Origin: Craspedostauros australis
Lineage: Eukaryota
NCBI GenBank assembly: GCA_030167865.1
Contig: JALAGF010004655.1
Span: 1 to 64,000 of the forward strand
Direction: 5' to 3'
Length of the DNA stretch: 64,000 bases
Notes under the pieces: model-generated
Databases searched by the model: none
What the model was told of the DNA's origin: nothing
Seen by the model: the letters and a program-made list of their open reading frames with translations, nothing else
Shown: positions 1-64,000 of the stretch, piece after piece
Numbering within the stretch: the first letter of the stretch is position 1
Layout: the number at the start of each line of letters is the position of its first letter
Position numbers and translations under genes: made by a program

Positions 1-1591
1 AGAGCTTCTATTGGACAACAAACTGCTGATCTATCTCCATAATACGGTGATCAAGAGGTCTCTGCCATCGACATTGGCAACAGATCCTTGAACAAGCCGT
101 GAATTAGCAGGGACAAAGTGCTTGCGCATCTGTTGCCGGACCTCTGTTGGTGGCAAAGTTGAGACAGAAGAGATGGCAACGAACCTCTCACAACACGAAA
201 CTCCTAAGAGGANAAAGAGGGATGTGTGTTGCGTACAACTCAGAGCACACCCATTAACGATCCTACCATCCTTTGGTCTCAACAAGTGATGCGATAACCT
301 GCAACGAAGCATTCAGATCATATCAGTCTAAAGTCGAACTATATTCTACAGAAGAGAAGCCGATTCAGTCATATTGGTCGTCTTTCTGTTTAGGTCACGA
401 ACGAGTCACGAGTACCAATGTGAAATCCGAACGTGAGTGCCACATGTGACATGAATGGAGGGGTGTGAATGTGAAATGCGATATCCCTCTAATCAACATC
501 CGTTTTGTGTGCTTTTCGATGGGTCATCAGTTGTTGCATCCAAGCACGATTGCTATTTTCTCTTCGTGATCCACGATCTGCACAGAGACTATACCTATCG
601 TGTCGTGTTGGCACCGGTCGGCATTTGCAGCCTAAATACAAAGGTACTCGTTAAGTAATTGTGAACACATCGCCAAAATGTTGAATGTCAACATCGGCGA
701 GAACGTCACAAGAAACACAGACAGAACAACAAGTTCTTGTGTTCCATCACTGGCTCGAAGTGGTCGAGATGCACGCGTTTGCATCTTGGATGAAACGGAC
801 GTATACGCCCGTTAGTTGTTTGTCGAACGAATATTGTTCTCAAGTGGTCCGTCTCTAGCTTCAAGTGTGGGAGAGTAGATTGACTGTGAGATCTTCGTAG
901 AGCATGTGGGACGAGGGTTTGACCTGGAGCAATCATTTCATGATTTCATACAGACACCTCCCTTCATCGTCCACCGAGAGATTGAGATGAAGGTCGTCTT
1001 CGGTGGCGGCCAGATGCGGTTTGGGGCAACTCGCTTCATCGTGGTGGAAGACCACAACAATCGAATTTGTGAGGCTTGACACCTCTTTGTGTCCATGACA
1101 TGTCGCATCATTGACTTTCATATAATATACAATTTAATCAGAGCTGTATATACGTAATATCATTTTGCTTCTGTTGCGACATGTACCAGACATTCCATCC
1201 AGCCTTTATTCACGACTATCGCCAAAGACGAATTGTCGATGATGACGAAATCGCCATCGCTGCGCATCTCACAGAACCAAACAACCTTTGGCGAATTCAA
1301 CCTCGCTCCACTGCTCACCAGAGATCTTCTTTGCCTCTTTACCGCTCTGATGGAGATGGAGGACTCCTTCACCACCAACAGCACTTGAGAGCAAACCGGC
1401 TCGCACTATTCGACGACAAGTTAGTTCATCAGCTCCTCGCTCCCTCAAGATCCGACCGAAGCAAAGCGACGATGAGAACAACGGTTGCGTGAGACACGTA
1501 GCTCGTTACTCTCTACCGACGGATACTCGGCGCACATTCACCATACACTCAACGACCGACGTTGCGACGCTGCGACGGGGACAAGGCAATC

Positions 1592-3016
1592 ATGCCGCAT
1601 ACTTTGATCGAAGCAAGAGACGACGCCGTCGACTGCAAGCCTCACGCCAATGCCTTACCGCAGGAACGGCCGTTCCCTCTGCCACGTTCGGCATCGAGTC
1701 TTGTGACGAAAGATGACGGTGATGCCACAGGCGTGGCAGCTGCATCGGCAACCAAGCTCCAGCAAGGGAACAATGCTTGGAAGCCTGCTGATATCTTCGG
1801 CCAAGTCATGCATTCGATCACGGCTGCGGATGTTGTGTGCGGTCGAGGCAGAGGGGATCATGAGAAATGGCCAGGCACCGTTGTGTATCGCAAGCTTGTG
1901 AGCCAGTACCGCGAGGAGTACAACACCGTGACGACTGGCAAGGCCAGGCCGAAGATGATACAGCAGATCATCATGGAGATCTCCGTTGGCAAGGGTCGCT
2001 TCGTTCAGAAGGTCGCGGGAAACAAGAACAACACCAACACAAAGAAACAGACCAAAGGGGAGAAGCAGGAGATCAAACGCGAGAGCAACAGGAAATGCGA
2101 TGGGCAGTTGGCAAACAGTGCACAGCATGGAGATGGGTCATGTGAGCAGAGAGATCCTGCTACGGATCAGCAGGAAGATACATGGATCGTTCTACCCTAC
2201 GACAAGGTTCGAAAGAAGGTGTCCGACGATCTGCGACGAGCAATCCGGCGTGAACGTGTCAAGATCTACCACCAAGTGGTTGCGGATGAAGGCAGCCACC
2301 CTCACAATGTCATGGAACGGATAGCCCGACGAAAGGAGGCTCGAGTGTCGATGGTGGGGCATTCCCCCGCAGTCAGTGCAAATGAGGGAGCAGACTTGCC
2401 ATCTATTGCAGAAGAGCGCCAACCAAAGTCTACAACAACCAAGACATCATCCGCCCAAATGGCCGCGAATCAACAGCTCAGAGCGATGGCAAATCCACTC
2501 GTTTGGCCAAATCACGTCGCAAACAACAACACAAGTCTGCCTTTGCATCATGCGTCATCGTCACACCTTTCAATTGGGGCAGCATTGCAGCAATCCTCCG
2601 CTTGGTCTGCATCAGCAATCGCATCCATGCCATTGGCAACATCGGGAGTCAATCTCCACACCAACCGATCATCTAGCAACGCGCAAGCGCCGCCGTCGGG
2701 GTTATGGGATTCTTTGCTTTGCCAGGCCAACTTGATGAAGTCTTTGCAACAACAACAGCATCAACAGTATCTCCAAGCACAGCTGACGCAACTTGTCCAA
2801 CCGCAACGATCCACAAGTAATGCGCACGTGCGCTCCATCGAACAAACCCAATTCGCTTCTACGTCTCCAATGACACTGGCCACGCCAACCAAGTCGACGG
2901 CAGGTGCGACTTTAGCTTCGGCTGGAATGACCAACAGCAGAAGCCAGCACGAGCAATCGCAATCGGTGGCAACATCTGAAGGCCGTGACACTGCACAAGC
3001 CTACGTGCGGGAGTGA
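1592..3016 (+). CDS. DUF6824-domain protein with long Q/S/A-rich low-complexity tail (putative transcriptional regulator)
   Basis: Motifs DVVCGRG..PGTVVYRKLV..Y..MIQQII..GRFV..W..KVRKKVSDDLR are typical of diatom DUF6824 proteins. First in-frame ATG at 1592; no intron needed. Confidence 0.75.
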   Translation: MPHTLIEARDDAVDCKPHANALPQERPFPLPRSASSLVTKDDGDATGVAAASATKLQQGNNAWKPADIFGQVMHSITAADVVCGRGRGDHEKWPGTVVYRKLVSQYREEYNTVTTGKARPKMIQQIIMEISVGKGRFVQKVAGNKNNTNTKKQTKGEKQEIKRESNRKCDGQLANSAQHGDGSCEQRDPATDQQEDTWIVLPYDKVRKKVSDDLRRAIRRERVKIYHQVVADEGSHPHNVMERIARRKEARVSMVGHSPAVSANEGADLPSIAEERQPKSTTTKTSSAQMAANQQLRAMANPLVWPNHVANNNTSLPLHHASSSHLSIGAALQQSSAWSASAIASMPLATSGVNLHTNRSSSNAQAPPSGLWDSLLCQANLMKSLQQQQHQQYLQAQLTQLVQPQRSTSNAHVRSIEQTQFASTSPMTLATPTKSTAGATLASAGMTNSRSQHEQSQSVATSEGRDTAQAYVRE

Positions 3017-3769
3017 GTGAGGGTGCACGGTGCAGGGTGCACGACGAAGATGCCTATCAATAAAACCTGACAGAGTTGTGCATTGGAACGCACGATGCTC
3101 CACATCAATACGGCCATGGCCGGAACAATTAATAGAGAATAATACTTCAGAAAAATCTATTATATGATACTCTATCATGTGTCGCACTGATTGCACCAAC
3201 CATCATCTTCACGAGGCTTGTCAATGAATGTGAAAGCACTGTTGGCCGGATAGCTGGTGAATCAATCCGTGTTGGTGTCAATTGCTGACCAAAGATACTC
3301 ACGCGTTGCCAAGAAAGAGAGGTATCACACCACACAATCTTTTCGCACCATCCTCCAGTGAAGATCCATCACTCGGAAGAATCTTCGAGAACAAATTGGA
3401 GAGTTTCCCGCTTCATGCCCACGTTCGATGATGTTCATCCTGCTTGAGCTGAATCCGCCAAAGAGATTTCTCATCGCCATGACACAAGCAACCCAAAGCG
3501 ATGGAAGGCAAGGAAGACAACGAGGGCAAGGAGGGCAGATGGACATCACGAACTGCCCCCTCCCTTTCCTTCTGCTCACAAATATTCACTCAATAGAACG
3601 TAAACACAAACACAAGCTCCCTCCTCACAATCCACGGAATCCACGAAATCAACACTCTCGACATCCCACGATCTGCCGGTTCCGATAATCACACATATAG
3701 CACAGGACTGCTCTGACATACTCTGCCATACTCCACCATACGTACTCTGCTCACTCCAAACAGAAGACC

Positions 3770-4519
3770 ATGCCGACCACAGCAACAGCCACTGCAACCA
3801 CAGAGGCACAGCCAGATCAGATGCCTCCGCTGGAGTCGCTGGAATGGTTCCAAGGATCTCCGCAGGATCTCAACCAAGCCACAAGCGACAACAATGACAA
3901 TGACATCAGACTCAAGGTGGCGCTGCTCATCCAACCGAACTGCCCGGGATGCCACACGCATTCCATCCCCCTCGCCAACGAATTGTTCCGAATCCCAACC
4001 ACAGCCAACGACGACGATACTGCGACGACCCGCGATTGGGACATCTACTGCGTATCCACCGCGTTCGAAGACTTTGAGTTCAACACGCCGGACGCATTGC
4101 GCAGCCTGTTGGCGGGTGAGACCGTGGGCGTCGTGCGCCGTCGCATGGGACCCGATGCGCCGCATGTGCCCTTGATGCCGGTCGCGCACGATCATGTCGT
4201 CAGCAAGGAGGATGCGTCGCCGGATCTGCTCAAGCTGGCCGTCCAAGCCATGCGCAAGCAGGCGTTGGACCAGATGCAGCGCGGCAGGATGTCGCCCGTG
4301 TTCATCCAAGAAGCGATGACCAAGTTTGACAAGCGCATGCTTCCGCACAAGATCGGCCATGTCTTCTACGCGGCGAGGGCGGAAGGGACACCGACATGGG
4401 TGATTCACAAACCGGATGGCAAGATTTTGGATGTTGCATTCGGAAATTATTCCAAGGAGGAGCTCCTGCAATGGATAGACACCACCAAGCAAGCCGCACA
4501 GGCCACACAGAATACATAA
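3770..4519 (+). CDS. Thioredoxin-fold redoxin (TlpA/peroxiredoxin-like, CPGC)
   Basis: QPNCPGC CxxC motif, STAFEDFEFNT, and GTPTWVI cis-Pro motif; strong coding codon bias; intronless. Confidence 0.75.
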   Translation: MPTTATATATTEAQPDQMPPLESLEWFQGSPQDLNQATSDNNDNDIRLKVALLIQPNCPGCHTHSIPLANELFRIPTTANDDDTATTRDWDIYCVSTAFEDFEFNTPDALRSLLAGETVGVVRRRMGPDAPHVPLMPVAHDHVVSKEDASPDLLKLAVQAMRKQALDQMQRGRMSPVFIQEAMTKFDKRMLPHKIGHVFYAARAEGTPTWVIHKPDGKILDVAFGNYSKEELLQWIDTTKQAAQATQNT

Positions 4520-4978
4520 GAATAGAGTGGAATAATACGTACCTACAATAGATTGATTGATTGATTCATAGTGCGCTGCCACTACTATATGCGTTTGTTG
4601 CGATCGTACGCATTTCGAGAAGGATGAGACTAGAACGGATGCCTTCCACACACACCTTGCATAGCATGAAGTCAACTGCGACGCCACCGCAACCCAAATA
4701 TTCTTTTGCAATAGCACATGGCACCCGTATACGTACATGTCGACGAATGACTCGTACTCCTCCCTCGCAAGCCACGCGACTACAAAAGATGGGGGACAGT
4801 ACACTTTAATCATTTTTATTCGTTATTCGTTTTGGTCTCCATTCGTTGGATACTTACATATGCATGAAGACCAGGCCAGCCCAAGGGAAGTTGCTGTTCG
4901 TTGCATGCGTGCTCCCTGTCCTTGGATGCGGAGCTGATCTTCTCCTTGTATTTCTATCGTTTGCGGTCGCCGTGCAAA

Positions 4979-7900
4979 TCATCGCTGCAGCGTTGGGCTG
5001 ACCAAGAAGCTCGGTGCTGCAGGCGGAGGGGCAATGAGGCCAACGATTCCGGACCCGCGGCGCGATGATGTGACGCTGGTTGCCATGCGGCTCTGCTGCA
5101 TCATGAGCTGATCGACCTCGTTGATCCGCACGGCGAATCCATCCACGTATTCCTCCAGGATTTTGCGGTCGGACTTGGTGATGCTCTGCTCCATCATCAA
5201 CGTTTCGATCAGAAGTCCGGCGGATCTGTAGCAGGATCGCGCCGCCTCGTGCTGTCCTAGCAACTGTTTGACGGCACCTTCTCGGCCGCACGCGAGAGAG
5301 TGATTGTAGATGAGTTCCTCGATTCCCATGGGGGTCGTGGCTGGCACCGACCTGTTGCTTGCCGCCATTTGCATCTTGTTGATTTCGGTTTGCGATGCAT
5401 CTGCGCGCTCCAGCACCCCCTTGAATTGCCCAGACAACCACTGCGTCGTGACTTCACACCGCTTCATCAACTGCGCAAAGTCGGTGGGTGGCGGTGACGA
5501 CGACGCTGGCGAAGACTGTGGAGCCGGCGGTGCCACGTTCTGGTTGCCCATCTGCGCGGAAAGGATTTCGTACTCCTTGCCGACCTTCTGTGCACCGCTC
5601 ACGGCGCTCTTGATCATCCGGAGAGCTTTGAGGTAGCACGACAACGCCTCGGCGAAGTGCGCCCGGATGGAGCTCGGGGTGGCCTTCGCCTGGGGTGGCT
5701 TGCTGTTGGCTGGTTTCGACGTGCTGTACATGGAATGGCTCTGTCGCGAAGGCAGCGAGACCGGGGCGGCTTCAGGACCGATAGCGAATGGCATCTCCTC
5801 TGCCTCTTCATCGACGATCTTTTTCGCATCCGCCATGGCTCTCTCCGATATCGATGATCGCCGGCGCGTGGATGACATGACCTCCGTCGAGCTGGATCCT
5901 TTGCTTCCGTTCTCGGAGTCATCATCGTCACCCGTGGCGTTCTTGTTGTCGTCGTTGCGCATGTTGCCTCTGCTTCTGCTGCCGCTATCGCTGACGTTTC
6001 CGTTGCTGCTGCCTCTGATATTGGCGGCGCCTGCATCCGCCGGTTCCTCGATGACACCCTCCATCGGCATGGAGGAGAGCATCGATGAGCTTTCGCCGCC
6101 AGACACGAGGAGACGCATGGCCAGGAAGGCTCGGGTGTCTCCAAGATGCGCCACGCTGATGGCACGGCGGCCCACATCTTCTGCTGTTGCCAGAAGCTTG
6201 TTCGCAGTTGCGAGCTGTATGTCCAACCTGGGCGGGCTGGTGCTGCTGGTTGGTGACGATGGTGTGTATCCCAAGCGTTGCGGCATGCGGCCCACCAATC
6301 CCATGAGCAACCCGCCTGTGCCGGGGCTGGTGCTGAGGATGCCCCTGCTGACGTTGCCCTGGTTGGACGGTGGCACCGAGTATTCGGCACGGCCTGACAC
6401 GACCGCCGGTGTGTTCATCATGTAGCGTGCAGGAGCGTTCGATCCGGCGTTGGCATCCATCATGCGGCGGTTTGGAATGAGCATGCCCTGTTGCTGATGC
6501 GGGACAGTCATCGCGATGCCCGATCCATCCAGCTGCGTTGCGAAGGGGTCATTTCTGGGAGCGATGTCTCGGTCCACCATCACAAAGCTGCCTTCATCCG
6601 CGGCTGGCGCGGGTGCACCGGCAGGCATTTGCGAGAACTCCACCCGTGGCAAGGCATTCATTGGCAGTCTCGCGCCCTGAGCTTGCCAGGCAGACACACC
6701 AGCGCTTTGCGGTGGAAGGCTTGGGATTGTGGGTATCCGCACATTGGAAAACACAGACGGGACGCTGCCCGGTGGGCTAGGCTGCAGGGGAGTCAATCGA
6801 TTGCGCTGGTTCGGCGGTATGTGGTGCATGTTGGGCGGGTATCCTGGCTGGCTGATGAACGGTGCTGGCGTTGCTGCTGGTTGTTGCTGCGGCACAACAT
6901 GGCGCACGAGAGGTGCCTGCGATGTGTTTGGCACTTGCGTAGGTGTGGATTGCGGGACGTACAACTGGTGGTGCTGTTGTTGTTGGTGCTGGAGATGTGG
7001 GTGGTGGTGATGCTGTTGCTGTGGCATTGGTTGTGCCGTGGTGGCCACCGTCATGAGACTATCCGAACCTGACGCGCCGTCGTCTTCTGGGATGGTTCCA
7101 AGGTCCTTCGCAGCAGGTGGATTGGAGGGCGACGAGGATGATGGAGCGATGGTCTTGCGACAAGTTCCCGTATCTGTCGTGGCCACTCCCTTGCAACCGA
7201 GCGCAACGAAGGCATCGGCCGCCTCGAAGAACTCCTTGAAGCCTGCGCGGCTCAAGGGGTTGCGATTGAGCAGGACGCGGAGGATATTGACGCAGGGCTT
7301 GGTAACTCGCACATCTTTGGGCAATCGCACCGAGTTCCTTTGGATGTTTCGCAGAAGGTCGATGTGATTCTCGCCGTTGAACGGTGGCTTTCCAGTTATC
7401 ATTTCGAAGAGCACGGTGCCGACGCTCCACAGGTCCGCCTTTGCGTCGTATCTGCGCAGCTCAGGAGAGAAGAAAACAGCAACGAGAAAGAGAAAGGACG
7501 TGATGCATGATGTGAGTTGTTCGTGCAATTGTTCGTTGGTTCATTCTCTGTCACAAGCAATGGTGTGTTGTGATGGGATGCAGATGAGAACCCATGAAAT
7601 TGAGCGGCGCTCATTGATGATGTGATGGCGAATGATGGGGTACGTACCTGTGATGTTGCAGAATTTCTGGTGCCATGTAGAGGGGTGATCCGCAGAGGGT
7701 TTCCGCAAGCGAGGCGGATTGCAGATGCCTGGCGAATCCAAAGTCAGCGATTTTGAGAGAAAATTGAGCGGAGGGGAAGTTCGCCTGTCGACGCAGCTCT
7801 TCCGCCTGCGGCGTGCGTTCCGGGTCGTTGAGCTCATCGAGGGGCAGGGCGCCCGTGAGGAGCAGGTTCTGCGGTTTGATGTCGCGGTGGATCAATTCCT

Positions 7901-8402
7901 GTCCCCAGAGAAACTTCAATCCGGAGGCCAAATCTCTGGTGAGTCTGCGCGTTAGGCCTTCGCTGAGGCGACCGGCCTTTCTGGTGCGGATGAGACGCTG
8001 CACATCGCCGCCGCCGCAGTACTCGAGGATGAGATAGAAATGGCGCTCCGTCTTCTGCACGTTGTGCATGCACACGATGTTGGGATGGCGGTAGCTGCGG
8101 AGGATGGAGATCTCGATTTCCAAGTTTTGCAGCACCTTCTTTGTGAGCTTTTCGGACGTTCGCGTGATGGCCTTGATGGCGACGGTTGTGGGTCCTTCGT
8201 CAGCGCTGCTTCCATCCTGCTGTTGATGCTGATGCTGCGTGGGCATCTTAATCCCCTTGTACACTGTGGCGAAGGATCCGGAACCCAGCTTTTGCTGCAG
8301 CGCGTATCCGTCCACCATCTTGATGCGGGTGTTCGTCGCGTGCTGTTGCTGCTGATGCTGTTGCTGCTGCATGGCAGCGTATGAATTTGGTGGGAGGCTC
8401 AT
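4979..8402 (-). CDS. ATG1: ATG1/ULK serine/threonine kinase; 2 exons (8402-7648, 7451-4979), intron 7647-7452
   Basis: GSGSFATV, VAIK, HRDIKPQNLLL, DFGFAR, TLCGSPLYMAPE; GT..AG splice joins HH-R-YDAKADLWS. LIR-like DEGSFVMV and C-terminal MIT/EAT-like helices (EELIYNHSL..GREGAV). Confidence 0.93.
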
Positions 8403-11400
8403 GCTTGCGTTTGTCTGAGTTGCGCGTCTCGGTGTGAAGTTGAGGTTCCGTTGTTTTGTGACTGTGGTGTATTGTATGTCCGGCAAGACTATACTCGCCG
8501 CAAGAGTGCGAGCTATTCGTGATCTGGCTCCACAATGTTCTGTTCTGTTGTTTTCTATCTTGTGCTGTTTTGTGTTGTGCTGTTTTGTGCTGTTCTGCAG
8601 TGTTGTCTGCAAAAGACACCAAAACTATTTGTTCTTTTCGCGCTGTCTGTCTGCCTGTTTGCTTGCTTGCCTACTTGCTTGCTTCGAACCGCTTCAGATG
8701 AATTCAGAAGGGGGCGACTTGTGCTGCTGCTATTGTTGCGATCGTGGCTGGTGAGGGTGGAAGTTATGGCTGCTGCTTATGAATCCAGTTCCACGCATGG
8801 GCAATTCTGATCGTTGATTGATTGCGGTTGTGATTGTGGTCGTGCTTCTCTTTGCGTCTGATTTGTGCTTTGACTTGTGCTTTGATTTGTGGAGAAAGGC
8901 GAGGAAAACATGCCAAGCCCAGAGGATGCGATGTGGCACGGCTGATTCGTTCTGCCTCTCTTGGGTTCCAGATTGTGCTGTTGTTGTTGATGTTGGTAAT
9001 GTTGCCGTGCTGGTGTACGCTACAAGGTTGTTGCTCTGTTTCTGTCGTGGTTTGCTGTTCTGCTTGTTATTCTTCTTGCTGTTCTTCTTGCTGTTTGTGT
9101 TGCTTCTGTTCTTTGGTGATGATAATGGTGATAATGGAGATGACGGTGATGATAATGGTGTTGATGAGGGTGTTGATGATGGTGTTGATGAGGGTGATGA
9201 TAGCGAGAGTGGTGGTGGGAATGTTCAAACGTGGTGTGGTTGCGATAGAACCATGAAGAAGAATTTGATGTTTGTGAACATGAGCACGACCAACGAGTGC
9301 AATAGTGTTGATCTGGGCAACTGCGAGTCTGAGTCTGAGACTTGGACTTGGGCTTCAGAGCATGAATGAAGGGCGCTTGGGTGGCCGTCGTTGCCTGTCT
9401 CCTGAATCGTTTGTTCCTTCAAGGGAGAGTTTCCAGACCATCGACGCGGCCTCATTTCTCGTGTTCTGCTCTCTCCTCTTGCCTCCCGCAGACACATCGT
9501 CCCCAACCACAACGAGAAGCATCAACATCAACAACGCCGGCGACAACCCCAATCATGCGACACGGCGAAAACAAAGAACCCACGAAGGAGACCGAAGTTC
9601 AAACCTGTGCCGTCGTCTTGCTGGCTTCCTCCGCCTTCTTCTTCGCAAGGTCGCCGTCACACGGCCAACAAGAACAACGACAGAATTCGCGCAATCTGAC
9701 ACGTTTCAATTCATGCAACCCGACGCCGTGTTGTGATTGACCTGATTCTGGCGTCAGTGTCAGATATCCCCAGCACTGGTGGCAACTCTTCAGCACTATT
9801 GACACAATGTGTACACAACTGTTTCGGGAACACGCTGAGGTGAAACCGAATCGAAAATTGCACGCATCGAGCCAGCATCTCCAAAGGTATCTTTCAGGAA
9901 TAGCCTATTCGGCGATCCACGTCGTGAATGTGTCGTGTCAGACACATGAAGAAGCAATGTGTCACAACAATTCCCACGTTCAATACACGGGAGTGACTTT
10001 TTCATTCACTCTTCCTTCTTTCTTCTTTCCTCTGTCTCTTTGTGTCAACGGCATCAACAACGTTGCAACTGCGCGACGAGTGCAAGTACAGCCGGGCGGC
10101 TTCTTCTTCCGCTCTTCCATCACAATCGAGTGCAAAGTCGTACCATGCGCAGATCGTCCACTTCAATGTGCCGCACGCGCTGCCATCACTTTCCATCCCG
10201 TTGTGATGAAGATGCTGCCATCACAGGAGGAGATGTCGTGACAGAATTTTGAAAGTGGTCGTGAACCAAGAAGCAAAATTCATGGAGGGTCTGCCCTTTT
10301 TCTGTTCACTTTGTCACCTTGGTTGATGCTGAAGATGCTATCTTGTCACGTGTGAAATGGAGGTGATGGCGATCTTGTTGATGTCTTGCTGTCATCTTCC
10401 TTCAACATCTCCACAATTCCACGTCGCCATCAGCGGTACAGAGCAAACTAAGGCAAGGTAAGCCGAACCAAACCAAATCAGAACAGACAGAACAGATACC
10501 ATTCGTCAGTCAAATCGCCAGAGTGAGTTGTCACAAAGCGCAACGAGACAGAAGAAAAAGTGATTCTGCGCTGGACCAAAAAGATGCGGAAGCGAAAAGT
10601 CGGTGTCTGATGTCACTCATTCGTGCCCAATCGGAACGCGGATTCTTGTTCTGACGAATGTATTCGAAATTCCGCAACGTTGCTGTTCTGCAGAATCTCG
10701 CAGGATACCTTTCTCGCTCGGAACGGAAGATGGAAGAGAAGGAACCCCCACGCACCCACGCACCCAGCCACTCGGCCGACCAGCAAAGACAGAGACGAAG
10801 ATAGAGAGGAGGGGGAGTTGAGGAATCACCACATTGCGTCATGAAGGCTCCAGTCCACCTTTCGCAGACGCGGCGAAACCGAAGCGCTGATGGGCAATGA
10901 GGAGAACGACGATGAGAACGGAGGCGTTCCGAGCGGGAGCAATTTCCAACAAGGCCGTGTCAAGAGTTGCGGTGATGTGGCAACGCAACGATGCCACACT
11001 GTTTCCAACTGCTCCACGCACGCTGACGATCTACTTGTATTAATACACATGCCCGTACAGCCATCATCCAGTCGGTCAATGCGAACGCATTTGCCTCAGA
11101 TGGCCCTCTCTTTTCGCAGTTGTGTCATCTCTTGTCTCTACCTTTGACATCAATCGTCCGAGCTGCAATGAGAGCGCGGACAGGGCGCAGGGATTTGATC
11201 TGTTCCCCTTCCCTCCCTGTATCCGAAGATACTTCAACCCTTGTCGAGAAGGCATCAAGTGGAATGATTGCACGCGAGAGGAAAAGAGGAGCTTGATTGC
11301 GTCGAGAGTGCCCGGTAGTCGTGATCGCGATTGCAATGTGCATCACATGACGCACTCTTCAGATGAGATGTCTCTTGTTTGACCATCAGGGAGCCCAGGC

Positions 11401-11440
11401 AAAATCAACAAGAAGTAATGCGATACTCTCTCGATGGTAG

Positions 11441-11442
11441 AG

Positions 11443-11477
<35 letters not shown>
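11441..11477. repeat. Compound (AC)n(AG)n microsatellite
   Basis: Directly visible. Confidence 0.9.
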
Positions 11478-11816
11478 AGTAGTATGACACTGCATCAAAG
11501 AAGGTGTAGGTACCTATTCTACGAGCTATGCATGGCGTGCATACCATGGTGATAGTAGTCCACTACTCTGTCTGTCTCTCTCTCTCTCAAGAAATGATTC
11601 TCCTGCGATGCCATGTTCGTGGAATCTACAATCCGTGGATAATGGTACCACACAACACATGCTGCGCAATGGCATGATGGTCTGAAAAAAGAGAAATACA
11701 TACTCTGCGTTCATCACCGGCAATGTGCGTCAACCACGCACCCGCAACAATGGCGCATGCTGGTGCTCCTGTTCGAAGGTGTCATGTAATACTATCACGA
11801 CAGCACATGCTCTGAT

Positions 11817-12860
11817 TTACTCCAGCATGTCCATGAATTCGTCATTCTCATCCAATTCCAAGCAAATGTCCAGACCGCCGACCAGATCTCCGTTGACGTA
11901 CAGCTGCGGGAAGGTGGGCCACTTGGAGAACTCCTTGAGACCCTGGCGCACCTCCTCATCCTCCAGAATGTCGAATGCATCGAAGGCGATCTTTTTGGAT
12001 TCGAGGAGCTCCACGATCTTGCGGGAGAAGCCGCATTTCGGAGCCGACGGAAGGCCTTTCATGAAGAGCATGACCTTGTGCTGCTTCGTCAGTTTCTCGA
12101 GCCTCTGCTGGAGCGTCTCGACCGTGCTGCCATCCGTCTGGGGAACCTCCCACTGCTCGGCAAGCGGGCCATCTTCGATCATCTCCTTGACGATGTCCAG
12201 CCCGCCCACCAGCTCGCCCTTGACGTAGAACTGCGGGTAGGTCGGCCAGTCGGAATGCTTCTTGAGTCCCTGACGCACCGTGTCGTCCGAGAGGATGTCG
12301 AAGCTCCCGAACGCCACCTTCTGCTCCTCCAGCAGCTCCACAGCCTGCCGCGAGAACCCGCAGCGCGGCGCATCGGGCTTGCCCTTCATGAAGAGCATGA
12401 CCTGATCTCCGCGGATGAGACGATCCAACCGATCCGACAGCGATTCCTGCTGCGAGGCTGCGCCGTCCGCTGCTGACGATGACGATGCGACGCCGCCGGC
12501 TCCCGTCGCAACGCATTGCGTGATGAGGCGCTGCACGCCCAGCGTGACCAGGGACGGGTCGGCCACGCCCTCGAAGCTCTCAAAGACGGAACCATCCGCG
12601 GCCAGGGCGACGACCGTGGGGACGACGGAGACGCCGTATCGTTCGGCAACTTCCGAAACGTCCTCCGCCTCCAGGCTTCCAAAGTACATGGCAGCTGGGT
12701 CCTCGGCCGTGGAGGCCAGCGCATCCAGCACCTGCTCCAGCGGTGGGCATGCTTCATGCCAGGCTGCGCCGAACAGCAGCACGGCCTTCTTGCCCTTCCA
12801 TGGGAACTCCGCTGGTTTGCTGTTGGAAATGCCAGCGGCATTCACCTTTTGCAGGCTCAT
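11817..12860 (-). CDS. GRX3: Multidomain monothiol glutaredoxin (Trx + 2 Grx; GRX3/PICOT/GRXS17 type)
   Basis: N-terminal Trx-like WHEAC; two LFMKG..P.CGFS..WPT(Y/F)PQ..GGLD domains. Confidence 0.95.
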   Translation of the reverse strand: MSLQKVNAAGISNSKPAEFPWKGKKAVLLFGAAWHEACPPLEQVLDALASTAEDPAAMYFGSLEAEDVSEVAERYGVSVVPTVVALAADGSVFESFEGVADPSLVTLGVQRLITQCVATGAGGVASSSSAADGAASQQESLSDRLDRLIRGDQVMLFMKGKPDAPRCGFSRQAVELLEEQKVAFGSFDILSDDTVRQGLKKHSDWPTYPQFYVKGELVGGLDIVKEMIEDGPLAEQWEVPQTDGSTVETLQQRLEKLTKQHKVMLFMKGLPSAPKCGFSRKIVELLESKKIAFDAFDILEDEEVRQGLKEFSKWPTFPQLYVNGDLVGGLDICLELDENDEFMDMLE

Positions 12861-13347
12861 GGTCTCTGATCTATTATTTTATAGAATAGAATAGTAGAAT
12901 ATCTTTGTATCTTTGTATATTTACATGCAGTGTGATGCGTTCGAGTATAGTGTGTTGTCATGCGTGCGACGCGGCTTGATGATTATGAACATGTGTGATG
13001 CTGACAACACCGTCCTCCACACCAATGTTGGGCTCGGTTTGGGCCATCTGCGGAAGCACGAAGGTGTTCGAATGGGTTCGGGTTTGATCTGCCTGTCGAA
13101 GTACAGACGCTGCGGTCACCCATTTTGGCGCCACAAACGTGACGCCGCTGCAGACACCAAAGAAGCAACACATACATCTTCGTTGGCCTCTGCCTCGTGT
13201 CAGCACAGACGTTGTTGATGCCCATCAGACTTTCCTTCTGCGAACGAAGACAAAGAGGAATGATACCGAGGAAATCCTATCCTATTATACAATACTCGGA
13301 CCACTCTTTCTCAACGCACATCAAATACCAGCCAAGCTGCAGCAGCC

Positions 13348-14013
13348 ATGTCATCGTGGGAGAGGGCGCGCTTCATTCCATGGTCGCATATCCCCAGCGA
13401 CCACAACGTCGCGGACGGCAAGGATCTCACGAACACGAAGGAAAGGATATTCCGCCAGCTGCAGAGGGAGGGGCAAGACGAGCACCAGGCTGCGTTGGAA
13501 CAGCGTCATGACCAGGCAGCGGTGCTTGTGGGCGGTGACGCCGGCGCAGCAGCCGATTCGGCCACGACGGGATCGTCATCAAGCGGCATCACGAATTCTG
13601 CAATTCTATCATCCCGCGTGCCGTTCCAGTGGATGGACCTGTTCAAGTCGGCCGCATTCGGTGGTTGCATCGGCAGCATCACTGGTTCGGTCTTTGGCTT
13701 CATGGATGGCATGCGCGGCGTCGGCGAATCGTCCGTCCTCAAGAATGCCTCCAACATGGCCAAGGCCCGATACCTCATGCAGGGCACGTCGCGGTCGGCG
13801 ACCATCTTCGGCACCTTCTTCGGAGGATTTCACGTCGTCAAGTACGGCGCACGCGTCACCATCGATCCCGGCGAATTCGGCGAGATCGCGATCGCGTCCG
13901 TGGCCTCCATGAGCGGTCTCCTGTACAAGCCGGCCTTCCGTCAGGCTGTGCCTTACGCCACCATGCTCATCCTCATGGACAGCGTCCATCTCGTAATGAA
14001 GCATTTTGAATGA
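13348..14013 (+). CDS. Tim17/Tim22/Tim23-family or Romo1/Mgr2-like mitochondrial inner-membrane protein
   Basis: Gly-rich hydrophobic helices (AAFGGCIGSITGSVFG; SATIFGTFFGGF); coding codon bias; head-to-head with GRX3. Family assignment is by resemblance. Confidence 0.6.
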   Translation: MSSWERARFIPWSHIPSDHNVADGKDLTNTKERIFRQLQREGQDEHQAALEQRHDQAAVLVGGDAGAAADSATTGSSSSGITNSAILSSRVPFQWMDLFKSAAFGGCIGSITGSVFGFMDGMRGVGESSVLKNASNMAKARYLMQGTSRSATIFGTFFGGFHVVKYGARVTIDPGEFGEIAIASVASMSGLLYKPAFRQAVPYATMLILMDSVHLVMKHFE

Positions 14014-15651
14014 AGAGGAAATGGTCGCTCAGCAGTATGACGTGGCACTTACTTTGGCAACAAGCATCAATGGGCTGCGATAGAAACAGCGAGGCTCAGA
14101 ATCAACTGGATTCGCTGCCAATGGCCAATTGCATTGCAGCCTACGCATCTGAGCGCCGCACCATGCTCGCTTTGGCATCAATCAAAAAGACAACCCCCAG
14201 AGAATGCTCTGCTCTATTCAATGCACGCAGCCTGGTATGTTACGAAGAGCGTACAATTTCATTGAAGCGACCCCCGTTCTGCGGTGGGATCGATCGTGCA
14301 TTCAAACCGACAACCATGCACGCAAAACAAGCCGTGGTGTGCGACGGCTGAAGCTGCGGCTGGCTGAACCACAGATTGCGATGCGGAAGTAACATCTCAA
14401 TTCACACCTTGCGTCCGGACAACACACCATCATGCTCTACTATACTCCAATCTAATACAGTAAGCTCTATTCTATATCACTCTCTCCGCTCTTTGTCTTA
14501 CGCTTTCCCGAGCTGCTGTTAGCTGGCGATACCGATGGCAATACTCCAAGGCGTCCACCATGACCCATCCTACCGCCTCTTCTGATTCCGGAATGTGTTC
14601 TGCACAATGTTGACGAAAGTAGCCACGAAAGTCGCCACGAAAGCCGAACAGCCATGTCCTGCGAACACACAGACATTTCATCGTCTCCTCTATTTCTGTC
14701 CATACAGACATTCAAACAGACAGACAACAAACAACCGTATTTTCTATACACAGACATACAACATTTCTATCAATAGACAGACAGTCAACACGACTAAATC
14801 AGCATGATGGGTTCGATCTCGTGGAGGTTTCTCGTTATCGACTCGTGGAGTCACTCGCCTCCCAACTCTGTGACGTACAGGAACATCCAAGAAATGAGCT
14901 GAACAAAACTCTCCACCCAAACATCGCACAAACAAATCCAAGGAATTCATTCCCAATCCAACGATAAGCGAAAGTGGTGATTGCTTCTTACGAGAGGTCA
15001 GGATGTGGTGTGATCGATTCCCTCAGACAATTGCGACGGACGGGGATGATTATGGTACCGCAATTTGCGATTCGTGCATCGTGTTGTGATGCCCCGTGAG
15101 GGAGTCGGCGAGTGCGGTGAGATGAGCAATGTGAGCACGGTGGACAGAGCGCCGATTTGCATGGAGTATTCCACGATTCGCTCTTTGGTTGCGTATGGCT
15201 TCGAGACATCGATCAATCATTCTGCGACATGGCGGATTTAGAGCCGCTGCGAGGCTACGCATGAGTACACGCATTGGACTTGACTTCGGCTATGCACAAA
15301 TAGGAGAGGACGATTTTGATTCGAGGAGACTAATCCTTCAGGTTTTCTATTCTCCCTCCTACTCGTACTGTGGCGCACAATATCTCTTCTGCGCGGCTTG
15401 CACGATGACCCCCTGCCATACTTTGCCATGCTGCGCTTCTCTATCTCACTTTCATTTCACCCCGTGTCGTCTTGGCACTTCGCACTTTGCTGCTGCGACG
15501 CCGAATTTGCTTTGCTTCCGCGTCGCTTCTGCGATTACGAGTGCAAGTGCGACCTGGGGGAACTATGTGGCGCTCCGTTGTCCGGATATCGTCCGCGGCA
15601 GGAGAGTGAAATCTCATCTCGCCCAATTGAAGCACATTTGTTGGAGCGCCT

Positions 15652-16437
15652 TCACGTCTTGTCGGATTGATACAGCTTCTTGTACTCGTCCATCATGACC
15701 GCGTCTTCCTTGATCATGCCAAGTAGTTTGCAGTTGGCTTCAAGGAAAATTTGGTACGCGTCATGGTCGGAGCATGGAGATTTGGCACGTATCTGCGCCC
15801 TCACCGTGCTGTAAGTGTCCGTGACGTATTGCCTCGAATGAACAATCGTTTCCAAACCGTTGCTCATGCGAGTCTTGATCACCTTGCACCGGCGCTGCTT
15901 GGACTTGGTGCTGGACTTGTACTGGTCTTGCAGCCCATCGCGGATGCTCTGACTGATTTTCTCGCGCGCGAAGCCGCTGCTGCATCTCATCCAGCACTGA
16001 CCGTCAGCGCTGCGCTTGACGAATCCGCTATGTAACGACCACGAGTCCACAGCCCTAGCGATCTCGGAAACGATGATGCTCTTTTGCAGCCGGCTGGTCG
16101 CGTTGGAGTATCGTGGGAGAGCGGCTTCGATGAGCCGTCTGTATTTGACGTTGCCTGGGTGATGCCAGTATACCGTGCCTCTCACACAAATGACGTGATC
16201 AGGTTCAGGAGTGAAAGAGTCTGGAAGAACCTGATTGACTCCGTAGTTCATGCTGTCATTGATTCGCGTGGTGGTGTAGAATGCTGCTGCTGTTGTTGTT
16301 TCTGTTTTTGTTGCTGCGTCTGTTGTGTGATGGGACTCAATGCTACAGGCACATTGACAATGCTTGTGCCGACGCCTGCACCTGCGGATATCCAAGCAAT
16401 CTCCAGTGGTGAGTTGTTTCAGCAGATCCTTTGCCAT
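15652..16437 (-). CDS. Short DUF6824-domain protein (copy A); alternative start at 16251
   Basis: DHVICVRG..HPGNVKYRRLI..Y..KSIIVSEI..GFVK..W..AREKISQSIRD..YKSS. Confidence 0.8.
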   Translation of the reverse strand: MAKDLLKQLTTGDCLDIRRCRRRHKHCQCACSIESHHTTDAATKTETTTAAAFYTTTRINDSMNYGVNQVLPDSFTPEPDHVICVRGTVYWHHPGNVKYRRLIEAALPRYSNATSRLQKSIIVSEIARAVDSWSLHSGFVKRSADGQCWMRCSSGFAREKISQSIRDGLQDQYKSSTKSKQRRCKVIKTRMSNGLETIVHSRQYVTDTYSTVRAQIRAKSPCSDHDAYQIFLEANCKLLGMIKEDAVMMDEYKKLYQSDKT

Positions 16438-16850
16438 TTGCTGATTTGTGTTTCCTCAGGAGGCTCCCTTCGCCAGTCCGATTTTGTGACCAACAGGAGG
16501 CGCAAGTCCCACCAAGGCATCCCGTGCATGAGTACTGGTGACGTGACGTGTGGTCGCTGATGATCCGAATGTGTTCCCATGAATCAGACAGAACCACAAC
16601 GAAAAATAAGACTTTATTGCGACGCTCAGGAGACAAATACACCACCAGATAATTAACAAAACCGTCACGAAGAGCTGTTTTTTCTTCTCCAATCCATAAG
16701 CACAGATCGTCTATTCAACGCCAAGACTTGATCCAGCACAAAGTCCAATTCATCGAACAATCGCGAACTTCGCTCCTTCTCCACACAATAGCGACAGAAA
16801 CAACGAGGAAAGTTTGCGTGGGTCACTGTTCGACTCTTGTATCGCACTGA

Positions 16851-16950
16851 ATCGTCCTGCATCGTACTGCACCCTACTGCACCGTACTGCACCGTACTGC
16901 ACCCTACTGCACCCTACTGCACCGTACTGCAACGTACTGCACCCTACTGC
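16851..16950. repeat. 10-bp minisatellite, 10 copies of ACC(G/C)TACTGC
   Basis: Directly visible tandem array in perfect 10-nt register. Confidence 0.95.
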
Positions 16951-17616
16951 ATGATGCGTGCCCCGAACACGAGTCGGATCGATGTGGAACAAACCCGGAC
17001 GCGAAGCCGCTCCCACAACCGCGCAAATGAGTTGAACGGTCTTTACCTCATATGATCCGTGATGTATTGCATCGTAAATACGGATAGCAAGAGACGGATG
17101 CGACCTGATCTCTGCCAATGGGCACGCGCTTCTACTGCTGCTACGAGGACCGATAGTCCTGAAGAGACAGCATCTGCAATTTCAGACGGCTCCAGCTAGC
17201 TTGAGTTGGGAATGCTTGAGACTGATTCTAGAGAGGTTATGTGAAGTGGAGGATTCTGCTTAATCCCTGCAGGTATGCTCATTCGATCCTGATCGATCCA
17301 ACAATCGGACGTTGCGAGCTGTGATGCCCTGAGACGCTGGTGGCGGCTGCATGAACTGATTGACAGGGAACCAAATCCAATCCAAGAAGCTGAAGATATA
17401 TGAGTGCTGTGCTGGCATTCCTCCTCTTCCGAATCGTGGAGCAATGGACATCGACAACTCCATACAGCAATTGGGACTTCACTCTTGCGCCTTCCATGAT
17501 TCGATCGCCCGATGCGGGCCAAGGCAAAGCGATCGTCGCGGTGACAGCGGCAGCAGCAGCTGCAAATGCTGGAAGCGTGCTCGTGCCGAGATGTGAGCAA
17601 TATGAACTTTGCGATG

Positions 17617-19070
17617 TCATTTTCGTGCTTCCAGGAATCCAAGAATGGAGGCGCAAGCACCGCTCTGTTAAAACAGTATGTGTCCTTTCTCGTGCAATAT
17701 GATGGTTGGTTGATGGAAGGCCGCAACAAGATGTCGGCTCAGCTGTTGTACTACCCCGCGTATCCAGTTTCCCAATCATGTGCATCGATGAAACTCTCAG
17801 CAAGCCATTCCAACGGTTCATCTGAATTTGATTGCTTTCGGTGATATGGGTGGTGTTTGCGTTGGTGTCTTTTGATGTGGAAGCGATGGCTGATGCTGAT
17901 CCAGACTCTTCCAGGCAAGCCTGATTGAAGAAGCATGCAGGAAATCCGCTGGCGGGAATCAAGCCACCGACGTGCATCCACGGGGAGTTGTCGGCTGTGT
18001 GAATGTGAGCATTATGGCCACGGCCACAGCCACTGTCACGGCAAGCATAATCCCTGCCTGGTTCTGCGGTTGGTTTCGCAATTGGCGTTCGCCTTGTCGC
18101 TGATGCCGTCGTGATAGCAGATTCGCGAGATGGCATTGCTGGTCGCGCTGCTCGTCCATCGGCTCTTTCATGGCACCTGTGTACGATCTGAGCGATGATG
18201 TGCAGCAGAACCGCGCCCTGCGAGAAACCAACCAAGCAGTGTCTTGGTTCATGCGCGTCCTTGGACGGGAGGTTTCCGTGTTGGTTTCTGCATGCCAACT
18301 GTAGGATTCTCGCGAGCTCCAGTTCGACATGACGGAGGGATTCGTCAAGTCCATGATACGGTGTGGGGGTGCCTCTCTGACTCTTGCTTTCATCGGTTGG
18401 ATCATTTGCATCGTAGAGGAACCATGCTCGGGCATCAGGTCGTGATCACGTTTTTTCAGGTCGCTGTGTTGTTTGCTGCGACTTTGACTTTGACTGCACT
18501 TGCGACTGCGCTTGTGACGACGACGGAGATACGGTCGCTGTGCTGGTAGCTTCCATGTTGCTCTCTCTCTTGAGAATTTATCGGCTGTCGGAGCTTCTAC
18601 CGAACGTGGCGTTGGAAACGGTGCTTGCTTTCGTCTTCCTCTTGATGTGGGGATCTGTGGTCTGACAGATGGCGGCGGAAGTAAGTGTGGTGCTTGCAGG
18701 AAGTAGCATTGGTGTAACTCGCGCTGCAGCTTCCTGCGCACGTGCGCGCGTCCATGTACCAGCGCGAGTGGAAGATGAGAATGGTAGATGTTCACGCATG
18801 GGATGTTGCGATCGGGCGAGATGTGTGAGAGATGCGGAGCTCCGGCCGTGCTGTGTGGAGGGAGGTCTTCCATGAATGTAGCATGACGCTGCGCTCTTGA
18901 TATCCTGGCCATCTGAAACACTGCGAGAACCAATGATCGGTTCCTCACCTTGTCAATGTCTGTGTCCGCGACATCATCACATGGCGATTCTGAGCCCATC
19001 CATGGATGAAGACGACATGATGAGATGACATGCTTGTGTTGGCAGTCGCCATTCCGATGTTTGAGCTCAT
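17617..19070 (-). pseudogene. FSH1/OVCA2-type serine hydrolase pseudogene (copy A)
   Basis: Pieces across frames: FIHGWAQN, GT-AG intron 18948-18734, FLQAPHLLP, ARAWFLY..YHGLDESL, VGFSQGA, ASGF, SMHMIGKLD, HEKGH. Lesions: frameshift at AG repeat ~18561-18570, TGA 18446-18448, frameshift in C-run 17754-17757, TAA 17668-17670. Confidence 0.85.
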
Positions 19071-20214
19071 CGCTTGTGTCGTGCCTTGCGCTCGCTGTCT
19101 CCTTGGGGGAGGGAACGAGACGCAGCGAGGTTGTTTGGTCACTCGACACTCTTGTGGATCGTCATCGGCATCTTTGCGGATGGTTGTCGGCAACTTCTTT
19201 GTGGTTCCGCGCCATCACATTCTTGCACGAACCAGCGCGCGAAACGTTCTTGTCTCCTTCTCATTTTTAGTCGAATTATTCGACGAATTCGATCAAAATT
19301 ATACGGTAAAATACCATTTTAATATATATTTGTAAACTAATACGAACACTTGTCCGTGATATGTCCGTCCAAAGTACTACTGATCGCGAACACTGTTCGT
19401 GAACAATGTTCAACGGACATTTGGAAACCAGGGCAAATTACAAAAACTTTACTTATTACTTCTATGACATAATCGGATATTTAGTTCGAAACAAGCTGTA
19501 TGGAATATATGACGGACAGTATCGGACAATCGTTAGAGAGGAACGCGATTCGATTCGAGGCATTCGCCAGACAAAAACAATAATGTCACCACACAAAGTC
19601 GGGATTAGCATCAACGAAGCCCGTCACGAGTTCAGTCGTGATGGAAGAATGGCGACCACCGTGACCACCACACCACAACATGAGGCAAACTGATCGTGCT
19701 GATGAATGGAGGCAAGCACGCGGACGACGAGGACGATGACGATGACGAGGACGATGACTGCGGCGCCACATCTACTGGAAGTACGACGATCAGGAGTATG
19801 TCCAATGATTCGTGAGAGAGAGCCTTTCTGAGCAACAGCAATACCAGCAGAGCTCTGCAGATGAATACATCGATTACTTTCACTGCCATCTGGAGGAACG
19901 GGGCTGTCGCTGGAGCGCATTGCAGCACGAGTGGAGCAGCAAGAATCGAATTGCACTGCATGAAGACTACAAGTAGAAAGCGCATCGAAGAGGCGTGCAT
20001 ATGAGGGCGCGAGTGCAAGCAAGAGTCCGAGTACGAGTTCTTAAAATTGGGCTACGATTCTCCAGAGAGAACTCTTCAAAATCCCCATCCCCTCTCGAAT
20101 GGTCACCGCCTGCGCGTTCTGATCGAGCTATGCCAGATCACATCACATGACATCATGGCATGGCATGGCATGCTGTGCTGTGCTGTGAAATGCTGAAGGA
20201 TCGGACTGCGATCA

Positions 20215-20904
20215 TCATCTTCCCGACAGGAAGACCGTCTTGTACTCCTCTATCAGCGATGTGTCCTCCTTGATCGTTTCAAGCAGCTTCGTGTTTGCTT
20301 GCAAGAACACTTCAAGGATGATCTCATCGGAGCACGGTGCTTTGGAGTCCATTTGCTCCCTCACAGAGTCGTACATTTCCACGACGTATGGTCTTGATTG
20401 CACGATGGCTTCCAGCCCGCGATTCACTCGAGTTTTGATCGCCTTGCCTCGCAGCTTCTTCGATCTGGTGCTGGACTTGTACTGATCCTGCAATCTATCG
20501 CGGATGCTCTGGCCGATCTTCTCCCTCACAAAATCGGTGCTGCATCTCACCCAATACTGCCCGTCAGCGCTGCGCTTGACGAATCCGCTGTGCGGGGACC
20601 ATGCGTCGATAGCATCGGCAATCTCGGAAACGATGATGCTCTTTTGCAGTCGGAAAGTTGCCCTCGAGTATCGTGGGATGGCATACTCGATGAGATGTCT
20701 GTACATGACGTTTCCTTGATGATGCCAGTACCCCGTGCCTCTCGCGCAGATCACTTGGTCAGGTCTCGGAGTGAAGCAGTCGGAAAGAACACGATCGACC
20801 TTGTCTTCTGTCTCAATGCGGCCGATATGCTCGAAGGATAATACTGGCGATGGTCGCTGAGGCTGTTGCCCCTGTTGTTCTGGCGTTTCCTGCTGCTGTT
20901 GCAT
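20215..20904 (-). CDS. Short DUF6824-domain protein (copy B, close paralog of 15652-16437)
   Basis: DQVICARG..HQGNVMYRHLI..KSIIVSEI..GFVKRSADGQ.W..REKIGQSIRD..YKSS; long identical nucleotide stretches shared with copy A. Confidence 0.85.
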   Translation of the reverse strand: MQQQQETPEQQGQQPQRPSPVLSFEHIGRIETEDKVDRVLSDCFTPRPDQVICARGTGYWHHQGNVMYRHLIEYAIPRYSRATFRLQKSIIVSEIADAIDAWSPHSGFVKRSADGQYWVRCSTDFVREKIGQSIRDRLQDQYKSSTRSKKLRGKAIKTRVNRGLEAIVQSRPYVVEMYDSVREQMDSKAPCSDEIILEVFLQANTKLLETIKEDTSLIEEYKTVFLSGR

Positions 20905-21839
20905 CGTGATACGCTGCGATACGTGCCTGTTTGTTTTGGTTGTGGCTGCGGCTGCGGCTACGGCTGAAGCGGAGGTGGAGGTTGTGGGAGAGCCTGTGTC
21001 AGATTATATGGCAATGTTCTTGATGTTGCGGGCGATTTGTGGTTACGAGATGCTTTTGCATTCGTTGCTGCCGTTCCTGTCGTTGCGTTTGTGTTTACGG
21101 ATGATTTGATTTGATGTCCGACGTGATGTGATGTTGTTTGTCGGCTTCATTTTGTGAGCGTGAAAAAGCAAGTGTCCGCCAAATCACGAGACATCGCCGC
21201 CAGGGCTGTGTGTTTTGTGAAAGACATGCCTCCAATAACGTTCCTGGTAAAGCCCAAGGGCGAATTGCGACACGTAGGCGACAGAACGCAGACACTCGAA
21301 CCACGAGTTACTTAGCCGGATTTTGTCATGTCGGTGCCGTCTCCAAGTCATCCAACTACACGACAGACACCGCAGACCTTTTCACGATCTCCGATTCGTG
21401 TTCCAACAGTTAGACGACGACATTCCAACCTTTCTGGTATGCGGCTACAATCAAATTGGAAGATCACTGTTTGGGTGGATGGATCGCAGGCACCTCTGGT
21501 TCGAGGTCAACCATGACCATGGGTAGTACTGGTGGATGAGTCTGTTTGAATCTGTGGAACTGATGTGATGTTGATTGGAAAGACGCGACCGAGAAAGATC
21601 TTTCGACATCTCGGGGTCCCTCTTTGCTCTCTTTCTCGACAGAGAGCGAGGAAGTACCGGGTGCATTTACACAAGAGTTGTTGCGATCAGTGATGCCGCA
21701 ACAGAGTGGTATAGATACGGTCTGGCATGGCATCTATTTGAATGTAGTGTCACGGCGTCTATACTGTTATCCGGGTTTGGGGTGTAGTTAGGAATGGGTT
21801 GATGTGATAGTCTGGCATGATCCCTGAACGGATGGTGGT

Positions 21840-22810
21840 TTACACGTGCCAATTGGATGGAACCTCCTGCGAGCGACGAGCGCCATCGCTGCAGCCACAG
21901 ATCGCGTTGATGCCGCAGCTTGCCGCTCGATTCCGACTGCTACTTGACGTCGGCGGGTTGCTTTCCGGTTGCGTCTTCTGACATGTTGACAAAAACGTGT
22001 CGGCACGGCTGTTGACATCAGTCGCTACTGAATGAGCATCGTTTGATATGAAAACGATGGCTGCTGTGCGAGATGCAACGCATGCAGGGAATCCACTGAC
22101 GAGAATCGCCGTCACGGTCATGCCATGTTCATCGGCGTGATGGCAATTGCAGTCGTTTCCATCTCCGTTTGCCTCTGCACTTCGCATGGTAGTTGGCCGT
22201 ACGATTGGCGTCGCTGTTGGCGTTCGCCCTGTTGTTGATGCCGTTGCAGCAGCTGTCGTACGATGTATAACATGGCATATGCAATTGTATCTCTGCGCGT
22301 GCAACAAACCGTCGGTATCAACCTCTGTCTCCTCGTCGCACGAAGCAATCATCGATGGTCATCGCATCCTTGCGAGTAGCGTTGCCATCTTGGCTTACAT
22401 TCGGCATCCCCTTGGTTCTCCAGAACTCCTGTTCGATACGGCGGAGGAATCCGGCAAGTGCATGATGAAACGTGGAGACGCCTTGGTGGCGCTTGCGTTG
22501 ATCGGCTGAATCATTCGCATGGTGAAGCATATCCGTACTCGAGGATCAGTGTGTGATCGTGGCTCGAATGAATGTTGTGATGCTTGGCTCACTTGCGTAC
22601 TCTTGCTGATGTTGTTGGTGCAGGGGCCTGTGGGTTGGCTGATTATCGCGGGAGGAGATGTGGTGCTGCGCTTTTCTCACATCCGATCACTCCTCACACC
22701 GGCTCTGCGCCTTATTCCACACCTTGCCCATGCCTGCGTCCCGTGACATCATGGCATAGCGATTCGGAGCCCAGCCATGGATGACAGCACACTGTGGCGA
22801 GTTGGCGCAT
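21840..22810 (-). pseudogene. Heavily decayed FSH1-type serine hydrolase pseudogene (copy B)
   Basis: Collinear remnants: VIHGWAPNRYAMMSR, APHLLP, LHHANDSADQRKRHQGVSTFHHALAGFLRRIEQEF (vs LYDANDPTDESKSQRGTPTPYHGLDESLRHVELEL in copy A), GLLHA replacing GFSQG, LVSGFPAC. 22738-22784 matches 18964-19009 at the DNA level. Confidence 0.8.
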
Positions 22811-23220
22811 CAATGATGGACATTCCGATGCGTTGCGATGCGCCTGTTGAAGTGCAGCCTCGCGTCACGTCGCTTCATCTCGTCTCATGCCCAGATTGTC
22901 TCTTGTCTCGTGTGGAACGGTGTGCGAGGGAGCGGACCAGAGGTATGGGCGATGCACAGGTGATGTCTGTGGGCATTGCGTTGCCGATGTCATCATGGTT
23001 TCGCTGTTGCGCGAATTCGACACACGAGAGATGCGGCATGTTTCATCATCCATTTCCGAAGGATACTATGTGGCGGTAAATTATACATAAACCATAGTTG
23101 TACAGGAGTATCTTGGCGTACTTGGATAGACTCGAAAGAGATGGAGGGAAATTCGACACGAACAAACAGCAAACAAACACAAAGCAAGGCAAGTGGGGTG
23201 GATCCATCCGTGTGTGTTTG

Positions 23221-24495
23221 ATGGCGCTGTCGCAACTCTTGTTGCTGTTGGTTCTGGCTTTGCTCATGCTCCTTGCAAACCGGATGCACACAAAGAAACC
23301 AAAACTCGAGGGAAGGACGCGCACCATGACGCCCAATACAGACAAAGCTGAGATGGCGGAAGTGACAGGCAAGCCAACGATGAGTAGCGTGGGAAGTTTG
23401 GATGGCAAGACAGCAGCGTCTGTCACGGGCGAACTCCCGTCTTGGCGATCCACTCTACCGCTTGGGTGGACGCAGGTCAAGCGCAAGATGAGGCCGATCA
23501 GCACAACGGCCAAAGCTCGTAGCGGTGGAGGAATGGGAGGGTGGATGGAGACAAAAACAAAGACGAGCAACAAACGGCGGCGCAAGGCATCGGATGGTCA
23601 AGTTCCTGCCAGCGGCAACACGAATTTGGACGCCGGCGATGAAGGCGACTACTTCTGCGATGGTCCCTCCTGCGGACCACGATGGCACACTAATCGAGGG
23701 CCCATCAAGTCCAAAACGATGAGCACCACCAAAGCCAATCAAGGCGCAGTCGCCAATGATGCTATTGTTTCTGGCATGCACGACGGTGATGGCGCAGCGA
23801 ACGAGACGACGAAGTCAGGCAGGGCAATCTTCTGCCTGCTTGGTCCCAATCCATCATGGGTGCAGGGTTACTTTGTTCCGAAGAAGATGAAGCCAACGAC
23901 GAAGACGACCAAGGTTGTGCAAGGTGTCAGTTTCCAAGGAGCTGGTGTTATCGTGGGTGACCAAAGCAACAGCGCAGGCCGCAACAAGCCATGGGGGATG
24001 CTGGCAACACAGCAAGAGATAGATGAGTGCCTGCAGTGCGCCGACGGCGGCTACCGACGGCTAAACTTGGATGTCTTTCCGTACGGACGACACTCGAGCC
24101 ACGCTTCAAACGCGCCCGGCGTCAATGCCAACAACAAGATCACGCTGCGCGACATCGATTGGACCGGTGGCGACATGATGAGGCTGTGTTCTGACGGCAT
24201 CTTCATGGAAGCAGAGAAGATCTACACGGGGCCAGCGGTCGCCACGTTCATGGAGCGCTACTTCTTCCAACTCGTATGCAACTTGTTGCAGCGTCATGGA
24301 GAAACTGGGTTTGATACCAACAATGGTGATGGCGATGGTGGGGCAAACGACGCAACGAATGCAGGCAACATTGCCGTTGCGAAGCGAAGGGCGGTGAGAC
24401 GATTGCTCGCGCTTGTACCAGACATCGCGATAGTGGTAGGTGCCATGGAACTCGACATGACCACCATGAATAACGAGGACAGTAAGAAATTGTGA
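23221..24495 (+). CDS. Hypothetical protein with N-terminal signal/anchor, low-complexity stem and globular C-terminal region
   Basis: Uninterrupted ORF of ~425 codons; hydrophobic N-terminus MALSQLLLLLVLALLMLL; no family recognised. Confidence 0.6.
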   Translation: MALSQLLLLLVLALLMLLANRMHTKKPKLEGRTRTMTPNTDKAEMAEVTGKPTMSSVGSLDGKTAASVTGELPSWRSTLPLGWTQVKRKMRPISTTAKARSGGGMGGWMETKTKTSNKRRRKASDGQVPASGNTNLDAGDEGDYFCDGPSCGPRWHTNRGPIKSKTMSTTKANQGAVANDAIVSGMHDGDGAANETTKSGRAIFCLLGPNPSWVQGYFVPKKMKPTTKTTKVVQGVSFQGAGVIVGDQSNSAGRNKPWGMLATQQEIDECLQCADGGYRRLNLDVFPYGRHSSHASNAPGVNANNKITLRDIDWTGGDMMRLCSDGIFMEAEKIYTGPAVATFMERYFFQLVCNLLQRHGETGFDTNNGDGDGGANDATNAGNIAVAKRRAVRRLLALVPDIAIVVGAMELDMTTMNNEDSKKL

Positions 24496-24860
24496 GCATA
24501 CTCACAATCGCTCCAGCAGCATGTTGGACGTACTCGTATGTTTGGTGCATTCTGCAACACCCTCAGAAGGTGCTTCTCCACACGCAGTTTCCGCGTACAG
24601 CCTAGACTGTAACAGAAAGGTAGACGTGATTTTTGGAAGCGTTTCGGGATGCAAAATGATGACGTTTTTCGACGAGAAGAAGATCATCAACAACACACCA
24701 CACCACAACACGCGCACACACAAGTTCAACCCAATGCCGACATCAACGTCAATGAAGGTCACAACAGCACCCGCATAGCACGTACCACGCGACACAATTC
24801 CAATACTCTGCACTGCATAGCTGCATCACTCACCACAATCCCAAACACCATCCATCCACC

Positions 24861-25994
24861 ATGTCCACTACAGCAACTACCGAAAAGAAGGTCTCCGTCA
24901 TCCTCGTGGGATGCGGTTGTCCATTGAGGAGCATGGGCTGGTACCATGCCGTCCAGATCTTGGATGGACGTGTCCCGGGCGCCCAACTGACAAACGTGGT
25001 GGAACCATGGTACATGTCCGAAGCGGCGGCCGGAACGCCAGGACATGATGCCTTCCAGTCATTCCGGAAGGAGCAGGAGACGAAGAGTGGCGTCGGCTTC
25101 TACCTCAACGTCAAGGACGTGCCGGCCAGAAAGGACGACAACGAGATTCGCCTGGCCATCATCTCGGCCCGCACATCCGACAATCCATCGCTGTTCCGCG
25201 CCTGCGTCGAGCACCTGAACTGCCGCGCCATCTTCTTGGAAAAGCCGGGCGCACCGACCGTCACGGAGCTGGAAGCCATGCGCGATGTCGCCGCGGCCGC
25301 TAAGGTCCAGGTCTTCATGGGGTTCAACAAGAACGTCAGCTCGTACTTGGTGCAATCGAGGCAGTTCGTCGACGAGGCCAAGGACACCAAATGCGACATC
25401 ACCTTCCTGCACAACAACAATTACCAGAACACGCCGCAGGAGCTGGCGGAGTGCTTCGAACGCAACGCCGAGGGCATGCTCAAGAACATGGCGATCCACG
25501 AGCTCGCCTTGCTCGTCACATTTTACGGCGTGACGGTGGATTCCATCGACACGGTCGTGGCCGACAAGGAGTACTCGAGCTGCCAGACCCTCAAGGGACC
25601 ATCGTCGGGCAAGGACTTCACTGACTTTGACAAGCTGAAGTTCAAGATCACCACGAAGGGCGGTGGTGCCGAGGTCAACGTCGCGGCCGATCGTTGCGGC
25701 GGCGATGACTCCGTCGGCATCGTGACCGACGCAGCCTCCGGCAAGGAACTCGCGCGGTACAGCATGCCCGATGCGGAGACCGTCGCCAACATCCCAACGC
25801 TGAAGGCGAAGACGGGCGATGCCATGCCGTACTTCTTCGCGCAAGATCCGGATTACTTGAAATTGAAGCAGCTCGTGACGCAGCATCTCATCGATGGGTC
25901 GCCCGCGGAAGGCGTCGCCACGATCGAGATCGCGATTGAGACCTTGAAGATCGCAGAGCACTTGACACCCATCTTGCAGGATCAATTGAAATAG
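24861..25994 (+). CDS. Gfo/Idh/MocA-family NAD(P)-dependent oxidoreductase
   Basis: VILVGCG Rossmann start, IFLEKPG, MGFNK, and NMAIHE motif; strong codon bias. Confidence 0.85.
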   Translation: MSTTATTEKKVSVILVGCGCPLRSMGWYHAVQILDGRVPGAQLTNVVEPWYMSEAAAGTPGHDAFQSFRKEQETKSGVGFYLNVKDVPARKDDNEIRLAIISARTSDNPSLFRACVEHLNCRAIFLEKPGAPTVTELEAMRDVAAAAKVQVFMGFNKNVSSYLVQSRQFVDEAKDTKCDITFLHNNNYQNTPQELAECFERNAEGMLKNMAIHELALLVTFYGVTVDSIDTVVADKEYSSCQTLKGPSSGKDFTDFDKLKFKITTKGGGAEVNVAADRCGGDDSVGIVTDAASGKELARYSMPDAETVANIPTLKAKTGDAMPYFFAQDPDYLKLKQLVTQHLIDGSPAEGVATIEIAIETLKIAEHLTPILQDQLK

Positions 25995-27708
25995 AGCACG
26001 TGTCGAGAAAAGGTTGTTGTGGATAGGTCGTCGTCTTCCTCTCCAGGATTTCTGCGACTATGATAACATGTATTCTATGATACTCAGATGGTACTTCCAG
26101 CCAGGCACCATGCGCGCTCTGCCTCTCTACACCTGCGGAGAGTTTAGTTTGTGGTCGCATAGCAACCACGAGATGTCCAAAGCACTCAATTCTATGATAG
26201 CAGGCTGCTCAACGAGTCCTCCACTCGCTCATACAAGCACCAATAACTTGTACTTGCAGGTCGTACGTAGCTGTGCTCTCGTGGTTGTTGTTCGTTCGGG
26301 ATCATTATTTGGTGGAGCAGAGTAGAGCAGGAGGAGTATTAGTAGAGCGGACGCTGATTGATGGAGGCAAAGGATGTCCGGATACCGACCTGACTTGTAC
26401 CCGCACACAGTGAGGGATTCTGACGGAGAAGAGATCCGCGGGACAGTGCGCTGCCAACGAAGAGTCTGCAGAGGCCCTTCGATCTGTGTGGCACGCGTCC
26501 TGAGATGAGAAGACAGCTGCCAAGGCTGAACAAACGGCACGTGCGGGTGGATGTCATCGATCACTCTGGACACGACGTACCTACAGGTTGGTTACTCCAA
26601 ATGTCACTTGATGAAGACGGTCTTTTTCATTCCCCACCGTCACGATCACAAGATCGCATCGACGCATAGATATTTGCGGATATATCGGGCACTATTCGGT
26701 CTTGCTTCGCCATGCCGCACCGCATTGAGCACACAAGACCTATAATTGTGGAGTATGCTGCTGAAGACAGAGGACTGGAGGCATGCATTGTGTTGGATCC
26801 ATGCGCACTCGCAACGGCATGTATGAACATTCTGGAAGCGGGCATGGCAATGGCGATGGATACAGCGGTCTCTCCAGCTTCGGACAATGTTGATGGAGAG
26901 GGGTTGTGCTATGATTACAGGGAATATAGAGTAATGGTAGCCACAGCGCCTGATGTCAGAGCACGCCGTGCTTGGGTCCGGCCGTTCCACTCTTGACTAA
27001 AGAGAAGCCAAGAGGAAATGGGTGATGAGTGCGAAGACGAGGCATGGGTTCTGATCGCGGAAGCAGCTTGCATCCTGAGCGATGTGCTGATGCGGAGATC
27101 GCGATTGATATGCGTTGTTGCGAAGATCCGATTTGGCATTCGGCGTTGGCATGAGACTGTAACAGAAGGCAGCAGCATGCATACGTAGTTCGTGTACGAG
27201 TAAGTGTGCTGCCTTGTGGCGCTGCATATCGGCGTTGCGACAATGCAACCCGACTGCTTGTGATTCTTCGAGGTCCCTTGACTCTTGATGCCTTGAAATG
27301 CCCTTGCTTTTCCTTGTCTTGCGCTGAATTTCGTATGCTTGCACAGAACGCATCACACGCCCTGTGCACAAGCATGGGTTGTGCGTTCCAGCCATGAAGA
27401 ACGCAGCGCGCAAGGCCACCAAGTCAGCAGCTCCGGCTGTTCTGTCTTGGCTTCGATTCGGAGGAAAAGGATCGCAGCTGAACAGCATCCATTCGCATGC
27501 TGTTTGCCGGATGGTCACCCCCCGTGTCGATCGATGGATCCCTCGATTGTTCGTCCCGTTTGCTTGTGTCGCTCTGGCTCTGGCCGCGATGTGCCTATCA
27601 TATTATACAATACGATAGCTGCCCCTGAAAATGGTGATTGATGTAACAAAAGGTTGCTTCGCAAGATGAGCATGTGGATGCCGTGCGCTCGTGTGCGTGG
27701 TTGTTGGC

Positions 27709-28482
27709 CTAATCGCTGATGAGCTCGAGTTCTCGACACAGCAGAACGAGAGTGAGCTCCTTCTCTTCGATGCCCTTGGCGTCGTTGCGTGACTTGGGAC
27801 TTATGTAGTCGTCGTGCGGCACGAAGCTGCTTCCGTCGCTGTCGGCATCGCCGTCCTCTTCGCTATCATCCTCGTAGTGGCACATGCCGGACGAGTTGTG
27901 ATGATTCAGTCGTTGGTTGTGTTGGTGGTTGTAATCAGCAGCACCATCGTTGTCGTTGTCGTTGTCGTCGTCGTCTCCATCGGCTTCGCCATCCCTGGGA
28001 CTCCTCCACACCATGCTCTTGCGGATGATGTTGGACATCCTCTTGATGGGGCTCTGCATGGAAGGCGACGTGAGCGGGTTGTGGAGGTGGGGCACCTGGT
28101 TCCTCTTGCCTTCGTCGCCGCTGCTCGCCGCGGTGGTGGGCGTGCCCATGACGGCGCTGAGTATCGATCGGTTGATGGTGGACTTGCGTCGCCGGCTGTC
28201 CGGTGAGAGCATCTTGGACAGAGAGAGACGCTCACGAGACCGCTGGGGACTGGTGAGGGCGGGCGGGTCGATTGGCATGGAGTGGTTGCCGTAGCTGTAC
28301 GTGTTCCTTCGTGAGTGCGGGCTGTCCTGGCCGTGCCTGCGGCTGCCATCCATGGCGGAGCCTGGCGAGGCACCAGGGCCTCCATCGATGGTGATGGTTC
28401 GAGGGATGGCCTCGCTGGCCCTGCGGATGGAGATCATCGACTTGCGCCGGTTCTCCATGTAATCATCATCGTCGCGGATCAT
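27709..28482 (-). CDS. Hypothetical S/R/D-rich, probably disordered protein
   Basis: 257-aa ORF with coding-like GC3 bias, many SP motifs and an acidic tract; no domain recognised. Confidence 0.55.
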   Translation of the reverse strand: MIRDDDDYMENRRKSMISIRRASEAIPRTITIDGGPGASPGSAMDGSRRHGQDSPHSRRNTYSYGNHSMPIDPPALTSPQRSRERLSLSKMLSPDSRRRKSTINRSILSAVMGTPTTAASSGDEGKRNQVPHLHNPLTSPSMQSPIKRMSNIIRKSMVWRSPRDGEADGDDDDNDNDNDGAADYNHQHNQRLNHHNSSGMCHYEDDSEEDGDADSDGSSFVPHDDYISPKSRNDAKGIEEKELTLVLLCRELELISD

Positions 28483-30055
28483 CTTCAGATGGCTCTTCTT
28501 TTGTTTGCTGACTTGTTTGCTGACTTGTTTGTTAACTTGTTTGTTTGCTTGCTTGTGGTATGAGCAGTTGCGATGCTGGTGATGCTGGTGACGCTGGTGA
28601 TGCTGGTGACGGCCTTTTTGTGTGGTTGTGTTTCCTCACGATGATGCTGGCACAACCACGATCTGAGAGTACGAGAGTACGAGTCACCTCCACGTGCAGG
28701 CGCGAGCAAAGAACTGAGAGGGATTGTTCTGGTTGGTGTCTCGCGATTGTTCCGGAGCGCTCGGATGGCAAGGCGTTCTGATTGCTGCTCGCCTTGACGC
28801 CCACAGAGCAGCTCCCCACGTTTTCCGCCTTTGTCAACTCGAAACCTGTCACGCGAATCTTCTCACGGCAGTCAGTACTGTTGACTTCAATCCTGATTTG
28901 GGGCTCTCCTCTCTCTCTCTCTCTCTTGATCGGGTTCGTTGTTGTTCTGATGGCTGTGGTGTTGTGGCTCGGACGCGTGGTGTGGTGTGGATGTTATGAT
29001 CGCTGAGGTCGTGCCAATGCCAATGTCATCCACTCTGCGATGAGCAAGCAGACGCAATCTGTGTTGCCACTGTTGTCAGAAGACCCGCAACAAGAAGGCT
29101 CAACGATGTCAGGTCTCAGTCATAAAGCTCCAAGAGCTCGCTTTCAGTTGCGGTGACAGAGACAGAAACCAATGCCAACAGCGATGCCGCAAGGTTGTGT
29201 CACGCTCCTTGGTTCTGTTCGGTGTTTCTTGGTGTGCTTCGCGTCGGTTTGCGCTTTGTGTCGTTGGCAGCGTCTCCCGTTTGGTTGCGTGGCCATACCG
29301 TTGCATATTTTGTACGCGCACTACAACCAGCTTCACGAGGTCGTGGCCGAAGTGGAGATGATTCTTCACACGCGCGAAGGCCCTTTTTCTTCACACGCGT
29401 GCGTCGGAGTTTCAAGCCCCTCATCCCTGTGATCCTTTCTGCTTCGCAACTTGATTTAATACAAAGGACTCGACTTCGTAACAGCATGTGTCGTCGATAT
29501 GTCTCAATCCGAACAAATATGTCACGCTATCATAAGCAGCGTGTCTCATTGGCATCACATAGGGAATGAAAACGAAGTTCTGCTCCGTGAACGTGTCATA
29601 CTTTTTGGCGAGACCAACATGTTGATTGAATCGTGTTCCAGAATCACTCTTCGAACATGTTCATTGATTGACCCAATCGACCAAAAAGCAACACTAAGAT
29701 TATTTGACTACTCAGACTACTCTGTTTCATTCAAGTCACAAACCGCGAACTCGCACGAACACAATAGAACTCGTCACTATGGATACGAGTGAGAGTGATG
29801 TCACGTTGGGCGTTTTTTCTTTCCTTGTTCTGCCTCAGTTGGTGGTTGGCGGGAGATGCCGAGAGGGGTGGTTGATCTTCCGCGCATTCCGATTCGGCCA
29901 ACCCGGTGTGCTCAAGGTATTGGCACTCTGCACCTGCTTCGGAGCACTGTGCGTAGCTGAACGCTCACGCTGATACTCATTCGGATCCGCACCAATAACA
30001 TCATCAAGAACAGCAGGAGCATCGCATCGTCTCATACGAACTATACATTCGTACG

Positions 30056-31378
30056 ATGGAAACCAGAGTGATGGTTCACAATCTGCTGAGGCGGCGTGGC
30101 TGGAGGTTGGCACGGTGCTTGCCGAGAAGTGATCCGATTCGAGTTCCTGCTGCTGCTCAGCGGAACTTGGCCTCTGCCGATCATGTTCATCATGCCAATG
30201 CTGCCGTTGGGGCAGACATGGACATGGATGCAACGCGGGACTGGGGGATCCCCGACACTCGTGCATGCCCATCAAGGTTCACAACGAATACGAATGCAAG
30301 CGCAGACTGTTGCACTCATGCGGGGCTTCCATTATTTCATAGACCGAATGGCCAGCAGAGATGGCGACAGCAGCGAAGGGTCATGCGCTCGGTTGGTGGA
30401 TCAGTTGCGCGATTTCACAACTCGCGACTCTCCTCTGCTTCGTCGCCAGCAGCAGCAATGCCGGTGCAAGTCACACACTCATCAGCGACAGATGACAGCA
30501 ACATTGGCGACATCGACATCGATGTAGACCCCACCCAGCTCGTGGAATCGCTGTTCCAACGCACCAGGATGCTCATGGATGGTGCGCAACAGCACATCAT
30601 CGCGTACTCAGGTGGTGTGGACTCAGCTCTCGTCGCAACGCTGGTGCATCGTGTGGCGACGCCAGAGGAAACCGTCCAGGCAGTCCTGGGACTTTCACCC
30701 GCCGTGCCTGCAGAACAGGTGTCGTTGGCGGAGCACGTGGCCAGCACCATAGGATTCGACCTGGACCAAATACCCACCACGGAGGGCGGCGACGATGTCT
30801 ACATCGAGAACAGCGGACAGGCTTGCCTGGCCTGCAAGACGCATCTCTACACCTGCTTGGATGCCATCATCGCCAAGCACGGCAACGGCAACGATGACCG
30901 GCGGCTGTACAACGGCACCAACGCCGACGACGTGCAAGATCCCACGCGGTTGGGATTGATCGCTGCCAACAACTTCAACGTCCGATCTCCCTTGGTGCAG
31001 ATTCCCAAGCACCACGTGAGGATCGCCGCCAAGCATCTGGGATTGCCGAATTGGAACTACGCGGCATCGCCCTGCCTGCGTTCGCGCTTGGCGCTGGGCG
31101 TGGAGGCCGTTCCGGAGCATCTGCAGCGCATCGAACAAGCGGAGCGGTACGTCCGCGCTGCTTTGCATCTCGATGCCACGCGCAACATGCGAGTGCGGTT
31201 GCTGACCAACAACCGTGCCATGGTGGAGGTGGAGTCGGCGGTGCTGTCGCGTGCTCAGGAAGCTGCCACCAACCACGTCAGTTGGGAGCATTACTTTGTG
31301 AACGAGCTGGGCTTTGCGTCCGTCAATGTTCGCGCCTTCAAGAGCGGATCCGTGGCGACGAAGTCCGGCGACGATTGA
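30056..31378 (+). CDS. larE: LarE-like ATP-dependent (PP-loop) sulfur insertase with N-terminal organelle-type extension; start uncertain
   Basis: AYSGGVDS PP-loop, CLACK, NGTNADD..D..RLGL.A, SPL, K..VR..AK.LGLPNW...ASPCLRSR, RIEQAE, MRVR, GF. Confidence 0.85.
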   Translation: METRVMVHNLLRRRGWRLARCLPRSDPIRVPAAAQRNLASADHVHHANAAVGADMDMDATRDWGIPDTRACPSRFTTNTNASADCCTHAGLPLFHRPNGQQRWRQQRRVMRSVGGSVARFHNSRLSSASSPAAAMPVQVTHSSATDDSNIGDIDIDVDPTQLVESLFQRTRMLMDGAQQHIIAYSGGVDSALVATLVHRVATPEETVQAVLGLSPAVPAEQVSLAEHVASTIGFDLDQIPTTEGGDDVYIENSGQACLACKTHLYTCLDAIIAKHGNGNDDRRLYNGTNADDVQDPTRLGLIAANNFNVRSPLVQIPKHHVRIAAKHLGLPNWNYAASPCLRSRLALGVEAVPEHLQRIEQAERYVRAALHLDATRNMRVRLLTNNRAMVEVESAVLSRAQEAATNHVSWEHYFVNELGFASVNVRAFKSGSVATKSGDD

Positions 31379-33213
31379 GATAGAAAATGACACGAGAACA
31401 ATGACAGATGGCGATGCACTGCAGTGTGGCTCCCCATAACTCAATCTGCGTGTGGTGGAGCGGAATGTGGTCAAGCTGCGGCTGTCTTCTCAAGTACGTG
31501 GATGTGGATGTGGCCATGAGCAGAGGCAACATTGATGGCGAATAGCAGTTGATCCGTTCGACAACGCATGCATCCTATCATAGCTCGTACGCATGCATGC
31601 ACACAGGCAGAGTACTCGTACTTCGGTCCGAATGCTCCAGAGGATGGTGGAGTCGTCGTACGTGCTGCGGTCAAATTGTTGGCCACTGCTGACATCGAGC
31701 TGAGCATCTGCAAAACACACGAGGCACCATCGATCTCTGCGAGGGTTGGCATCCACAGTCCTTGGCCATATTGAAGACAAGACAACGATGGCAGCCCCGA
31801 TCCAAATCGTAGCGAGCAACATGGAACTACTCGCAAAGAGGTGCTCCTCTCTCTCTCGCTCTGCACCTTTCTATCCATCTGTCTCGCGTGCACGCTACTA
31901 ACGGTGAGGCGTGCACCCTTCTTGACTTCCTTGCTTTGCTTCTTTCTTATTCTTCTTCGGTTAGACATCGTTGTATCTATACAACGATGTCATTCATGTG
32001 CCATTGCACATGCCATGCTATGCCATTGTGGATGGAAGAGTAAAACGAGAGTAGAGTGGAGTATAGCAGAGGAGACACACGCACTCTCTCACTCTCTCTA
32101 GACAAAGTTCGCATAACCTGATTGTTTCATGATCTGCGTTGTTGGTGTTGACAAGTGTGGAGGATTTCTCGTTGGCTTTGGCGAAGCCTTTTCGAAGCAC
32201 GGTGATGTCGATCGACGTCATCCTTCGATTATCACACAGACATCAACTGGACAGAGCGAACGTCAGAACCGACTTAATGCAGCGAACCGCACGTACTTCG
32301 AAAAAGTGATGACCTCACACGTCACGGTTCTTCTTCTGTTGTCACGGTCTTGATGGCCCCAGACACCAATCCAGCAGGCGAGGACAGAGCACGGGAAAAA
32401 GCCGATTCTGTCTGCGCGGAGACAGATGGTGTTGGGCGAGATTGTTGCATTCCAGAGGAAGCATCGCGTATCATCGTACTATGAGTACCAAGAGAGTGCC
32501 TCACAACTCGCCAATACAAGCAAAGAAGCGCAGGAGCAGAGGTGCCAGAAATGCGGCACGAGACAAGACTTTCTTCTTCCTCTCTTCTGGTCTTCGTTGT
32601 GATCTTCGTCCTTGTGGAGGAACAGACGAATGGTGGTTCGCGGTTTGGTACGCACAAGCAAGGTATGTCAGAGAGGAGAGTACGGCGGCAATGCGCACAG
32701 GTCAACGTTTGATTTTGCGCAAGAGCAAGAGTCCATTGTGATCGTCAACGGAGGCTCCACTCATAGTCATCTTGCAGTCATCCCATTGCGACCTCTTTGT
32801 TCGTTCTGTTCATCGCGTCGATTGAAAGAAGAGAGGTGGCACCATCATCCAAGGAAGGTATTCCACGAACACACGTTCATTCGTCACCGTACTTGCTCAC
32901 ACAATTTGATTTGCATCGAGTAGACAACGGGTAGACAAGAGCGTTGAGGTCGCAGGAGCGGGAACATAAATCAAAGGCGGGAAGAAGGACTCGTGGGGCT
33001 CTTCCTTGAACGCCCCCAGCGAATCCGGTGGCATCGAGTGTCAATCTCCGTGCCCACATCAGGTGATCCTTGAGGGAACGGTGACGCTGACGCTAACTTT
33101 GACGGTGTGGAATACAACCAAGCAGCAGCAGCTCGTGCGTCTCGGAGCTGAAGATGAGGTGCAGAACGGAAACGCAAAAAGAGAAGTGGAGCAGGATGGT
33201 TTGGTCGCAACAG

Positions 33214-34873
33214 ATGAACACGGCCTTCCACAATAGCACAATGGAGCAAAACGTGAGCTTCCATCCTCACCGCAATCGCTGTGCGGAATCCATTCAAGAC
33301 AAGCTCAATCCGAGCATTCTGCTCAACATCGATGTCGATGCCAATTCAACAGTCTCAGTCGATGAAACGAAAGCTCTTCACGGCAGCTGTCATGCTTCAG
33401 CCTCGGTATGTGGATCGATCTCCTCGTGTGATCATCAGGAGCAACCGAGCAGTAGTCAATCTTGGGGAAATTCATCAACATCAGCTTTGTCCCCAGCAAA
33501 GCAGCAACATGAGGAAAAGTCCGCAGCAGCAGTTTCGGCGGAGCGAAGAGGCGACGATGGTTGGCTGACCCAGCTAATGCTTCTCATGTCCCATGATCGT
33601 GCGACATCTGTTGCATCAAGCCATGCCATACATCCAATGGCTTTGCTTTCCACCACTGCGCGCTGTGGCATGGAAACGTCCGAAACCATGTTCTCCAACC
33701 TTCGTCTTCCGGATCATCTAGAGTCCAAACGTGCGCTACAAACAGCTGCCTGGTCGCCTCGAGCAGCCAAACGACAGAAGATGGAATCCACGCTGCAACA
33801 AGACGATGATCAGGATGCGGCAAGCTCTCCATCAATCATGTCAAGTCGAAGTGACGATGAAACAACGCCTGCCGACTGTCCGCATTGGATGACACATCAC
33901 GCCAATGGTCAACCAACGTAAGTGCGATCAGATCCAAGCCGAGACCACGCAGAATCAAGCAAAGATCGCTGTAGGGTTGCACAGCTTCCTGCCTCCTGCC
34001 TCCTGCTTGCTTTCGTATTGTCTGTGGCTATACCAGTATCAGGATTAGTCTCAGCAACGAAGATATTGGCATAAATGGTATGCTAACTCCAGCGATGACA
34101 GACAGGGCAATACGGAAGCTGAAAGCCTGTGACAGAGGCAGCAGCTTTCATCGAAGAGGCTCTTTCGCTGTCAACATCACAGTGTTGCTGTTTGGCTCGA
34201 GTGTTGTGCCCTGTTCACGCCACAAGTAGGTGGACTTTCTCTCACTTGCATTCTTGCGCGCTCTCATCCATCCACCCATCCATCAATTCACTGACCGTAT
34301 CCTGGTCGCTCCAGTCTTATCACTTTGTCCTCGTTCCCTTTTCGGATATGCTTCGCTAACTGCGCGGCAACCAAGCTGCTTGGTACATCCATTGTCGGCA
34401 AGTCCTTCTTTGACTTGTTCGCCGACGATACTGGTAACATCGATGACAGCTGCCGCAATAGTGACGTGCTCAACAGCAACATGCTGGTCTACCCAACGCT
34501 GGCGGGCAAATTCGCCGGTGATGACATCGTCAAGGTCAAATGTGAAGACAGTCTCCTCCAGCGCCGCCTCTTGGATCATGGCTTGCTGCCGTCCTCGAGA
34601 TATCTAATGTCCGCGATGCCGCCGTTTCTGCAAGGGCAGCCCACAATGTTTTGCAAGATCCAAGTTTCATCGATCACATCCCCTCCTAAAATGCGCGCAG
34701 CTGATCCAAGTACCACACAAGAGCGAGCGCCCAATTCAAGCGGAAGCTGCAAGAATGCATGGAAAGAAAGGTTCAAGCGCAGCGAAGGCATTCGGAACTT
34801 CTCCGTCACCCTGGAACCTCTGAACATCCCCCAGAGCAATGAACTCTCGATAGTGTACCGGCGAGTTCCGTGA
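33214..34873 (+). CDS. Putative protein with degenerate PAS-like C-terminal domain; 2 exons, intron 33918-34314
   Basis: GTAAGT donor at 33918, CTGAC branch site and CAG acceptor at 34314 join in frame to QPTLITLSSFPFRICFANCAATKLLG..IVGKSFFDLF, which resembles a PAS N-terminus. Confidence 0.5.
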
Positions 34874-35109
34874 AACACTATCGAGTGACACAGTCGCATG
34901 CTGTGCACGTACTTCTTAGTCCCATACTCCTCCAGTATTGGCCCCGCATCCCATCCACTTTGGGGCCTTGCCACTAACCCACTAGCGATGTTTGTCTCCC
35001 TTTCAATATAGTTCCAAGTTAATATGCTTTGCTATGCCATGTCATGCCGTACCATGCAACAGCATGACCCATATGTACACTGCCACCACAAACGCTCCGT
35101 CGACTCTTA

Positions 35110-36675
35110 TCATGCCGCAGTTGCGGATGCCAACGATCGGTCAATCGCTTCCAGAATGGAATCGGTAGGCGCGTACGGTTCCAAGCAATTGTCGCCGCAC
35201 GCAAGTGACTTGCGTTCCATCGCTGTCTCCGCATTGTACGGGCTGCCCGCACCCTCCAACAACAACTCGGTGTCTTGCTGTCCAAACTGATCGACGAAGC
35301 CTCGAATCCAGTACCTGGCCTCGTCACCCACGGGAGGTCCTGGGAACTTGTCCGCTTTCGTGCCCTCATCATGCCACTTCTTCGTTCGGCTTGCAGTTCT
35401 CCCCCGGCGATCGTTGGGGCGTTGGAAGGCCTCGAAGGAGCCGATGTAATGGTTGATGCGAAAGATGTCATTGTCACGACCCCACGCATCCGGGCACTGG
35501 CTGACCACGAGCTGATGGGTGGAGATAGTCTCTCCCTGGAATGTGAGCCTCGAGACGTCGGCGATGGTCTTTCCAAGGTACGTGTCCTGCTCGACATGAC
35601 GAAAGCGCAGCGTTTGAAATCGGTAAGGATCCACGAAGTCGGGCACTCCATGACGCGTGTGCTCGTCCGGGCTTTCGATGGCGCCGTACTGCGTCCGCTG
35701 GATCGTGACGCACGCACCTTCGAATTGGCTCCGTCCCTTCGTCGCGTTGTGCGTTTGGATGTGCCGCAACGTGTTGAAGATGCTGCCTGGTTCCCGCATC
35801 CTGTTCGGAACATCCTGAATGAATTTGCTGTTGAAGACAATGTGTTCATCCGTGTCAATGAAGATGGTCCACGTGCGATCGATTCCTTGCAGGTACATCG
35901 AACAGCTGCGGTAGAATTCCTCCTGATTCCTTATATGGATATCGTAATCCCACTTCCTGCGTTTCTTCCAGTTCTTGATGCCGGGAAGCTTCTCTTCCTT
36001 GGCCCAGATCGTCTTGAGCAGGCCTGGGTCAACGTAGAAGTCGGACTGGTTGTGCCAGGCCTTGATATCGACGAGACCCCTCCAGCGTCTGACGATTGGC
36101 TCCAGATCTTGCGTGCTCTTGGGGTCACGGAATATGACGAGCGTTCGCAGCGAGAACGTGTAGTAGTGATAGGCGATCCATTCAACGAGCCGCTGAGAAT
36201 CGTCCATCCAGATCAGACAGGCGGAGGTCGCCTCGTTGCTGTTGAGTTCCAAGGCAGGCGGAGGCCGGATGGGTGAGCTGGAATCGACGAATACCGAAGC
36301 TGGAATGACTGCCATGGGATTTTTGCAGAGGACGAGATCGAATCCTTTCCTTGCACCGTCGCTGCAGTTGGTGTTGGTGATGCTGCTATTGAGAGTGGCG
36401 CCGTTGTGTTGCATCTGTCCGCCTGTGGTTTGGTTGTGTCGACCATGTTCGATTGCAGACCCAATGCCCGGCCGTACTGTGACTCCCGAAGCATACTCGT
36501 AGATGTCATAATCGATCAGTTGAGATAGCTTCTGGACTGGAGATCGAGCGATCGTCAGCAAGCTGATCAGCAGCACAATCCCAAAGATCAGCAGAACTCT
36601 GGCCGATGCCTTCGACTTAGCCTTCGCCTTTCCTGGTTTCGTCGGGCTTGTCGAGCTCCCATCAGAACCACCCAT
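35110..36675 (-). CDS. GT92/DUF23-like type II membrane glycosyltransferase
   Basis: N-terminal TM anchor; ACLIWMDD..LVEWIAYH, WTIFIDTDE (DxD), INHY motifs. Confidence 0.8.
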   Translation of the reverse strand: MGGSDGSSTSPTKPGKAKAKSKASARVLLIFGIVLLISLLTIARSPVQKLSQLIDYDIYEYASGVTVRPGIGSAIEHGRHNQTTGGQMQHNGATLNSSITNTNCSDGARKGFDLVLCKNPMAVIPASVFVDSSSPIRPPPALELNSNEATSACLIWMDDSQRLVEWIAYHYYTFSLRTLVIFRDPKSTQDLEPIVRRWRGLVDIKAWHNQSDFYVDPGLLKTIWAKEEKLPGIKNWKKRRKWDYDIHIRNQEEFYRSCSMYLQGIDRTWTIFIDTDEHIVFNSKFIQDVPNRMREPGSIFNTLRHIQTHNATKGRSQFEGACVTIQRTQYGAIESPDEHTRHGVPDFVDPYRFQTLRFRHVEQDTYLGKTIADVSRLTFQGETISTHQLVVSQCPDAWGRDNDIFRINHYIGSFEAFQRPNDRRGRTASRTKKWHDEGTKADKFPGPPVGDEARYWIRGFVDQFGQQDTELLLEGAGSPYNAETAMERKSLACGDNCLEPYAPTDSILEAIDRSLASATAA

Positions 36676-37631
36676 GCCTCATTGGCGTTGCGTCATCCGC
36701 TGGCACCGCGTCCCTTGGCATCGACCGCGCTTTACTCGAAGGAAATGGATGCAATGAATGCTGTTCCTGCTTGCAGCCACAAGGTGTGGACTTTGCAATT
36801 GCGTGCCGCAGGAGGTCAGCGTGAAGAGTTGCAAATGCGCAATGCAGAATGTATGGCGTGAGTGTCATTGTGGACACAAATGGTAGTGTCTCTCTGATCA
36901 TCGTGTGGCGCTGCGCCAAAGACAGCAACAGATCTCGTTCTGGCGTCACAATCGCTTCCAAACGTGTCCAAACGCGCACAGACGCGCACAGACGCAGGCG
37001 AACAAGTTCGGCGAATCGCCCCGAAGTCGAAGCAGTCGACTTCACATGTCTTCGACCACATCGAATAAAATTGTGGCCCACGAAATCCAAGCAGGATTGT
37101 GTCACGAAACAGTCCTGTGCAATTTCCGTCCCCCCAGTTCCCATGTCGTGTGTGACATCAACACTCAGCTGTTTTGGGTATCGATCGAGGCTTTTCACAT
37201 TCGCGATTGTCAAAAACAATCCGCGACACGAACAACGATCGTTTTTACTCCGTCAGATCACATTCGCGCGCTGGAGTTTTGCGCGCCAAAGGTGTCAGAT
37301 GATCGCACCGCGTCGCTGTGGAGTTGCCGTTGGGTGTATAGCGTGTTCGAAGGTGCGCGGAGGGCAATTCCACCTGCGCCAATGCTGGAGTATGCTTCGC
37401 TGTTGTGATGAATCGTTGTTTGTAGAAGATGCATGCACCCTTTCGTGGGGACTGGTGTGGCCCGCACTCTGCTCCGCATGAACTAGCAACAACAAAGAGC
37501 GAAGACGAGCAACACACACAACAAAGCAAAGCATCCATCATAATCGGAAACCAGTCGATCAATCCGCACACATTCCCACCCAAACCAACACAACAGGAAC
37601 GATGCAACGCAGCACAAAGCAAAGCAAAACG

Positions 37632-38549
37632 ATGTTGGGGGTGTCTCGAATGAAGATGGCGTCACGATCCGGCAACACTGCCATGGCAGCCTCCCCCGCC
37701 AATCTCGTCGCTGGGGGCTTGCTGGTCTGCCTCGGCATGCTGCTGATTTGTATGGCTGGCAGTTCCCAGGATTTCGCAAGCGTCGACGTTGATATGAAGC
37801 GCAACCTCAAAGCTGGGCATTCACCGCCGGCGGGCCCTCGGTCCTCCACGCCACACACCGGCGTCTTCAAATGCGACAAGGAACCAACCCGCGCCATGCG
37901 CAAATCGCAGTTCGGTGAGGACAAGCATCTTCGAGAGACTTTTCCGGGTCTCTGCGGCGGCAGCTACATTGAGATGGGCGCGCTGGATGGAGTCCACCTC
38001 AGCAATACGCACATGTTCAACGTGGGTTTGGACTGGAAGGGCGTGCTCATCGAGGCGAATCCTTTCAACTTCAAGAAGCTCGTGGAAAATCGCAAGAATG
38101 ACCTCGCCGTTGTGCATGCCGGAGTGTGCAACGAGGAGATGGACCTGCATTGGGTGTCCGTTGAGAATGGCGCCACAGGTGGATTCCGCGAATTCATCTC
38201 CGACAGATTGAAAAAAACATGGTGGAACAACAAGATTGTTGAGGAGATCGTCGTCAAGTGCAAGCGATTGGAAACCATCCTTGCCACCAACGTCCCGGAT
38301 GTGAAGTACTTTGACTTCTTCTCCCTGGATGTGGAGGGCGCCGAGCTGTCGGTGCTTGAATCCATCGACTTGGACACGTACCAGTTCGGATACTTCGTCA
38401 TCGAGGCAGATGGGCACAACCCACCGAAGGAGGAGTCCATAAAGCAGTTGCTGGAGAGCAAGGGATACGAATTCATCGGAGTTGATCACCATTCGGCTCT
38501 CTTCGTCCATCCCAACTTCCGCCAGATCTACAGTCATGTTATTCCCTGA
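37632..38549 (+). CDS. FkbM-family (Methyltransf_21) SAM methyltransferase, type II membrane
   Basis: SQFGED, YIEMGALDG..SNT, WKGVLIEAN, FFSLDVEGAELSVL; N-terminal TM segment. Confidence 0.9.
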   Translation: MLGVSRMKMASRSGNTAMAASPANLVAGGLLVCLGMLLICMAGSSQDFASVDVDMKRNLKAGHSPPAGPRSSTPHTGVFKCDKEPTRAMRKSQFGEDKHLRETFPGLCGGSYIEMGALDGVHLSNTHMFNVGLDWKGVLIEANPFNFKKLVENRKNDLAVVHAGVCNEEMDLHWVSVENGATGGFREFISDRLKKTWWNNKIVEEIVVKCKRLETILATNVPDVKYFDFFSLDVEGAELSVLESIDLDTYQFGYFVIEADGHNPPKEESIKQLLESKGYEFIGVDHHSALFVHPNFRQIYSHVIP

Positions 38550-39130
38550 GTCTGACACTGCGTGTATACTCGCACGATCATGTCACTCTGAACAACACGC
38601 GTGCAACCAGAACCTGCCAAACTGTGACGTATGGTGCCGCGTGGTACTCCTCCACCGTCTCTCTCTCTCTCTCTCTGGAGAGAATGGCACACCCAAACCA
38701 ACACGGTTATTGTGGACTATTATTATTATAGAATATAATATTGTATCATGCAACACAAGAGAATACGTAGAGGCGGCCAAGACTGTTTTTGGATGCGTGT
38801 CCTCCACACAAAGTTGGAGTGTCACAAATACTGCATTTGTGAGAAGAGGATCGTGTTCTCTTGGTGACATTGCCAACGTCGCGCACTCGGGTGGAGACAG
38901 TTGCAAAACAAGGAAACTTATGTATTTGCCGCGGACCCAATGTCGAAGAATCCGAACAACAACAAAACGAGAACCCACAAAAAATGACGTCACAAACAAA
39001 TACGAACCAGCCGCGTCGTGGTCTGCTATCGGAAACGCGACCCCGCCATGGCGCAGTTCGCGCCCTCCCCATGCCTGGAAGCGTTTGCCTAGACTCACAA
39101 AAGCAAGGCGCTGCATTGCATCGCAATCCA

Positions 39131-39936
39131 ATGTCGACAATGGCGACGATGAGTCGATCCAAGCGGACAGGCGCAGCGGCCTCTCCTGATAACCGCGTGG
39201 TCGTGGGTCTGCTGATCTCCCTCGGCGTGCGCCTGGGATTCATGCAGGGTGTTCAACTGCGACAGGCGCCTTCACGTCGGCATGTTCCAGTCACAATTCG
39301 GAGAGGACTTGCACCTCCAGACGATATTCCACAATCTTTGCGGCGGCAGCTACATCTAGATGGGCGCTTTGGATGGAGCGAGCTTCGGCAATTCGTGCGT
39401 ATTCAGCACCTTCCTCGATCGGAAGGGTGTGCTCATCGAGGCGAATCCTTCCAACTTCGAGAAGCTCGAGAAGAATCGCAAGAATGAGCTCACCGCAGTG
39501 CATGCCGGAGCATGCATCCAAGAGACAGATCTGCATTGGGTGTCCGTTGACAATGCTGCCACGGGTGGATTCCGCGAGTTTGCGTCCGATAAATTGAAGC
39601 GGCATTCTTGGGGGCAAGAAGACCGTTGAGGAGATCATCGTCAAATACAAGCGGTTGGAGAGTGTCCTTTCAACTGATGTCCCAGATGTGCAGTACTTCG
39701 ACTTCTTCTCTCTTGACGTTGAAGGTGCGGAGCTGTCGGTGCTGGAGTCCAGCGACTTGGAGAAGCACCAGTTCGGATACATCCTGGTCGAGACGGAAGG
39801 ACACAATCCGGAAAAGGACGAGTCGATGCAATCGCTGCTGAAGGACAAGGGGTACAAATCCATCGAGACCAAGCAGCAATCGGCACGATTCATCCATCCC
39901 GACTTCCAGAAAATCTACGCTCATGTCATGCAGTGA
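39131..39936 (+). pseudogene. Tandem FkbM methyltransferase pseudogene
   Basis: Collinear with 37632-38549 but has a stem deletion/frameshift at ~39250, TAG at 39357-39359 replacing the Glu of YIEMG, and an extra G in the run 39610-39614. Confidence 0.88.
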
Positions 39937-40882
39937 GCGCGGTGCTGTGTTTGTACCATGCCAACAATGAGCATGGCGCTGCGGAGTAGCACGAAAGGTG
40001 CGCCAGCTAAGCGATCGACAAATGTACACACAGGTGTCGAATGGAGTCGAGAGTAGTGAGACGGTCAAGCATTGCATTTTGCATGCGCTACCGGCAGACC
40101 TTGCATGGGATGGACAACGCCAATGCAGAGAGCGTATTCCGCACATCAGTTATCCATCGTCAGACGCACTGTCCTCTACGGGTCTGCTCGAGTGCGTGGC
40201 AATTGGCCCTTGGATTTCTGTCGATGAACATATCCGATCGATCACACTGTATGGGAGCTTGATGAGATGGAACCCAGTACAATACAATGGCGACGAGAAT
40301 GAGATTCACTTCTCCAAGCATTTGCCCTTGCTTCCATGCCTGCCCGCAAGCGCATCATTTCACAAGTGGACTTCGCTCATTGGCCTGCAATCAAGCCAAC
40401 GTATTCGGAAGCCAAATGCCAAGCCACGCTCATTGTAACACTTGCAGAGAGAGAGAGAGAGAGAGTCGCTCGCACTTTGGGTTGGGTGTAGCAGACTCCG
40501 AATCGGACGCAAACGTCGTTCAATTCCATGGAGGCAACTGTTTGCAATAGCTTTCCTAGTGTTGCCTTATTATATTGACTTCTCTGCTCTATGCAGTTTG
40601 CCGGTGTCCTGTAAGTAATTGTATGTTGGTGCGTGCCGTTTCGACATCCCCGCCACCGTCATGAAATGACTCGTTCATTCTTCAATCAGGAATCACCAAT
40701 AGCCGATTTGGTTCATGGCTTGTATGGCCTTACTATTGTGTAACAGGAGTGCCATACGTTTCCTGCTGAATTCGGTCACCATGTTGGAATGGTTGCTAAC
40801 GTCGAGAGTTTGCACATCGTTGGCATCGGGTCGTCGCTGTGCCGTGTCCTTCGCGCACCGAACCGGTGCAACCCCCCCCCCC

Positions 40883-40914
40883 NNNNNNNNNNNNNNNNNN
40901 NNNNNNNNNNNNNN
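40883..40914. other. Assembly gap (32 N) following a poly-C run
   Basis: Run of n characters in the sequence. Confidence 0.99.
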
Positions 40915-41327
40915 CACTCCATTTGCGCAAGAACTTGTTGATTGGAGCGGGATCCCCTGCTTCTTAAATGCGTCGATACATTGATGAAAGCTGGACCATT
41001 CTCGCAGTCTCTACGTTCCTGTACTTCGCTTGCGATACGAATATGTTGCGTGGCCACTGTGTTGGAGAAACAGAGCGCGATGGATGGATACTGTGGCTTT
41101 TGTTTTTATGATCGCGTCAAACCAGGAATTAGCAAGCGACACCATGCAGATGGTTGCATGCGTGCACTTTCAATAGGTATCTGCGTGCGAACATGCTTGC
41201 CTGCTTAGATGCGTGCCTGCATCCGGCTGCAGGAGACGCAGACGTGAATGATGTCGCGTGACGCTTATCGCCCCATACCATACCATACCATGTCATGCCA
41301 TACGGTATCATAGTACGCCATGTCGTC

Positions 41328-41888
41328 TCATCTCACGCGGTTAAGATTCATCAGCGACTCGCCCGAAGGAATGCCTGGCGGAGACCTGATCTCGCCGGTC
41401 CCTTTGCCGGCTAGATGCCCCTTGGCAGCATTGGCAGCGCCAGCCGCATCGCTGGTGATGTATAGCACGCCAAGCAAGAAGCCAATGACGATGCCAAGGC
41501 CGATGACCACACCCACGCTGAGCGCCAGGAGGAAGTCATGGAAGTTGGAGATCTCGCGATCCAGGAAGCTTCCACCTTGAGCATCGACGGCATCGTCATT
41601 GCCAGATTGGTCATTGCCGCCCTTGGTGGATTTCGTGGAGGATGTCTTTCCTGATGACTTGCCCTTGTCGACTTTTGTCGACGAGGAGGACGACGGCGTT
41701 GCCTTCTTCAACGAGTCCATCAACGCCTTGGGGTTGTTGAGCTGGTCCGTGGCCATCTCAAAGATGAAGGAATCGCCGGCCTTGAGGCCCTTGGGAACAG
41801 TCACATTGGCTTCCGTTCCATCAGGACAGTGGATGCGTATCGTCTGGCCGGACTTCACATTGTTTGGGATCACCACTTTGAACTGCAT
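41328..41888 (-). CDS. Small membrane protein: N-terminal repeated V.(I/V)P....G beta module, S/K linker, single C-terminal TM helix
   Basis: MQFKVVIPNNVKSGQTIRIHCPDGTEANVTVPKGLKAGDSF; hydrophobic LLALSVGVVIGLGIVIGFLLGVLYI. Confidence 0.7.
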   Translation of the reverse strand: MQFKVVIPNNVKSGQTIRIHCPDGTEANVTVPKGLKAGDSFIFEMATDQLNNPKALMDSLKKATPSSSSSTKVDKGKSSGKTSSTKSTKGGNDQSGNDDAVDAQGGSFLDREISNFHDFLLALSVGVVIGLGIVIGFLLGVLYITSDAAGAANAAKGHLAGKGTGEIRSPPGIPSGESLMNLNRVR

Positions 41889-42278
41889 CTTTCCTGGAGC
41901 AGAGTATAATCGAGTAGTATAGAATAGATGAGGTCGTTGACTTTGCTTCCTGGTTTGACTCTGATGGGGTTCGTTCGGTATCTGGGACGCAACAAGAGAG
42001 AGGGAGATGGTTGGTCGAGTTGGTGTCGGTATCGGCGCCGGTGTCAGCGTCAGTACTGGGTTGTGGGTGTTGTGGTGACTCCGTTTGATGTGTTGTGCCA
42101 AAACGATGACTTTCGTGTTTTTGCGTGCGTTGTCCACACTGTCATGTGGTCGTGCCAATCTGCCGCAACGGCAAAGCAGTGGACTCACTCGAGCAAACTA
42201 CATAAATGGAATCTAGAGAGAGAGAGAAAGAGACCGAGAGCAACGCGACAAAAACAAAGCAAACAGCGAAGGCATCCA

Positions 42279-42324
42279 ATCATTCATTCATTCATTCATT
42301 CATTCATTCATTCATCCATTCATT
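42279..42324. repeat. (TCAT)n microsatellite in a divergent intergenic region
   Basis: Directly visible. Confidence 0.9.
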
Positions 42325-42425
42325 GCCTCTGCATCTCTTTTTGTCTTGTGGATCATTCATTGCCCAGCACAGCACAGCAAACGGCCACCATCACGATCAC
42401 TCCGCGCAACACAAAGGCACACGGG

Positions 42426-42878
42426 ATGTTCCGAACGGTCTCCTGCCTCCGACGAGTCAAAGTCACCATTCCGAGGCTGAGCCCCACCCACACAGAGGCA
42501 CGAATCTACGAATGGCTTGCCAAGGACGGTGATGAGATGGAGTGCTACGATCCTATCTTCATTCTGGAATGCTCGCCCGATGTCATTTCGGAAGGATACC
42601 GCCAATCGAAGGATCACAAACCCCTCATGATTGTCGAAGCGCATGACGAAGGTGTTCTGCGGATCTCCCAACCGCAGACGGACGAGGACACATGGCATAA
42701 GATTGGCGATCTGCTGGGAACCATCGACGACGATGAAGGAGGAGTGCAAGTGCAAGGAGACCAACCGCACTCAGCATCGTCGGCTTCACAGCAAGGCAAC
42801 GCCAACAATGTCATTGCCCAAAACGATGACGAATGGTTGTGGCAAGCATACTCTCATACAGAACCACCAGCATCATAG
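42426..42878 (+). CDS. Stand-alone lipoyl/biotinyl-like (single hybrid motif) protein
   Basis: IPRLSPTHTEARIYEWLAKDGD..VEAHDEGVLRI..IGDLLGTI parallels the E2 lipoyl-domain consensus (MP.LSPTM..G.I..W....GD..EA...G.L.KI). Confidence 0.65.
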   Translation: MFRTVSCLRRVKVTIPRLSPTHTEARIYEWLAKDGDEMECYDPIFILECSPDVISEGYRQSKDHKPLMIVEAHDEGVLRISQPQTDEDTWHKIGDLLGTIDDDEGGVQVQGDQPHSASSASQQGNANNVIAQNDDEWLWQAYSHTEPPAS

Positions 42879-43193
42879 GAGCACAGCATAACAGCATCGA
42901 TGCCTGCGTCTCGCAAGAATTTTGAACTCGCTCTCTCTAGAGAGAGGGAGAGACAAACGGAAACAACGATCGATGGGATACACTCCGTACGTCATGACTT
43001 CTCTCGTACGCATAGAGCAGAGTGTAGAAGCACAGTCATACAACCACAACCACAACCACACCCCAGCCGCATTTGCGTTCAATGGATTCGTTGTAGCTTG
43101 ATTTGTTTGCAATAGCTTAGCTTGGAGTACGTTGTTCCATGCTGTGGGATGCTTCCGTAGTTATCCTCGGATCCGACTGGCATCGCTTCTACT

Positions 43194-44303
43194 CTACTCC
43201 ACGGCGAAGGACCGAACGATATTCTCTACCGTTTCGCGTTCCAAACTGTTCTTGGCATCGAATTTGATGGCGTTCGACGACGTGACGAGCATGACGATGG
43301 TATCCGAGTTGGGCACCTCGAAGGCATCCACCAATCCCCGGCGCTCCACGCGCAGCCCGTTGCCAGTGACGGTGGCGTACTTGACCTTGAATCGTCTTCG
43401 GACGGAGCAGGTTCCGGCAGGACAGTCCGACAGCACCTGCGCGGTGGACACCTTGTATTCCTCGATCGTGTTGCCAGTGCGCGCGATGGACCCTTGCGGG
43501 TTGAAGAGGGCCTCGCCGATGTAGGCCTTGGGCACCGTCTCCAACGTCGTGTCGGCCGGGAGACGCGCGCGCAACAGATAGAGCTTGTCGCCATTGCGCT
43601 GATCGACGTACTGCAATCCGCCGGTCTGGCGATCCAGCTGCAGCCAATCGGATGGAAATTCGAACTGCACGCTGAGCGCACGGCGGCCTGTCGATTCCGG
43701 TGCGACGATTTGGTCGTTGCAGCGGTACAGGTTCTTGAACGCGCCCGCGGTGGTGAGCTGCGGCAGGTATCCTGGCGAGGCACGGAAGGCCCAGGTGGCA
43801 ATGCCGATCGGATCTCCAGCCGTAACCGCACTGGGCTTGATGACGTCGTACGCTTTCGATGGCGATGCTGCGCCTGCCTTGATTTCTTGGATGCGCGATG
43901 AAGCGGATCCATCGAAGGCCTTGAGCTGCGACGAGATGGTTGGGTTGGAAGGTGCGGCTCCCTCCACCCGCAGGCCAGCGACGTCGATGCCTGCCGATGC
44001 CATGGATGGCAATCCGACCAATGCACCCGCTAAAACAACCCCAGCAGCTTGACCAAAGTCTCGGCGTGACAGATGAGAGCTGTCGTCGGCGTCCCTATCA
44101 TTGTTGATGCTTTTGATGTCGCTGTTGTCGTTGGCTCGGACTGGCTTGGCATTCATGACCGTTCTACCATCGGTGATGCTTTCACGCACACGTGAGAATG
44201 CCGATGCCGATTGTGACTGCGACTGCATCCGTTGCTGCGAGAATGCGTCGCCGCTGAGCACCAAGGAGGCACTGACCATTGCAAGGAAAACGAATCGAAC
44301 CAT
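43194..44303 (-). CDS. PsbP-domain thylakoid lumen protein
   Basis: Signal peptide ending GDA-F, transit peptide, twin-arginine SRRDF + hydrophobic helix + ASA cleavage site; FEFPSDW, KYATVT..VERR and IVRSF terminus fit the PsbP/Mog1 fold. Confidence 0.75.
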   Translation of the reverse strand: MVRFVFLAMVSASLVLSGDAFSQQRMQSQSQSASAFSRVRESITDGRTVMNAKPVRANDNSDIKSINNDRDADDSSHLSRRDFGQAAGVVLAGALVGLPSMASAGIDVAGLRVEGAAPSNPTISSQLKAFDGSASSRIQEIKAGAASPSKAYDVIKPSAVTAGDPIGIATWAFRASPGYLPQLTTAGAFKNLYRCNDQIVAPESTGRRALSVQFEFPSDWLQLDRQTGGLQYVDQRNGDKLYLLRARLPADTTLETVPKAYIGEALFNPQGSIARTGNTIEEYKVSTAQVLSDCPAGTCSVRRRFKVKYATVTGNGLRVERRGLVDAFEVPNSDTIVMLVTSSNAIKFDAKNSLERETVENIVRSFAVE

Positions 44304-45372
44304 CTTGACTGTTGACCGAAGGGCGAGTATGCTAATGAAGATGCACAGGGTAGACGAGCAGAGTGTGGCGCTGTGCTGTGCAATTTCATGCAATTGAATT
44401 CAATTTATGAAATGACAAGGTTGATACCACTGCTCTGCTTGCAGATCCTTTTTCAGTGGCGCAGAGGCCGACAAACGCAGAGGGAGGGAGGCGTTGACTG
44501 AGCCGATGGCGGTGATGTGTTGACCAAAGTGGTGATTCTGATTCAACATGTGACCGATGACGCCTCCGCGCCAACAAACCCTCTCTCGCCTCGTCAATCG
44601 CCGTCTGACGTTTTTCGATCACCACCAACACGATTGGAGCGGACCAGGTTCTGCAAACGTGCCGGATATGTCTACACAACAAAAATAGAATGCTGGACAG
44701 CGGTGAAGAAACGCGTGACAAACGGACGCACGACAGACGAGAAATGAGAACGACGGCATCTCCGTGACAAAGAACACGCCAAGTCACCAACCAACAAAGG
44801 GAGGGATGGCACGAAATGACACGGTGAGGCACACACCCACGATGGACATTGATGACGGAGGGATGAACGCGAAACTGTTTGCGCCTCATTTGGTGACACC
44901 TCTTCCAACCACAATTCGCCTCGATTCACCACAATTCACCAGCATCCGAGGGAGTACGAGGTATCATAGCCGTAGTAGTACCACACAAGGCAACAGCTTC
45001 GAATACGTACGCTGGTTGATACTCGTGCTCATCGACCAACCCGAAGGCCACGCGCGCATCTTGTTGTCGAGAGGTCGTTAGCAGAGCTCCCACACGAGCA
45101 TTCGTACCATAGTAGTAGTGGTACCATCTCGCCCAAGGGCCTTGTCCGACCGGAAGCGCATTGCGAACGCAGGGAGAAAGACGGTGAAGCCAAGAGAGAG
45201 CGAGATAGAAGGAAGCACGGAAGCAGGGAAGCAAGCGACGAAGTATCCACCCGATCATCGCGAGATTGTTGAGATCGAAAGGTGCTGCGTCTCATCACAG
45301 ACATCTGTTGTGAATCTTTGCATCAATCCAATCAACCCAATCAACCCATCATCCATTCTTCCGTCCATCAGC

Positions 45373-45394
45373 ACGTCATCACGTCATCACGTCA
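45373..45394. promoter_or_regulatory. Three tandem ACGTCA (TGACGT) bZIP-type motifs
   Basis: ACGTCA at 45373, 45381 and 45389, in the divergent intergenic region of two plastid-targeted genes; function is inferred. Confidence 0.35.
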
Positions 45395-45758
45395 ATTCAT
45401 CAACACATCAACACATCACTTGATCCATCAAACGGAACGTCACAATCTATGAGACTGAAGCGTTGAGAGGTCATTCATCCACCACTACATCCACCACTGC
45501 ATCCATCTATCGATTAATTCAATTGATCGCTATCGAGGGCGTCTGCATCAGCCTTGACTTGATCTGTGCGCACTTGAGCGTCCCTCGGCTCTTTCGCCTA
45601 ATTCTTCCATTTCGTTTCATTTCATTGGGTGGCAAATTGATTCGATCGGAGCCAAACCAATCCATGCCAACTTGGGCCCAAACAGACCAACGAGACCAAC
45701 ATCAATCGTCACATCAACCTTCGCAACAAGGTGAACGGCAACAACAGCCAGAAGAACA

Positions 45759-48557
45759 ATGACCGTCTTCAGCGCCGGAAAGAGAAACCATGCTGCCTAC
45801 CTCATCTGCTGCAGCATGCTGTCAGCGCAGTCAGGCACCAGCGGACTGTGGATGGCCGATGCCTTCGTGCCGTCATTCAAATGCAACCGAGCATTCATCA
45901 CATTGCGGCCCGCCATGACGTCAAGCCACAAACGATCTTCACGTTTGTCTCCAGCCAACAGCAGCCGACGATTCCAACCAAGATCGATGCTTCGCATGAC
46001 GGCGGCGGATTCGAACATGGAAGACGCGGACGTCGTCGATGTGCCTGAGCAACAGACGCAACAGAATACCACGACGTCGAACAACTCCAAAGCTGGATCC
46101 AAGTACGGCATAACGATACCAAAGACAATGAAAACATACTCGGCCAAGTTCCTCGAGGGCAACGGTTTGGAAATCGTGTCGGATGATGAGGGACACGTCT
46201 CGGCTGTTCCCGCGGACCAGGTGGAGCCATTATCGGAATCGGAATCGAACGGGGCAGCAGCAGTCAGAAGAGATAGCAATGGCCACATCATCGATGTTCC
46301 TGCCGATGGTACCGGCGCGGTGGAACAACAATCCGCGTCAGGACATACGACAACAGCATCCGCCACAACACTTCCTGCAACTCAACAGGAACAGCATCAT
46401 CAACAGCAGCAGCAACAACAGCAGCAACAGCAGCAACAACTGGGAGCAGAAGAGGACAAGCCGAAGAAGCCGAAATTCTTCAAACGACCTCGCGTCAAGG
46501 AACAGCCAGCACAAATCGTGCCTCAGAGCGGGTTCAACGTCGTGCTCACACATTGCACAGCGGACTTCGATTCCTTGGCGAGCGCCGTGGGCTTGGCCAA
46601 GCTCTGGTCCGCCCAGAACAACAAACTCCAAAACGAGGGCGTTGACAAGTCGCAGTACGACAGCGCCTCCCACCTTCCAACCTTCGTCGTACTGCCGCGC
46701 GGCGCGCATCCCAGCGTCTATCGCTTCCTCGCCTTGCATAAGCACCTCTTCCCCATCCGTTCCTTGAAGTCCCTGCCGGACGATCTCTCGGGTCTCAACC
46801 GGCTGGGACTGGTGGATGCGCAGCGTCGAGATCGCATCGGCCCTGCCGAACCCCTGCTGGAGCACGCCAACCGTGTCACCGTCGTGGATCACCACATAGA
46901 CTCGGACTCCGATATCCCCGAAGCCACGGACTACGTCGTGGACAAGGTCGGCTCCGTGTCATCCCTCATCGTCGAGCGGCTCAGAGATGCCGATCTCGAT
47001 GACGGTCTGACGGAGGCCGAGGCCACCCTGCTGGCGCTTGGCATCCATGCTGATACGGGGTCGTTGGTCTACGATTCCACCACGGCACGCGACGCCGCGG
47101 CTTTGGCATGGCTCATGGAGCAGGGCGCCAGCCAGACCGCGATTGCCGAACATGCCCATTCCTCCCTCAGTGCCGAGCAGCAGGGCGTTCTCACGCAGGC
47201 GCTCATCCACACCAACTCCACCGAAATCCACGGCGTCACCATGTCGACGGTCCTGCTCAAGGCCGACGGCTTCATCAATGGGCTGGCGGCAGTCACGCAG
47301 GATGCGCTCGAACTGAGCAGCTCCGATGTCTACCTCCTCGGCATCGTCTACGAGGCGCGCTCCGGTGGCTCCAAGAAGGGATCCAAACGCAAGCAAGTCT
47401 CGGAGGGCATCCAGTCCCGATTGCTGCAGCCCGTCGGAACCACGACGCTCGATGACGACGGCCAGGACATGGCCAGCGCGGTTGGATACGACGGAGAAGA
47501 CGAGGCCATCCTGCGCAGAAAGCTCAGAGCCGCCTTCGATCGCAGCGACACTGACAAATCGGACTACCTCGACCGTCGCGAACTCACGGCGACCCTGAAT
47601 GCCTCGGGCATCATCGCCTCCGACCAGACCGTCAAGAACTTGATCTCCGTCATGGACACCAACGGCGATGGCAAGATCGATTTTGAGGAATTTGTCGCAT
47701 TCGCCAAGGATGTGGAACGCGAACAAAGTCGCTCCATCGCGACGAAGAAGCGTTCGCTGACGCTCATCATCATCGGACGCGTCAAGGCCGGCATCAACAT
47801 GAAGGCGGTCAACTTGGGGAAGCTGTTTGAAAAGTTCGGCGGCGGCGGACACGCCAAGGCAGCCTCGGCCACAGTTCGGCTCAACGATGAAGCCGAAGCC
47901 GATGTCATTATGGAAGGACTCGTCGAGGAGCTCGTGGAAACTAGCCTGAACCAACAGGCCATGGTGGCTGACTTCATGACAGCGCCAGTCCTCAGTGTCA
48001 AGCCGGACATGACGGAGACGCAAGTGGAAGACTTCTTCTCGCGGTACGACGTCCGGGCGCTGCCTGTCGTGGATGACGACAACAACGTGATCGGTTTGGT
48101 ATCGTACAAGGAAGTCGCGGCGGCCAAGCAACGCATGTGGAACAAGGAGCAGAAACGTGTGCGCCGTCTGCAGCAGCAGCAGGATGATGCCAAGAAGAAG
48201 GGCAAGCCCATGTCAGACGAAGAGATCGAAGAGGCCCACCGGATTTCGGATGAACGCCGCAAACGTGGTTCGACGGTGAAGGGCTGGATGAAGCAGCACG
48301 TGACAGTCGCGGAGATGAGCATGACCATGCCGCAGGTAGAAGGGATGCTGCTGGCCAACGATGTCGGTTGCATTCCCGTGGTGGCCGATGGGACCAAGCA
48401 GCTGATGGGCATGGTGACACGCACGGATCTGTTGCGGCAGCATCGGTACTATTCGACCTTGCACTACCACAACAAGGGATTCAGCGATTCCATCGCATTG
48501 CGTCAACCGATCATCAACCTTCGCAAGCGTCTGAAGAAGTTCGATCTGGATGATTGA
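45759..48557 (+). CDS. Plastid-targeted DHH/DHHA1 phosphoesterase with inserted EF-hand pair and C-terminal CBS pair
   Basis: ADAFVP presequence; THCTADFDSL, LVDAQ, VVDHH, GIHADTG; EF loops DTDKSDYLDRRE and DTNGDGKIDFEE; GGGGHAKAAS; two CBS repeats (ALPVVD..IGLVS; CIPVV..GMVTRTDLL). Confidence 0.88.
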   Translation: MTVFSAGKRNHAAYLICCSMLSAQSGTSGLWMADAFVPSFKCNRAFITLRPAMTSSHKRSSRLSPANSSRRFQPRSMLRMTAADSNMEDADVVDVPEQQTQQNTTTSNNSKAGSKYGITIPKTMKTYSAKFLEGNGLEIVSDDEGHVSAVPADQVEPLSESESNGAAAVRRDSNGHIIDVPADGTGAVEQQSASGHTTTASATTLPATQQEQHHQQQQQQQQQQQQQLGAEEDKPKKPKFFKRPRVKEQPAQIVPQSGFNVVLTHCTADFDSLASAVGLAKLWSAQNNKLQNEGVDKSQYDSASHLPTFVVLPRGAHPSVYRFLALHKHLFPIRSLKSLPDDLSGLNRLGLVDAQRRDRIGPAEPLLEHANRVTVVDHHIDSDSDIPEATDYVVDKVGSVSSLIVERLRDADLDDGLTEAEATLLALGIHADTGSLVYDSTTARDAAALAWLMEQGASQTAIAEHAHSSLSAEQQGVLTQALIHTNSTEIHGVTMSTVLLKADGFINGLAAVTQDALELSSSDVYLLGIVYEARSGGSKKGSKRKQVSEGIQSRLLQPVGTTTLDDDGQDMASAVGYDGEDEAILRRKLRAAFDRSDTDKSDYLDRRELTATLNASGIIASDQTVKNLISVMDTNGDGKIDFEEFVAFAKDVEREQSRSIATKKRSLTLIIIGRVKAGINMKAVNLGKLFEKFGGGGHAKAASATVRLNDEAEADVIMEGLVEELVETSLNQQAMVADFMTAPVLSVKPDMTETQVEDFFSRYDVRALPVVDDDNNVIGLVSYKEVAAAKQRMWNKEQKRVRRLQQQQDDAKKKGKPMSDEEIEEAHRISDERRKRGSTVKGWMKQHVTVAEMSMTMPQVEGMLLANDVGCIPVVADGTKQLMGMVTRTDLLRQHRYYSTLHYHNKGFSDSIALRQPIINLRKRLKKFDLDD

Positions 48558-49090
48558 TAGGTACTCTCAACTGTTCTCTCGACTACTCTCTAGATTACTC
48601 GTAATTGATAGAGGCTTCCGCAATCTGATCTACTCGTACGTACCAGCACGCACCGCACGAAACGGTACAGAACAGTCCTATTCGTCATCCGACTATGGAT
48701 AGAATGAAGGACGACTACATCTGATGGTCAGTGCCGCTTTTGTTTCACTGAAGATCTTGTCCACTGTGGAGTGGAGGATTTTGTCCACCTGCGCTTTGGT
48801 CGTACATACGTACATACGAGTATGTTGCATCCTCCTCCAATGACGAATTTGCAACTACTTGAGCAGTTACTCAAGGACGAGACACAGAGAGCGCTCCACA
48901 TGGAATGAATGACAGTGAGCAAAGAGGGAATACTCGTTGGGCCTATCGTTGTATTGAATAATCCAATACATCAGTATTACCCCTTGCTATCCTCGAGGGC
49001 AAATGTTCCCCCACCCATCAAATCAGCGCAAGGCTCAATTCAATTCGCCTGTAGCTGTCGCCTCGTATAGTCGGCCGTAGCTGTGCCGAT

Positions 49091-51610
49091 CTATTTCATC
49101 GCGACCATCCATTCCACTTCTGTGAGGTACTTGACCCGCAGCTGGCGCCGATCGAACCATCGACCGGCAAATTTCGTGGCGCAGGCGCGGGCCCCGTCAA
49201 CCTTTTCGAAGCGCGCGCAGATCTTGCCGCCTGGAACATGCGACAGGACGCGAGACGAAATCAACTTGCCGAATCGGTGCGCCTCATCGTCGAATTCCTC
49301 CTTGAGATCCTGTTCCCAACCATCGTCGGTCTCCTTGTCCCTGTCGTACATGTTGAAGACCATGATTGTTTGAGACAGCGCGCCCGTGATATGATCCATG
49401 GGCGGGGGTGGTGGCGGCAGTCGATTGGTTGTGGGCAACGGCGGCGGGGGAGGTGGTGGGGGTGGCGGCAATCGTGGAGGAGGCGGCGGTGGTGGGATCC
49501 TTGCTGGCATCTGTCCATTCTTCGGCACCGCCTTATTCCAACCAGCGGGCGTGAAAGGCTGCGCGGAGTTGCGCAAGGGCGTGATCACGTTGGTCCCATT
49601 CTTGTGCTTGGCCGCGATGAGCTGCAGCGTCGCCATTGCGCGTTGGACTCTGTCGGATGCATCTGGCGGGAATTCGTTGGATATGCAAGCAGCTGCGTTG
49701 GGGTGGTTGGACTTTTGGCCGGCCCAACCGGTTCTGAGGGAACGACCAAGGAAGGGCTTGTTGGCCATGGTTTTGATGGCGAGGTTGGCATCTTTTGGGT
49801 TGACGAATGCGAGGAAGGCGTACCCCTTGCTGACGCGCGACACTGGATCGATCTGCAGCATCACCTTCTTGAGCGTCCCGAACTGCGAAAAGACGGCAAA
49901 CAGATGATCCTCCATGACGGAAGGATCGAGGCTCCCGATGTACACCTGCTGGCACCCGAGTGACTGCGGGCCATTGTGCATGGAAGCCAATCGTCTTGGC
50001 GCGTTGCGTCTTGGACCAAGGACGTTGGTCGGTCCTTGCGATTCTGGAAAGGCCTTTCTCCCTTCCTCCATGGTCTTGACGAGCAAGGGGAATCGTTGGA
50101 AGCCGGGTGCCTTGTCCGAGAGCGCGATCGCCCGTTTGACATCTTCCATCGATGCCATCTCTACATGCGCGAGTCCTTTGTGCTGGTCCTTCCCCCTGTC
50201 GCACAGCATGGTGACCTGGACGACGGCGCAGTTGTGCTTGGAGAAGAAGTCGTGAAGGTTGTGTTCCTTGGTGCGCATGACAAGCTGCGCGACCAGAACG
50301 GTGCGCTGATCCTGCGAGAAGTCTGAATCAATCTTTGGCGGTTGGTGTTCTTTGGAAGATCGGCTGCCATGCCGCGAGGAGTGGGTGCGTCTGCGCTTCC
50401 TGGTGCGTCGCGATGCATCCGAGCCGGACGATGACGCTGACGATCTGGAGTGGACCGATTCGTCAGATGAGGAGTAATCGTCGCGATCCGATTCCCTGGA
50501 TGAGTACGAGTGCGATCGATTGCGTTTGGAGTGGGAGATGGGCGATGGTGAGAGACGACGGTGCCGATCGTAGGATCTGGAGCGCGATCTCGATCTCGAC
50601 CGCGAGGGCGATCTGGAGCGTGACCTCGATCTGGAGCGTGAATTGGAAACAGACCTGGATCTTCTCCTCGCCTCCGACTTCGTTCTCGACGTGGATCTTG
50701 GCCTGGATCGAGATTGTGATCGTGAACGTGACCTACTGCGCGACCTTGGCCGCGAGTGGCTGTGAGCGTGCTTGCGTTGATTGTCACGTTTTGCGCTTCT
50801 GCCCCTGCGATTGTGCTCGTCACCACGATGCCTCGAGCGGGACCGTGATCCTCCACCGGACCTGGATCTCGATCTAGGACGACTGCGGCTACGGCTACGA
50901 CTGTGACTTCGAGGGCGGTTGCGGTAACCTCGGGGAGACGCAGTGCGCGATCTGGACCGCGATCTGGACATGGATCTCGTGCGTGACCGATCTCTCGATG
51001 ATCTGCTCCTGCTGGACGACGATGGACGTGCTGGGTCCTGGCAGCTGCCTTTGTGGCGATGCTGTTGGTGCGATGATGCATGATGCGATGAGTGGTGTGA
51101 CTGGTGCTGCGGTTGACGATGCGGATAGGAGTGCCCGTGGGAATGCGCATGTCCATGCGGGTGCTGTTGTTGGTGGGCATGACGATGATGTCGATGCGGT
51201 TGCTGATGATGGTGGGCATGTGAGCCACGCGGTCCACCCCAACCAGGAGCTGGTCCTCCTCGATGGTGCATTGGCTGAGATGGCTTGCGAGTCGCATCTC
51301 CAGACCGATCGGCGTGAGCATCGGCAGGGTAATCGTAGTACCCCCCATGTTCTTTGTCAGGAGCCCTCCGGTCAGCGTTGGGCTTCTGCATGTAGGGTGA
51401 TGGCCGGGCGCAGTCTTCGGGCGGCGACGATGATGATGGAGGCGATGACACCGACCCACGAGACGCCAAGTGAGGCGGAGGAAGGGATCCTCCTCCTGGG
51501 CGGCCTCCACTCCCTCGCAGCGGAGGTGGTGCGTGGCGGTACATCTCAACACTCCTATCGATGCTCGTACCGATGCTGTTGCGACGGGAGGCGGTGTCGA
51601 ATGAAGCCAC
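49091..51610 (-). CDS. RBM39/CAPER-like splicing factor (RS domain, 2 RRMs, C-terminal UHM)
   Basis: Long RS region; DQRTVLVAQL RRM1; VYIGSL..SKGYAFL RRM2; NMYD..E..W..DLKEE..FG..GRWFD UHM. Confidence 0.85.
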   Translation of the reverse strand: MASFDTASRRNSIGTSIDRSVEMYRHAPPPLRGSGGRPGGGSLPPPHLASRGSVSSPPSSSSPPEDCARPSPYMQKPNADRRAPDKEHGGYYDYPADAHADRSGDATRKPSQPMHHRGGPAPGWGGPRGSHAHHHQQPHRHHRHAHQQQHPHGHAHSHGHSYPHRQPQHQSHHSSHHASSHQQHRHKGSCQDPARPSSSSRSRSSRDRSRTRSMSRSRSRSRTASPRGYRNRPRSHSRSRSRSRPRSRSRSGGGSRSRSRHRGDEHNRRGRSAKRDNQRKHAHSHSRPRSRSRSRSRSQSRSRPRSTSRTKSEARRRSRSVSNSRSRSRSRSRSPSRSRSRSRSRSYDRHRRLSPSPISHSKRNRSHSYSSRESDRDDYSSSDESVHSRSSASSSGSDASRRTRKRRRTHSSRHGSRSSKEHQPPKIDSDFSQDQRTVLVAQLVMRTKEHNLHDFFSKHNCAVVQVTMLCDRGKDQHKGLAHVEMASMEDVKRAIALSDKAPGFQRFPLLVKTMEEGRKAFPESQGPTNVLGPRRNAPRRLASMHNGPQSLGCQQVYIGSLDPSVMEDHLFAVFSQFGTLKKVMLQIDPVSRVSKGYAFLAFVNPKDANLAIKTMANKPFLGRSLRTGWAGQKSNHPNAAACISNEFPPDASDRVQRAMATLQLIAAKHKNGTNVITPLRNSAQPFTPAGWNKAVPKNGQMPARIPPPPPPPRLPPPPPPPPPPLPTTNRLPPPPPPMDHITGALSQTIMVFNMYDRDKETDDGWEQDLKEEFDDEAHRFGKLISSRVLSHVPGGKICARFEKVDGARACATKFAGRWFDRRQLRVKYLTEVEWMVAMK

Positions 51611-51690
51611 TGCTTTCTTTGAGTGGCAAGCAGTCGCAGTCAGCGATTGCCTCCGTCTTCACTGCTGCCTCCGGGCGCCTTCTTGTGTGG

Positions 51691-51802
51691 AGTATCGACT
51701 GTCGACTGTCGACTGTCGACAATGGACTATCCAGTGTGGAGGATCGACTATGGACTATCGAGTATCGACTATCCTTTATCGACAATGGACTGTCCAGTAT
51801 TG
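51691..51802. repeat. Degenerate 7-bp minisatellite, 16 units, consensus A(C/G)T(A/G)T(C/G)G
   Basis: AGTATCG ACTGTCG ACTGTCG ACTGTCG ACAATGG ACTATCC ... in unbroken 7-nt register. Confidence 0.9.
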
Positions 51803-52696
51803 TATGCGTCCTTTCCCACAATATCCAGCAAGAATGGAGCAGTTCCAAGGAGGATGGCGTCTGCTGCAATCGAAGCAGTTGGTTGCGCGCAACCTTAGCG
51901 TCCTCTCCCCGCGTTCTGCCCGTCCGACCTGTCCTGTTCTTCCTGGTGCTGTTCCTCTTGTTTTATTATATGTTCCACCAACACCAAAGATTAACCACCA
52001 AACATTAACCAACAAAGATCAACCACCAAAGCCTTTCCGTAACACTCCAATACCAGCACTCTCGAGCCAAGGGCCAACACCGATTCTGCAAATACGATTC
52101 TGTCGGACGCTCCTCTGCTCCTCCTAATGTTTGTGGCCATGACAGACACCAGAACAAAAACTCGCGGGCGTCTTCCGGAAAACAAAAACAAGCGCAACGA
52201 AAAGGAAACAAAGTGCCGTTTCCGACACCAACCAAACTGGACCAAGATCGTCATTTTTTGGCGGTATCCAAGCCTCTGCAGCGATACGCCGGTCAGACGG
52301 GTCTTGTGTTGCAGACATATTCGTGAATCAAGTCGCCAAACAAGCAATCTCCCACCATTGACTCGATGGACTACCAATTCGATCACAGAGTCCCATAACC
52401 AGTTGGATGAAAACCCAACCATCTCGGAAACTGCGAGAAAGCAAAAAAGTGAGGACAAACCAACCCATCACGATTTCCGCGAAGCGCTGGTTGCTCACGA
52501 GCTACGGCTTTCGTGGGCAGAACACAATGAGTGGTGCGAATCTGTACTATACTCTGCAACAAACCGAGACGAGGACTGATATTGCGTCCATCATCTATCC
52601 GCATATTGCAGTATAGTATTATATAGTATAGTGCCATACTATTATTGCCAACAACATCGTGGATCATAGGAGAAAGAATCGACTGCAAACGCAAGG

Positions 52697-55600
52697 ATGG
52701 TGCGCAAGCGGTTGGACGACCGCGTCCGCGCCTTGATCGAGCGCGGCGTCGTGACGGGGGAGCGGTCCATGCTGGTGCTCGTGGGCGATCATGGCAAGGA
52801 TCAGGTGCCCAACCTGCATCAGATCCTCACCCGCACCACCATCCAGCAACGACCCAACGTGCTGTGGTGCTACAAGAAGGATCTAGGCTTCTCCACGCAT
52901 CGCAAGAAGCGCATGAAGAAGCTGCGTCGCGACAAATCGCGCGGACTCTCCAGCAACGCCTCCCTCGCGGATCAGGCCGACAACTTCGAGCTATTCGTGT
53001 CGGGAACGGACATCTCCTGGTGCTACTACAGGGACTCCCACCGCGTGCTGGGCACCACCGTCGGCATGCTGGTGCTGCAGGACTTTGAGGCCCTCACGCC
53101 CAACCTCATGGCCCGCACCATCGAGACGGTGCGCGGTGGCGGCCTGGTCATCTTCCTCATGCGCACCGTCAAGTCGCTCAAGCAGCTCTACGCCATGAGC
53201 ATGGACGTTCACGCACGCTACCGCACGGAATCGGCGGGAGACGTCGTGCCGCGCTTCAACGAACGATTCATCCTTTCCTTGGCCAAGTGTCAGAATTGTC
53301 TGGTCTGCGATGACGAGCTCAACGTGCTGCCCTTGTCGAAGCGCACCCTGCAGCGGTTGAATCCCAAGGCGTTGGAGAAGGGCGAAGCCGGCGAGGTCGT
53401 CGTGCGGGAGACGCCCGAGGAGGCGGAACTCAGGGACCTCAAGCAATCCCTCATCGACACGCCGCACGTGGGGGTGCTCGTGGACCTGGCCAAGACCCTG
53501 GACCAGGCCAAGGCGCTGCTCGTCTTCCTGGAGGCGTGTTCCGAAAAGACGACCAAGTCGACAGTTGCCATGACGGCGGCTCGTGGCCGTGGCAAATCAG
53601 CTGCCATGGGTCTGTGCCTCGCCGGCGCCATCTCGCTCGGTTACTCCACCCTGGCAGTCACGGCACCGGCACCGGAGAATCTTGTCAGCGTCTTTGACTT
53701 TCTTTGCCGTGGTCTGAAGGCGCTCAAGTACCAGGAGCACATGGATTACAACATCACGTACAATAATGCATCAGGCAGGGAGCAGACGAAGTGCATCATC
53801 GCCATCCATCTGCATCGCAGCCACAGGCAGGTCATACAGTACATCTCACCGGATGAGAAGGACAAGTTCACGTCAGCGGAGATCGTTGCCATCGACGAGG
53901 CTGCAGCCATTCCATTGCCGATCGTGCGGACGCTCATGCACCAGCCGGACCGTCTCACCTTTGTCAGTTCCACCGTCAACGGCTACGAGGGCACGGGACG
54001 TGCGCTCAGCCTGAAGTTGATCAAGGAGCTGCGAGAAAGCAAGGGAGGTCGGTCGGCGGAGCTGTCGGTTGCCAACGCGGCAGCCAACAGCATCGCCGGA
54101 ACCAGATCCAACAAGGGCCAGGCCAAGACGCATGACAAGCGCTACCAGGCAGCGGCCGCCGCGCTTGTGGATGCGTCCGGCGACAACCTCACGGGGCCGC
54201 TGCGCGAGATCGAGCTCTCCATGCCCATCCGTTACGCCGAAGGTGATGGCATCGAGAGCTGGCTCAACAAGCTCCTCTGCTTGGACTGCGGGTCCAGCGC
54301 GCAGTTGAAGCTGCAGGGAGGTGCACCGGCGCCTGGCGATTGCGAATTGTACAGCGTCGACCGCGACGCCCTCTTCTCCTACCACAAACTCTCCGAATCA
54401 TTCCTGCAGAAGCTCATGGGCCTCTACACCAGCGCGCACTACAAGAACACTCCCAACGATCTGCAAATGCTGTCCGATGCACCATCGCACAAGGTCTTCG
54501 TTCTGCTGTCACCGGCCGCAGAGAAGGATGCGAACTCATTGCCGGATATCCTGGCGGTCGTTCAGGTCGCCTTGGAGGGAAAGATCTCACGACGTGCCGT
54601 CGAAGCGCAGCTGGCGCGTGGTCATCGGTCCGCCGGTGATCTCATCCCGTGGACGATCTCACAGCAGTTCGGCGATTCCAAGTTTGCTCAGCTCAGCGGC
54701 GCTCGTCTTGTGCGAGTTGCGGTTCATCCATCGGTGCAGGGCATGGGATATGGATCGAGAGCGATCGAACAGCTCTATCGATTTTACAACGGCGACATGA
54801 TCTCCTTGGATAACATGGAGGACGATGATGACGAGGACAACAACGACGATGAGAATAATGATGGCGATGATGATGATGACGAAGACTCTGATTACGGCGG
54901 TGGCAATGCCAATGGTAGCAGCAACAAATCCAATGGAAACGGGAAAAAGGGTGGCATCCAAGAAGAAAAGGTGGCACCACGAAAGGAGCTCCCGCCGTTG
55001 CTACTTCCATTGACTGACGTCGATGCACCGGCGCTGGATTGGATCGGCACTTCGTTCGGCCTGACGGAGCAGCTGCACAAGTTCTGGAACCGCACAGGCA
55101 TGAAGCTCCTGTACACGAGGCAAACAAAGAACGAGCTCACGGGCGAACACTCTGCGATCATGATCCGCGCCCTGCCAAAGCAGTCCGGGGTTGACGATGC
55201 GTGGCTGGATGCTTTCGTCGCTGACACCAAGCGCCGATTCGTGGCGTTGCTCGGTGGAGCATTCCGCGACATGCCAATTCGCTTGGCCATCTCATCGCTG
55301 GACAACATGACATCGTCGGATGCATCGGCCGGCGACGCCAAGCGTTCTGGCATCAAGCACAGCAAGGTGACGGTCGACGAGCTCACGCAGATGATCACAC
55401 ATCACGATCTGAAGCGCCTGGAGTTGTACGGTCGCAATCTTTGTGATCACCATCTCGTCACCGATCTATTGCCGACAGTGGCCCGACTATTCTTCATGAA
55501 CCGTCTCGGTGACACCTTCAACCTCTCCAGCGTCCAGTCCGCGTTGCTGTGTGGCATCGGATTGCAGAATCGTGATGTCGATTCCATGACGAAGGAGCTG

Positions 55601-56125
55601 GGACTCCCTGCCAACCAAGTCCTCGCGTTGTTCAACAAGGCCATGCGGAAGGTGTCGATCGCCCTCAACGGTGTTGTTGAAGACGAAGAGAAGAAGGCAT
55701 TGCTCGGCGGCGACAAACGTGCCAAGGTGGAAGCCAAGGTCAGCAAGATGCGTGACGTTGCTGGCAAGACGTTGGATGAGGATGCGGCTGACGCTGCCCA
55801 GGATGCCATGGCCGAATTCAACGGCAATGGCAGCAACGGCGCCAACGGAAGGAAGAAGAACAATGTGAAGACTCTGCGTGCGGATGTCGCGAACGACGAG
55901 TCCATCATGCAGTACGCCATCAAGGGGAACGATGAGCAGTGGAGCAAGGTGCTGGACGGAAAGACGTTGGACGGAACTGGAACTGGCACTGTGCAGATAC
56001 AAAGCGTCCGCGACAAGCGCAAGGCCACCGACGAGGATGACTACACCCGTGAGCAGGATGGTGAGCCAACACCAAAGAAGTCGAAGAAGAAGGGTGGCAA
56101 GAAGAAGAACAAAGGAAGACGATAG
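52697..56125 (+). CDS. NAT10: RNA cytidine acetyltransferase NAT10/Kre33
   Basis: VLWCYKKDLGFS, LQDFEALTPNL.ARTIETV.GGG, TAARGRGKSA Walker A, DEAAAIP, HYKN.PNDLQ, GNAT RVAVHP..QGMGYGSR; basic C-terminal NLS. Confidence 0.97.
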   Translation: MVRKRLDDRVRALIERGVVTGERSMLVLVGDHGKDQVPNLHQILTRTTIQQRPNVLWCYKKDLGFSTHRKKRMKKLRRDKSRGLSSNASLADQADNFELFVSGTDISWCYYRDSHRVLGTTVGMLVLQDFEALTPNLMARTIETVRGGGLVIFLMRTVKSLKQLYAMSMDVHARYRTESAGDVVPRFNERFILSLAKCQNCLVCDDELNVLPLSKRTLQRLNPKALEKGEAGEVVVRETPEEAELRDLKQSLIDTPHVGVLVDLAKTLDQAKALLVFLEACSEKTTKSTVAMTAARGRGKSAAMGLCLAGAISLGYSTLAVTAPAPENLVSVFDFLCRGLKALKYQEHMDYNITYNNASGREQTKCIIAIHLHRSHRQVIQYISPDEKDKFTSAEIVAIDEAAAIPLPIVRTLMHQPDRLTFVSSTVNGYEGTGRALSLKLIKELRESKGGRSAELSVANAAANSIAGTRSNKGQAKTHDKRYQAAAAALVDASGDNLTGPLREIELSMPIRYAEGDGIESWLNKLLCLDCGSSAQLKLQGGAPAPGDCELYSVDRDALFSYHKLSESFLQKLMGLYTSAHYKNTPNDLQMLSDAPSHKVFVLLSPAAEKDANSLPDILAVVQVALEGKISRRAVEAQLARGHRSAGDLIPWTISQQFGDSKFAQLSGARLVRVAVHPSVQGMGYGSRAIEQLYRFYNGDMISLDNMEDDDDEDNNDDENNDGDDDDDEDSDYGGGNANGSSNKSNGNGKKGGIQEEKVAPRKELPPLLLPLTDVDAPALDWIGTSFGLTEQLHKFWNRTGMKLLYTRQTKNELTGEHSAIMIRALPKQSGVDDAWLDAFVADTKRRFVALLGGAFRDMPIRLAISSLDNMTSSDASAGDAKRSGIKHSKVTVDELTQMITHHDLKRLELYGRNLCDHHLVTDLLPTVARLFFMNRLGDTFNLSSVQSALLCGIGLQNRDVDSMTKELGLPANQVLALFNKAMRKVSIALNGVVEDEEKKALLGGDKRAKVEAKVSKMRDVAGKTLDEDAADAAQDAMAEFNGNGSNGANGRKKNNVKTLRADVANDESIMQYAIKGNDEQWSKVLDGKTLDGTGTGTVQIQSVRDKRKATDEDDYTREQDGEPTPKKSKKKGGKKKNKGRR

Positions 56126-56572
56126 ACCACCCAACTACGACTACTGCCGTTGATGCATTATAGTTGATTCGTAGGTATTCTATAATACATTCGAGTAGAG
56201 CAGTCAGAATTGTAGTTGAGTCAAATGCGATGCATCCATCCAAAACTATTCCGCAATTTGACAATCCATGATAATGCCATGGCGGGCGTTTGTGAGCAGG
56301 TGTTTATCATTCGCGTACAATGAAGTGGAATGTGTGCGTCCATCGGCATTCCGACCAAATCATCACACAAAGCAACCACAAGATGGGTTGGACATGGACT
56401 CGTATCACTGGACGTGTCGCAACAAGGCACCAAGGCTAAACAGAGAAGGTCAGGGGATCGAAAGAGCCAGTAACAGTCCTTTGCTACTATAATACTATGG
56501 TCGAGTGGAGCGCTGCTCAGAAGCCGACCAAAGGCCGCGCAGTAGCACACACTTCAACCAATGTCATATTGT

Positions 56573-59488
56573 CTATCGCCTGGCATTGAAATCAGGAGCC
56601 GGTAGGCCCAGCACCGCCCGGAGGCCACGGCTCAGCAGACGCTCTCCGAGGCGCACGACGAACTCATTGGCCGCCACTTGCACTTTTGGCTCTTGCGCCA
56701 GCTTGCGCACGATGGGAATGAACTTGGACACGTCCGTGTCGGTGGCGCCAGTGTCGAGGAGCTCGATGATACGGCTGAACCGTGCCATCGTGGGCGGCAT
56801 GTTGGGCAGCGAGGTGCGCACGTCCTCGGCCACGTTGCCCTGCTGGGAGATGAGGCGTTGGAAGGTGCGGAAAGCACGCACGGCGGTGACCTCGTCGTTG
56901 ATGGCGAGCGCGGCGGACGCTCTGGAGAGGTATCCGACGGTCTCCGCGCCCAGACTGTCGGTGGCTTCGACCAGCTGATCGGAGAGGTCGGTCAGGAGGA
57001 GGCTACCCTCGTCCGAGATGATGTAATCCGTCAGAACGTCCAGCGCGGCCAGGACGTCGTATCCCGAAGACGATTTGGCCTCGTCCAGGAGGCTTTCGAG
57101 ACGGTTCCATCTGATTCTGCCGTCGCTGGTGAGTGCCAATCGCTTGAGGGCTTCGTGCATGTCATCCTGCGGATCCGTCAAGACACGGCTGGCAACGTAG
57201 GGGTAGGCATCGCTGATGATGCGCGACGATGGTTCGACCTGAATGGCGACACCCTCTAGGACTCCAAGGCAGCGGATGATGGCGATGTAGAAGGGTGGCA
57301 ACGAGAATGGGTAGGTGTACATGATGTCCCCAAGCGAGTTGATGACATTCTTGAAGTTGAGCTCCGAGACGTCAGCATTGAGGACGTCAGGAAGCGCCTT
57401 TTCGAGGGCTGCCTTGATGGGCTCCACATCAGTGTCTTCCGGAATGAACCCCAAGCGTTGGTAGACCCGGACGAGCTGATCCCAATCACGGTTGACGATG
57501 TGCACCACGGCAAGCACGAAGCCATTGCGCTGAGATCGGTCCGCGTAGGAGACCATTCCGAAATCCAAATAGCAGAGCTTGCCATCGGGACATGCCAGCA
57601 GATTGCCGGCATGTGGGTCTGCAAATTGAGAGCAGTGTGGCATTGTGAGCAAAGGGACGAGCGGGCGAAGGAACTTTGATGTATCACGTCTGGCTGTGCA
57701 TGAAGAGCATCAGCACGTCAGCCTCCAATACGAGCAGGCTAAATCCGTCATGCAACACACAGGGCATGTGCTGACGCAATCCAATGTAGCACGATGAAAC
57801 ACAATTAAGTACACCCTACGCTCCCTCAGCATACTCTTCCACAACATGCACCTCCTCAGCATGCTCCTCCCACAAGTACGAGTATACTCACCAGCATGAA
57901 AGAAGCCATTCTCAAGGATCTGCTGCAGACTGCACTGCACGAGACAGTCGATGAGCTTCTTTGGTTCCAAGCCGTACCGCGCCAACGCGTCCGTATCGCT
58001 GATGCGCACACCGTCGACCCACTCCATGACGAGGACCTTGCGCGTTGTGAGATCGGAGTAGACCTTGGGCACGAAGACGTCCGTGACGCCGGCATAGAGC
58101 TCGTTGAATCGCTGTGCGTTGGCAGCCTCGGCAACGTAGTCGATCTCACGGTAGATGAGGTCGCCGAAATCGTCGATGATGGACTGCACGTTGATATCGC
58201 GGTTGAGGAATTCGAAGAGCTTGTTGTAGACGCCGCTCCACCAGCGCAGGACGTAGAGATCGAGCGCAATGATCTGCTCGCAGTTGGGACGCTGGATCTT
58301 GAGCGCGACGGTGTCGCCGTTGGCCTTGAGGCGGGCCTTGTAAACTTGCCCGATGGAGGCGGCCGCGATGGGTTCGTCCTCCACGAGCTCGAATATGTCG
58401 TCGAAGTTGACGCCGAGCTCCTGGTCGACGATTCGGAAGGCGAGGTCGTTGGAGAAGCGCGGCACGTCGTCCTGGAGTTTCTGCAGTTCGTCGAGGTACT
58501 CCGAGGGCAGGAGATCGGGACGGCTGGCCAACGCCTGACCTGCCTTGATGATGGCAGGACCCAGACCGGAGATGGCCTGTTGGAGCTGCGCGGCACGCTT
58601 GCGCCTTTGATCGCTGGATTTGGACTTGCCCATGAGGAAGTCGAAGACGACGCCAGCAGCCCACAGGCCGAACGGTCCGGCGATCTGCACGTTGCGCACG
58701 AGCCACTTGGTGGGCTGTCGGAAGAGCAGCTTCTCCGCTGCAACGGGATCGTACTTGACGAGGGGTTCTGCAACCTTGACACCTCGTCGGAATGCGTATC
58801 GCGTGACGACATCACCGCCGTCCAAAAGGCCGTTGACCCACACGTTGTCGTCCACGACGATCTGCGAGCCGTCGCCGTTGACGCCCGCATCGAGTGACGA
58901 CGATGGCCCCACCGCGATGCCATGATCGCTGGAACCGTTGGCACTGCCATTGACGCTGCCATTGCCAATGATCGAAGCATCAGCGTTTGCATTGAGGTTG
59001 GATTTGGTCAATCCGTTCGGAGGCAGAGGAGTCATTCTGACGGTCGGCAGGGAGGGCGACGGAGACATGAGCGACGCTTCCTGATCCGCCGCCAGCTGGT
59101 CCAGAAGCTTTCTGGCCTTTTGAAGCCGAGGGGAGTAGGGCTGGTCCTTCCTCCTGCGTTCCCATTTTGTGCCAACTGCGTTATCTGCCGCTGCATCGGA
59201 GGATGGCTGTCCATCCTTGCTGCCTGCATTGCTGCCTGCATTGCTGCTCGCTGTGGATGTCTCCTTGTCCAACGAGGCAACGTTCAAACGCCATTGAGAG
59301 GCAAACCCAGCGTTCCTCGACGCCGCAGCCGATGCCACCGCAGCCGAAGGAATGCGCCGAGGGGATGGAGCCACGAAGGCATCGCAGGTGGAGGGAGCAG
59401 CGACGGCAACAGTGGCTGCCACCACCATCAAGACGCTCCACGATGTCATGATCATGCTCGTGGATCGTATCCGCTGCCTTTCCTCCAT
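56573..59488 (-). CDS. ABC1/UbiB (AarF) atypical kinase, probably plastid-targeted; 2 exons, intron 57891-57619
   Basis: LGPAIIKAGQALASRPD, LQDDVP, AAASIGQVY, VALKIQRP, EIDY..EA, MEWVDG; splice joins GFFHA-DPHAGN; LDFGM; CDAFVAP presequence. Confidence 0.93.
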
Positions 59489-60792
59489 CTTGTTGTGTTT
59501 CTCGCTTTGCTTCTCTTTTGTTGATCCCAAACCTGCTTCCTTCGATCGACTGTTCCTTAGCTGGGATGTCGTTCGGATTATGATTGCATCATCAAGCAGT
59601 CCCAGAGAGGCCGAGATGTGCAAGCCGAAGGGCGGAAGATGCGCCGCGTGGTGCGTCGAGGTGTTTAGTGGATGTCACGCGTCTCGCTGACGCGAAATGA
59701 AAAGAAGGTGAAGAAGAATGAGCATCTGTTCCCGAGATCAAGGAGGACTGGTTCGTGATTAAATATTTGAATCGTGTTTGTTGGGGCTATGTATGTCAAC
59801 AATACAACACACTATCATGACTCCGGATTCCAAATTCCAGCTGAAAGAGAAGAAATGAGTTTGATTTCTTGACTAACGGCTATATTTTCATATATATATT
59901 AAGTCATTAATGAGTACATAAAACGACGCGAACCCAATGATCTATGTGAATGCATCGGCGTGCGTTAGAATCGGCGAAACACTGGAAGACAAACAAACCT
60001 CGCCACATGATGAGCATGTCCAACAACATGAACAGAAACAACACATTCTGCGTGTGACAGTGCGCCACAGTGCGCGAAGTATTGCGGCAGCACGTTGTTG
60101 GTGTTCTTTGTGATGTAGTGATGTGAGCAGCAGCAGGTACGTATTGGTAGCGCGAGGTGTTGTCATTGCGCGGGCGTTTAGTTACCTACCAGCACTCTAC
60201 GCGGCTGGGAAAGGAGCCTCGAAGCCAAGAGTGGGAGCAAGTCAGGTGAGCCAAACACAGCGACAACGACAAACACAACAGCCGAGGCATGCCAAGCCAA
60301 GCCAAGCCAGAATTCAAAAAGGAGAAGGACAAGTCCTCACCCAACCGAAAGCGCCGTGAGCAGCCTCATCGATCAGTCAAGAGAAACACACCAACAATAG
60401 CGGCAACAACTGCGTACTCGCAATCCAAGAACATTCCAACATCGACCACAGTGATAACAACGATAACAACGATAACGACAGCACCAGCACTCACCTTTGT
60501 TGTTCCCACCATCAATAGCATCAAAACAAACCCCTTCAGCAGTCTACTATACATCACCATCGCTGCACACCACCAAAACACAACACACTTTCATCGCCTC
60601 ATCATTCTGCTTTGCAGCTCCAGCATTCTTGACTTTGTGATAAAAACAGTAGCGTCAACCACAGCATCATCATTCGAAGCGACATTCAAGCAGCAAACTG
60701 CAGATAGCAACGACTGAACAATCAATTCAACACCAACGACGCACGTCACACAAAGCATCAATTACACACGACACATCACAGCATCAGCAATC

Positions 60793-61854
60793 ATGGAGCG
60801 TTATTTGGATCAGCAGGCAAACAATGATGCCTACGACGAGGGAAATATCAGCTACCCATGCCCAGCGTGGGCCCCAGTTGTCGGATTCACAGGAATAACC
60901 TGCGCCGTCGTCTTTGCCAGTGAGTCTACCATCGCTTCATTTGATGGATGCGTTCGCGTGATGCAGTGACGCAAATGGATACAATGTGCGCAAGTGCATC
61001 GCATGGCTATTCAGCATGGAGGCGCATCGGCTTCAAATGCGTGAGCGCACGCGTCTTGAGATCTGCGTCTCAGAATTGTGGCCAAACAGAGAGAACTTGT
61101 TCCTTTGTGCACAATGCTGCACTCATGGTGGTCCACATGCAGCAAGCCGCAATGCCATGTTCTTTTCTGTTTCGCTGTGTTCTGCGACAACTGCACCATC
61201 ACTCTGCTCGTAGCTCACCCAGTACGCCCTCCTCTCCCATTTGCCACAAACTCATGCACCATCATCGCAACGACACGTACGATGATACTTTGGGTCGACC
61301 TCATTCATCTCCGCTCTAACAATATCTCACTAAAAAACGCAGACATCGGCGGAGCTTACGGTACCGCCAAGGCAGGACAGGGTATCATGGCCATGGGAAT
61401 CCGATCGCCGGACCTCCTCATGAAGAACATCATTCCAGTGGTCATGGCTGGTGTGCTCGGAATCTACGGACTCATCGTCGCCGTCATCTTGAACGGAAAA
61501 TTCACAAGGCCTGAGGTCGGAACTGGCCTGTCAACATACTCACAATATACTGCTTTCGCCCATCTCGCGGCCGGTCTGTGCTGCGGCTTCACGTCGCTGG
61601 CATCTGGTCTCGCAATTGGTATTTCTGCAGATGCCGGTACACGAGCGATCGGTGCGCAATCCGCAATGGCCGCCTCGTGGAAGAAGATGGGTTTCACCGG
61701 CGACTCCGGCGGTCAGGAAAGCGGCGCCGGTGATGCTCTCTTCGTCGGTACCATCCTCATCCAGGTCTTCGCTTCCAATCTTGGACTTTACGGACTCATC
61801 ACAGCGCTCATCGTCTCCCAAACGACCTACTCCTGCAGCTCTTACGACGAATAA
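60793..61854 (+). CDS. V-type ATPase proteolipid subunit c-like, lacking the TM4 glutamate; 2 exons, intron 60920-61342
   Basis: CPAWAP..GF..AVVFA-N-IGGAYGTAKAG, MKNIIPVVMAGVLGIYGLIV, AHLAAGL..LASGLAIG, LFVG..FASNLGLYGLI; GTGAGT donor and CAG acceptor in frame. Confidence 0.93.
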
Positions 61855-62526
61855 GTGCACACAGGATGAACCAACCAAGACAAGGCGGCGGCATGGGCGC
61901 ACTCACAACACGACGATTACTCCAACGCTTCGGCGTGTCCAATAGCGCAGCCCATCACCGCGTCTTTCCATGTCACATCCAGTCAAGTCTTATGTCATGC
62001 CATGTTCAGTGAACAACACATGACCATCCTCCACTTGATTTTGAAATGCCTCGTTGCGGTACCAAGATGCTGCTGCTGTTGCCAAACCGTTGTTGACAAA
62101 GACACAGCACAATGGGACGCTATGCGACGGAACACAATAAAAGGGAGGGTGTACGAACGATCGTTGGATCGAGATAGATCATCCTGTCGGTGATCCACCT
62201 CCACCAGCCGAAGTTTGCAGATGCCTGACGTACCCCTCTCTCTCATGATTACCCTACCAATCAAAGTACTCTGCTACCATGCACCGAATGGCAAGCTGCG
62301 CGTTGCCGCGATGCGATGGGGGCAGGAGCATCAGGCAATGTTCCAAACCTACAGTCACAACTACAACCACTGATAATAGCCCAAGCACAAATGTAAAACA
62401 AATGTCTCACTCGAATCATCCAGATTGCGCTTTCCCCACATTCACATGAAGTTGCAATGTTGTCACATTCGTACCAGACCGTCGCAATCGTATCGTTGGA
62501 GGAACGCTTGATCGACCCATTCTACA

Positions 62527-64000
62527 TTATTGATCCTCCCTGCAAACCACTCGTTCCAGGAACATCCGCCTCGCGGCATCGGTGAGGATCTCATCCAACG
62601 CCAAGTCCTCGCTCATGATCTTGTACTGCTCCTTGGACAGGTACTCCTCTGGCGACCAGCTCGCTTTGGCGATCCCCGCCGCCCCCAGCTTGTTCGTCTC
62701 CTGCCCATCATCTCTCTGGTACTGATTGATGTGCGGCCGCACACGTTCCGTCAGCGGATGCGTGTCTTCGAAGCCAAGCACCTTTCGCACGTGATCGGGG
62801 GCGTACGCCAGCCATTCCATGACCATAACGAGATGGAACTTCGCCACCGTATCCAATGCCTGTCCCAGAATATCACGCCGGGTTTGCACGGAGGCATCGT
62901 CCATCGCAGCTTGAATCTTTTTGCGCACGTGCTTGTCGGTGAAGGTCCATGTGTACACGTTGGCGAGATCCTTGCGATGTTCCCACCATTTCTCAATCAC
63001 CTTGATGCGGCAACCCTGTTGTGCGTGTACCATCGATGGACGGTTGGGTGGATGGATGGATGGATGGAACATGGACAAGTGTTAGTGAAAGCAGGACAAC
63101 AACGATGGAGGTACAAACATGTGGAATAGTATCGTGCGCAAATTCGCTCAACCAAAAGCGTGGTGTACATACTCGTACAGTCCCTAACACTGGACAAGGA
63201 AAGCATTGGACTCACTCTGTCTTCGATGCATTCAAATCGAAACTGCGACAATGCCCGATGCAACGGCTTGCGGAAGGAGGTTGCAAAGACGGCCGGCAAA
63301 TCAAAGAACCTGTTCGATTCGAAGGCATCCCATTCGTTGCCCAGAATCTTGTGGTGCTTGGCATGCATGTTCGTGACGATTTCTTCATTCGTCCAGTACG
63401 AGAAGCAACCTGCGCAGCGTTGCTGCTCGTGCGGCCTCGTGATTTTCCAATGATAGTCGGGCATGCAGTAATACGAGGGAACTTCGTTTTTGGGCAGGTT
63501 GCGCTCGGCCAGCGCGCAGAAATTGGTGCCGCCGGCCTTGCGCAGGTGCTGGAAGAACAGGAAGACGTCGGGGTCGTCGACGAATTGCAGGATCATGTCC
63601 ATCTTGCGTTGGTTGGGAAGCGTGATGCGCTGATCGGGGCATGGGAAGAGTTCCTTCAATTCTTCGTGAGTCAGGAAGGCCTGCTTTTGCGACTCCTGGT
63701 CCAGCAGCTTGCGTTCGAAGGTGCGGACGCCGAAAGGATCCTCATCATGCAAGGTGCGCAACACGTCGGTGGGTGTCATTGCAGCTAGGTCCATGACGAG
63801 TTCTTTCCAATCGGGATAGGTGGCAAGTTTCCGTCCATTTTTCTGTTGCATTTTCTTTTGCCGTGGCTGCTCATTGTCTGACTTGAGTTCTGACGTATCC
63901 ACTGGTTGTTGCATGCGGCTGCTTGCTTCCTTGACTTTGGGGACAGCACCCTCCATACGAGCAGTGGGTTGATGCATGAATGCCAGGCCATCCTGTTGGG
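62527..64000 (-). CDS. Golgi-type sulfotransferase-like protein, 5'-truncated by window edge; intron 63215-63016
   Basis: FFQHLRKAGGT (5'-PSB loop), SFRKPLHRALSQFRF (3'-PB); splice joins ECIEDR-GCRIK; frame stays open to the window end. Confidence 0.8.

Follow-up and report, generated by a model that had tools for sequence, protein, structure and literature searches.

The 64,000-nucleotide window analysed here, from contig JALAGF010004655.1 of the diatom Craspedostauros australis, carries at 45759-48557 on the forward strand the longest open reading frame (ORF) of its region, a stop-free frame of 932 amino acids that represents a nuclear diatom gene. Pfam matches and alignments place a DHH domain, a DHHA1 domain with an EF-hand pair inside it and a C-terminal CBS pair along the protein, in the order proposed by an earlier note on this DNA; the two EF-hand loops, which that note had put at ~47545-47690 between the DHH core and the GGGH motif, are located precisely in Table 1. 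The ORF ends 32 residues past the second CBS domain. The closest orthologue (P0002) is 90% identical across residues 231-932 and lacks linker residues ~152-230.

Table 1. Features of the C. australis gene and its product (positions in the 64,000-nucleotide window)
Feature	Position	Strand	Basis or remark
Whole gene	45759..48557	+	Single-exon ORF, 932 codons plus stop codon
Predicted signal peptide	45759..45863	+	Hydrophobicity and homologue N-termini; hydrophobic core at residues 12-23 (45792-45827), predicted cleavage ADA-F between residues 35 and 36
Transit-peptide-like Ser/Arg/Thr-rich stretch, then variable acidic linker	45864..46130	+	Composition; homologues show no conservation here
Conserved N-terminal motif KTYSAKFLEGNGLEIVSDDEGHVSAVP, predicted beta-hairpin	46131..46211	+	Motif profile; two strands, pLDDT 82-84 in model
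Low-complexity linker, including polyQ run (46383-46439)	46212..46520	+	Sequence; pLDDT <50
DHH catalytic domain	46539..47045	+	Pfam, alignment, GdpP motif match
Motif I, DFD	46551-46571	+	D269/D271
Motif II	46806-46835	+	D353
Motif III, DHH	46881-46895	+	D377-H378-H379
Motif IV, DTG	47040-47060	+	D432-T433
Inter-domain linker helices and first DHHA1 half, to strand VYLLGIVYEA	47061..47366	+	AF2 model, structural alignment
Clade-specific insert in DHHA1 hairpin turn, ~130 residues	47367..47762	+	Alignment, AF2 model; basic/acidic disordered lead (residues 537-580), then EF pair
EF-hand pair	47517..47705	+	PF13499, E 7.1e-15; homology to troponin C, centrin and calmodulin in PDB
EF loop 1, DTDKSDYLDRRE	47547-47582	+	D-x-D-x-S-D-...-E
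EF loop 2, DTNGDGKIDFEE	47655-47690	+	D-x-N-G-D-G-...-E
Second DHHA1 half: strand LTLIIIGRV with R674; GGGGHAKAASA at 47838-47870	47763..47900	+	Pfam, alignment
CBS domain 1	47964..48125	+	Pfam PF00571
Charged helical inter-CBS insert, EF-bearing clade only	48126..48272	+	Two helices, pLDDT >90
CBS domain 2 with GMVTRTDLL	48270..48458	+	Pfam; conservation of T-R-T-D in alignment A2 is 90% or higher
Conserved C-terminal tail YYSTLHYHNKGFSD...LRKRLKKFDLDD	48447..48554	+	Consensus of alignments A1 and A2

The signal-plus-AF presequence claimed from the sequence is present according to a crude home-made rule, used in place of ASAFind or HECTAR: residues 12-23 are hydrophobic and ADA-F occupies residues 33-36. 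Among the 57 homologue N-termini with such a hydrophobic region, [AGSC]F follows immediately in 46, against a random-window background of 0.19, and is missing in 11. A strong hydrophobic region is lacking in a further 37 of the 94 evaluable N-termini, perhaps as a consequence of truncated gene models. The presequence thus points to a protein that is probably imported into the plastid. Downstream of it, the profile of the conserved N-terminal motif matches 93 of 118 EF-type homologues and none of the EF-less ones.

Pfam recognises the DHH domain (PF01368) at residues 261-429 with E 8.6e-9 and 36.2 bits, above the 28.1 cut-off. The DHHA1 match (residues 670-714, E 1.1e-4) spans only profile positions 34-92 and reaches 23.0 bits, under the 25.9 gathering score, because the EF insert splits the domain. 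The metal motifs DxD, D, DHH and DTG and the DHHA1 GGGH described in the earlier note all hold up: motifs I-IV, R674 and the GGGH residues G695, G697 and H698 are invariant in an alignment of 79 sequences from diatoms, other algae and cyanobacteria, and when the DHH part alone is searched against the PDB, its motifs match those of GdpP residue for residue. On these alignments, the predicted two-metal DHH site is intact, as is the putative GGGH/Arg face with which DHHA1 would bind substrate, and the protein is a DHH-DHHA1 phosphoesterase of the NrnA/GdpP/TM1595 type, predicted from its motifs to be catalytically competent.

The insert interrupts DHHA1 at a point fixed to the residue, where EF-less relatives carry 4-8 residues at the same turn. 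EF-hand_7 (PF13499) covers residues 587-649, and four more EF-hand models pass their cut-offs as well. The EF helices are modelled at pLDDT >90 and the lead of the insert at <60. For each loop, 129 of 136 homologues retain the predicted Ca ligands at positions 1, 3, 5 and 12. Position 6 of loop 1 is Asp in C. australis versus Gly in 129 of the 136, a substitution that may weaken the predicted Ca2+ site in this species. The CBS pair, also anticipated in the earlier note, is found by PF00571 in two stretches (E 6.8e-21), as in the Bateman modules that bind adenosine derivatives, and gives Z scores of 18-19.5 to CBSX2-AMP, MJ0100 and AcuB; the CBS pairs matched at this level include ones solved with AMP, ADP, ATP or Ap4A. 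The GMVTRTD of the second domain corresponds to the GhhTxxD ribose-binding motif. In the alignment, EF-less relatives skip residues 790-837, which correspond to the inter-CBS insert.

The AF2 model of the core (pLDDT 88.7, pTM 0.76) was compared with known folds. Foldseek ranks the GdpP catalytic domain at the top (E 1.7e-17) and TM1595 next (1.7e-15), followed in order by a RecJ-like protein, mycobacterial NrnA, DhhP, Rv2837c and Bacillus NrnA. With VIA-align, GdpP scores Z 24.2, the alignment taking in 308 of 332 residues from both sides of the insert (model residues 2-472), TM1595 Z 21.4, Rv2837c Z 20.4 and NrnA Z 19.7-20.1; in all four comparisons ~300 of ~325 core residues superpose. Family II pyrophosphatases reach Z ~21, most of them aligning over ~190-200 residues only with an rmsd of 2.7-2.9. 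A sequence search of the PDB with the whole core was dominated by calmodulin-type matches to the EF pair, and the search was repeated with the DHH part alone and with an alignment profile. The profile retrieves TmPDE and GdpP at 1.7e-19, DhhP at 2.7e-17 and Rv2837c/NrnA at 9.5e-17, with no family II pyrophosphatase among its best 60 PDB matches. Although GdpP scores highest, the modelled fold cannot tell a nanoRNase, a pApA-ase and a c-di-AMP phosphodiesterase apart. In the ESM Atlas, the best named clusters consist of bacterial proteins ~440-490 amino acids long in which DHH/DHHA1/CBS stands alone; at a score of 0.82, below the 0.9 level, they serve as leads only.

The best NCBIfam match is NF041569, the cyanobacterial A-adding tRNA nucleotidyltransferase, at 138.4 bits against a cut-off of 1440 and over the N-terminal part of the profile only. 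By title, 78 of the best 80 prokaryotic loci are cyanobacterial; 67 of the 69 complete ORFs at these loci encode 896-1069 amino acids, and all three long relatives scanned (920-965 amino acids) carry PolyA_pol after the CBS pair. In the C. australis protein, PolyA_pol (PF01743) gives zero Pfam matches up to E 1. The earlier proposal of homology to the N-terminal half of these enzymes, with the nucleotidyltransferase missing, is therefore borne out. Identity with the A-adding enzyme itself was rejected: PF01743 is lacking, the score falls far below the cut-off and the ORF stops soon after the second CBS domain. Automatic annotation in public databases labels the family variously as 'nanoRNase/pAp phosphatase', 'phosphoesterase RecJ domain protein' or 'polyA polymerase'.

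Phylogenetic trees were generated under LG+G4. In both trees the cyanobacterial A-adding enzymes are sister to all eukaryotic proteins, and the phylogeny, together with the profile match, traces the module back to the N-terminal half of a cyanobacterial A-adding tRNA nucleotidyltransferase. Stand-alone modules without EF-hands were found in red algae, brown algae and Tribonema, and this form is the norm for red algae and non-diatom ochrophytes. The EF-bearing architecture is no one-off, being conserved in pennate and centric diatoms, and all proteins with the EF pair fall into a single clade, made up of diatoms and one sister, with an SH-aLRT of 100 in the 56-row tree, where alignment A1 is represented by 14 of its 37 EF-bearing rows, and 100/100 in the 45-row tree. 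The inter-CBS helical insert and the N-terminal hairpin motif are likewise confined to EF-type proteins. By the tree topology, the EF pair was inserted once, in the diatom lineage, into what is predicted to be the turn of a DHHA1 beta-hairpin.

These observations suggest, with a probability of roughly 0.55, a stromal DHH-DHHA1 hydrolase of nanoRNA, pApA or pAp that is regulated by Ca2+ and adenylates, a reading in which we infer both substrate and regulation. Such an enzyme would hydrolyse short 5'-phosphorylated nucleotides in the stroma, the candidates being nanoRNA of 2-5 nt, pApA or similar linear dinucleotides, and perhaps pAp. The substrate would require the cleft between DHH and DHHA1 to close, and Ca2+ bound to the EF pair, which is carried by the mobile DHHA1 domain, would alter the ease of that closure; where the pair lies with respect to the active-site cleft is argued from topology. 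The CBS pair would sense AMP, ADP or ATP, as in CBS-pyrophosphatases, where such a pair gives regulation by adenine nucleotides. The last stage in the turnover of plastid RNA or dinucleotides would in this way be coupled to stromal Ca2+ transients and energy charge.

Other substrates have to be weighed against this reading. Descent of the module from a tRNA-repair enzyme could hint at a tRNA-end substrate, as every one of its closest prokaryotic relatives carries a fused PolyA_pol-type nucleotidyltransferase; the diatom protein might then work alongside the plastid CCA-adding enzyme as an RNA-end phosphoesterase that trims or dephosphorylates damaged tRNA 3' ends, as in the ancestral cyanobacterial fusion. 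The catalytic residues are invariant in the cyanobacterial fusions too, so that the module is, by sequence, probably active there, and the function of this N-terminal extension in A-adding enzymes is given as unclear or unknown in PMC7947759. However, the fusion has been lost in red algae and in all ochrophytes examined while the module is still strongly constrained, which argues for a function independent of the transferase, and solved relatives work on mono- to pentanucleotides according to their structure titles; a tRNA-end role is thus unlikely. The top rank of the GdpP catalytic domain would instead suit a dedicated GdpP-like phosphodiesterase that, controlled by Ca2+, ends a plastid c-di-AMP signal of cyanobacterial descent. 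Cyanobacteria do use c-di-AMP, and a phosphodiesterase of the DHH-DHHA1 type was considered 'likely not present' there (PMC5986932). Yet the Z gap to TM1595, Rv2837c and NrnA is just 3-4 units with ~300 residues aligned in each case, GdpP's PAS and GGDEF domains are missing, and our literature search found nothing that connects diatoms or plastids with c-di-AMP or a diadenylate cyclase, which makes this reading quite improbable. Least convincing as a substrate is inorganic pyrophosphate or polyphosphate, cleaved by a DHH-superfamily pyrophosphatase or exopolyphosphatase under CBS regulation: the PRK14869 models of NCBIfam, which describe a putative Mn-dependent diphosphatase with CBS, match at 1e-15 to 1e-10 and the Z scores of family II enzymes are high, but most of those structural matches are confined to the DHH domain, family II enzymes are absent from the best profile matches noted above, the C-terminal domain is a DHHA1 with GGGH, for which Pfam returns no DHHA2 match, and the CBS pair comes after DHHA1 instead of inside DHH. 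We regard this as very unlikely.

The EF pair raises doubts of another kind. It could be structural, or serve partner binding or oligomerisation, with no Ca2+ sensing, or the protein could be mainly a nucleotide-binding regulator and not an enzyme. The unusual Asp at position 6 of loop 1 would fit the former, as would the fact that EF pairs can be constitutively Ca-loaded; the conservation of the ligand positions in both loops and the invariance of all catalytic residues speak against these views, to which we give little credence. That the segment is an artefact, produced by an ORF chimera or by misreading an intron left unspliced as EF-hands, is hardly credible. There are no RNA runs on record for C. 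australis; the sole hint of expression in this species, a 586-nt contig identical to 48047-48632 from a run that we guess to be RNA, covers just the 3' end of the gene with the EF segment outside it; and the linker at residues ~152-230 could in principle conceal an in-frame intron, since it is absent from the closest orthologue. The EF insert, however, is conserved and in frame in 136 homologues, its helices are confidently modelled, and at least 10 EF-carrying homologues come from MMETSP transcriptomes, with PF13499 in all 10 listed. Splicing-out of the segment or a chimeric ORF, which the earlier note had named as grounds for abandoning its proposal, is thereby contradicted.

A broader proposal extends the preferred reading, that of a Ca2+- and adenylate-regulated hydrolase of short nucleotides. 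According to a review (PMC10989914), no homologue of Orn or of NrnA/NrnB exists in cyanobacteria, and the oligoribonuclease of these bacteria has yet to be identified. As an NrnA/GdpP-type active site appears intact in cyanobacteria, red algae and ochrophytes, the family offers a testable candidate both for this enzyme and for the role of the A-adding N-terminus. We suggest tentatively, as a conjecture with the odds against it, that the DHH-DHHA1-CBS2 module is the missing oligoribonuclease (dinuclease) of cyanobacteria and red-lineage plastids, residing within cyanobacteria as the so far unexplained N-terminal portion of the A-adding enzyme, and that diatoms have put this final stage of plastid RNA decay directly under Ca2+ through a calmodulin-like lobe in the substrate-binding domain. 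If true, stromal Ca2+ transients would be linked to a nanoRNA pool able to prime transcription.

In a literature search that covered few subscription journals, neither a characterised protein combining DHH, EF-hand and CBS domains nor a diatom or plastid nanoRNase was found, in keeping with the earlier claim of an uncharacterised architecture, although proteome or EF-hand inventory tables may mention it. Nor did we find a described case of an EF pair inside a DHHA1 domain, an arrangement that would offer a natural allosteric switch on the domain that closes the active site.

Among known systems, the closest prokaryotic relative is the N-terminal DHH-DHHA1-CBS-CBS half of the A-adding enzyme, with 31-38% identity and the same domain order. 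That enzyme has a PolyA_pol head and an RNA-binding domain, both absent from the diatom protein, whereas the EF insert, inter-CBS insert and presequence of the diatom protein are all lacking in the cyanobacterial ones. GdpP, TM1595 (TmPDE), Rv2837c (CnpB), NrnA (Pde2) and DhhP share the DHH plus DHHA1 fold (Z 19-24), motifs I-IV, GGGH, the DHHA1 Arg and significant profile-level homology, with only 13-22% identity. To these subfamily 1 phosphodiesterases the diatom protein adds the ~130-residue EF insert, the C-terminal CBS pair and the putative plastid presequence. Membership in GdpP was rejected: the TM, PAS and GGDEF parts are missing, Pfam giving no match to the latter two, and the N-terminal region consists of a putative presequence leading into a low-complexity linker. 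CBS-pyrophosphatases, which are family II pyrophosphatases with an inserted CBS pair, resemble it as DHH-superfamily hydrolases that carry such a pair, and were likewise rejected as its identity; they have DHHA2 and a CBS pair inside DHH, in contrast to the DHHA1 and C-terminal CBS pair found here, where a DRTGG domain is also lacking and pyrophosphatase alignments are mostly limited to ~190-200 residues.

Two further systems are comparable in logic. CRSH, the Ca2+-activated RelA/SpoT homologue of plant chloroplasts, is likewise a plastid nucleotide-messenger enzyme of bacterial descent, on which two acquired EF-hands confer activation by Ca2+ (PMC10107265). It is an analogue and no homologue, having another enzyme fold, with its EF-hands in a C-terminal extension rather than inserted in a domain of the catalytic core, and it occurs in plants and green algae and is absent from diatoms. 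The Phaeodactylum plastid K+/H+ antiporter PtKEA3 belongs to an unrelated protein family, but it is a diatom plastid protein controlled by a diatom-specific EF-hand that is lacking in Viridiplantae orthologues; in bioRxiv 10.1101/2021.09.06.459119, Ca2+ binding is shown, and deletion of the EF-hand gives a phenotype resembling that of a knockout, which the authors took to mean that the protein was inactive. PtKEA3 provides a precedent for a Ca2+ wiring of plastid proteins that is particular to the diatom lineage, and with the protein described here a putative nucleotide-turnover enzyme would join KEA3 among the few diatom plastid proteins with acquired EF-hands, providing a handle on stromal Ca2+ targets.

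The protein studied here is encoded by 932 codons in one uninterrupted frame and belongs to a known catalytic family; its regulatory build is new and lineage-specific. A Pfam scan of the 932-residue protein found no nucleotidyltransferase, PAS, GGDEF or DHHA2 domain. The neighbouring open reading frames are eukaryotic nuclear genes, an ordinary nuclear context. Expression evidence in Craspedostauros australis consists of one contig at the 3' end of the gene, from a library of uncertain type.

Positions of the gene, its protein features and its neighbours
Feature	Window	Strand	Residues	Remark
DHH-DHHA1-CBS gene	45759-48557	+		ORF scan
N-terminal motif, ~27 residues, YSAKFLxDNGLxIxTDxxGxVTARP-like	46131-46211			between transit peptide and DHH
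Low-complexity stretch with polyQ run	46212-46449		~152-230
DHH			261-429	Pfam
DHHA1 hairpin turn with insert			537-668
EF loop 1, position 6	47562-47564			Asp
EF-hand pair			587-649	Pfam, E 7.1e-15
DHHA1, second half			670-714	Pfam, 23.0 bits, below 25.9 cut-off
CBS domains, two				Pfam
Charged insert between CBS1 and CBS2	48126-48272
ATG1-like kinase fragment	4979-7528	-		neighbour
RRM protein, very long Arg/Ser-rich and His-rich tracts	49091-51610	-		neighbour
NAT10/TmcA-type RNA cytidine acetyltransferase, complete ORF	52697-56125	+		neighbour
ABC1 atypical kinase	57710-59623	-		neighbour

The catalytic residues were compared in an alignment of 79 sequences, comprising this protein, 36 other EF-bearing proteins, and other eukaryotic and cyanobacterial proteins. 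Invariant throughout are D269, D271, D353, D377, H378, H379, D432, T433, R674, G695, G697 and H698. This set corresponds exactly to the catalytic residues of DHH-DHHA1 enzymes, and both the two-metal DHH site and the DHHA1 substrate face are intact in the diatom protein.

An AlphaFold2 model was built on the same alignment (mean pLDDT 88.7, pTM 0.76). Foldseek ranks the catalytic domain of GdpP first (E 1.7e-17) and TM1595 second, followed by a Deinococcus RecJ-like protein, mycobacterial NrnA, DhhP, Rv2837c and Bacillus NrnA. In VIA-align, GdpP scores Z 24.2 (rmsd 3.9, 308 of 332 residues aligned) over model residues 2-472, which lie on both sides of the insert, with TM1595 at 21.4, Rv2837c at 20.4 and NrnA at 19.7-20.1. 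Family II pyrophosphatases score as high as Z ~21; for most, however, the low-rmsd match is restricted to ~190-200 residues and comprises the DHH domain alone. Searched against the PDB, the alignment profile gives 1.7e-19 for TmPDE and GdpP and 9.5e-17 for Rv2837c/NrnA. Together, the structural and profile matches identify the enzyme as a DHH-DHHA1 "subfamily 1" phosphoesterase, a family whose substrates the modelled fold does not separate. The CBS pair aligns at Z 18-19.5 with CBS modules solved with AMP, ADP, ATP or Ap4A.

Between the DHH core and the GGGH motif, the earlier note had placed two EF-hand loops, and motif placement on the window bears out its coordinates to 2 bases or fewer. 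In EF-less relatives, a turn of 4-8 residues joins the strands equivalent to VYLLGIVYEA and LTLIIIGRV; in the diatom protein the same turn runs to ~130 residues, with a basic/acidic lead and then the EF pair. The lead is disordered in the model, while the four EF helices exceed 90 pLDDT. Both loops have the canonical ligand pattern, and each keeps it in 129 of 136 homologues; the EF pair within DHHA1 is of Ca type and conserved. In loop 1, position 6 is Asp here and Gly in 129/136 homologues, including P0002, the 90%-identical orthologue; the first site may have a weaker hold on Ca2+ in C. australis. At this very hairpin turn, the unrelated-looking relative P0152 (863 residues) has a non-EF insert of another kind, ~140 residues long, and it bears a second long insert downstream of GGGH. 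Since a non-EF insert of similar size is accommodated there, the turn tolerates insertions and looks like a hot spot for them.

Two other features were met only in EF-type proteins. The charged insert between the CBS domains (~48 residues, folded in the model into two long helices of pLDDT >90) was seen only in these and is absent in EF-less and cyanobacterial relatives. Similarly, a profile of the N-terminal motif matches 93 of 118 EF-type proteins and 0 EF-less ones. The motif is modelled as a beta-hairpin (pLDDT 82-84) with disorder on either side, and may dock on the protein body. The low-complexity stretch that follows it is absent from P0002; a lineage-specific expansion is the probable cause, and an unspliced intron kept in frame a possible alternative.

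The N-terminus has a hydrophobic stretch at residues 12-23, ADA|F at 33-36 and then a Ser/Arg-rich stretch, which we take to be consistent with an ASAFAP-type bipartite plastid signal. Setting aside 27 short or partial N-termini among 121 EF-type sequences left 94 evaluable. These were surveyed with a crude, home-made rule (a 10-residue window scoring 2.0 or more for hydrophobicity, then [AGSC]F 5-31 residues past the window start). The hydrophobic window is present in 57 of the 94, and [AGSC]F follows in 46 of those 57, versus 19% of random windows under this crude rule. EF-less relatives, taken without taxon assignment, have the same kind of signal. By this rule, the presequence is predicted to be of plastid type.

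To place the protein among its relatives, homologues were retrieved. The 120 best matches of the first search share 60-90% identity, and EF-hand and CBS families occur in every row among the matches listed. These include the pennate diatoms Seminavis, Nitzschia, Epithemia, Mayamaea and Cylindrotheca, as well as Odontella and ten rows of MMETSP transcriptome-derived proteins. From 288 homologues, 173 contain DHH, DHHA1 and the two CBS domains: the EF segment is present in 136 and absent in 28, while nine more, likewise EF-less, end in a C-terminal tail of >250 residues. All three long relatives scanned (920-965 aa) have a PolyA_pol head domain in the tail. Stand-alone EF-less proteins occur in brown algae (Ectocarpus, Scytosiphon, Pylaiella, Ascophyllum), in Tribonema and Chrysoparadoxa, and in the red algae Gracilaria, Agarophyton, Gracilariopsis, Pyropia and Timspurckia; green-plant names are absent among the matches listed. 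Automatic annotation in databases gives the family several names that do not agree; red algal P0296, P0313 and P0299 and Nitzschia P0103 bear misleading ones ("Cystathionine beta-synthase", "Inosine-5'-monophosphate dehydrogenase", "polyA polymerase").

Among NCBIfam models, the A-adding tRNA nucleotidyltransferase scores best, with the match confined to its N-terminal part. Of the best 80 loci in a prokaryote genome collection, 78 are cyanobacterial by the genus names in record titles, and 67 of 69 complete ORFs at those best loci are 896-1069 aa long. The sole non-cyanobacterial named record among the 80, a Chloroflexaceae MAG contig of 5858 b, encodes a 918-aa fusion gene of cyanobacterial type, which may reflect a binning error or transfer.

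Two trees were reconstructed from core columns, with the insert excluded. Cyanobacteria and eukaryotes separate (support 98; 100/99), red algae are basal among the eukaryotic proteins, and an ochrophyte-type clade is nested within these (99/98). All EF-bearing rows form one clade (100; 100/100), in which the named diatoms have the homologue P0129 as their sister (97/97). Two paralogues each are present in Gracilaria and Agarophyton, in separate red-algal clades. On the simplest history, a cyanobacterial module became a stand-alone plastid-targeted red-algal protein and passed to ochrophytes with the red plastid, and the EF pair was then inserted in a single event, at the radiation of the diatoms or shortly before it.

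As to substrate, we judge nanoRNA and linear dinucleotides likeliest, because plastids and cyanobacteria require such an activity, because a review gives cyanobacteria neither an Orn nor an NrnA/B homologue and their oligoribonuclease as still to be identified (PMC10989914), and because the N-terminal extension of A-adding enzymes is without an assigned function (PMC7947759). In full-text literature, mostly outside subscription journals and without supplements, we found no study of the EF-hand DHH-DHHA1-CBS family, nor one of a diatom or plastid nanoRNase. Several points weaken the proposed substrate and mechanism: the top structural match, GdpP, is a c-di-AMP enzyme, a role at tRNA ends is possible from the ancestry of the module, EF loop 1 is atypical in C. 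australis, and the expression evidence is a single 3'-end contig. A bold reading, to which we give a probability of roughly 0.3, is that the protein represents the oligoribonuclease so far missed in cyanobacteria and red-lineage plastids, and that diatoms have put it under the control of Ca2+.

In DHH-DHHA1 enzymes, a mobile DHHA1 domain holds the substrate and closes onto the DHH metal site. Under Ca2+ control, a Ca2+-dependent change in the EF pair at the DHHA1 hairpin would bias this closure, or the pair would dock elsewhere on the protein. EF-hand control of plastid proteins has precedents in CRSH of plants (PMC10107265) and in KEA3 with its diatom-specific EF-hand (bioRxiv 10.1101/2021.09.06.459119). 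The CBS pair, which is conserved, would let the enzyme sense AMP/ATP as well. In CBS-pyrophosphatases, AMP/ATP is sensed by the CBS pair, and it is this arrangement that serves as the model for the role proposed here.

Follow-up and report, generated by a model that had tools for sequence, protein, structure and literature searches.

A gene on the + strand at positions 60793–61854 of the window, by which we mean the whole 64,000-nucleotide stretch of Craspedostauros australis DNA that was analysed, encodes a V-ATPase c-type proteolipid of 212 amino acids (21.73 kDa) in which the proton-carrying glutamate of the fourth transmembrane helix (TM4) is replaced by serine. To our knowledge, the mid-membrane carboxylate is treated as defining and indispensable in every rotary-ATPase c subunit. 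Its loss is common to two old, strongly selected proteolipid families: a diatom family that includes the window protein (family A) and a second Glu-less family (family B) that reaches the Parmales, the sister group of the diatoms. No description of a Glu-less c subunit, in diatoms or in any eukaryote, was found in the full-text literature, a scope outside which subscription-journal work on diatom V-ATPase evolution falls. With moderate confidence, we propose that the window protein is a proton-blind structural component of a V0 rotor ring of mixed composition, where it would lower the number of protons moved per turn.

The gene has a single intron. Exon 1 (60793–60919, +) begins with the ATG at 60793 and encodes the N-terminus, on the lumenal side, and the beginning of TM1 (residues 1–42 and the first base of codon 43). 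It is followed by a 423-nt GT..AG intron (60920–61342, +) and by exon 2 (61343–61854, +), which encodes the remainder of TM1, TM2, TM3, a loop insertion and TM4, with the TAA stop codon at 61852–61854. A contig of run X1 skips exactly 60920–61342, has no other difference over 60700–62000 and carries the serine codon; the kind of this run was guessed, and it was judged transcript-like from the intron-less contig. The spliced product equals P0003, which reads across the junction, and an identical 212-residue C. australis protein is on record under a transcriptome source. The gene is expressed, and the otherwise intact gene with a canonical intron that a sequence-only reading had described was confirmed by the intron-skipping contig. 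The question raised there, whether transcripts might carry a glutamate codon, is answered by the same contig with serine.

Pfam PF00137 (ATP-synt_C) matches the product in two stretches (E = 1.1e-22; 80.4 bits with a cut-off of 24), and the AlphaFold2 model (mean pLDDT 83) has four long helices; two PF00137 helical hairpins and four long helices place the protein in the V-ATPase/ATP synthase proteolipid superfamily. Among proteins of solved structure, V-ATPase c and c′ match best (E from 1e-29 to about 1e-24, the latter being 2.6e-24), with weaker matches to c″ (about 1e-14; 4.9e-14 or weaker), and the nearest sequence relatives are c rather than c″. Foldseek gave V-ATPase c chains as the best matches, with a TM-score of ∼0.91 to yeast and mammalian c, normalized to the target.

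Canonical Glu-bearing c is itself present in diatoms, for example in Nitzschia inconspicua and Amphora coffeiformis; its co-occurrence with family A in C. australis is presumed from other diatoms. Identity between the window protein and 25 sequences closely related to canonical diatom c is 59–64%; these sequences, some of them from raphidophytes, are used below as the canonical set. The window protein shares with canonical c (yeast Vma3, ATP6V0C, plant VHA-c; PF00137, K02155) the four helices built from two PF00137 hairpins, the Gly and small-residue packing positions of TM1 and TM3, a conserved Cys near each terminus, and a TM2 stretch, MAGVLGIYGLIV, that is identical in 61/61 family A and 25/25 canonical sequences. 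It differs in TM4, where the conserved mid-helix Glu that serves subunit c as proton carrier is absent (Ser or Gly, with Gln at −4 and Asn at +1), in a 24-residue insertion that lengthens TM3, and in the N-terminal tail, which is longer and bears an N-x-S sequon. Canonical diatom c has 168 residues (16.88 kDa), and the window protein exceeds both this length and the ∼155–170 residues typical of subunit c, and lacks its short TM3–TM4 loop. Family A also evolves faster than canonical c: the window protein and the remaining 60 members of family A share 74–82% identity, whereas 89–99% identity to the canonical diatom c P0432 is seen in 18 of the 25 nearest canonical sequences.

TM4 of the product contains LFVGTILIQVFASNLGLYGLI. 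In a HMMER alignment with solved c subunits, Ser187 (TCC, 61774–61776, +) aligns to the Glu of ...LILIFAE[A/V]L[A/G]LYGLI.... Gln183 (CAG, 61762–61764, +) stands one helical turn ahead of the lost Glu, and Asn188 (AAT, 61777–61779, +) directly follows it. Gln at 183 is invariant in the 61 family A and 34 family B sequences, compared to Leu in 25/25 canonical ones; Asn at 188 is likewise invariant in both families, where the canonical set has Ala (25/25). The motif Q-V-F-A-[S/G]-N occurs in 120/120 of the homologues listed, with position 187 being Ser in 61, Gly in 59 and Glu in none. Since every listed homologue has Ser or Gly there, Ser187 is not a sequencing error, and on this point, as on the flanking Gln and Asn, the sequence-only reading holds. 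The solved eukaryotic proteolipids matched here (c, c′ and c″) have the carboxylate in every case.

TM2 had been described as lacking a compensating Glu, which is confirmed: it reads PVVMAGVLGIYG and has no Glu. The acidic residues of the product (2, 6, 12, 15, 16, 66, 100, 139, 163, 168, 173, 211 and 212) all map to termini, loops or helix ends in the AlphaFold2 model, and none lies mid-membrane. An unused site would be expected to drift toward hydrophobic residues, as in TM2; judged from the aligned sequences, the altered site is constrained, not degenerate.

The insertion, SAMAASWKKMGFTGDSGGQESGAG, occupies 24 codons (61660–61731, +; product residues 149–172) of the cytosolic TM3–TM4 loop, at a place where canonical c is gapped. 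Its length, reckoned against canonical diatom c, is slightly more than the ∼20 residues first estimated, its presence having been correctly noted. A core, W-K-[K/R]-M-G-F, is found in 120/120 of the homologues listed. In the model, a helix spans residues 110–157 and a loop 158–170, the first part of the insertion prolonging the TM3 helix; the AlphaFold2 model of canonical diatom c has a low mean pLDDT (63), and its helix limits alone were used, as a weak comparison. On the cytosolic side, where subunit d is located and the ring moves past subunit a, the TM3 extension (∼13 residues) and the 13-residue loop are predicted to protrude, and they might clash with these subunits, a point against a place in the ring. 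An unspliced second intron was ruled out as the origin of the insertion, the spliced contig being collinear through the region; the insertion is moreover in frame, conserved in the 120/120 listed proteins and present in the DNA of 28/28 metagenome orthologues. In a related group that keeps the Glu (P0138, P0155), this loop is likewise extended by a long insert, and long inserts thus seem compatible with a carboxylate-bearing paralogue.

Family A was defined by Q-V-F-A-[S/G]-N in TM4, W-K-[K/R]-M-G-F in loop 3–4 and a canonical TM2; the window protein has all three features, which are common to 120/120 of the matches listed. The family forms a clade with support of 98/88 when the trait-defining columns are left out of the tree, and its named members are diatoms only. 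Family B (e.g. P0130, P0291, P0319, P0345 and P0328) has named members from diatoms and Parmales. Relative to canonical c, both families have the derived states S53A, A130S, L183Q, I184V, E187G and A188N, with position 187 always Gly in family B and Ser or Gly in family A. Family B differs further in an invariant TM2 Asn (MAGVNGIYG) and in loop inserts that are Lys/Gly-rich and variable in length, from none (P0345) to many tens of residues, where family A has the fixed SWKKMGF motif. An exclusive sister relationship of A and B had support (SH-aLRT 93) only in a quick tree that included the trait columns, and was not recovered once these were removed. Both families are present in Fistulifera solaris, and Phaeodactylum tricornutum has family B genes; further Glu-less c-like sequences are without a named taxon (P0141, P0142). 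What had been presented as a single odd gene is thus correct for the gene itself and misses the scale, which is a diatom-wide family plus a second Glu-less family.

Loss of the canonical residue could in principle mark an incipient pseudogene, or a sequencing or assembly artefact. Nothing beyond that loss supports such a reading, to which we give practically no credence, and it was rejected on several grounds: the spliced contig has no differences, the identical protein comes from an independent source and the change is common to 120/120 of the homologues listed. None of the 28 metagenome orthologues examined has an interrupted reading frame, and relative to the window gene their pN is 0.11–0.16 and their pS 0.71–0.90. 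For the 15 unsaturated pairs, the median ω was 0.070 (range 0.039–0.100). In place of the relaxed selection envisaged as a possibility, selection on the gene is strongly purifying (ω ∼0.07), the altered site included.

In the arrangement that we favour, the family A subunit would be placed among canonical Glu-bearing c subunits in a mixed V0 ring. Because each copy would leave one ring position empty, fewer protons would be moved per turn and the H+/ATP ratio would be lowered. The invariant Gln183 and Asn188 may keep the empty site polar, and the conserved cytosolic extension of TM3 could bind specifically to subunit d or some other partner and so fix the place of the subunit in the ring. A complex prediction with the subunit between two canonical c chains gave an ipSAE of 0.62, compared to 0.00 for the best control; the mark applied to ipSAE is met by 51/78 solved complexes and 2/108 mismatched pairs. 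The prediction runs shared at least 91% of contacts, with a partner pLDDT of at least 71. However, since c rings are solved, this pass may stem from likeness to them. The H+/ATP-lowering ring subunit put forward in the sequence-only reading is still what we infer to be the best explanation, its only direct test being this prediction.

Some points speak against this proposal. None of the yeast subunits c, c′ and c″ can do without its Glu, and in an F-type ring one chemically modified c can stop rotation, so that a subunit without the carboxylate might bring the motor to a halt instead of regearing it. If a ring of ∼10 contained one blind subunit, the H+/ATP ratio would shift by only ∼10%, a modest benefit given how conserved the protein is. 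The valve silica deposition vesicle (SDV) proteome of Thalassiosira pseudonana, as given in part of PMC9894196, has one proteolipid, of 16.9 kDa. Canonical c (16.88 kDa) or a family B protein lacking the insert (16.96–17.07 kDa) would account for this mass, which family A (21.73 kDa) does not match. Proteolipids in general are, however, poorly seen by mass spectrometry. A precedent in favour comes from simulations of yeast Vo, in which removal of c″ Glu108 lowered the rotation barrier by ∼40% (PMC7541076, excerpt).

The role proposed is of the specialized-ring-paralogue kind represented by fungal c′ (Vma11) and c″ (Vma16), diverged c paralogues that occupy fixed positions in the mixed yeast ring (PMC7541076, excerpt). 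Both keep the essential Glu (c′ Glu145 and c″ Glu108; same excerpt), and family A does not group with them by score. The features proper to c″ (Vma16/ATP6V0B), a fifth, extra N-terminal helix and a Glu on the TM2-equivalent helix, are both missing from the window protein; c′ is fungal and retains the TM4 Glu, whereas the window protein lacks it and belongs to a family whose named members are diatoms only. Ion-free positions are described for the F/V-hybrid rotor of Acetobacterium woodii, in which a single V-type c, itself with just one site, joins nine one-site c subunits, some hairpins being ion-free and fewer ions being moved per ATP (PMC9171764, excerpt). Archaeal multi-hairpin c subunits with lost sites are described in the same terms, ion-free hairpins lowering the ions per ATP (10.64898/2026.10.01.756066, excerpt). 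Chain 4bem_J is a weak structural match to the window protein. These systems are bacterial or archaeal synthases, as opposed to a eukaryotic pump, and A. woodii c1 and the archaeal subunits have at least one carboxylate per polypeptide, whereas here a whole four-helix subunit is blind.

The evidence for packing in a ring (conserved positions, fold and complex prediction) would equally fit a subunit that enters V0 and there stops or limits rotation, by means of the protrusion into the cytosol or of the polar site left empty. Such a brake, parking site or assembly-only component would yield a V0 that is inactive or sealed, whether for storage, to prevent leaks or for regulated activation, or would nucleate ring assembly in the ER. 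We regard this as unlikely. Yeast Glu mutants lose activity, and the conserved protrusion that the model places on the cytosolic face could serve as a stop. Position-specific stops do exist, the autoinhibited resting state of yeast Vo being set at one ring position by the binding of c″ Glu108 to Arg735 of subunit a (PMC7541076, excerpt). However, a simple pump poison might be expected to need tight expression control, and the protrusion is not tied to loss of the Glu, as family B has the same empty site with inserts that vary down to none, and the Glu-bearing P0138 and P0155 have a long insert.

Alternatively, family A, alone or with family B, might form a ring or bundle of its own outside the V-ATPase, as a pore, fusion factor or scaffold. 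Loss of the carboxylate removes the single function that links c to rotary catalysis, the invariant loop motif suggests a dedicated partner, and c rings have been reported as large-conductance pores (PMC4838861, excerpt). Against this, the residues of TM2 and TM4 that face lipid or subunit a are near-identical to those of canonical c except at 183, 184, 187 and 188, and there is no evident reason for a free pore to preserve this outer face; we consider such an assembly improbable. A far more speculative reading, to which we attach very little weight, is that the amide-lined site (Gln183, a small residue at 187 and Asn188) carries a neutral polar cargo with each rotor turn in diatoms and Parmales, silicic acid into the SDV being a candidate. 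Gln183 and Asn188 are invariant, 187 is always Gly or Ser, family B adds its invariant TM2 Asn at a similar depth, and the named members come only from diatoms and Parmales, which are silicifying lineages; the silicon importer of the SDV is stated to be unknown in part of PMC9894196. This reading is, however, drawn purely from three residues, and its taxon range does not discriminate, since it equals a single clade. The half-channels of subunit a are water wires for protons (PMC7541076, excerpt), and Glu-less c-like sequences without a named taxon also exist (P0141 and P0142, above).

If the window protein is a proton-blind ring subunit as we propose, diatoms would have the first eukaryotic rotor with built-in blind positions, and diatom proton pumps may contain ring subunits unable to carry protons. 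Diatoms account for a major part of marine primary production. They need their V-ATPase to form the silica wall, and the enzyme has also been located around the plastid (PMC9894196 and 10.1101/2022.05.26.493626, excerpts), and a K02155 proteolipid of unspecified kind is counted among the ‘known’ silica-wall proteins (PMC13403384, excerpt). With the subunit in the ring, H+/ATP gearing would be set genetically, possibly in a compartment-specific manner, and the ring would be a natural experiment on a V-type motor turning past a whole uncharged subunit. The question is directly testable, since both P. tricornutum and T. pseudonana can be genetically manipulated, and the former has family B genes.

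A tblastn search of the window with queries from families A and B, canonical c and group C matched this gene alone, and no tandem paralogue was found. The flanking genes encode a NAT10-type RNA acetyltransferase and an ABC1 kinase, a context that is not informative. The N-x-S sequon of the N-terminal tail (N18-I-S20; 60844–60852, +) is a putative glycosylation site; in the alignment of 61 family A sequences its Asn is kept in 90% and its Ser in 89%, whereas canonical c has no sequon.

The window carries a single c-type proteolipid gene, on the + strand, as judged from the sequence and its translation. The start codon ATG lies at 60793, and exon 1 (60793-60919) is followed by a GT..AG intron (60920-61342) and exon 2 (61343-61854), which is closed by TAA at 61852-61854. 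The predicted spliced product is matched letter for letter by P0003, a 212-aa protein with UniRef, MMETSP and EukProt labels and the organism name Craspedostauros australis. A contig of the sequencing run X1 (run type presumed) spanning 60700-62000 omits exactly 60920-61342 and otherwise shows 0 differences, in line with the sequence-only reading of an otherwise intact gene with a canonical intron. Contig and transcriptome label together are good evidence for a spliced transcript with a Ser codon and an in-frame insertion. The neighbouring genes, a NAT10/TmcA-type RNA cytidine acetyltransferase at 52697-56122 (+; matching four Pfam domains, the best with E 4.5e-93) and a two-exon ABC1 atypical kinase at 56576-59674 (-), have no V-ATPase link; an ORF at 63000-63998 (-) had no match in Pfam.

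By homology, the product is a V-ATPase c-type proteolipid. Exon 2 alone matched PF00137 (Pfam) in two stretches (E 1.1e-22), and its closest solved structures were V-ATPase c and c' (E 1.1e-29 to 2.6e-24), with c'' a more distant match (E 4.9e-14 or weaker). The proton-carrying Glu of the fourth membrane helix (TM4) had been read as replaced by Ser, with Gln and Asn nearby. The codons bear this out, being CAG at 61762-61764 (Gln183), TCC at 61774-61776 (Ser187) and AAT at 61777-61779 (Asn188), and in structure-database sequence alignments the Ser stands opposite the TM4 Glu of solved c subunits. The spliced X1 contig likewise carries the Ser codon, not Glu. As also proposed earlier, the translated TM2 holds no compensating Glu, and all 13 acidic residues in the product lie away from the middle of the helices in an AlphaFold2 model, so that no other mid-membrane acidic residue was found. 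What defines c, c' and c'' functionally is an essential Glu; as this protein lacks it, annotation as a proton-carrying c is unsuitable.

The AlphaFold2 model (mean pLDDT 83; 120 sequences in the input alignment) has helices at 27-60, 65-94 (with short breaks), 110-157 and 171-200, and Foldseek superposed it on c chains from yeast, mammals and Citrus (TM-scores ∼0.86–0.93, normalised to the target). A TM3-TM4 insertion, previously put at ∼20 aa, is present but measures 24 residues against canonical diatom c; relative to solved c, 25 residues between the aligned stretches are unmatched. TM3 of the model extends into the insertion up to Lys157, and residues 158-170 form a low-confidence loop (pLDDT 59–71 per block), whereas in a model of canonical diatom c, itself of low confidence (pLDDT 63), TM3 ends at the equivalent of Ala144 and is followed by a four-residue loop, consistent with the solved-structure alignments. 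The insertion is therefore predicted to add ∼13 helical residues and a 13-residue loop. In subunit c the termini are lumenal and loops 1-2 and 3-4 cytosolic; this established topology puts the insertion on the cytosolic side of the membrane, the side on which subunit d caps the ring.

Family A, the Glu-less diatom proteolipids to which this protein belongs, was defined from the best 120 of 6437 proteins found with exon 2 at E ≤ 1e-10, which are 78–100% identical to exon 2 over 89–100% of its length. Among the matches listed are Cylindrotheca fusiformis, Attheya septentrionalis, Epithemia clementina, Nitzschia sp., Fistulifera solaris, Seminavis robusta, Odontella aurita, 'Cyclop...' and 'Odontel...'. 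All of these best 120 read Q-V-F-A-x-N in TM4, where x is Ser in 61 and Gly in 59, and 0/120 have Glu at the site. The insertion core is SWKKMGFTGD in 110, SWKKMGFSGD in 6, SWKKMGFTGE in 3 and SWKRMGFTGD in 1, and 80 columns are invariant across 61 full-length members, including Gln183, Asn188 and Trp155 to Phe160. The named Ser-bearing members are raphid pennates; because Gly occupies position 187 in the remaining named members and in family B, the second Glu-less family, Gly is probably the older state. The Ser codon is always TCN (12 sequences, window included) and the Gly codon GGN (22 sequences), among the 34 sequences in which the motif was found, out of 80 metagenome loci plus the window.

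Exon 2 was used to retrieve 80 metagenome loci, and 28 of them, collinear and family-A-like, served for dN/dS; L018, L029, L031-L033, L036 and loci at 51–57% identity (other paralogues) were dropped. Frames are open and Q-V-F-A-[S/G]-N is present in 28/28, and WKKMGF in 27/28. Between the window gene and these loci, nonsynonymous divergence is 0.11–0.16 per site and synonymous divergence 0.71–0.90 per site (saturated). For the 15 pairs with 0.05 < dS < 1.5, the median dN/dS is 0.070 (range 0.039–0.100), which rules out a decaying copy. Relaxed selection, raised earlier as a check, is thus not the case, and a pseudogene or artefact is scarcely credible.

Diatoms also have a canonical Glu-bearing c of ∼168 aa. 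A search with one such sequence, P0134, returned relatives mostly 82–100% identical from Bacillariaceae sp., Nitzschia inconspicua, Amphora coffeiformis and 'Chaet...', and from raphidophytes; ILIFAEALGLYG stands in TM4 of 6/6 canonical sequences inspected. Family B was drawn from a representative search (best 150 of 3371, E ≤ 0.001) and a search with its member P0130 (best 120 of 959, E ≤ 1e-20). The best 120 of the latter comprise 111 family B proteins reading VL[I/V]QVFxGN, 1 of family A, 3 Glu-bearing fusions of two c units (nematodes, 'Symbi...') and 5 with unreadable TM4. Among the matches listed are 'Aulaco...', Ditylum brightwellii, 'Cyclop...', Fistulifera solaris, 'Astr...', Eucampia, Parmales sp. 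scaly parma, Triparma strigata, Triparma columacea (two genes) and Phaeodactylum tricornutum (two genes, 168 aa each); both families occur in F. solaris and in the 'Cyclop...' transcriptome. Family B (TM4 VL[I/V]QVFAGN; for example P0130, P0285, P0288, P0291, P0319, P0345, P0314, P0328, P0335 and P0369) shares six derived states with family A relative to canonical c (S53A, A130S, L183Q, I184V, E187G/S and A188N) but, unlike it, has an invariant Asn in TM2 (MAGVNGIYG). Its Lys/Gly-rich inserts in loop 3-4 differ in length, with none in some members and many tens of residues in others.

Across 142 aligned rows (the query and 141 listed representatives of 350 aa or fewer), the Glu position holds Glu in 79, Q...[S/G]N in 9 (query included), Q...S-A in 2 (P0141, P0142) and a gap in 21; the remainder are seemingly truncated or mis-predicted. 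Further Glu-less c-like representatives (P0141, P0142, P0257 and P0174) read LIQGT[A/G]SALGMYG, LIWSFGSALGLYG and VMSFAGATALYG. Since P0141 and P0142 resemble family A in having Ser in place of the Glu and Gln four residues before it, Glu loss may extend outside diatoms and Parmales. A c-like group (P0138, P0155, P0151 and P0226) keeps the TM4 Glu; its loop 3-4 carries an acidic insert rich in Asp and Gly, and its TM1 is rich in Trp (WGSAWGTWKSG). Tandem proteins of ∼300–330 aa with two complete Glu-bearing c units (P0324, P0332, P0338, P0392-P0399, P0128), from several nematodes, two plants and one 'Symbi...' transcriptome, could be true fusions or merged gene models.

Both trees are unrooted and built from ∼160 columns. 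A quick tree of 66 chosen rows (19 family A, 18 family B, 20 Glu-bearing representatives, 9 others; trait columns kept) made A and B sisters (SH-aLRT 93). A more careful tree of 58 rows excluded the insertion and TM4 motif columns, added named canonical sequences, and omitted the long-branch rows P0174, P0226 and P0257, the Glu-bearing P0134, P0137, P0177, P0193, P0200, P0223 and P0231, and P0391, P0277 and P0286. Families A (98/88) and B (100/99) each form a clade here; P0126 and P0176 fall within A on a long branch, and the four Parmales sequences make up a subclade of B (100/99). All 18 canonical rows split from A, B, P0138/P0155 and P0141/P0142 at 92/89, so that the Glu-bearing P0138/P0155 side with the Glu-less families; the tree gives no supported branching order among these four groups. 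All 38 Glu-less rows fall on one side of a weakly supported branch (68/0), so that a single loss of Glu would be the simplest reading. As Parmales are in family B and family A is not nested in B, family A is probably older than the diatom-Parmales split, on this unrooted tree.

The protein is thus a c-fold proteolipid under strong constraint that has kept the ring-packing motifs and an unchanged TM2, and in which the proton site has become Gln, a small residue and Asn. In a complex prediction with two canonical c chains it lodged between both, with TM1 and TM2 against TM3 and TM4 of one neighbour and TM3 and TM4 against TM1 and TM2 of the other. The ipSAE was 0.62 against 0.00 for the best control, a mark attained in 51/78 solved complexes and 2/108 mismatched pairs; contacts agreed by at least 91% between runs and partner pLDDT was at least 71. 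Because c rings are already solved, this prediction shows that the packing surfaces are still c-like, not that they bind.

We infer, at about an even chance, that the protein occupies a place in the V0 ring next to canonical c and moves past subunit a, because an unused lipid-facing site would not remain invariant and polar. As the Glu-less site goes by, the stator arginines could be satisfied by the amide oxygens of Gln183 and Asn188; each such subunit would cost one H+ per turn, and the invariant loop motif might make a unique contact that fixes its place in the ring, as the places of yeast c' and c'' are fixed. In the accessible text of PMC7541076, Arg735 and Arg799 of yeast subunit a dominate the interface, and deleting one ring carboxylate in simulation lowered the rotation barrier by ∼40%. 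Working rings with ion-free hairpins, which set the ion/ATP ratio, are described for A. woodii and archaea in the available portions of PMC9171764 and 10.64898/2026.10.01.756066. Against this reading, yeast genetics indicate that every proteolipid Glu is required, and the energetic effect of a single Glu-less position is small; clearance of the TM3 protrusion past d and a is also assumed.

A subunit that stays within V0 and acts as a brake, in parking or solely in assembly is possible, although we consider it unlikely, and a proteolipid assembly apart from the V-ATPase is likewise unlikely. More speculatively, the site could carry a neutral cargo such as silicic acid. The amide pocket and the limitation of named members to diatoms and Parmales would suit such a carrier, as would the statement, in the accessible part of PMC9894196, that the silicon importer of the silica deposition vesicle (SDV) is unknown; we nevertheless hold it very improbable. 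The same part lists seven V-ATPase subunits in the T. pseudonana valve-SDV proteome, including one 16.9-kDa proteolipid (B8BTR9), whose mass agrees with canonical c or with a family B protein that has no insert, but not with family A. A full-text literature search, with some journals outside its coverage, turned up no account of c subunits lacking Glu, either in diatoms or in other eukaryotes. In a 2026 comparative study, a K02155 16-kDa proteolipid is included with the 'known' silica-wall-associated proteins (PMC13403384, available text).

An N-x-S sequon at 60844-60852 lies in the N-terminal tail, lumenal by topology, and is shared by ∼90% of the 61 family A proteins, whereas canonical c lacks it; this could point to an N-glycosylated ring subunit.
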